Shown here one piece after another: positions 1-10,004 of a DNA stretch of 10,004 bases. This stretch comes from a virus: the UHGV virus genome UHGV-0113281. One strand, 5' to 3'. The notes beneath the pieces were generated by a model, which had not been told where the DNA came from, made no database searches, and worked only from the letters and a program-made list of their open reading frames with translations. The translations under genes were made by a program, and so were the position numbers. Each line of letters opens with the position of its first letter. Within the stretch, counting starts at the first letter, position 1.

Positions 1-145
1 GATGACGCCTGTACGCATTTGGTGATCCGGTTCTGCTTCCGGCATTCGCTTAATTCAGCACAACGGAAAGAGCACTTATGGCTCGCATCGCGGGAAAAAG
101 CCCACGGTAGAGAGTCGAACTCTACAAATGCACTTACCTGTTGTG

Positions 146-179
146 CAAACAAAAAAGCCCCGACGTTTATGCCGAGGCT
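146..179 (-). terminator. Rho-independent terminator, about 160-190 nt downstream of the Q-like gene (tR'-like)
   Basis: Seen in sequence: on the minus-strand RNA, 5'-AGCCUCGGC-AUAAAC-GUCGGGGCU-3' forms a 9-bp stem (two G-U pairs) with a 6-nt loop (plus 156-179), followed by UUUUUUGUUUG (plus 155-146). On the plus strand the same region has mismatches and no downstream T-run. Confidence 0.5.
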
Positions 180-336
180 CTTACCTAATCTAGCCAGTAT
201 GTCGACCCTAAATATTATCGGCAACCGGGGAAATCAGGATTTCAATTTCGCTGCTCAGTTCGCTTTTGCTCCGAGCATATACGAAAAATACCACTTTCAT
301 TTCTCGGAAGCAACGCATTTACAAAATTATTTCAGT

Positions 337-951
337 TCAGGCCGCTATCAATGGAAATTCTTTCTCCAATTCTCGTTTCATTGCATAAAACATTTCTGAC
401 TCCAGCACTTTCTCACACCACACCACTCGCTTACGACAATATTGAATATCAGCACCTGTTATATAAGAAATCATCCTGGCTATATCTTGCGTGCAATTGC
501 GATTGCAATATCGCTTAATAGCTACATCGCGGACGGGGCTTTCACGGTGAAAAGTCTTGACCATCACACGTTCAACGAAAGCCGCATCATCTGATTCTTT
601 GGCGAGAGTGATGATGTGGCTAAACGATGATTGAGGAATGACCAGTTCGCGAGCTTTCTTGTATAGCACATCTCCGCGCAGCCCATCTTCTTCGTACAGG
701 CGCATGACGACAGACTCTATCTGCTTAGCCTTGTCATCGCTCCACTGACTGCGAATCATCAGACGACCGATAACGTTAATTGCACCACCTGGAGAGCAAT
801 CTCCGGCATTAACCTTGCCCCATACCTGTAACATGTAATGAACCCATGCTTTCTGGCTAGAGTTGATGGTTTTCTTCGGGTGTCTCCATACGCGGCGAAA
901 GTGCGCGTCATTAATGAAGTTAACCATGCTGAATACTGGAGTTAGCCGCAT
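337..951 (-). CDS. Putative late-gene antiterminator Q-like protein (204 aa from the ATG at 951; the ORF track extends to a TTG at 981)
   Basis: Synteny: it follows ybcO-like, rusA and a small ORF, as Q does in lambdoid nin regions. The protein has a Cys cluster (YCNRNC...YCRKRVVWC) that could bind zinc. I prefer the ATG at 951 because GGAGG lies 4 nt upstream and it overlaps the TGA of the upstream small ORF (TGATG). Family assignment is from context, not from recognised sequence identity. Confidence 0.45.
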   Translation of the reverse strand: MRLTPVFSMVNFINDAHFRRVWRHPKKTINSSQKAWVHYMLQVWGKVNAGDCSPGGAINVIGRLMIRSQWSDDKAKQIESVVMRLYEEDGLRGDVLYKKARELVIPQSSFSHIITLAKESDDAAFVERVMVKTFHRESPVRDVAIKRYCNRNCTQDIARMISYITGADIQYCRKRVVWCEKVLESEMFYAMKRELEKEFPLIAA

Positions 952-1094
952 CAGACCTCCCATCCTTTGCAATGACACCAAACTTCAAACATTCGTTTCA
1001 CAATTTCACTACAGTAGAAACCTTCAACATCTCGCGTCAGGTCATAGCGATTGCCATAACGCTGGCGCATATATCGTTCGAATGCTTTGTTCAT
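951..1094 (-). CDS. Small 47-aa protein between rusA and Q (MNKAFERYMRQRYGNRYDLTRDVEGFYCSEIVKRMFEVWCHCKGWEV), absent from the ORF track
   Basis: Seen in sequence: its ATG overlaps the rusA stop (ATGA) and its TGA overlaps the Q-like start (TGATG), so it is translationally coupled on both sides. Lambdoid prophages commonly carry a tiny ORF at this position. Confidence 0.5.
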   Translation of the reverse strand: MNKAFERYMRQRYGNRYDLTRDVEGFYCSEIVKRMFEVWCHCKGWEV

Positions 1095-1453
1095 ACGTTC
1101 TCCAGTTCGGTGATTTTTATTCCAAGCCGTCCGCCTGGTACTTTCACACCACGAATTACGCGAATGTCATCGAATTGCTCGTCGTCTTCCGCAAATCCGG
1201 CGTGGATAAGGGAGTCGAGTAAACCTTTCAGGATGTTGTCGAGGTCGCGGCGGCGGGAGTCTGGAACGTCTGCGATGACTTTGATGCGGAGTCGTGATTT
1301 GGTGAAAATGTCTAACTTAAGTTGGCGGATGATTTGCTGAACGTCTTTTCGGTATTTCTGGCCTTTATCGCTGATGTAGTATTGGCTTCCCCGTCTTCGC
1401 CAGTAGGTGTTCAGCGACGGTGGGTATGGAAGCACAAACTGGTATTCGTTCAT
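1091..1453 (-). CDS. rusA: Holliday junction resolvase RusA (crossover junction endodeoxyribonuclease)
   Basis: The 120-aa translation has the RusA hallmarks: N-terminal PYPPSLNTYWRR, the catalytic acidic motif DSRRRDLDN, and C-terminal GGRLGIKITE. Length and position in the nin region match. Start overlaps the upstream stop (ATGA). Confidence 0.9.
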   Translation of the reverse strand: MNEYQFVLPYPPSLNTYWRRRGSQYYISDKGQKYRKDVQQIIRQLKLDIFTKSRLRIKVIADVPDSRRRDLDNILKGLLDSLIHAGFAEDDEQFDDIRVIRGVKVPGGRLGIKITELENV

Positions 1454-1740
1454 GACTTAATCTTCCCCTCCTTCAGCAGTATCGCCTGCGTCCTGATCAC
1501 ACCTTCGAGGTGGTAAAGTCTGGCGTCTTTGTTGTCGAGAATCCTTGTGCGTCGGTCGATCTCCGCGTGGCAGTCACTACAAGCCCATGCACCGATCAGG
1601 TCGTCAGGCTTCATTCCAGTTCCGCAAATTCCAGCCATCCGGTAATGTGCCAGAACTGTAGTTTCAGGATTTCCATTGCATACACCGTAAATACGTACCT
1701 GGCATTCTCTGCCGCGAGCTTCTTTGCGTAGGTTAGCCAT
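1450..1740 (-). CDS. ybcO: YbcO-like DUF1364-family putative nuclease (nin region)
   Basis: The 96-aa translation (MANLRKEARGRECQVRIYGVCNGNPETTVLAHYRMAGICGTG...CSDCHAEIDRRT...TQAILLKEGKIKS) closely resembles E. coli DLP12 YbcO as I recall it, with conserved Cys/His residues. It sits directly upstream of rusA as in DLP12. Start overlaps the upstream stop (TAATG). Confidence 0.85.
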   Translation of the reverse strand: MANLRKEARGRECQVRIYGVCNGNPETTVLAHYRMAGICGTGMKPDDLIGAWACSDCHAEIDRRTRILDNKDARLYHLEGVIRTQAILLKEGKIKS

Positions 1741-2468
1741 TAAGCAGCCTCCCCTGTTACTTTCAGCATTCCGTTATCGAGCAGCTTTCTGGTCAGCCAC
1801 TGTTGACCACGCCCGGTGATTTTTGTGGTGAACGATATCTGTATTCCGTGATTTGTGTTGACCGCTGTTTCTTTCACTGTGAAATAGCCGCGATCCATAT
1901 ATTCCTGCATTGGCACATTGCGCCGGGAACCTGAAGCAATAAGGATTTTGTGATCGCGCATCCACGCAAACAGTTTGTTTGGACCAATTCCAACAACCTT
2001 TGCAAAGTTTCCAATCAAAATTCCGCTGGCCTCGCCAACGCGATCGGCAAACTCAACTTTAGGTGCGGCAATTGCGAGCTGGTTTTCCAGTTGCATTTTC
2101 TGCTCAGCAAGATCAGCAGCAAGGCGCAACGCTTCTGGTAGCGTTTTGGGGATATTAACCGCAGCGTCTTCAAGCTCTCGCCAACGGTCAACAAGACGAG
2201 CGGTGAATTCCGGCGACAACTGAGCGACGACAATAATGCTGTCGCGCTTACCTTGTTCGCCTTCGAAGACGTAATGCTCGTACTGAACATTGAACCCTAA
2301 GTTATTGATTCTTTCGGAAACCTCAATTTGAGGAAGCCGGATAACACCATTTTTAGCCAGCGTTTCGATGGTACGTTTCACATTGTCATGACGCTTACCT
2401 GTAAGCTCAGCGATTTCAATGCTAGTCATTTTGATGACGTTGCTATTTATCAGCTCGTTCATTGTCAT
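1740..2468 (-). CDS. Phage antirepressor / regulatory protein with Rha-type N-terminal domain and KilA-C (ANT) C-terminal domain
   Basis: The N-terminus (MTSIEIAELTGKRHDNVKRTIETL) is typical of the phage Rha family; the C-terminal half (GILIGNFAKVVGIGPNKLFAWMRDHKILI...GYFTVKETAV) is typical of KilA-C/ANT domains. An alternative ATG at 2462 has better spacing to the GAGAGG Shine-Dalgarno. Confidence 0.8.
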   Translation of the reverse strand: MTMNELINSNVIKMTSIEIAELTGKRHDNVKRTIETLAKNGVIRLPQIEVSERINNLGFNVQYEHYVFEGEQGKRDSIIVVAQLSPEFTARLVDRWRELEDAAVNIPKTLPEALRLAADLAEQKMQLENQLAIAAPKVEFADRVGEASGILIGNFAKVVGIGPNKLFAWMRDHKILIASGSRRNVPMQEYMDRGYFTVKETAVNTNHGIQISFTTKITGRGQQWLTRKLLDNGMLKVTGEAA

Positions 2469-2492
2469 GTCCTCTCATATTGAAAATTCACC

Positions 2493-2520
2493 AATAAAAA
2501 ACCCAGCCGAAGCTGGGTTT
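2493..2520 (-). terminator. Rho-independent terminator between ant and the Rha/KilAC gene
   Basis: Seen in sequence: minus-strand RNA AACCCAGC-UUCG-GCUGGGUU (8-bp stem, UUCG tetraloop) followed by UUUUUUAUU. It is partly symmetric, so it may act in both directions. Confidence 0.6.
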
Positions 2521-2536
2521 GTTAAGTTGTCAATTG

Positions 2537-3472
2537 TCAGTAGCGATGCAGTGAAGGCGGCAACTCTTTGTTCTTAAGCCTTTCCCATGCCAGAAGGTTC
2601 GTCGGCCCGTCAGGCTCATAAATATCTATATCCCGCGTGTGATTAATTAAAACGCCCCTCGCCCTCCCGATGATATACGAGAACTCATAGCCGTAGTCGT
2701 GGCATATGCCGGAATAGTTCGATTGAATTTGTTTTAGCGCCGGATACAGTTCGCGGAATAATGCCTGTGAGCGGTTGGCATAATCCCATAACCATACAAG
2801 GCTGTTTGCTTCTTTTGCAGAAAGCTCGTTGGTTTTCTTCTCTTGTTTGCCAATGAACTCACCTTCAAGTGGAACTCGAGCTGCAAGTGACAGTGCTTCT
2901 GTAAACTGCTCCTCACTGATTTCTTTGTACGAACATCCAAAATGGGATTTCAGTGACGACCACATGGTAATCATTGCCTTCGCCTGTTTTTCTTTTGGCA
3001 GAGACTGACCGCGACTCATGACGAGTTGTTTAATGGCTTCCTGCTGTTCAGTGGTGATTTTACCCGGCAACGCCTTTTTAGCTTTGCGTGGGTTAACTAC
3101 ATGGCCTTTAGTCCAGTAGTCATGCAGCACGCTAAAGCATTCCTCCTGGTACTGAATCAGTTTATCACGGATGTCAGCACGAACTTTCTCAGGGTTGATG
3201 CTGAACAGCCATCCATTGAGTTTCTTCAGCGGTATGCATAAAAGCTTACGTAACTTGCCATCAGCGGCAACCATAGAGATATCTCTACAGTTGAATTTGT
3301 CCTTCATTTTACGCAACTTAACAGATTGACCAGTCCAGTCTATACCAATGTTTTCCACAATTTGACGCATCGCTACATAAGTCACTCCGGCAGCCACAGC
3401 GGTTAAAATCTGCTGACCATTGAAAGGCACGTAAGAGGTGTTCACTGCTTCTAAAATTGCTATACTATTCAT
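2537..3472 (-). CDS. ant: P22-type antirepressor Ant (P22_AR N- and C-terminal domains), 311 aa from the ATG at 3472; the ORF track extends to a TTG at 3502
   Basis: The N-terminus [46 protein letters not shown] is the characteristic Ant N-domain. It sits downstream of arc-like and opposite mnt-like, as in the P22 immI region. The ATG at 3472 has a GGAG about 10 nt upstream. Confidence 0.8.
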
Positions 3473-3545
3473 GTTGGTTTTTCTCCAAGGATTTACCGAC
3501 AACCGAAGCCCTGACTGTTACAGCAGTTGGGGCTTCAACTTTTAT
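3473..3545 (+). ncRNA. Candidate sar-like antisense RNA covering the ant translation-initiation region (about 70 nt)
   Basis: Seen in sequence: plus-strand extended -10 TGcTATACT (3458-3466), giving a start near 3473; plus-strand hairpin GAAGCCC...GGGCTTC (3505-3536) followed by AACTTTTAT (3537-3545). Established knowledge: P22 ant is controlled by the roughly 69-nt antisense sar RNA, which is transcribed opposite to ant and pairs with its ribosome-binding site. The call is inference from architecture only. Confidence 0.3.
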
Positions 3546-3726
3546 CAGCGCCTTCAACTGGAATACTCTCTAGCTTTTCATCTAACCCCTTCTCGCCATG
3601 CATGAAAATAACAATATCTGTAACGCATGAGTCACAAATTGCTTCTTCGGTATTTTTTGACACAACAAAGCCCCTTCCAGTCGTTTCTTTACTACACCCA
3701 CAAAAACAACATCTGCGGTTTTTCAT
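3535..3726 (-). CDS. Small (63 aa) ClpX-type C4 zinc-finger protein, inserted between arc-like and ant
   Basis: The translation MKNRRCCFCGCSKETTGRGFVVSKNTEEAICDSCVTDIV matches the ClpX N-terminal zinc-binding domain pattern (CxFCG ... ICDxCV). A strong Shine-Dalgarno (GAGGGGG) lies 7 nt upstream and the ATG overlaps the arc-like stop (ATGA). Confidence 0.6.
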   Translation of the reverse strand: MKNRRCCFCGCSKETTGRGFVVSKNTEEAICDSCVTDIVIFMHGEKGLDEKLESIPVEGADKS

Positions 3727-3875
3727 ACCACTACCCCCTCTCTCTTCAGGCTGTCCAGCAATCGCTTAATCACTTCCGAGTTAAACGACCGGCATTCTTC
3801 TTTGGCCTTTCCTGTAATCGCATCTTTTAGCGACTGAGGCATTCTCACCAAAATTCTGCTAACTTCTTTTTCCAT
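3723..3875 (-). CDS. arc: Arc-like ribbon-helix-helix repressor (50 aa from the ATG at 3875; the ORF track extends to 3911)
   Basis: MEKEVSRILVRMPQSLKDAITGKAKEECRSFNSEVIKRLLDSLKREGVVV aligns with P22 Arc (the xRMPxxL beta-strand followed by the NGRSxNSE helix motif). The ATG at 3875 has GGTGG 4 nt upstream; the upstream ATG at 3911 lies inside the predicted promoter -10 and has no Shine-Dalgarno. Confidence 0.7.
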   Translation of the reverse strand: MEKEVSRILVRMPQSLKDAITGKAKEECRSFNSEVIKRLLDSLKREGVVV

Positions 3876-3984
3876 ACCGCCACCATGTGAGTTATTGTGA
3901 ATCACAAACATATCACTGTGACTATATCAAGTCAAAATTTTTTTGAATACACTGTGATATCAATGTGATTATCACGGTGTAAGT
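3876..3984. promoter_or_regulatory. Divergent arc / mnt control region with clustered palindromic operators
   Basis: Seen in sequence: a 109-bp intergenic region with eight TGTGA / TCAC half-sites, including the palindromes TTGTGAaTCACAA (3895-3907), TCACtGTGA (3913-3921) and GTGATtATCAC (3965-3975), plus direct repeats of TGTGAT (3954, 3964). The Pmnt promoter could not be placed confidently. Confidence 0.5.
3907..3935 (-). promoter_or_regulatory. Candidate Pant-like sigma70 promoter for the arc-ZnF-ant operon
   Basis: Seen in sequence: on the minus strand, -35 TTGACT (plus 3935-3930), a 17-nt spacer, and -10 TATGTT (plus 3912-3907). The spacer contains the palindrome TCACtGTGA, matching the known placement of the Arc operator inside Pant in P22. 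Confidence 0.45.
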
Positions 3985-4239
3985 ATGACGAAGGTTAGAG
4001 ACATAGCCCCATATAGCGTAAGAATGCCAGATAGCCTCAAGCGCGACCTGACCATAAGAGCATCGAAAAACGGACGCTCATTAAATTCAGAAATAGTTAT
4101 GATCTTGCAAGCTGCTATTGATGAAGAAAAATCACCAAGATCAATAGAAGGTTTTGCTCAACAAGAATCTGAAAAATTTAGGGAGGCTCTTCTTAAGACT
4201 CTCAGTAGCATGTACGGAGAAGATAAAAAACCCACCTGA
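3985..4239 (+). CDS. mnt: Mnt-like ribbon-helix-helix repressor
   Basis: The 84-aa translation (..YSVRMPDSLKRDLTIRASKNGRSLNSEIVMILQAAI...LLKTLSSMYGEDKKPT) aligns along its length with P22 Mnt (83 aa; RMP...NGRSMNSE...DLYKKTT). It is divergent from arc-like and has a GGTG Shine-Dalgarno 5 nt upstream. Confidence 0.8.
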   Translation: MTKVRDIAPYSVRMPDSLKRDLTIRASKNGRSLNSEIVMILQAAIDEEKSPRSIEGFAQQESEKFREALLKTLSSMYGEDKKPT

Positions 4240-4249
4240 CGGCGGGTTT
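4226..4249. terminator. Hairpin terminator shared by the convergent mnt-like (+) and YafO-like (-) genes
   Basis: Seen in sequence: AAACCCACC-TGAC-GGCGGGTTT; on the minus strand the stem has one G-U pair and is followed by UUUUUUAUCUU. It overlaps both stop codons and is the stronger terminator in the minus direction. Confidence 0.5.
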
Positions 4250-4697
4250 AGTCAAACATAGTGTTTCTAAAGTCTCTCGCATACCCTGCTAACACTCTCA
4301 TTCTATTATGATTGTTAGCAGACATGTGAGCTACAGGGTGAAAAAGAGCAATCAATGAATACCTGTTCTCATCAAAAAGATTTTGTGCATAAACGAGAGC
4401 GGTATTGGATGTTTTATGCCACTGCAACTTTTGCGGTGTGCTGATATCTGTGCCATTTTTTATTGGCTCAAATTTATTTTCACCAATTGCTAAATGAAGG
4501 TGCATAAGACCTGCATCTTCAATATCAGGAGGCCGATGATAAGAGGTGTCTCTGCCAAAATAGCTGGGCAACGTTCCCGTAGACTTGTAGATGATAAAAT
4601 CATCTACAAGTGTTTGTTTTAAATCAGGAAACTCAACAAAAACCGGGGAGAAAAAATAGTCAAAACTATCCTGATTATATTCCACGGTTACTTGCAT
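4248..4697 (-). CDS. YafO-family toxin homolog (type II toxin-antitoxin toxin; ribosome-dependent mRNA interferase family)
   Basis: The 149-aa translation shares conserved blocks with E. coli YafO as I recall it: DFIIYKSTGTLPSYFGRD, MHLHLAIGEN, QKLQWHKTSNTALVYAQNLFDENRYSLIALFHP, NNHNRMRVLAGYARDFR. It starts 8 nt after the stop of the upstream gene. Confidence 0.7.
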   Translation of the reverse strand: MQVTVEYNQDSFDYFFSPVFVEFPDLKQTLVDDFIIYKSTGTLPSYFGRDTSYHRPPDIEDAGLMHLHLAIGENKFEPIKNGTDISTPQKLQWHKTSNTALVYAQNLFDENRYSLIALFHPVAHMSANNHNRMRVLAGYARDFRNTMFD

Positions 4698-4705
4698 GTT
4701 TTACC

Positions 4706-5272
4706 TCAGTGGAAGTTACCAGAGTGAAACACACGAGTCCCGTGCTCAGCAAGCGCACGCAAACCAGCCATATCTACGGAACTATCAAAAACAACCGGAA
4801 CACATGAGCGTTGTTTAATAAGACTATTCAGGTTAGTTACGGCAGATCTAGCATCAGCAACAACGATATAGATATCTCTTGCGATCTCTTTAAAATCAGC
4901 AGAAGCTTCTTTGAATACCGATTTCATTGCCCCTTCAAGTCCTCTCAATTGATGCTCTATCAATCGAGACTTTTCTGGTTCAATGATAGACAACACATTG
5001 TCTACATTCTCATCGGTAGCGTTTGCAAGAACACGATAAGCGTATTTCAGCATTCGAGACAATTCTTTAATCGAAGACACCGCCTCATGAAGCTCATCAT
5101 TAGCCCGTTCACTGCTGAATGAGGATTGATGGTAAGCGTGCTGAACGTTATCAGTAACAACCACCTCACAACTGAACGCAGAAGCTTGCTGTAATAGCAA
5201 ACCTATTGCGACTCCAGCTTTGGCAGCGTTCAAGCTAAACATTTCATCAATCCCATTAGTCTCATTGCTCAT
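4706..5272 (-). CDS. Unrecognised 188-aa protein, upstream partner of the YafO-like toxin (putative antitoxin or immunity component)
   Basis: Seen in sequence: a consensus Shine-Dalgarno AAGGAGG lies 5 nt upstream of the ATG at 5272 (the ORF track's 5302 start is an upstream extension). It appears mostly helical, with no ribbon-helix-helix, helix-turn-helix or Phd/YefM-like motif I can recognise. It is much larger than the canonical YafN antitoxin (about 97 aa). Confidence 0.65.
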   Translation of the reverse strand: MSNETNGIDEMFSLNAAKAGVAIGLLLQQASAFSCEVVVTDNVQHAYHQSSFSSERANDELHEAVSSIKELSRMLKYAYRVLANATDENVDNVLSIIEPEKSRLIEHQLRGLEGAMKSVFKEASADFKEIARDIYIVVADARSAVTNLNSLIKQRSCVPVVFDSSVDMAGLRALAEHGTRVFHSGNFH

Positions 5273-5447
5273 ACAAACCTCCTTCTTATCGGAGATTATC
5301 AATAGCTATGTATCCATTGAATACACGCTATGCGCAGTAATTCTACGTCACGTGATATCATTATGCAACCACCGTTCTATCACCGACTAACTTTACTCCC
5401 ACTCCTATACATCATCTGGTATCCTGCTCAAAACTAAGGAGGTTGGT
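5273..5447. promoter_or_regulatory. Divergent intergenic control region between the TA-like cassette (-) and the 109-aa gene (+)
   Basis: Seen in sequence: minus-strand -10 GATAAT (plus 5300-5295) with a weak -35 TTCAAT (15-nt spacer), about 20 nt upstream of the Shine-Dalgarno; the perfect palindrome TCACGTGA at 5348-5355; and a strong plus-strand Shine-Dalgarno TAAGGAGG (5435-5442) for the 109-aa gene. Confidence 0.3.
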
Positions 5448-5777
5448 GTGCTTGAATGGTTTCTGTTGGCTGCATTAGTCGTTTCTGGTTTGGTGTATGA
5501 GTATCGAATGCACTCTCTAACAAAAAAAATAGGAATTCTAGAAAACGAATATTGTGCTCTCAAATCCTCACTGGAACGTGAGCAAGGGGACTTAAAAATC
5601 TCTCTGTCTAGCATTGAGCGTTCTATAGAGAGCTTAGAGGATAAGGTTGATCGTATAAAGAATGAGGATATTCATGATATTAAGGACGACATATCCTTCT
5701 TAAAATCTTGGTTGAAAAATGTTGGGAAAATTGCCACATCAACACGAGATAAGCTCAATCCATCCATGGATGACTAA
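5448..5777 (+). CDS. Small bitopic membrane protein with a coiled-coil region (109 aa); candidate superinfection-exclusion or accessory protein
   Basis: GTG start with TAAGGAGG 5 nt upstream. N-terminal hydrophobic helix (LEWFLLAALVVSGLVY) followed by a heptad-like charged segment (LENEYCALKSSLEREQGDLKISLSSIERSIESLEDKVDRIKNE). It occupies the slot after the gp16-like gene where P22 carries sieA. Confidence 0.6.
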   Translation: MLEWFLLAALVVSGLVYEYRMHSLTKKIGILENEYCALKSSLEREQGDLKISLSSIERSIESLEDKVDRIKNEDIHDIKDDISFLKSWLKNVGKIATSTRDKLNPSMDD

Positions 5778-7946
5778 TTACTCCTGTGCCATTCCGCTTA
5801 GCGATGCCACAATTCCAGCTCTTGCTAAACGCTGGAACTCTTCGTTTCCTAGTGCCTCGCGTATTGCTTTTACGGCGGCCTTATTTGCCATAAATCTGCG
5901 TTCCGCCGCCGCTAATGCACCATCACTTGCCCCAACCTTAACTGCCTTTGTTGCCTCTTGAACAGCCTTTTCAATAGCGTAACGACCGCTTCTAGTTGCG
6001 GATAATTTCGCTATCGCTCCTTTTGCCATTGCATCAATTGCCCCACCTGCAGCGCCACCCGCTATTGCTCCAATGACGCCTCCTCCAGAGAACCCTGCGA
6101 TAGTGCCAATAGTTCTAAAAGCGCCAGACAATGCGCTCTCTAAAACTGGATGAAGGCCATTCTCAAGAGTGCTAATGGCTGGCATAGATCGCCCTGTCTG
6201 TTCAACATATCGAAGTGGCTTTGTTGCTGCTCGTGCAAGTTCTCCGTATGAACTTGTAATCCTGCCAAGATCTGGAGAATATCGACTAATTGCCTTCACG
6301 TTTTGTGGGGTAAGAATAGTCGCGATATGCTTAATTCCAGCCTCTTCAGACTTACCTCCGCGTACCCCTTGCGACATTGCATCTTGTAATATTGATGCAA
6401 TTGCTGGCGCGCGTTCCGACTCAGGTAGGGCGCTTATTATTTTATGGAACTGACCTGTTCCACTTTTTGCTGAACCCTGTAACGCCTTAGATCCATTAGT
6501 TACCAACTGATCAGTTGCAAGGTCTCTACCAAACGCTGCTTCAGCCTGTTCTTGTGCTGTAAATCTTGCCTTTGACAGATCATTAGCTTTTTGCCAGTCA
6601 TCAAGAAAACCGCCATTTTGAGCCATTATGCGCATATCTTCCGTTGCTGCATCACGAAGCTCAGCCATGCGCCTTGCCGTATTTGCCTCACCAGACCTTA
6701 TATACTTCTGCTCTGCGTCAGCAAGTTTACTTCGCCATGCCTTCATGGCATCAAACGTGATTCCTTTTTTACCAGTTTTAGCATAAGCAGATGCGAATTG
6801 TTTCATCTCAGGAGTTAGCGGCATGCCAGCCAAAATATCACCCTGAATTGTAGCGTTCAGGTTTGACATTCTGGCCTTTGCGTCAGGCATCGTGGAGCGG
6901 ACGCTATCCCATGCAGCCTTTTCTGAATTTTTCATTTTATCAATACTTGCCAAAACCCTTTGTTTTATGGCTGCACTTTTTTCTGATGCAGTTCCTGCTT
7001 CAGCCCCAAACTCATCCAATGCTGAGTTAAATTTCGACTCTATTTCACTGAATGCTTTGGTGTGTGCATCCTGTGTAATTCCGGGCTTTGACGCCAGAAT
7101 CCCCTCCGCCTGAGCAAGACCACGACTACCTGATCTCATGCCAGGAGTTAATGCGTTGATATCTATTCCAGCAGTATCTGCTGCTTTTGCTATTTCGTCT
7201 GACACATTAGCTGACTGTCTGGCAATAATCTCTCTTCCTGTACCAGACTTTGCCATTTTCGAAACATCAGCAGCGGAATTTATTGCCCCGCCACCAAGAA
7301 CTTGAGGTGATTTAGAGGTTAAGATCCTTCCAGCCCCAGAAAGTATCCCCTGAGCACCAATATTGATACCACCGTTAATGGCAGCATTTTGTGCAAAATC
7401 ACCCTCCTGATTTGCAGCATCAGCAAGAGAACCGGCAATCATGTTACCTGCGGAACCGATGTCTCCTGAGAGCTTTGCTGGCGCTCCAGCAGCTTTTGCT
7501 GCTGTGCCAATTGGCAGGAGGTACCCACCAATTGTTTCACCGGCTTGCGCGTAAGGGTCTGTCGGTCGATCGACTGGACGATAGACATCATCCAATACTT
7601 TTGGCCCACCAAGCCCCTGACTGATTGCATTAATCAGACTTGCGCCACCCTGCAATACGTCAAATGGTATGTTTACCAGACCACGACCAGCCTGTTCTGC
7701 AATTTGCCCTGCACTTTGACCACCAGTGAGCCAATCGCCAGCTTGTTGCATCAATGATGGTTCTTCTTTCTGCTGCTGAGGCGGAGGGTATGCTGCATAA
7801 AACTGATCTCTTGCTTCAGCCCATTTGTCACCAGCCTTAGGGGCAACAACCTCATCAAAATATTGCGCTTGAGCCTGTGCTTTCTGTTCTTCAGTTAACG
7901 CCTGATACTGTGGAGAAGCGATAACATCTTTCCATGCTTTAGCCAT
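5778..7946 (-). CDS. Putative ejection / internal virion protein, P22 gp16-like (722 aa)
   Basis: Last and largest of three consecutive Ala/Gly/Gln-rich low-complexity proteins, located immediately before the immI-like module, matching the P22 7-20-16 order. Start overlaps the upstream stop (TAATG). The call rests on synteny and composition. Confidence 0.5.
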
Positions 7947-9295
7947 TAATCACCCCATAAAGACGAGAAACCGGACTTATTGCTGTCGCTTCCTGATTTT
8001 CGCTCACTAACATATGTGTCATAACCTGATGAACTGTATCCCATTGATTCAGCCTCCCTTGCTGCAACCTTTTGAAATACAGAATATTGAGATCGTATTT
8101 CAGATAACTGTTTTCTGACGACCTCTTCAGGCTGTGTTATATCGAGTTTCGCGATCAGGTTTTCCAGTTTTTGGCCTTCAGCATTGGAGAGGCTACCCAT
8201 ACCTCGCATAGTCTGCACGTTCTGGACAAACGCACCCGACTTTAATTCTTCTATCGCATTACGGTTTGCAAGCCCTTCAGCACTTGTGAAGCCATCTATA
8301 TTTCTTCCTTCGAAGCGACCGATACCTTCAAGCTCCTTCTTACCAAGCAAAGAATCTATTTTCTCTATCCCTCGCTCACCAGTAATCAACGCATTGTTGT
8401 AATTATTGTTGCCATCAAGCCATCTCTTAGCCTGAGACATTCTGGCTGACGTTGCAGCTTTACCGGTTAGAGGATCAATTCCCGTCGCTGCTATCTGTGA
8501 GTTAAGAGACAAAACATCCATATCCTGAAGTTGTCCTGCTCTTTCAAGGGCCGCCTGTGACTGCTTAAACACATACTTGTCGTGATTCAGTCTTGCCATT
8601 TGAGCCTTATAGGAAAGATCCTGCCCCCTAATAGCCCTCGCATTCGTCATGTCATTATTGCGAATGGTTTCGTTAATTCTTTGCTGCTCCTGCTGGCGAC
8701 CAACCATCTTGTCCTGAACAGCAAACGCCTTTTCTGGCCCAAGCGCACCGAGAGACATAGTAGTCAGCATGTGTGATAGCTGCTCTGGATTCTGGATACC
8801 TGTCTGAATCATCCAGTCAGCATTCGCACCCACGCGATTTAACCTGTCCTTGTTGTCAGTAATGAATTTACTGTAGGCTTCCGGTCCCTGAGAAAGAGCG
8901 ACGTTAGCCCTCATGGCTAAATCGCCCATATCGTTGCGTTGCTGATCATTAAGACCGGAAAACGCCTGTTGTGCCTGTGCAACAAACGCTGGATTTTCCT
9001 GGGCAAACTTAAATAGTCCCGATGGATCACCAGAAGCCCATGCATCAGCGTGAACCTTATTGAACGCACTAATAGCTTTCTGTTGCTGTTCCTGATTGTA
9101 AATATCAGCAACTCCAGCCAGACCACGTAACGCGGTCAGGCCAACGTTATTTGCACCTGAGCGAGCCAGTTCATTGTTTTCGCGGATCAGACCAAGCGTT
9201 GCGTTAATGTCGCTTGCCTTTGGCGCATTCTCATTTTGCGTACCGATGCCAGCCAGAAAACCACCAGAATTAATACCCTGTTGCCACGTAGCCAT
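7946..9295 (-). CDS. Putative ejection / DNA-transfer protein, P22 gp20-like (449 aa)
   Basis: Middle gene of the three-gene block; its size is close to P22 gp20 (471 aa); Gln/Asn/Ala-rich. Synteny-based call. Confidence 0.5.
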
Positions 9296-9305
9296 TGATT
9301 ACCCC

Positions 9306-9998
9306 TTAAAACAACGAGCCAAGCAGACCAAGACCAGCACCGATACCAGCACCCCACGGAGTTGATAGCTCGAGAGCACTGGCTATGCCACCACCCAAAA
9401 GCGCACCGGATGCAGCACCACTAACCCCCTGCTGCAATGCTGACGGTCGGTTGGCGTTTGCCGCTGCAAGAGCCGCGCTTTGCTGTGAAATCTGACTCAT
9501 GTTGTTGGCGTATGTCTGCCCGGCGTTTGCCTGCCCCTGAAGAGCGCCAAGACCGATATTTGCCAGGTTGTTGTAATTGTTCATTTGTCCAGATAGCCAT
9601 TGCTGACCAAGCGTTGGTGCGATTGTTGCTAACTGATTACTGGTTGCTGTAGAGCCTAATCCACCCGTTGCCTCTGCTGCTGCCAGACTCTGGTAACGCG
9701 CCTGACCAGCAAGATCTTTGTACTGCTGAGAGTTGTAATACTGGTTAAGTGCCTGACCTTGCCCTTCCAGAGACGATAAGTTCTCGAGGCTGCCGACATA
9801 CTTATCAGCCAGAGGAGTAAACGGCTTCAGGTTGTTCATGATGGTGTTGAACTGCTGATTTTGCAGGTCTGCGGCATACTTCTGAGCTTCTGCTGCATAC
9901 TTTGCGCTTTTATCAGAGCTGCCACCTTTCCCACCCTTTTCAGGGCAATAAGGTTCCTCGCCGCGCAGTTTTCTGCCCAGCTTAAATGCATATAACAT
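9306..9998 (-). CDS. Putative ejection protein, P22 gp7-like (230 aa)
   Basis: Size matches P22 gp7 (229 aa). Basic N-terminal leader (MLYAFKLGRKLRGEE...), Gln/Asn/Ala/Gly-rich body and glycine-rich hydrophobic C-terminus (GAGIGAGLGLLGSLF). First gene of the 7-20-16-like block. The ATG is 6 nt from the window edge, so the upstream signals are not visible. Confidence 0.55.
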   Translation of the reverse strand: MLYAFKLGRKLRGEEPYCPEKGGKGGSSDKSAKYAAEAQKYAADLQNQQFNTIMNNLKPFTPLADKYVGSLENLSSLEGQGQALNQYYNSQQYKDLAGQARYQSLAAAEATGGLGSTATSNQLATIAPTLGQQWLSGQMNNYNNLANIGLGALQGQANAGQTYANNMSQISQQSAALAAANANRPSALQQGVSGAASGALLGGGIASALELSTPWGAGIGAGLGLLGSLF

Positions 9999-10004
9999 GG
10001 CTAT

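Follow-up and report, generated by a model that had tools for sequence, protein, structure and literature searches.

A Probable Repeat-Mediated Mis-Join Inside an Antirepressor Gene Links P22-Like immI and nin-Region Genes in a Metagenome Contig

The window analyzed here, 10,004 bp in length, corresponds to a single complete metagenome contig (NODE_3042_length_10004_cov_5.352196, ENA assembly ERZ1756037), which is SPAdes-style and has a k-mer coverage of 5.35. In this contig, P22-like late and immI genes stand next to nin-region genes in an order that is abnormal but probably not biological. On base-by-base comparison with its closest relatives, the window is a nin arm joined to an immI arm somewhere within positions 2613-2717, inside the antirepressor gene ant. 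The contig is best explained as a repeat-mediated mis-join, most likely an error of assembly, in which case the join would not be a real feature of any phage. A preliminary description of this DNA had proposed a synteny break at 2468-2537, in the gap between ant and roi, had counted among its possible causes a large deletion across tandem prophages and an element that is degenerate or satellite-like, and had asked for an assembly artefact to be ruled out. Both this caution and the abnormality of the overall order, as noted there, stand, whereas the break lies elsewhere and these causes find no support.

Gene Content of the Contig

All convincing genes lie on the minus strand, except for mnt and a 109-aa hkcB-like ORF, which are on the plus strand (Table 1). 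Matches to Pfam, PHROG, and Rfam bear out the gene identities assigned in the preliminary description, namely gp7/gp20/gp16, immI, roi, ybcO, rusA, and a Q-like gene; by their domain matches, gp7, gp20, and gp16 are all P22-type. Relatives of each arm were found through exact-protein look-ups, with Roi leading to loci L182-L191 and gp16 to loci L194-L198, and were then compared with the window base by base.

TABLE 1. Features of the 10,004-bp window and the evidence for each.
Feature	Position	Strand	Evidence
Terminator-like hairpin 3' of Q, candidate tR'	153..182	-	pattern scan only
Q-like late antiterminator, 204 aa	337..951	-	PHROG 753 'anti-termination protein Q-like', E = 7e-67
47-aa ORF at ninH position	951..1094	-	PHROG 3871, E = 2e-30; also in L183-L190
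rusA, Holliday-junction resolvase, 120 aa	1091..1453	-	PF05866 RusA
ybcO/hkbD, DUF1364, 96 aa	1450..1740	-	PF07102 YbcO; PHROG 131
roi, 240 aa	1740..2462	-	Pfam Phage_pRha + ANT/KilAC
Intrinsic terminator after ant, inside the gap	2499..2520	-	9-bp stem, UUCG loop, U tract
ant, antirepressor, 311 aa	2537..3472	-	Pfam P22_AR_N + P22_AR_C
Stretch identical in both source contexts, with the join inside	2613..2717		L196/L182 mismatch maps
sar antisense RNA of immI	3473..3540	+	Rfam RF00262, 94 bits vs gathering score 43, full-length
CxxC...CxxC ORF between arc and ant, 63 aa	3535..3726	-	PHROG 7150, E = 6e-8
Arc repressor, 50 aa from internal ATG	3723..3875	-	Pfam Arc, E = 2e-11
Mnt-like Arc/RHH repressor, 84 aa	3985..4239	+	Pfam Arc, E = 7e-9, plus FitA-like_RHH
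YafO-family toxin-like protein, 149 aa	4248..4697	-	Pfam YafO_toxin, E = 3.4e-22
188-aa protein	4706..5272	-	PHROG 8416, E = 2e-96
hkcB-like ORF of the ant moron, 109 aa	5448..5777	+	PHROG 5962, E = 2e-61
gp16, ejection protein, 722 aa	5778..7946	-	PF26808 Phage_P22_gp16
gp20, ejection protein, 449 aa	7946..9295	-	PF16928 Inj_translocase
gp7, P22-type DNA ejection protein, 230 aa	9306..9998	-	Pfam P22_gp7, E = 2.9e-132, full length

The right-hand part of the window is organized like the immI regions of P22-like phages (P22, epsilon34, CUS-3, and HK620 relatives), in which mnt, arc, the sar RNA, ant, and a terminator come after gene 16. In the window, mnt, arc, sar, and a two-domain ant were found directly downstream of genes 7, 20, and 16, and the gene string from gp7 to the 311-aa Ant is the same as that of L194-L198. 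The Mnt-like gene is divergently oriented, like mnt of P22. The Arc ORF extends to 3911, and in L194-L198 Arc is called as a 50-aa protein. Several genes of this part also have close relatives elsewhere. For example, the 63-aa CxxC...CxxC ORF is 100% identical at the DNA level to a P22-like prophage of strain P393-F10, and the 188-aa gene shares 99.1% DNA identity with a CUS-3-like prophage remnant (L007). The 109-aa hkcB-like gene is present in L194-L198 as well, and its counterpart in CUS-3 is annotated as hkcB. In the ant moron of the window, the YafO-like and 188-aa genes replace sieA, which fits the mobility and high genetic flux of this region in P22-like phages (PMC2629481).

The departure from the P22-like arrangement comes after ant. 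The exact gp16 protein occurs on L194-L198, according to the exact-protein look-up, in a normal order that ends with ant and the tailspike gene; in L194, host tor genes lie beyond the latter. The exact gp20 protein was found in 923 index blocks, and wherever ant was present among the matches listed, the tailspike gene was next. All P22-like genomes examined have the tailspike gene next to ant of immI on its downstream side, as the preliminary description had stated; in the window, roi follows instead.

On the other side of the join, the 3' end of a P22_AR_C gene, a terminator-containing gap, roi, ybcO, rusA, and Q are contiguous. The exact 240-aa Roi protein, for which an in-frame ATG at 2468 offers an alternative start giving 242 aa, was found on at least 24 contigs, where an ORF6N/P22_AR_C ant-like gene always precedes it. 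Loci L182-L191 are complete P22-like phage genomes encoding Terminase_3, P22_portal, and P22_CoatProtein, and their nin order is NinE, a 227-aa ORF6N/P22_AR_C gene, Roi, YbcO, RusA, the 47-aa gene, the 204-aa Q, and holin. In L182-L190, the Q-like gene is followed by holin, lysozyme, and Rz, and after these lysis genes by P22-type head genes; the candidate tR' hairpin corresponds in position to the region between Q and holin in L182. In these genomes, ejection and immI genes are located ~14-21 kb downstream of roi, whereas those of the window lie upstream of it. Likewise, NinE precedes the ant-roi block in L182-L190 and in Sakai; in the window, ninB/ninE and replication genes are absent ahead of the block, and the immI and ejection genes are found upstream. 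No tailspike gene, att, integrase, or early genes were found within the 10,004 bp. Because the window is an entire metagenome contig, the lack of these elements is uninformative about the source genome.

Position of the Source Change

The two arms have different closest relatives, and the mismatch maps place the change between them precisely. The left arm (window 1-2717) is 100% identical, in several independent assemblies, to P22-like prophages of the L182-L190 group that carry a second, nin-region ant-like gene (e.g., GCA_017732955.1 and GCA_038410915.1): there are no mismatches to L182, L185, L186, L188, or L190 until 2718, and L182 then differs from the window at 22 positions over 2718-2834. 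The right arm (2613-10004) differs from L196 at only three positions (7647, 7662, and 7695), corresponding to 99.96% identity. No mismatch to L196 occurs over 2613-7646, as against 25 over 2519-2612. A further locus, L198, matches window 2688-7947 and has the same three mismatches as L196. The longest exact run common to L196 and L182 is the 105 bp at 2613-2717, which is the sole long one. The join is in frame and falls in ant at about where the P22_AR_C domain has its C-terminal end, leaving an intact hybrid ORF whose last ~60 codons are from the nin-region copy.

Two other placements of the break were discarded. One at 2467-2495, obtained with HK620 and 611R6 as references, was ruled out because both lack a nin-region ant copy. 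Another, confined to the 11-bp interval 2707-2717 by RM10410 and LSC52, was superseded once the closer relatives L196 and L182 showed that 105 bp are shared. An 11-bp shared interval would have counted against a k-mer-graph artefact.

The Gap Between ant and roi

The gap at 2468-2537 is a conserved ant terminator located 5' of roi, in its native nin-region context, and no break falls there. The 69-bp gap does contain a terminator between ant and roi, as had been described, with a fold energy of -21.7 kcal/mol (z = -3.85). The 23-bp core of this terminator (2496-2518) is identical in immI and nin contexts, and the homologous gap in the CUS-3 record carries the annotation 'bsq1 boundary sequence'. 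A 171-bp probe covering the 3' end of ant, the gap, and the 5' end of roi (window 2400-2570) had uninterrupted matches, at 90-99% identity, in 515 of the 5426 complete E. coli genomes and in 177 phage records. Its carriers include VT2-Sakai, JLK-2012, Lahn2, Nil2, and many Stx1a and Stx2a phages, and the identity of this segment to VT2-Sakai, phi24B/Min27, JLK-2012, Lahn2, and Nil2 is 96-99%. With the probe contiguous in so many genomes and the source change located inside ant, the synteny break has to be moved out of the gap.

The gene pair flanking the gap is equally ordinary. In the nin block of Stx and other lambdoid phages (VT2-Sakai, phi24B/Min27, JLK-2012, Lahn2, and Nil2), as in the window, a P22_AR_C gene is followed by a ~70-bp terminator gap and roi, with nin genes and Q downstream of roi. 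The location of Roi downstream of Ant, in a conserved context, has been reported for Stx phages (Smith et al., 2012, PMC3430580). Since an ant-type gene followed by roi is standard in Stx nin regions, the back-to-back Ant/Roi pair is native to these phages and to some P22-like prophages, and the earlier suggestion that the junction had brought two unrelated antirepressors together can be set aside. The difference lies upstream: in Stx and other lambdoid phages, the gene ahead of ant is ninE, or else a P63C gene with an Arc-family repressor gene, whereas in the window gp16 and a P22-type ant moron come before it.

Uniqueness of the Join

The join was encountered only in this contig. The hybrid Ant protein is a singleton whose public record comes from this contig alone. 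A 43-bp pattern over the 2717/2718 boundary had no matches in IMG/VR, GTDB genomes, or JGI metagenomes, and the two parental patterns matched 82 and 88 IMG/VR loci. Among 160 IMG/VR loci examined that have the parental patterns, none contained roi and gp16 together. For window 2540-2900, no complete E. coli genome or phage record exceeded 93.1% identity. Finally, the full order gp7-gp20-gp16-immI-ant-roi-rusA-Q was absent from every intact phage and genome searched. The comparisons show precisely where each source ends, how both are normally arranged in other assemblies, and that the join is unique.

Two candidates for a similar arrangement were rejected. DP051, which a whole-window megablast seemed to cover over 1089-10004, is a P22-like prophage with Q fused to gp14 in which the tailspike gene still follows ant. 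FDAARGOS_1300 is an IS3-mediated deletion remnant with another junction and another gene order.

Origin of the Two Arms

Both arms appear to come from one ordinary P22-like prophage lineage. The left-arm sources L182/L186 overlap the right-arm sources L194/L195 over 3957 bp, spanning terminase, portal, scaffold, and coat genes, with 100.000% identity, so that the two sets of sources look like two parts of a single phage lineage. In addition, the coordinates of left- and right-arm source records, as derived from contig ranges, are collinear within 160 bp. The simplest picture would be that one prophage has the ant 3' part and its terminator twice, as direct copies ~21 kb apart, where the co-residence of the copies rests on the head-gene overlap and on the near-identical record coordinates of two contigs. 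A single prophage with two direct ant-3' copies, 29 kb apart, is known in LZSFT34. No P22-like prophage with both copies was present among the 15 best-scoring complete RefSeq E. coli matches, of which the P22-like ones begin at roi and have no ant-like gene. NZ_CP173573 has the nin-region copy together with a non-P22 late region.

In L194, the two ant 3' copies are only ~80% identical. In L196, the immI ant carries a nin-type patch exactly at 2613-2717. This patch, apparently a product of ectopic gene conversion, gives rise to the exact repeat of 105 bp.

Origin of the Join

In the explanation that is best supported, the source would be an ordinary P22-like prophage in which the 3' part of an antirepressor gene, encoding P22_AR_C, and its terminator are present as two direct copies. 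The first copy would end the immI ant, with the tailspike gene next; the second would end the nin-region ORF6N/P22_AR_C ant-like gene, with roi, ybcO, rusA, and Q after it. In the variant nearest to that in the sample, the copies would share the 105 identical bases at 2613-2717. At ~5x coverage, the assembler may have entered this repeat from the immI side and exited on the nin side, fusing regions that lie ~21 kb apart in the phage. We infer that the join was made in the assembler and not in a cell, and that both copies were in one genome of the sample.

Several lines of evidence argue for such a mis-join. Low-coverage genomes, including a 5x spike-in, were prone to chimeric contigs in all assemblers tested in a previous study, metaSPAdes included, and the repeat-induced chimeric contigs of low-coverage metagenomes resemble the window in having a join in an exact repeat, a depth of ~5x, and normal flanks (PMC7881036). 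In the window, the source switches within a 105-bp exact repeat, and the arms are 100% and 99.96% identical to normal genomes. This repeat is longer than the usual largest k of SPAdes-type assemblers, which counts for an artefact. Moreover, L198, an independent Logan contig, ends 30 nt into the repeat, at 2688, which fits the branching of a k=31 graph at the repeat edge. On the opposing side, paired-end data often let metaSPAdes break at a repeat of this kind, and the natural patch at 2613-2717 in L196 makes a real crossover there mechanistically plausible.

Such a crossover, in which the ant copy of immI and the ant-like copy of the nin region would truly have undergone ectopic homologous recombination through their 105 shared bp, is conceivable but unlikely. 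Four routes could be envisaged: a tandem duplication of the roi-to-ant segment (~21-24 kb) by unequal sister exchange; an excised, non-replicating circle from a deletion between the direct repeats; a deleted unit within a replicating concatemer; or an inversion or deletion, if each copy belonged to its own prophage on the same chromosome. The crossover is in register, and Ant remains a complete 311-aa protein that has both domains. The perfectly identical 105 bp suffice for RecA or phage recombinases, and these prophages encode ERF-family recombinase proteins. Furthermore, the patch in L196 looks like a natural gene conversion at the same 105 bp, the ant 3' alleles are visibly mosaic across contexts, and single prophages with two direct copies exist, as in LZSFT34. 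However, the join is unique among all collections searched. With both copies in one phage, a chromosome that underwent a simple deletion would not retain such a junction; its carrier could only be an unstable duplication or a non-replicating circle, and either would need near-fixation to assemble at the ~5x depth of the phage. The product, with neither tailspike gene nor replication genes nor integrase, would also be incapable of phage propagation. Because a duplication, circle, or concatemer unit should not reach phage depth, the mis-join is favored over a real recombination product.

It is more doubtful still that the halves came from two co-resident phages or strains, a P22-like prophage and an Stx-like or other lambdoid phage with a nin-region ant-roi block, and became fused where both have the ant segment, whether by the assembler or in vivo. 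The nin region of the Stx1a prophage in strain RM10410 and ~80 IMG/VR loci do match window 2425-2717 at 100% identity, and the ant-roi block occurs in 515 complete E. coli genomes. Yet for the left arm as a whole, with its Q-like gene and Q-to-holin spacer, 100% identity is confined to the P22-like prophages L182, L185, L186, L188, and L190, and RM10410 is just 91% identical to the window over 1072-3211. Given that the head genes of these P22-like prophages and of the right-arm sources are 100% identical, one genome is the simpler source.

The causes considered in the preliminary description, in which late and immI genes would truly abut nin genes in a satellite-like or degenerate element or after a large deletion across tandem prophages, are very improbable: the window itself has no tailspike gene, att, integrase, or early genes and P22-like deletion derivatives exist (DP051 and FDAARGOS_1300), but these differ in junction and gene order, the 10-kb window contains none of the integrase, primase/replication gene, or AlpA-type regulator expected of a P4-like or PICI satellite, all ORFs are intact and the arms, being 99.96-100% identical to intact prophages, show no sign of decay, and both arms match one apparent P22-like lineage and meet in homologous sequence, the 105-bp repeat, rather than at the end of an illegitimate deletion.

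Implications for P22-Like Phages and Their Metagenomic Contigs

If the recombination were real, P22-like prophages with a second, nin-region P22_AR_C gene would recombine ectopically between the copies. The outcomes would be gene-conversion patches, such as that in L196, and occasionally a roi-to-ant duplication or a ~24-kb circle holding late, structural, and immI genes only. The contig would then provide a concrete, datable case of intragenomic repeats rearranging a temperate phage, although, among the known lambdoid modules, the join would count as only another product of homologous recombination.

If, as is considerably more probable, the join is an assembly error, the main value of the finding is a caution for short-read contigs that cross the ant cassette. 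This cassette and its terminator were seen in at least three phage contexts, i.e., the gp16-tailspike interval of P22-like phages, the position before roi in the nin region, and the L-K tail gene interval of lambda-like phages, and the cassette can occur twice per genome. A public protein collection already lists the hybrid Ant of this contig as a singleton. With a cassette that occupies several contexts, sometimes twice in the same genome, short-read contigs can fake synteny breaks, hybrid antirepressors, and 'novel' elements.

Ant Copies and Placement of the Cassette

An exchange between the two ant-related copies is suggested by L196, a P22-like prophage locus in which ant is followed by the tailspike gene as usual. 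Base-by-base comparison aligned L196 7350-7573 with window positions 2496-2720. Over a patch of 105 bp (window 2613-2717), the immI ant of L196 matches the nin-region copy exactly; on either side of it the sequence is of the immI type, and the gene order of the prophage is normal. On sequence comparison, the patch looks like the product of ectopic gene conversion between the two copies.

Immunity-I-like cassettes were also found inserted between the lambda-like tail genes L and K in phage PhiR12_1 and E. coli LZSFT34. The LZSFT34 cassette is annotated as encoding an Arc-family repressor, a ClpP-like protein, a small ORF and Ant; that of PhiR12_1 shares this layout, with its ORFs mostly unannotated. 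In the LZSFT34 prophage, another ant-like gene lies 29 kb away in direct orientation, upstream of roi.

Gene Content of the Window

Within the ant moron, the translation start of ant is covered by the sar antisense RNA, the terminator hairpin of which (3505-3536) overlaps the end of a 63-aa ORF. This ORF is kept in several P22-like prophages, and one record annotates it as a "ClpX C4-type zinc finger protein". Where sieA would be, the window instead has a YafO-family toxin-like gene, for which no obvious antitoxin partner was found, and a 188-aa gene; CUS-3-like prophages possess a related pair, but on the opposite strand.

For roi, two in-frame ATG codons are available, at 2468 (upstream) and 2462. 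No record exactly matches the 242-aa protein from the former, and the 240-aa protein from the latter is present on at least 24 contigs (exact-protein look-up). In the Q-to-holin spacer (window 1-336), a terminator-like hairpin is likely tR'; the 126-aa plus-strand ORF that the public record lists as a gene is probably not genuine.

Features of the window and of the cassettes in tail-gene regions
Feature	Locus	Coordinates	Strand	Remark
Terminator-like hairpin	window	153-182	-	pattern scan
126-aa ORF	window	19-399	+
sar antisense RNA	window	3473-3540	+	Rfam RF00262, 94 bits, full-length
63-aa ORF	window	3535-3726	-	two CxxC pairs; between arc and ant
YafO-family toxin-like and 188-aa genes	window	4248-5272	-	188-aa gene, PHROG 8416
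immI-like cassette, PhiR12_1	L180	7000-9010
immI-like cassette, LZSFT34	L193	6337-8349

Ejection Genes and Contig Ends

In L202 (GCA_007862245.2, CP082540.1:142994-164343; locus of interest 1-16500), a satellite- or P4-like module, comprising an integrase, AlpA, AntA, Phage_ASH and a Zn_Ribbon_Prim/Toprim_3/DUF5906 primase, is directly followed by the exact gp20 of the window and a 701-aa gp16 homologue, beyond which comes a PerC-like gene; no further P22 structural genes lie close by. This is one of the places returned by the exact gp20 look-up; there are 12 similar ones besides.

Two independent Logan contigs of normally ordered P22-like prophages, L197 and L198, both start at window 7947, the exact gp20/gp16 boundary, and L198 ends at window 2688, 30 nt into the ant repeat. 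These shared starts and this end suggest recurrent graph branch points in this P22-like phage family.

Follow-up and report, generated by a model that had tools for sequence, protein, structure and literature searches.

A predicted orthologue of the P22 sar antisense RNA, with its terminator hairpin at a mosaic joint, opposite the antirepressor gene leader of a P22-like E. coli prophage

The window analysed here, a stretch of 10 004 nt (UHGV virus genome UHGV-0113281), comes from a P22-like (Lederbergvirus, HK620-related) E. coli prophage. DNA-transfer (ejection) genes (5778-9998, minus strand) are followed by mnt, Pant, arc and ant, the layout found in P22 and HK620. We found an immI-type module with Arc-like and Mnt-like repressor genes and divergent promoters, in which an extra ORF parts arc from ant. 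The mnt-like repressor gene (3985-4239, plus strand; 84 aa, Pfam Arc / FitA-like RHH) diverges from Pant and holds the position that mnt has in P22 and epsilon34. A candidate Pant (3907-3935, minus strand; TTGACT, 17 nt, TG-TATGTT) was called by the promoter scan, lies where Pant lies in P22, and is the candidate promoter for arc, the extra ORF and ant. The arc-like repressor gene (3723-3875, minus strand; Pfam Arc PF03869, E 2.1e-11) encodes 50 aa by the RefSeq start, its CDS being 153 nt in the RefSeq annotation of a 99.7% identical locus, and its longest ORF extends to 3911. The extra ORF (3535-3726, minus strand) encodes 63 aa with a CxxC...CxxC pattern, and its ATG overlaps the arc stop codon (ATGA, 3723-3726). 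Last in the series is ant (2537-3472, minus strand; ATG at 3472..3470), whose 311-aa product we identify as a P22-type antirepressor Ant from its Pfam domains P22_AR_N (E 2.3e-42) and P22_AR_C (E 1.7e-28). Its Shine-Dalgarno sequence, read directly from the DNA, is GGAG at 3486..3483 (minus strand), 10 nt before the ATG; the P22 record X01916 has a ribosome-binding site annotated at the equivalent place.

Several other elements surround this module. Downstream of ant on the same strand is a second antirepressor-type gene (1740-2468, minus strand; 242 aa) with Phage_pRha and KilAC ANT domains, giving the prophage a tandem pair of different antirepressor genes. Just upstream of immI, and convergent with the mnt-like gene, is a gene whose product belongs to the YafO family of type II TA toxins (4248-4697, minus strand; Pfam E 3.4e-22), and a terminator-like hairpin (4249-4228, minus strand) lies between the two. 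The interval between the arc-like and mnt-like genes (3900-3981) contains several inverted repeats of TCACAGTGATAT-like half-sites; they overlap the predicted divergent promoters and may serve as Arc/Mnt operators.

The leader of ant is the site of an antisense element on the plus strand. The sole Rfam match within the window was RF00262 (sar), which aligned over its full length (model positions 1-68 of 68) to 3473-3540 (+) with 94 bits (E 1.3e-19; the gathering score is 43 bits), and our own covariance model scored 3473-3542 (+) at 101.7 bits. The window copy is identical to P22 sar at 68 of 70 nt. At nt 25 it has C, turning a G-U pair in the 5' stem of P22 into G-C, and at nt 50 it has A, within the terminator tetraloop; neither difference disrupts a base pair. 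No gaps are needed to align the longer interval 3400-3542 with the immI regions of P22, epsilon34 and the E. coli phages N7 and vB_EcoP-611R6; it is ~97% identical to those of the first three, where Psar, sar and the terminator are annotated. In the curated P22 record BK000583, sar is 70 nt long, starts at the base adjoining the ant start codon and has its final 38 nt annotated as terminator. Taking the Rfam match, our covariance model and the P22 annotation together, we predict a sar antisense RNA of ~68-70 nt at 3473..3542 (+); its 5' end should be 3473, adjoining the ant ATG, and its 3' end should fall near 3542. On sequence grounds, the element is an orthologue of sar and goes beyond being merely sar-like. 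The preliminary description of this DNA had proposed an RNA of about 70 nt mirroring P22 sar in geometry and size; the P22 and Rfam alignments bear out the size, and the family score, the identity over 3400-3542 and a layout the same as that of BK000583 bear out the likeness. It had also laid the RNA across both the Shine-Dalgarno sequence and the start codon of ant, of which only the former holds, since the RNA covers GGAG and abuts the ATG.

The promoter Psar maps to a block at 3438-3466 (+), within ant codons 3-12, comprising a -35 element GTGTTC (3438-3443), a 17-bp spacer and the extended -10 TGCTATACT (3458-3466). As had been described, the extended -10 is present just inside the 5' end of ant, where it is antisense to codons 3-5 (AGT ATA GCA, encoding S-I-A). 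The block matches the Psar of BK000583 at 28 of 29 positions and the annotated Psar of epsilon34 at 29 of 29, the latter annotation itself having been made by similarity with P22 Psar (EU570103; PMC2629481). As an isolated motif the TGCTATACT 9-mer is not significant (1 seen against 0.21 expected, with at least one in 39 of 200 shuffles), and a generic sigma-70 promoter scan did not call Psar, owing to its poor -35. Our call of Psar rests on homology to annotated Psar sequences and on conservation of the extended -10, not on the scan; likewise it is homology and conservation that give the observation as a whole its weight, and not the 9-mer motif by itself.

To describe that conservation we surveyed 111 loci that had enough flanking sequence, drawn from among the matches listed for the terminator hairpin together with added relatives. 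A -10 of the form TG-n-TAnnnT precedes the ant ATG with TG in 110/111 loci and TAnnnT in 111/111; the hexamer is TATACT in 95 of them, the others having TAAGCT, TACACT, TAAACT or TACAAT, and the distance from the -10 to the CAT complementary to the ant ATG is 3 nt in every one. The Ant proteins of these loci have N-terminal domains from three unrelated Pfam families (P22_AR_N, Bro-N and KilA-N). All three kinds start with M-x-S-[IVL]-[AS], with ATA, GTA or TTA as codon 4, and the Pfam domains begin only after this leader, at residues 12-23. Because the same leader stands before unrelated domains, with codon 4 limited to these forms, what is constrained would be the Psar -10 in the DNA, not the protein; the Ant leader appears to be dictated by the antisense -10 rather than by protein function.

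Minimum free energy folding gives the RNA two hairpins. The 5' stem-loop (3473-3500, +) has an outer stem formed by 3473-3478 and 3495-3500, and it carries the anti-Shine-Dalgarno CUCC (3483-3486) in its apical part. The intrinsic terminator (3505-3543, +) consists of a 14-pair hairpin at 3505-3536, capped by a UACA tetraloop, and then AACTTTTATC, in which TTTT occupies 3540-3543; the hairpin and T-run of the preliminary description are thus both in place. The terminator scan called this hairpin on the plus strand only, and it corresponds to the annotated sar terminator of BK000583. A 75-nt transcript adopts the two-hairpin fold with an energy of -33.2 kcal/mol (z = -6.3), which none of 200 shuffles equalled. 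A bidirectional terminator that would halt Pant transcripts before ant was also considered and was rejected, there being no U-run after the hairpin on the sense strand.

The same fold is conserved among relatives. An IMG/VR scan for the terminator hairpin yielded at least 120 contigs, and searches of phages and E. coli added distant relatives. Among the variant loci, 11 of 13 passed the Rfam sar gathering score; in our covariance search, three weak reverse-strand matches to the near-palindromic hairpin were dropped by a stricter E-value. We assembled 22 distinct sar variants. A MAFFT alignment of these misaligned the 5' stem and was not used for pair counts; a covariance-model-guided alignment has 98.2% of its pair cells occupied by standard pairs and 9 of 20 pairs changed on both sides, counts that are biased towards the model's structure because the alignment is fitted to it. 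Within the 5' outer stem, compensatory changes occur at all six of six pairs. These pairing and covariation measures were reached by none of 500 shuffles, and a control in which the 3' partners were slid by 1-3 columns reduced pairing to 35-43%. To offset the lean of the guided alignment we also folded each variant individually: 22/22 gave the same two-hairpin shape, with the anti-Shine-Dalgarno in the apical part of the 5' hairpin throughout. The 32-nt hairpin stem is invariant in at least 120 viral contigs, an invariance inflated by the sampling of loci (L008-L127) through exact hairpin match; since most loci were picked this way, conservation of the terminator stem is informative in four divergent phages only. 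In these (Cronobacter ES2, Salmonella SPN3UB and SEN22, and Erwinia Midgardsormr38) the terminator sequence is altered and its pairing kept. Loss of the -10 and hairpin in related prophages had been named beforehand as an outcome that would count against the antisense RNA; instead both are kept, with compensatory changes.

Psar, sar and its terminator are already known and common, and the present copy is 97% identical to the prototype. Knowledge of sar dates back to 1987. It is listed with mnt and arc among the controllers of ant (PMC2629481), it binds the ant mRNA (PMC11016777), and its role as a repressor of ant is credited to Liao et al. 1987, Wu et al. 1987, and Schaefer & McClure 1997 (PMC2629481, PMC11016777). 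During P22 infection it was also found to be an abundant small RNA (PMC13397905). One source presents sar as an inhibitor of 'arc translation' (PMC12111858); we set this aside, as it disagrees with what the other sources say and does not fit the geometry seen here.

P22 sar and the window element share the placement of the promoter inside ant, the start by the ATG, the two-hairpin fold, the terminator, and the ant leader and Shine-Dalgarno sequence as target. The immI context is shared as well, with mnt, Pant, arc and ant set within the late operon of a P22-like phage. The hosts differ, E. coli for the window and Salmonella for P22, and the T-run is one T longer in the window (TTTT against TTT). 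The gene with its 3' end at the terminator also differs, being the 63-aa zinc-finger ORF in the window rather than arc. Epsilon34 (EU570103) likewise shares the Psar block and a nearly identical sar with the window, whereas it has a P22-type arc directly upstream. Phage vB_EcoP-611R6 and the E. coli prophages P393-F10, VR50 and W46 show the same order as the window (mnt, arc, small ORF, sar, ant), although in vB_EcoP-611R6 the slot is filled by an unrelated 73-aa ORF that is not a zinc finger. The records of these four bear no sar annotation.

Phages have other cis-antisense RNAs: OOP of lambda and P22 (against cII/c1), sas of P22, and c4 of P1 and P7, which controls ant. This list draws in part on PMC13397905. 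Like sar, each is a short antisense RNA that ends at a terminator and sets how much of a lysis-lysogeny regulator is made, and c4 resembles sar further in that it controls an antirepressor. They are unlike the window RNA in having no sequence or structure relation to it, Rfam having matched sar only. In contrast with sar, c4 arises by processing of a transcript of the same strand, with a coupled ORF upstream as its target, and OOP aims at the 3' end of its target gene.

Every feature that defines sar and can be checked in silico is present, and by analogy with P22 the RNA would be transcribed and would repress Ant here too. We are highly confident that the interval is the sar of a P22-like prophage: an RNA of ~70 nt made from Psar, ended by its terminator, that hides the ant ribosome-binding site and limits Ant synthesis. 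We picture its action as follows. Psar, weak and with an extended -10, would fire inside ant on the opposite strand, starting at ~3473, and the two-hairpin RNA of ~70 nt would end at its own terminator (the 3505-3536 hairpin and U-run). The ant mRNA leader from -1 to about -70 is fully complementary to sar, which would pair with it; the 5' hairpin would bring the anti-Shine-Dalgarno, and pairing would hide the ant ribosome-binding site. Ant synthesis would thereby be held down both from Pant transcripts and from late-operon read-through, the latter being proposed because the gene order (ejection genes, mnt, Pant, arc, ant) is that of P22 and HK620. Untimely inactivation of the prophage repressor by Ant would in this way be prevented. 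That sar is made here and represses Ant translation we infer from the P22 literature.

A possible objection is that the conserved structure acts on the sense strand only, as a structured ant mRNA leader serving stability, processing or coupling to the upstream ORF, with no antisense RNA at all and with the -10 a by-product of Ant codons. The complementary hairpin can indeed form on the sense strand, the -10 does overlap coding sequence, and its 9-mer carries no significance by itself. Yet the U-run follows the hairpin on the plus strand only, the sense strand having GGUUGUCGG there; the whole sense leader is not unusually stable (z = -1.8); and M-x-S-I-A before three unrelated domains, with ATA, GTA or TTA codons, speaks for selection on DNA, not protein. 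With sar experimentally established in P22 and 97% identical here, we give this objection almost no credence. It might also be argued that the sar sequence has outlived its function as a decayed remnant in an immI region that no longer works, any RNA being without a role. This would fit a prophage-type sequence with extra genes around immI (the zinc-finger ORF, the YafO toxin gene and the second antirepressor), but the ant, arc and mnt genes are unbroken and encode complete Pfam domains, Psar, both hairpins and the Shine-Dalgarno sequence are intact too, and the two differences from P22 break no pairs. Moreover, the layout of arc, extra ORF, sar and ant occurs in an isolated phage, vB_EcoP-611R6, with its different, non-zinc-finger ORF. 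We consider such decay very unlikely.

A further reading concerns the terminator hairpin (3505-3536), which could be kept mainly as a recombination linker for exchange of ant-side and arc-side modules, termination being secondary. Both flanks of the invariant 32-nt hairpin are mosaic: the matches listed join 14 ant-side types to 19 upstream-gene types in 41 different ways, and across these the sar 5'-stem type is tightly linked to the ant-side type while the genes on the arc side reassort freely. From these sequence comparisons the sar terminator hairpin behaves as a mosaic joint between the ant module and the arc-side module. The mosaicism and the invariance of the hairpin in at least 120 contigs favor a linker role, but exact-match sampling inflates that invariance, and the hairpins of ES2, SPN3UB, SEN22 and Midgardsormr38 change in sequence yet stay paired. 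Pairing kept through sequence change in distant phages indicates that selection sees structure, and hence an RNA function. We regard a mainly linker role as possible, while leaning against it; the linker and terminator roles are not mutually exclusive.

That the gene upstream of ant is a zinc-finger ORF rather than arc, as the preliminary description noted, agrees with our finding of the 63-aa CxxC...CxxC ORF there, with the arc-like gene beyond it at 3723-3875/3911. Homology to P22 ends exactly where the sar terminator ends. The stop codon of the ORF (TGA, 3537..3535) falls inside the descending arm of the terminator stem; because the ORF ends there, sar overlaps its stop and last two codons (3535-3542), whereas in BK000583 the 3' end of P22 sar overlaps the arc stop codon by 2 nt. 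This ZnF-ant context is real, and judging from the alignments it does not change the sar/ant module itself; the arrangement is a common mosaic variant. The prophage E. coli P393-F10 has the same 63-aa ORF, annotated as a hypothetical protein, with 99.7% identity over 3300-4249. From one locus to another, small ORFs of many kinds fill the slot between arc and the sar terminator, and several of them have CxxC...CxxC (L007, L048, L057 and others).

The 63-aa ORF belongs to phrog_7150 (E 5.7e-8), for which the PHROGs label is 'unknown function'. Against Pfam PF06689 (ClpX C4 zinc finger) it stayed below the gathering score of 27, at 12 bits (E 0.2), while the 60-aa slot ORF of L057 passed with 43 bits. 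Its best PDB match on its own was ClpX, a weak one (E 0.028), and an AlphaFold single-sequence model had a pLDDT of 48, too low for use. A profile built from five slot ORFs, among them the true ClpX-type L057, matched the ClpX zinc-binding domains in PDB entries 6vfs (E 1.7e-8), 1ovx (7e-5) and 2ds5 (1e-4). The family of the 63-aa ORF appears, from comparison with this profile, to resemble the ClpX zinc-binding domain, although the profile includes that ClpX-type member. A literature search for phage proteins resembling this domain in antirepressor regions found none. Pressed further, the resemblance would make the ORF a free-standing, ClpX-zinc-binding-domain-like third immI protein, which might, for example, change how fast Arc, Ant or the prophage repressor is turned over by acting as a decoy for ClpX substrates or adaptors. 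The ORF would be co-transcribed with arc and ant, and because its stop codon lies within the sar terminator, sar pairing or any cleavage of the duplex would separate expression of arc and the zinc-finger ORF from that of ant. The terminator hairpin would then be the joint at which accessory genes are swapped in. We think this composite proposal unlikely to be correct and offer it as speculation.

Of 5426 complete E. coli genomes, 618 contain a stretch resembling the sar interval (for example NZ_CP076274.1, 852237-852345). The RefSeq features listed under the E. coli matches were flanking protein genes only, with no RNA gene among them. It seems that sar is systematically unannotated in E. coli genomes, and with no RNA gene among those features a regulator of prophage antirepressors is routinely omitted from annotation. 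The value of the present case as a discovery is small; its practical value is for annotation. Some novelty lies only in the behavior of the terminator as a mosaic joint and in the immI insertions that encode mini-proteins similar to the ClpX zinc-binding domain. The comparative set also illustrates a modular logic, in which the -10 and 5' stem travel with each ant type and the arc side is swapped at the terminator hairpin; this modularity could guide work on cross-regulation between co-resident prophages.

The sar/ant module is not restricted to P22-like podoviruses, as seen in the chromosome of E. coli O145 RM9872 (our locus L005, 638-2296). There, an mnt/arc/sar/ant moron with a Bro-N-type Ant sits amid the tail genes (tape measure and minor tail protein L) of a lambdoid, siphovirus-type prophage of O145 STEC strains. 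The zinc-finger ORF at this locus is apparently truncated, a C-terminal remnant of 40 aa being all of it that was recovered as an ORF.

Follow-up and report, generated by a model that had tools for sequence, protein, structure and literature searches.

The window, a stretch of 10,004 nucleotides from the virus genome UHGV-0113281, contains two small co-directional genes on the minus strand; they fill the variable slot that separates ejection gene 16 from the immI region (mnt-arc-ant) in a P22-like E. coli prophage. The upstream gene (5272-4706), hereafter the partner, encodes 188 aa from an ATG, with an alternative TTG start at 5302 that would give 198 aa; the downstream gene (4697-4248) encodes a YafO-family protein of 149 aa, a putative mRNA endoribonuclease. 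Both open reading frames of the ORF list were confirmed where the original prediction had placed them, as two minus-strand genes 8 nt apart within 4248-5272, and the same two genes are annotated in RefSeq as WP_000064337.1 ('hypothetical protein') and WP_001198454.1 ('YafO family toxin'). The gap between them is exactly 8 nt. At this coupling junction (4698-4708, minus strand), which reads CAC-TGA-GGTAAAAC-ATG, the partner stop codon (TGA, 4708-4706) is followed by the spacer and the toxin start, so that the GAGG ribosome-binding site of the toxin overlaps the stop codon of the partner. A junction of the form TGA-GGT(G/A)nnnn-(A/T)TG, again with a gap of exactly 8 nt, is present in 29 of the 32 loci that we fetched, among which the weak codon TTG is frequent as the toxin start. 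Since the pair is conserved in dozens of other loci, neither reading frame is due to chance. The partner-first order, tight spacing and shared orientation correspond to the generic layout of a type II toxin-antitoxin (TA) operon, and the pair is served by a single ribosome-binding site upstream and a single terminator.

Three genes outside the cassette define its surroundings. An mnt-like gene for an Arc-family repressor (3985-4239, plus strand; Pfam Arc 7e-9, and 33% identity to P22 Mnt, E 1e-13) is convergent with the toxin gene. On the other side, a conserved 109-aa ORF (5448-5777, plus strand), which combines a membrane helix at its N-terminus with a coiled coil, is divergent from the partner; it belongs to phrog_5962, of unknown function, and as WP_000895335.1 adjoins other cargos too. 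Beyond it, upstream of the cassette and on its strand, the late genes end with one (5778-7946, minus strand) that encodes a gene-16-type DNA transfer (ejection) protein; matching records give the name 'DNA transfer protein', and the arrangement fits the gene order of P22.

The downstream protein matches Pfam PF13957, the YafO family of the RelE/ParE (BECR-fold) superfamily, with an E-value of 3.4e-22 and 78.9 bits (gathering cut-off 25) over profile positions 3-101 of 101, and is 38% identical to K-12 YafO over 120 aa (E 7e-20), which bears out its original assignment to the YafO family. At 79 bits it falls short of the NCBIfam YafO equivalog NF007377, whose cut-off is 153, and we therefore regard it as a family homologue and not as the orthologue of K-12 YafO. 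Seventeen residues are invariant across the toxin subclade and K-12 YafO, among them His66, His68, Glu110 and His124, which are candidate catalytic residues, and by homology the protein is a putative endoribonuclease that would cut mRNA and stop translation. Its sequence matched none of the solved structures, and an AF2 model built from 15 sequences (pLDDT 53) was too poor for a fold search.

The partner has no Pfam, NCBIfam or PDB match and no known fold. It matches phrog_8416, a group of unknown function, and belongs to a small, unnamed family of 23 cluster representatives among the 1.84 billion proteins searched. Its AF2 model (pLDDT 73) is all-helical: a hydrophobic helix (residues 16-38) and a disordered linker (36-53) precede a confident three-helix bundle (54-156), after which a short linker leads to a conserved C-terminal helix and tail (165-188) bearing the motif HGTxVFxSGxFH. 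Read together with conservation by region, the model presents a confident helical core between termini that are of low confidence yet highly conserved. Fold searches retrieved nothing more specific than long-helix bundles of a generic kind (MukF, syntaxin, FlgN and STAT), at 16% identity or less, from which we drew no functional inference. BLASTP against K-12 YafN gave nothing (E 36), there was no Phd/YefM-type, Pfam or NCBIfam antitoxin match, and Pfam found no Panacea domain in the partner. PADLOC-DB v2.0.0 returned no match for the toxin and, for the partner, only a 14-bit coiled-coil-type match to the tail of ZorA (E 0.004). The original impression that the partner lacks a recognisable antitoxin DNA-binding fold therefore held, and the partner proved unrelated to YafN and to every antitoxin or DNA-binding family or fold covered by Pfam, NCBIfam, PADLOC, fold searches and BLASTP. 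Because neither sequence nor fold searches revealed a recognisable DNA-binding domain, classical autoregulation of the operon by the partner is unsupported. A literature search (YafO in defence and in prophages, the accessions, the PHROGs, HK639 and PhiR40) found no study of the YafO/partner pair.

Linkage between the two genes was apparent from either direction. The toxin lies directly downstream in 19/19 viral-contig loci found via the partner, and the partner lies upstream in all 21 complete loci found via the toxin; these locus scans used narrower alignments, the broad alignments being too diverse. For distant relatives of the partner (about 20–30% identity), the next gene belongs to PF13957 in 5/5 cases. 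The pair is also present in phages HK639 and PhiR40_1, in P. aeruginosa vB_Pae_U9 and on Klebsiella pJN2-26 (partner-HMM E 1e-57 to 3e-13), and the partner stands directly upstream of a YafO-family gene in every relative with a readable neighbourhood. The linked pair occurs in E. coli, Salmonella, Proteus, Pantoea, Klebsiella phage-plasmids and Pseudomonas aeruginosa prophages, and for this YafO subclade the gene next upstream is always one of the partner family. The two proteins have also diverged together (Mantel r = 0.90; 0/5000 permutations as high), with the toxin the more conserved in 97% of comparisons; an upstream gene that evolves faster than the toxin is the usual pattern in TA systems. 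The partner is most likely the cognate antitoxin, or neutraliser, of this YafO subclade, and one that has so far gone unrecognised.

The cassette had been credited with expression signals of its own, and two of these are well defined, namely a Shine-Dalgarno and a terminator. The sequence AAGGAGG (5284-5278), 5 nt ahead of the partner ATG, is a strong ribosome-binding site, and an intrinsic terminator (4228-4249, minus strand; 9-bp stem and T-run, -14.5 kcal/mol, z = -3.1) begins inside the toxin stop codon (TAA, 4250-4248) and extends into the 3' end of the mnt-like gene on the opposite strand. The promoter, by contrast, is only a candidate: the sigma-70-type sequence TTGCAT-17-TAGAAT (5368-5363 / 5345-5340, minus strand) was recognised by eye, is weak with 8/12 consensus matches, and fell below the threshold of a promoter scan, whose sole minus-strand match lies farther upstream at 5563-5535; promoter-like matches in the region are no commoner than in shuffled sequence. 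The candidate hexamers are kept in a 74%-identical cassette (L014), and they are positioned in cassette-specific upstream DNA. The leader may fold into a hairpin, AAUCUCC-N8-GGAGGUU (5276-5297, minus strand), which pairs with the partner Shine-Dalgarno in both the MFE and the centroid folds (leader folding z = -2.4), and the cassettes of the 190-aa clade retain an equivalent pairing, ACUCC-N10-GGAG. Several other elements were discarded. The palindrome TCACGTGA (5355-5348), which lies in the candidate promoter and was considered as an operator, is not conserved in L014, the closest divergent cassette; an inverted repeat (5270-5284 / 5436-5450) reflects the similar ribosome-binding and start sequences of two divergent genes and is no structural element; and a perfect 13-bp hairpin in the toxin ORF (4583-4611) is confined to the narrow clade of the window's cassette, arises from LVDDFIIYK codons and was treated as incidental.

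Comparison with other prophages delimits the cassette as a unit. Homology to other cassette-bearing contigs spans 4223/4225-5450, and homology to prophages with the same flanks and other cargo ends at 4249 and restarts at 5411. The mobile cargo unit (about 4225-5450) accordingly comprises the terminator, the toxin, the partner and 178 nt of upstream leader and promoter DNA; the terminator is one edge of the swappable unit, and prophages with other cargo retain its 25-nt motif at that edge. In sister prophages and in phage vB_EcoP-611R6, flanks of more than 98% identity enclose different cargo between 4250 and 5410; this is either a P63C gene or a pair of matching order and orientation, in which a gene for 139 aa comes after a SocA/Panacea antitoxin gene. 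The comparison supports the view that the pair is a self-contained unit, horizontally acquired and swappable, and the exchange of cargo between such similar flanks corroborates the horizontal origin that had been proposed. Base composition, which had been offered as evidence of it, is weak proof, since flanking genes that are not cargo are equally AT-rich. The hand counts of GC (38.3% at 4261-4320 and 53.3% at 6001-6060) were exact, but the contrast was overstated: by gene, GC is 40.7% for the cassette, 47.8% for gene 16, 40.4% for the mnt-like gene and 37.9% for the 109-aa ORF, and because these last two match the cassette, the AT-rich zone is about 3900-5850 and not the cassette alone.

The comparison with P22 requires a similar adjustment. 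The slot between gene 16 and mnt does correspond to the sieA/orf59a region of P22, but sieA is on the mnt strand and the cassette on the gene-16 strand; it is the 109-aa ORF that takes a sieA-like position and orientation, and neither this ORF nor the partner aligns with SieA. The cassette is present at 99% identity or above in 55 of 5426 complete E. coli genomes, carriers including APEC O1, S88 and the E. coli type strain ATCC 11775. Elsewhere, copies separate Q from holin, form part of tail operons, adjoin integrase or follow a CI-like repressor; in P. aeruginosa prophages, the cassette directly follows the repressor gene on the same strand.

On this evidence we consider it probable, with some room for doubt, that the region is a mobile bicistronic operon of type II-like TA character, carried as phage accessory cargo and encoding a new putative antitoxin family. 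In such an operon the partner would be made first, from its strong ribosome-binding site, and the toxin in smaller amounts through translation coupled across the conserved 8-nt junction; the partner would bind and mask the toxin, probably via its conserved, poorly ordered C-terminal helix, and a falling partner pool would free the toxin. Toxicity, neutralisation by direct binding and a phage phenotype are all features that we infer. Because the cassette occupies the accessory slots of many unrelated temperate phages and follows the repressor gene in P. aeruginosa, its benefit is plausibly, and most likely, that other phages are excluded or their infections aborted; the alternative is stabilisation of the prophage.

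That alternative can be taken further, to a genuine TA module that is purely a selfish addiction or prophage-stabilising element with no anti-phage effect, which we regard as unlikely, though worth serious consideration. The architecture is that of classical plasmid and prophage addiction modules, the compact cassette moves together with signals of its own, PADLOC gave no match for it, and one relative resides on Klebsiella phage-plasmids, for which a stabilising role would be expected; against this, the slots hold exclusion or defence-type cargo in related phages (P22 sieA and the PanA pair) and the P. aeruginosa copies immediately follow the repressor gene and share its orientation, both of these being evidence from context. 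A very improbable reading is that the YafO-like RNase serves the lytic programme of the phage itself, in host mRNA shut-off or late-transcript processing, with the partner as a cofactor or timing device. The cassette does share its strand with the late operon and comes immediately downstream of gene 16, and as no minus-strand terminator was detected between 5778 and 5272, late read-through into it is possible; in HK639 and other phages it is found inside tail operons in the same orientation. Yet it is dispensable, being absent from sister phages with the same flanks, it has an upstream region and terminator of its own, and its gene order, tight coupling and faster-evolving upstream gene follow the TA pattern.

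The N-terminus of the partner raises a different question, since a conserved, hydrophobic and signal-like segment fits poorly with an antitoxin of the cytosol. The segment is conserved across the family with the motif G-[VIL]-L-x-[QV]-[QP]; in the window's partner it has a Kyte-Doolittle mean of 2.5 over 9 residues and 1.6 over 19, is followed by ASA|F and is preceded by an acidic n-region. In distant relatives the N-terminus looks like a cleavable Sec signal peptide, with textbook n, h and c regions and AXA-type sites, for example MNPFNAITFAALCGPLACPAAMA|QEF in PhiR40_1 and ...KLATLCGVLAQPGAMA|ETF in the relative P0038. The partner may accordingly be exported or anchored in the membrane, so that toxin control would depend on the envelope or on Sec export, for instance through a neutraliser pool drained by export or a membrane-tethered complex that senses phage DNA entry. 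The family-wide hydrophobic segment, the clear signal-peptide features of the distant relatives and the modelled succession of helix, disordered linker and confident bundle all speak for this proposal, which we nonetheless think doubtful: the window's partner has an acidic stretch (net about -2) before a short, QQ-interrupted hydrophobic stretch, GLL-Q is invariant at 34% overall identity, which is unusual for a mere signal peptide, and the Pantoea/Leclercia relative P0040 and Klebsiella pJN2-26 keep the toxin linkage with no hydrophobic N-terminus. A lipoprotein attached via the conserved Cys35 was rejected, as the preceding residues (AFS, AIY, AIP and ALH) break the lipobox rule. More specifically, and in our estimation decidedly improbable, the neutraliser could bear a functional export or membrane signal, such that its cytosolic pool is set by Sec export or membrane insertion and not by proteolysis, or that the toxin is kept at the inner membrane. 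If true, release of the RNase would respond to what happens at the envelope, phage DNA ejection or membrane damage for example, a control logic not described for type II TA systems; a functional signal-peptide-like N-terminus would constitute a new way of controlling a toxin.

As a TA operon with a new putative antitoxin family, the cassette supplies a candidate antidote for prophage YafO toxins that have been listed as lone, and the family could be added to TA and defence annotation resources. The variable slot between gene 16 and mnt of P22-like phages gains a type of cargo beside sieA and the PanA pairs, and the known or likely occupants of the slot have exclusion or TA functions. Well-studied pathogens carry the cassette, which makes it directly testable.

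One of the nearest known systems is YafN-YafO of E. coli K-12, which shares with the cassette a homologous toxin (PF13957, 38% identity, conserved His, Glu and Tyr positions) and a partner placed before the toxin across a very short gap. The partner is unrelated to YafN, however, being twice the size, all-helical and hydrophobic at its N-terminus; the window's toxin has about 14 N-terminal residues (VTVEYNxxSYxYFF) that K-12 YafO lacks; and unlike dinB-yafN-yafO-yafP, the cassette is phage cargo and not part of an SOS operon. Within the slot itself, P22 sieA offers the same position in the same phage group beside a homologous mnt-like neighbour, but it consists of just one membrane-protein gene, lies on the other strand and has no sequence similarity to the cassette, and SieA blocks DNA entry and is no RNase. 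A further parallel is the E. coli STEC346 pair of PanA and a 139-aa gene, which occupies the same slot, strand and order in a same-flank prophage and illustrates the exchange of TA cargo at one site, although the Panacea domain is missing from the window's partner and the downstream gene of STEC346 is not YafO-like.

Phage PhiR40_1 (PV340560) carries a related pair that is labelled 'YafM antitoxin' and then 'YafO toxin' in GenBank; the antitoxin name is a database label only, for which we found neither a supporting paper nor an experiment. Its 179-aa upstream protein matches the partner profile (E 1e-43) and the toxins are 40% identical, but this protein belongs to a distant clade and, unlike the window's partner, has a clear signal-peptide-like N-terminus. 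Prophage surveys have reported YafO as a lone toxin, for example in P. aeruginosa prophages (PMC10449497, PMC12066637). These 'orphan' YafO proteins of P. aeruginosa belong to the same wider toxin subclade, and there too a gene of the partner family lies directly upstream.

The cassette joins a YafO-family toxin to a previously unrecognised, phage-borne family of partner proteins. Both genes lie on the minus strand, the partner gene (188 aa, ATG start) at 5272-4706 and the toxin gene (149 aa) at 4697-4248, which bears out the original prediction of a two-gene cassette at 4248-5272. The pair is annotated by RefSeq in 55 of 5426 complete E. coli genomes with at least 99% identity, the partner as 'hypothetical protein' and the toxin as 'type II toxin-antitoxin system YafO family toxin'. 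The predicted Shine-Dalgarno, gap and terminator were likewise present: a strong AAGGAGG (5284-5278) precedes the partner, the genes are separated by 8 nt with the GAGG of the toxin overlapping the TGA stop of the partner, and a 9-bp GC-rich hairpin with T-run (4249-4228, minus strand; z = -3.1 against shuffles) lies directly 3' of the toxin gene. The candidate promoter fared less well; TTGCAT-17-TAGAAT (5368-5340) is kept in a 74%-identical cassette, but it scores below the threshold of the promoter scan, whose own minus-strand match is further upstream at 5563-5535. The ribosome-binding site of the partner is paired in a 7-bp hairpin (5297-5276), and because equivalent pairing is kept in a divergent, 190-aa clade of cassettes, this hairpin is suggested to control partner translation. 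A perfect 13-bp inverted repeat with a 3-nt loop (4583-4611; -16 kcal/mol) lies within the toxin ORF and encodes LVDDFIIYK; it is probably incidental, since it shrinks to 8 bp in an 87%-identical toxin gene and is absent from more distant ones.

Assignment of the toxin to the YafO family, as originally predicted, was upheld by a match to Pfam YafO_toxin (PF13957) well over the curated threshold (E 3.4e-22) and by 38% identity to E. coli K-12 YafO across 120 residues. It is a homologue rather than an orthologue, because it scores 79 bits against an NCBIfam equivalog threshold of 153, and it has approximately 14 additional N-terminal residues compared to the K-12 protein. Seventeen positions, including His66, His68, Glu110 and His124, are invariant across K-12 YafO and diverse relatives. 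No solved structure was matched in a sequence search, and the AF2 model is poor (pLDDT 53).

The partner was indeed unrecognised: it has no significant match in Pfam, NCBIfam or PADLOC, and no sequence similarity to PDB chains or to YafN. It belongs to PHROG 8416 (function unknown), a small family represented by 6 clusters in a word-indexed search of 5.8 billion proteins, 23 representatives in a full profile search of 1.84 billion representatives and 17 with a broader profile, which are 'hypothetical' wherever the source names them; named members come from E. coli, Salmonella, Enterobacter, Rahnella, Providencia, Proteus, Leclercia, Pantoea and Pseudomonas aeruginosa. In the AF2 prediction (pLDDT 73) the partner is all-helical, with an N-terminal helix of moderate confidence (residues 16-38), a disordered linker (36-53), a confident three-helix bundle (54-156; pLDDT ~90) and a C-terminal helix of lower confidence (168-183). 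Conservation peaks at residues 11-35, 100-122 (QLRGLEGA), 138-156 and 165-188 (HGTxVFxSGxFH).

Partner and toxin form an obligate pair. Among viral contigs, a YafO gene was found directly 3' of the partner in 19/19 loci when the partner was the starting point, and the partner was 5' of the toxin in 21/21 complete loci when the toxin was. A PF13957 gene follows all five distant partner relatives (~20-30% identity; Proteus, Pantoea/Leclercia, P. aeruginosa and metagenomes), and the pair also occurs in the sequenced phages HK639 (gp17/gp18), PhiR40_1 and P. aeruginosa vB_Pae_U9 and in the Klebsiella phage-plasmid pJN2-26, whose upstream proteins match the partner profile with E-values from 1e-57 to 3e-13. 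The junction TGA-GGT(G/A)nnnn-(A/T)TG, of exactly 8 nt, recurs in 29 of 32 fetched loci, not all of them independent, in which the toxin start codon is often TTG. Pairwise identities of the two proteins are closely correlated (Mantel r 0.90, reached by 0/5000 permutations), and the toxin is the more conserved in 97% of comparisons. The only public hint of an antitoxin reading is the GenBank label 'YafM antitoxin' on the PhiR40_1 relative, behind which a literature search found no paper.

The window comes from a P22-like prophage, in which the minus-strand order runs from ejection genes 7, 20 and 16 through the cassette and a convergent Mnt-like gene (product 33% identical to P22 Mnt) to Arc and Ant. 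Gene order in P22, where gene 16 and mnt flank sieA and orf59a, agrees with the original placement of the cassette at the sieA site; however, the two are on different strands, sieA on that of mnt and the cassette on that of the late operon. What stands in the place of sieA, and in its orientation, is a conserved 109-aa ORF (5448-5777, plus strand; phrog_5962, function unknown; WP_000895335.1) with an N-terminal membrane helix and coiled coil, which adjoins gene 16 whatever cargo fills the slot and proved unrelated to SieA on comparison. A 15-nt inverted repeat (5270-5284 / 5436-5450, 87% complementary) was discounted, being the near-identical ribosome-binding and start sequences of two divergent genes, AAGGAGGTTTGTATG for the partner and AAGGAGGTTGGTGTG for the 109-aa ORF.

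In P22-like prophages of E. coli this slot is a cargo hot-spot. Phage vB_EcoP-611R6 and several E. coli prophages have flanks >98% identical to the window and other cargo between 4250 and 5410: a P63C-domain gene (322 aa), three small hypothetical genes or a pair whose order and orientation match those of the cassette, namely a SocA/Panacea (PanA) antitoxin gene and, after it, a 139-aa gene (alternative-cargo loci: L037 2020-2887, E. coli STEC346; L038 1790-2758; L002 2856-3824). The 139-aa gene has a weak PADLOC match to NsnC. Contigs that share the cassette alone are homologous to the window across 4223/4225-5450; the mobile unit therefore extends from the terminator through both genes into 178 nt of DNA upstream. 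Elsewhere it lies between Q antiterminator and holin genes, within tail operons (including HK639), beside integrases and, in P. aeruginosa, immediately after a co-directional CI-like repressor, all typical accessory-gene ('moron') sites. These same-flank prophages with other cargo sustain the predicted self-containment and horizontal acquisition better than GC content does; the hand counts offered for the latter were exact on recomputation (38.3% and 53.3%), but the AT-rich zone (~3900-5850) takes in the mnt-like gene and the 109-aa ORF, so composition alone fails to single out the cassette.

Upon the established gene structure, toxin family, linkage, co-divergence and mobility we propose a mechanism in which the partner would be translated efficiently and the toxin less so, via coupling. 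The partner would bind and mask the toxin, most likely by its conserved, poorly ordered C-terminal helix, such helices being typical of antitoxin segments that become folded once bound; were the partner lost, an mRNA endoribonuclease would be freed and would arrest translation. We hypothesise an anti-phage role, through exclusion or abortive infection, which would fit the genomic slots; the main alternative is that the cassette is purely stabilising and selfish. An exported or membrane-anchored neutraliser, which would be unusual for a type II system, is a further but improbable reading. The conserved N-terminal segment is hydrophobic and in distant relatives (PhiR40_1, MNPFNAITFAALCGPLACPAAMA|QEF; also P0031-P0038 and P. 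aeruginosa relatives) resembles a classical Sec signal peptide. The resemblance is weaker in the window's partner, with an acidic n-region and a short hydrophobic run interrupted by QQ; two lineages have no hydrophobic segment and are still linked to the toxin, and the GLL-Q motif is more conserved than is usual in signal peptides.

Cassettes of the 190-aa clade (loci L003, L005, L016, L018, L019, L022-L024 and L026) share a promoter-like element ~130 nt upstream of the partner gene, in which a near-perfect palindrome, TTGCTCAnnnnTGAGCAA, spans the -35 region and is followed by a leader hairpin with T-run (e.g. GCCGAAGC-N6-GCTTCGGCCTTTTTGT, with some compensatory changes) and a conserved GTCAGAGGTACTCC. 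This looks like an operator together with a terminator or attenuator in the leader, and the window's cassette lacks it. In E. coli APEC O1 the mnt-like gene is separated from the toxin by a gene for a ClpP-like protease (178 aa; Pfam CLP_protease 2e-11; L065 3416-3952 = NC_008563.1 2577393-2577929), which is convergent with the cassette and missing from the window. A ClpP homologue carried by a phage next to a toxin-antitoxin pair may have a bearing on how the antitoxin is turned over. Between arc and ant, a 63-aa ORF (3535-3726, minus strand; phrog_7150, function unknown) has a CxxC...CxxC pattern and a weak ClpX-type zinc-finger match (E 0.2); equivalent small genes in related prophages are annotated hypothetical. 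Nin-region-type genes (1-2500, minus strand) directly follow the immI antirepressor gene (2537-3502), namely a KilAC antirepressor (1740-2468), DUF1364 (1450-1740), RusA (1091-1453) and an ORF in the Q-antiterminator position (337-981), all on that strand. The tailspike gene found after ant in P22, and also in other prophages that bear the cassette, is missing here, and at any one site complete E. coli genomes match at most 64% of the window; together these findings suggest a rearranged or recombinant prophage.

Two surveys of P. aeruginosa prophages report YafO as a toxin found alone (PMC10449497, PMC12066637). The partner family resolves such 'orphan' YafO toxins of prophages, in Enterobacterales as well as in Pseudomonas. 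New families of antitoxin are no rarity, but this cassette is easy to test and carries an export-like signal. It shows the standard signature of type II toxin-antitoxin operons, in which the toxin is conserved, the upstream gene evolves faster and translation of the two is tightly coupled.

Follow-up and report, generated by a model that had tools for sequence, protein, structure and literature searches.

The open reading frame (ORF) of 109 codons at 5448-5777 of the window (the whole stretch of 10,004 nucleotides that was analysed, from virus genome UHGV-0113281) encodes HkcB, a predicted inner-membrane protein of a moron cassette placed in the slot that holds sieA in P22, and this protein is a candidate for a SieA-like exclusion protein or a membrane anti-phage factor (a reading to which, judging by position, we give a probability of about 0.55).

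The gene content of the window, as recognised from Pfam and PHROG matches, showed that its source was a P22-like (Lederbergvirus) prophage, since the ejection genes 7, 20 and 16 are followed by an immI-type region. The features were located as follows.

9306-9998, minus strand: gene 7, ejection protein (PF25688, E 2.9e-132)
7946-9295, minus strand: gene 20, ejection protein (PF16928)
5778-7946, minus strand: gene 16, ejection/DNA-transfer protein of 722 aa (phrog_770, E 9e-220)
5448-5777, plus strand: hkcB homologue, 109-aa coding sequence with a GTG start and a TAA stop (phrog_5962 and HK620 matches)
5760-5769, plus strand: right linker CCATCCATGG, inside the hkcB coding sequence at codons P105-S-M-D108 (motif comparison)
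5417-5450, plus strand: left linker, made up of the TGGTATCCT box (5417-5425), the 5' leader, the Shine-Dalgarno sequence and the GTG (homology to HK620 and 611R6)
5273-5416, no strand: upstream context module U7, outside the hkcB unit, which travels with the 188-aa/YafO-like pair
4248-5272, minus strand: TA-like pair, an independent module, with the 188-aa gene at 4706-5272 and the YafO-family toxin at 4248-4697
3985-4239, plus strand: Mnt-like RHH protein, immI-type region
3723-3911, minus strand: Arc, immI-type region
63-aa ORF of the immI-type region, listed between Arc and Ant
2537-3502, minus strand: Ant, with the P22_AR_N and P22_AR_C domains

The gp16 of the window showed 95% identity to that of HK620. 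The hkcB gene falls inside the "ant moron" (Villafane et al. 2008), the variable insert that separates gene 16 from gene 9, a region whose diversity was itself remarked on already in 2008 (PMC2629481).

The length of 109 codons does not by itself prove that the ORF is a gene, because spurious ORFs of similar size (100-126 aa) are numerous in the window. A Shine-Dalgarno sequence, AAGGAGG, was found at 5436-5442, 5 nt before the GTG at 5448-5450, and the GC content was 0.379 in the ORF and 0.433 at 5581-5640, as compared with 0.478 in gene 16; the strong ribosome-binding site, the GTG start and the AT-richness reported in the first-pass annotation were thus confirmed. At the corresponding location, homologues of 104-109 aa are carried by E. 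coli, Salmonella, Klebsiella aerogenes, Leclercia and Serratia prophages. When hkcB was compared with homologues from other genera, dN/dS (Nei-Gojobori) was 0.23-0.49 overall, and in the last 45 codons it was 0.16-0.29 with heavily diverged synonymous sites (pS 0.50-0.70). Such low values despite the diverged synonymous sites show that the C-terminal half has been kept as protein and not just by DNA homogenisation, and the comparison as a whole shows that the 109-codon ORF is a genuine gene under purifying selection.

Between 5417 and 5900 the window was 98% identical in nucleotide sequence to the hkcB region of HK620, and the encoded protein differed from HK620 HkcB (NP_112088) by a single residue change (L2F). 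The match to phrog_5962 was significant (E 1.9e-61) and full length, with residues 2-109 aligned to profile positions 2-109 of 109. These matches identify the ORF as hkcB of coliphage HK620, with which it shares the position touching gene 16, the length and the architecture. It is a catalogued but uncharacterised phage gene: phrog_5962 is a PHROG class without known function, and "hypothetical" is the annotation given in HK620, epsilon34 (gene 14), CUS-3 and vB_EcoP-611R6. The products of epsilon34 gene 14 and of CUS-3 hkcB are about 50% identical to HkcB of the window, and their genes have the same place by gene 16; what distinguishes the window from HK620, epsilon34 and CUS-3 is a rare upstream partner, the TA-like pair. 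The one paper found to mention the gene calls its function unknown and describes it as lying "in a similar position" for HK620 and epsilon34 (PMC2629481), and no paper on its function was found in the literature searched. A paper on Tai systems was set aside as irrelevant to hkcB, since its mention of HK620 concerns the tail needle.

The HkcB family is small (51 clusters at 90% identity among 5.8 billion proteins) and its named sources are all Enterobacterales. An exhaustive HMM search of 1.84 billion representatives gave about seven true HkcB representatives at 50% identity; ten proteins were recovered at E <= 0.001 and three of these were long coiled-coil proteins of 815-3472 aa, which aligned in several stretches each. 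No confirmed relatives were obtained when genome contigs were scanned for related loci, and HkcB matched no Pfam family.

The following segments were recognised in the protein.

5451-5498, plus strand: N-terminal hydrophobic helix, predicted membrane anchor, residues 2-17 (hydropathy)
5499-5756, plus strand: long helix with heptad-like hydrophobic spacing, residues 18-103 (AlphaFold2)
5709-5726, plus strand: invariant W88-x-x-N91-V92-G93 motif (alignment A2)

Hydropathy analysis gave a hydrophobic segment at residues 1-17 (Kyte-Doolittle 15-residue mean of 2.16) and no second one in HkcB, the best 15-residue value elsewhere being 0.49, in agreement with the single N-terminal transmembrane (TM) helix described earlier. 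In seven of seven homologues, there was no K or R ahead of the anchor and there were two or three within the next 15 residues, a charge pattern which by the positive-inside rule suggests an N-out/C-in topology, predicted here from charge counts only. We infer that HkcB is a small bitopic protein of the inner membrane with an anchor of 16-18 residues, this location being a predicted one.

The AlphaFold2 model, built from a seven-sequence alignment, consisted of one unbroken helix from residue 2 to residue 103 (mean pLDDT of 85.8). Past the anchor, hydrophobic residues were spaced 3 and 4 apart over about 80 residues, with two register breaks, at positions 24, 28, 31, 35, 38, 42, 49, 53, 56 and 60 in the first half and 63, 67, 70, 75, 78, 82, 85, 89, 92 and 95 in the second. 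The 3.5-residue hydrophobic periodicity of residues 21-100 had a z of 3.1, which was reached in 1.6% of 2000 shuffles, and distant homologues showed less of it, owing to breaks in their heptad register. Both the modelled helix and its periodicity are as expected from the coiled coil that had been proposed from the sequence, and the 85-residue helix probably self-associates in this form. The positions that were invariant down to 26% identity were L31, E34, L49, E73, D80 and the W88-x-x-N91-V92-G93 motif, and the highest conservation was found in residues 66-103, which contain this motif.

A PDB search with the family profile returned generic coiled coils only (GCN4 fusions, keratin and vimentin; best E 0.017). 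Foldseek gave no HkcB matches in BFVD, a comparison that was uninformative because the model is a single long helix. The lone match in PADLOC-DB was a marginal one to DpdH (E 0.002, 16.3 bits), which covered the TM and coiled-coil part and is likely compositional. The MLEI 109-aa cassette, which codes for a protein of equal length with a TM segment and a coiled coil, was considered as an HkcB homologue, but homology could not be demonstrated (hhalign probability of 5%).

Homology of the window to HK620 and 611R6 begins at 5411/5417. From the comparison of loci, the TGGTATCCT box was read as an extended -10-like element (TGgTATCCT). The left linker, of about 34 nt, is also found in front of P22 sieA and of at least 12 further cassettes; P22 sieA starts at the same GTG and has the same GGTATCCTGCnCAAAACTAAGGAGGTTGGTGTG element, and the 33 nt up to and including the start codon are the same in hkcB and sieA except for one variable base. 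A scan of IMG/VR with the 22-nt core of the left linker, CAAAACTAAGGAGGTTGGTGTG, gave at least 120 loci and 118 complete ORFs starting from the GTG. The sequence TGGTATCCTG was present in 109 of the 118 loci listed, in the 14 nt that precede the pattern used for the scan, and hence it had not been selected for. A simple consensus scan of 5273-5447 detected no sigma-70 promoter. A putative PsieA promoter has been placed no more than 85 bp from where sieA starts (PMC10883804), which agrees with the -10 reading. The -10-like box was present where the upstream gene is divergent, as in the window, HK620 and epsilon34; where hkcB closes an apparent operon on the mnt strand, as in CUS-3, Klebsiella and Serratia, the box is missing and the Shine-Dalgarno sequence is kept. 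We infer from these comparisons that the left linker is a candidate promoter element.

The right linker has the consensus CCATCC[A/G]TGG. The pattern CC[AGT]TCC[AGT]TGG was found between -25 and +30 nt relative to the stop codon of the cassette in 79 of the 117 loci listed and in 10 of the 13 cassette types, as compared with a background of about 0.002 per 55 nt. The right linker is translated in a different frame (SIRG) in the Serratia homologue, which shows that it is an element of the DNA. Since it lies inside the coding sequence, the C-terminal five or six residues of HkcB are a translated DNA element; conservation indicates that the functionally constrained region of the protein is residues 66-103.

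The hkcB gene converges on gene 16 with abutting stops (TAATTA, window 5775-5780), and the intergenic distance was zero in 46 of 48 loci. The Leclercia and Klebsiella homologues likewise have touching stops, and in Serratia there is a gap of 3 nt. The linkage to gene 16 was constant across genera, from E. coli to Serratia, at 35-50% HkcB identity, and the gene of the window has the location of the family, in a P22-like prophage, convergent with gene 16 and touching it. Of gene 16, no more than the 3'-terminal portion stays associated with hkcB, and the linkage could be purely physical because intergenic DNA for recombination is absent.

At least 13 unrelated cassette types begin at the left linker (118 ORFs among the loci listed). 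Among these loci, the cassettes corresponded to a 129-aa signal-peptide protein (24 loci), HkcB-1 (17 loci), a 62-aa two-TM protein (12 loci), HkcB-2 (10 loci), a 75-aa two-TM protein (9 loci), a 164-aa SieA (9 loci), the MLEI 109-aa TM-plus-coiled-coil protein (8 loci), a 116-aa multi-TM protein and a 106-aa single-TM protein (6 loci each), a 149-aa single-TM protein, a 99-aa signal-peptide protein and a 140-aa soluble-looking protein (5 loci each), and a 68-aa signal-peptide protein (2 loci). Twelve of the 13 listed types had a hydrophobic N-terminus, a signal peptide or TM segments, the exception being the 140-aa type, with no membrane segment. The 164-aa type carries the FGRYPGEANGFNK motif and matched phrog_7745, "SieA-like" (E 9e-109); it was the only listed type with a named PHROG, the function of the 12 other listed types being unknown by PHROG. 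The 13 cassette types and 12 upstream contexts reassort widely among the loci listed.

The arrangement of the loci indicates that hkcB is a self-contained moron cassette of the immI or "ant moron" region, in the slot and orientation of sieA. It resembles the lambdoid moron/linker concept in being a variable, independently transcribed insert of the late operon whose flanks and contents reassort, and it differs from it in that the left linker itself carries expression signals. The "boundary sequence" features annotated in CUS-3 are, like the hkcB linkers, short conserved sequences at module junctions. No description of a slot bounded by two linkers and open to 13 or more alternative cassettes, sieA among them, was found in the literature searched, and what is added here is the equivalence of hkcB and sieA in position and regulatory signals, as well as the cassette slot itself. 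With the two linkers as simple sequence tags, further cassettes could be collected from prophages.

P22 sieA and hkcB both map to the interval bounded by genes 16 and 9 and are read against the late operon. The sieA gene ends 22 nt from the stop of gene 16, whereas the hkcB stop abuts. Both genes have the same left linker, with its -10-like box, Shine-Dalgarno sequence and GTG, and related right linkers, so that hkcB shows the position of sieA together with the signals of PsieA. The SieA of P22 is also a small membrane protein of a P22-like prophage, as HkcB is predicted to be. In contrast, SieA has three to four TM helices and the FxRYPxEAxxFNK motif, while HkcB has one TM helix followed by a long helix and is without the motif, and the PHROG scan of HkcB gave no phrog_7745 hit. 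Membership of HkcB in the SieA family was accordingly rejected, since sequence, motif and number of TM helices all fail and position and expression signals alone match.

SieA is expressed from the prophage and is sufficient for exclusion; it is the only characterised occupant of the slot, where it acts as an injection blocker, and the mutations by which phages escape it lie in the C-terminal parts of gp16 and gp20 (PMC10883804). By analogy with SieA, HkcB could act at the inner membrane to shield the lysogen from incoming phages, a function for which we see roughly even odds. Superinfection exclusion had been named only in passing in the first-pass annotation, and it is the reading that position best supports. 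Cassettes would be exchanged by recombination at the two flanking linkers, and hkcB would be transcribed in the lysogen from the linker promoter, as for P22 sieA, or from Pmnt when embedded in an operon. HkcB would then insert in the inner membrane with its N-terminus out and its helix in the cytoplasm, where the helix may self-associate, and it would interfere at the inner membrane with DNA delivery by incoming P22-like phages; alternatively, it may be a membrane-based anti-phage factor of another kind. Because the predicted conserved domain is on the side opposite to the periplasmic gp20 tube, the target of such interference would have to be either a host factor or the side of gp16 that faces the cytoplasm.

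This reading amounts to guilt by position, HkcB being without homology to any exclusion protein. HK97 gp15 and T4 Sp are small, single-pass inner-membrane exclusion proteins, encoded by prophages or phages, that block genome entry, and their functional domains are periplasmic. HkcB is like them in general design only, since its helix is predicted to be cytoplasmic, and no homology to either was detected for HkcB in the PHROG, Pfam and PDB searches.

A wider proposal, which we make tentatively and consider rather doubtful, is that the gene 16-immI site is a dedicated two-linker slot whose cassettes are alternative exclusion or defence effectors directed against the ejection conduit, HkcB being a class unrelated to SieA. 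HkcB would in that case act through its membrane-anchored coiled coil, possibly at the cytoplasmic face of the gp16 channel. If the occupants of the slot do share the job of SieA with unrelated folds, they would form a panel of natural inhibitors for studying the construction of the trans-envelope channel from gp7, gp20 and gp16. The equivalence to sieA and the slot turn a "hypothetical protein" into a directly testable hypothesis of exclusion or defence.

The strongest competitor to a SieA-like role is that HkcB is a membrane-anchored moron protein with some other function, such as abortive infection (Abi) or sensing directed at unrelated phages, or lysogenic conversion in which the cytoplasmic coiled coil would affect a process of the host envelope or of host division; we regard it as possible, although on the unlikely side. 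The cassettes of the slot are very diverse and the 140-aa one is without a membrane segment, so that the slot need not serve one function, and the predicted C-in topology suits a cytoplasmic target better than a periplasmic conduit. Moreover, near-identical HkcB-1 proteins (98-100% identity) adjoin three gp16 types (HK620-, CUS-3- and epsilon34-type) and accompany gp20 variants spanning 38% to 99% identity, which argues that HkcB-1 does not co-vary with its putative targets beyond the gp16 C-terminus. On the other hand, HkcB had no convincing match to a defence family, its family is confined to P22-like prophages of Enterobacterales, and the sole characterised occupant of the slot blocks injection (PMC10883804). 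The C-in orientation and the missing co-variation with gp20 and gp16 fit this alternative and the SieA-like reading equally well.

The unit could also act as RNA, with transcription from the linker promoter running antisense into gene 16 and dampening leakage of the late genes in lysogens while the protein is incidental. No terminator was found between the convergent hkcB and gene 16, and the right linker is kept as DNA whatever the reading frame, both of which would suit such a role. It is made improbable, however, by the clear purifying selection on HkcB residues with heavily diverged synonymous sites, by the W-x-x-N-V-G motif, invariant at 26% identity, and by the maintenance of ORF length across genera.

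Even less probable is the proposal of the first-pass annotation that hkcB is a third component, for example a membrane sensor or effector, of the 188-aa/YafO-like pair, co-regulated with it through a shared divergent region. The toxin gene of the pair was recognised by its match to PF13957, YafO_toxin (E 3.4e-22), and the two units are indeed divergent neighbours both in the window and in an IMG/VR contig (L027). The ATG of the 188-aa gene is at 5270-5272, which leaves the proposed gap of 175 bp to hkcB (5273-5447). The spacer itself was therefore as described, but its role as a shared control region did not hold: only its last 34 nt or so are common to hkcB loci, these are the universal linker that forms the junction between the pair and hkcB, and there is no shared operator.

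Co-occurrence was evaluated in 5,426 complete E. coli genomes with a query spanning the pair and hkcB. The hkcB DNA was present in 117 of them and the pair in 55, and in none of the 5,426 did the pair adjoin hkcB, so that the conserved co-occurrence expected of a common island was absent from E. coli genomes. In these genomes homology to the pair ran from 4248 to 5450 and was followed by other genes, whereas the hkcB matches started at 5411-5417. In E. coli ATCC 11775, for instance, the pair and the whole upstream region were followed by an unrelated gene, the 116-aa multi-TM one, and gene 16 was a different one as well. The partner of the pair was mostly this 116-aa gene, and also the 62-aa and 140-aa genes; among the loci listed, context U7 was found with four cassettes (HkcB-1 and the 62-aa, 116-aa and 140-aa genes).

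The hkcB gene, for its part, had at least seven kinds of upstream neighbour in 51 loci: a P63C-domain gene (14/51), hkcC (12/51), the CUS-3 0007/0008 pair on the same strand (5/51), mnt (2/51), the TA-like pair (2/51, namely the window and the IMG/VR contig), epsilon34 gene 15 (1/51), and something else, or nothing within 400 nt (15/51). The conserved co-occurrence and co-orientation with the pair that would be expected of an accessory gene of a YafO-type TA system were not found. The TA-like pair and hkcB are independent modules, and their juxtaposition in the window is a recombination accident and not a three-gene system, which corrects the logic of the annotation.

The least credible alternative is a lysis or structural protein, either i-spanin-like or an assembly factor for the ejection proteins: the TM-plus-coiled-coil design resembles that of i-spanins and hkcB touches gene 16, but HkcB matched no known structural or lysis protein, its gene opposes the late operon and is not part of the lysis cassette, the TM segment is preceded by no positive charge (K/R) whereas i-spanins are N-in/C-out, no lipobox ORF is embedded or adjacent (the sole overlapping ORF, at 5719-5961, starts with MLGKLPHQ), and hkcB is absent from P22, Sf6 and many viable P22-like phages that have other cassettes or none (PMC2629481).

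The short conserved linkers that flank the sieA/hkcB slot, the left one at window 5417-5450, were also found around other genes: at least 12 more cassette families carried them (IMG/VR loci L053-L172, among the matches listed). A 129-aa signal-peptide protein (phrog_2651) was frequent among the linker cassettes listed, and further cassettes encoded two-TM proteins of 62 aa (phrog_21338) and 75 aa (phrog_7294). One contig among the matches listed (L123) bore two linker-headed cassettes, 1.7 kb apart. The right linker, CCATCC[A/G]TGG (window 5760-5769), was conserved at the DNA level independently of the reading frame, the motif being kept both inside and outside coding sequences, and together with the flanking G/C it formed the near-palindrome GCCATCCATGGC. 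Candidate roles for it are a target for recombination, a protein site and an RNA element.

The metagenomic proteins P0022 and P0023 were chimeras, in which an unrelated 60-residue N-terminus was joined to the C-terminal 45 residues of HkcB, the product of the 109-codon gene abutting gene 16; this structure indicates that recombination has occurred inside hkcB. Truncated or frameshifted forms of the gene were represented by P0024, P0025 and P0031.

The neighbouring TA-like pair and the elements on either side of it were as follows:

4228-4249, G+C-rich hairpin followed by a T-run, between the convergent mnt-like and YafO-like genes
4248-5272, minus strand, TA-like pair, the 188-aa protein lying upstream of the YafO-family toxin
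5340-5365, perfect palindrome TCACGTGA adjoining GATATC, in the divergent spacer

The toxin was assigned to the YafO family by its match to PF13957 (E 3.4e-22). The 188-aa protein corresponded to phrog_8416 and had a marginal match to ZorA (E 0.004), and a Pfam search with it gave no match. For a putative antitoxin it was unusually long. The pair was present in 55 complete E. coli genomes, such as those of APEC O1, S88 and ATCC 11775, and in every locus examined it was located in the ant moron, the variable insert between genes 16 and 9, of P22-like prophages. The hairpin and T-run resemble a terminator situated at the edge of the module. The palindrome belonged to U7, the upstream context of the TA-like module, and not to hkcB; it is a possible operator of the TA-like pair.

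No tailspike gene was found after ant (window 1-2852). The window left of about 2496 matched the nin region of lambdoid prophages and contained the following genes:

1091-1453, RusA
1450-1740, YbcO (PF07102)
1740-2468, Rha/KilAC antirepressor
left of about 2496, a 214-aa ORF

In some E. coli genomes a gene with a P22AR_C domain adjoined the same KilAC gene, and the homology extended to position 2852. The join looks as if a P22-like prophage had recombined with a lambdoid one inside the 3' part of ant, the alternative being an assembly chimera.

Between arc and ant there was one further small ORF:

3535-3726, minus strand, 63-aa ORF

It matched phrog_7150 (E 5.7e-8). Its predicted product contains two pairs of Cys residues (CCFCGC...CDSC) and is possibly a small protein of the zinc-ribbon type.

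Finally, ECRS218_0010 of CUS-3 (L004) and gp16 of HK620 (L001) were about 77% identical over 726 residues by tblastn, a value that disagrees with the identity of only 26% reported for the gp16 proteins of these two phages (PMC10883804).
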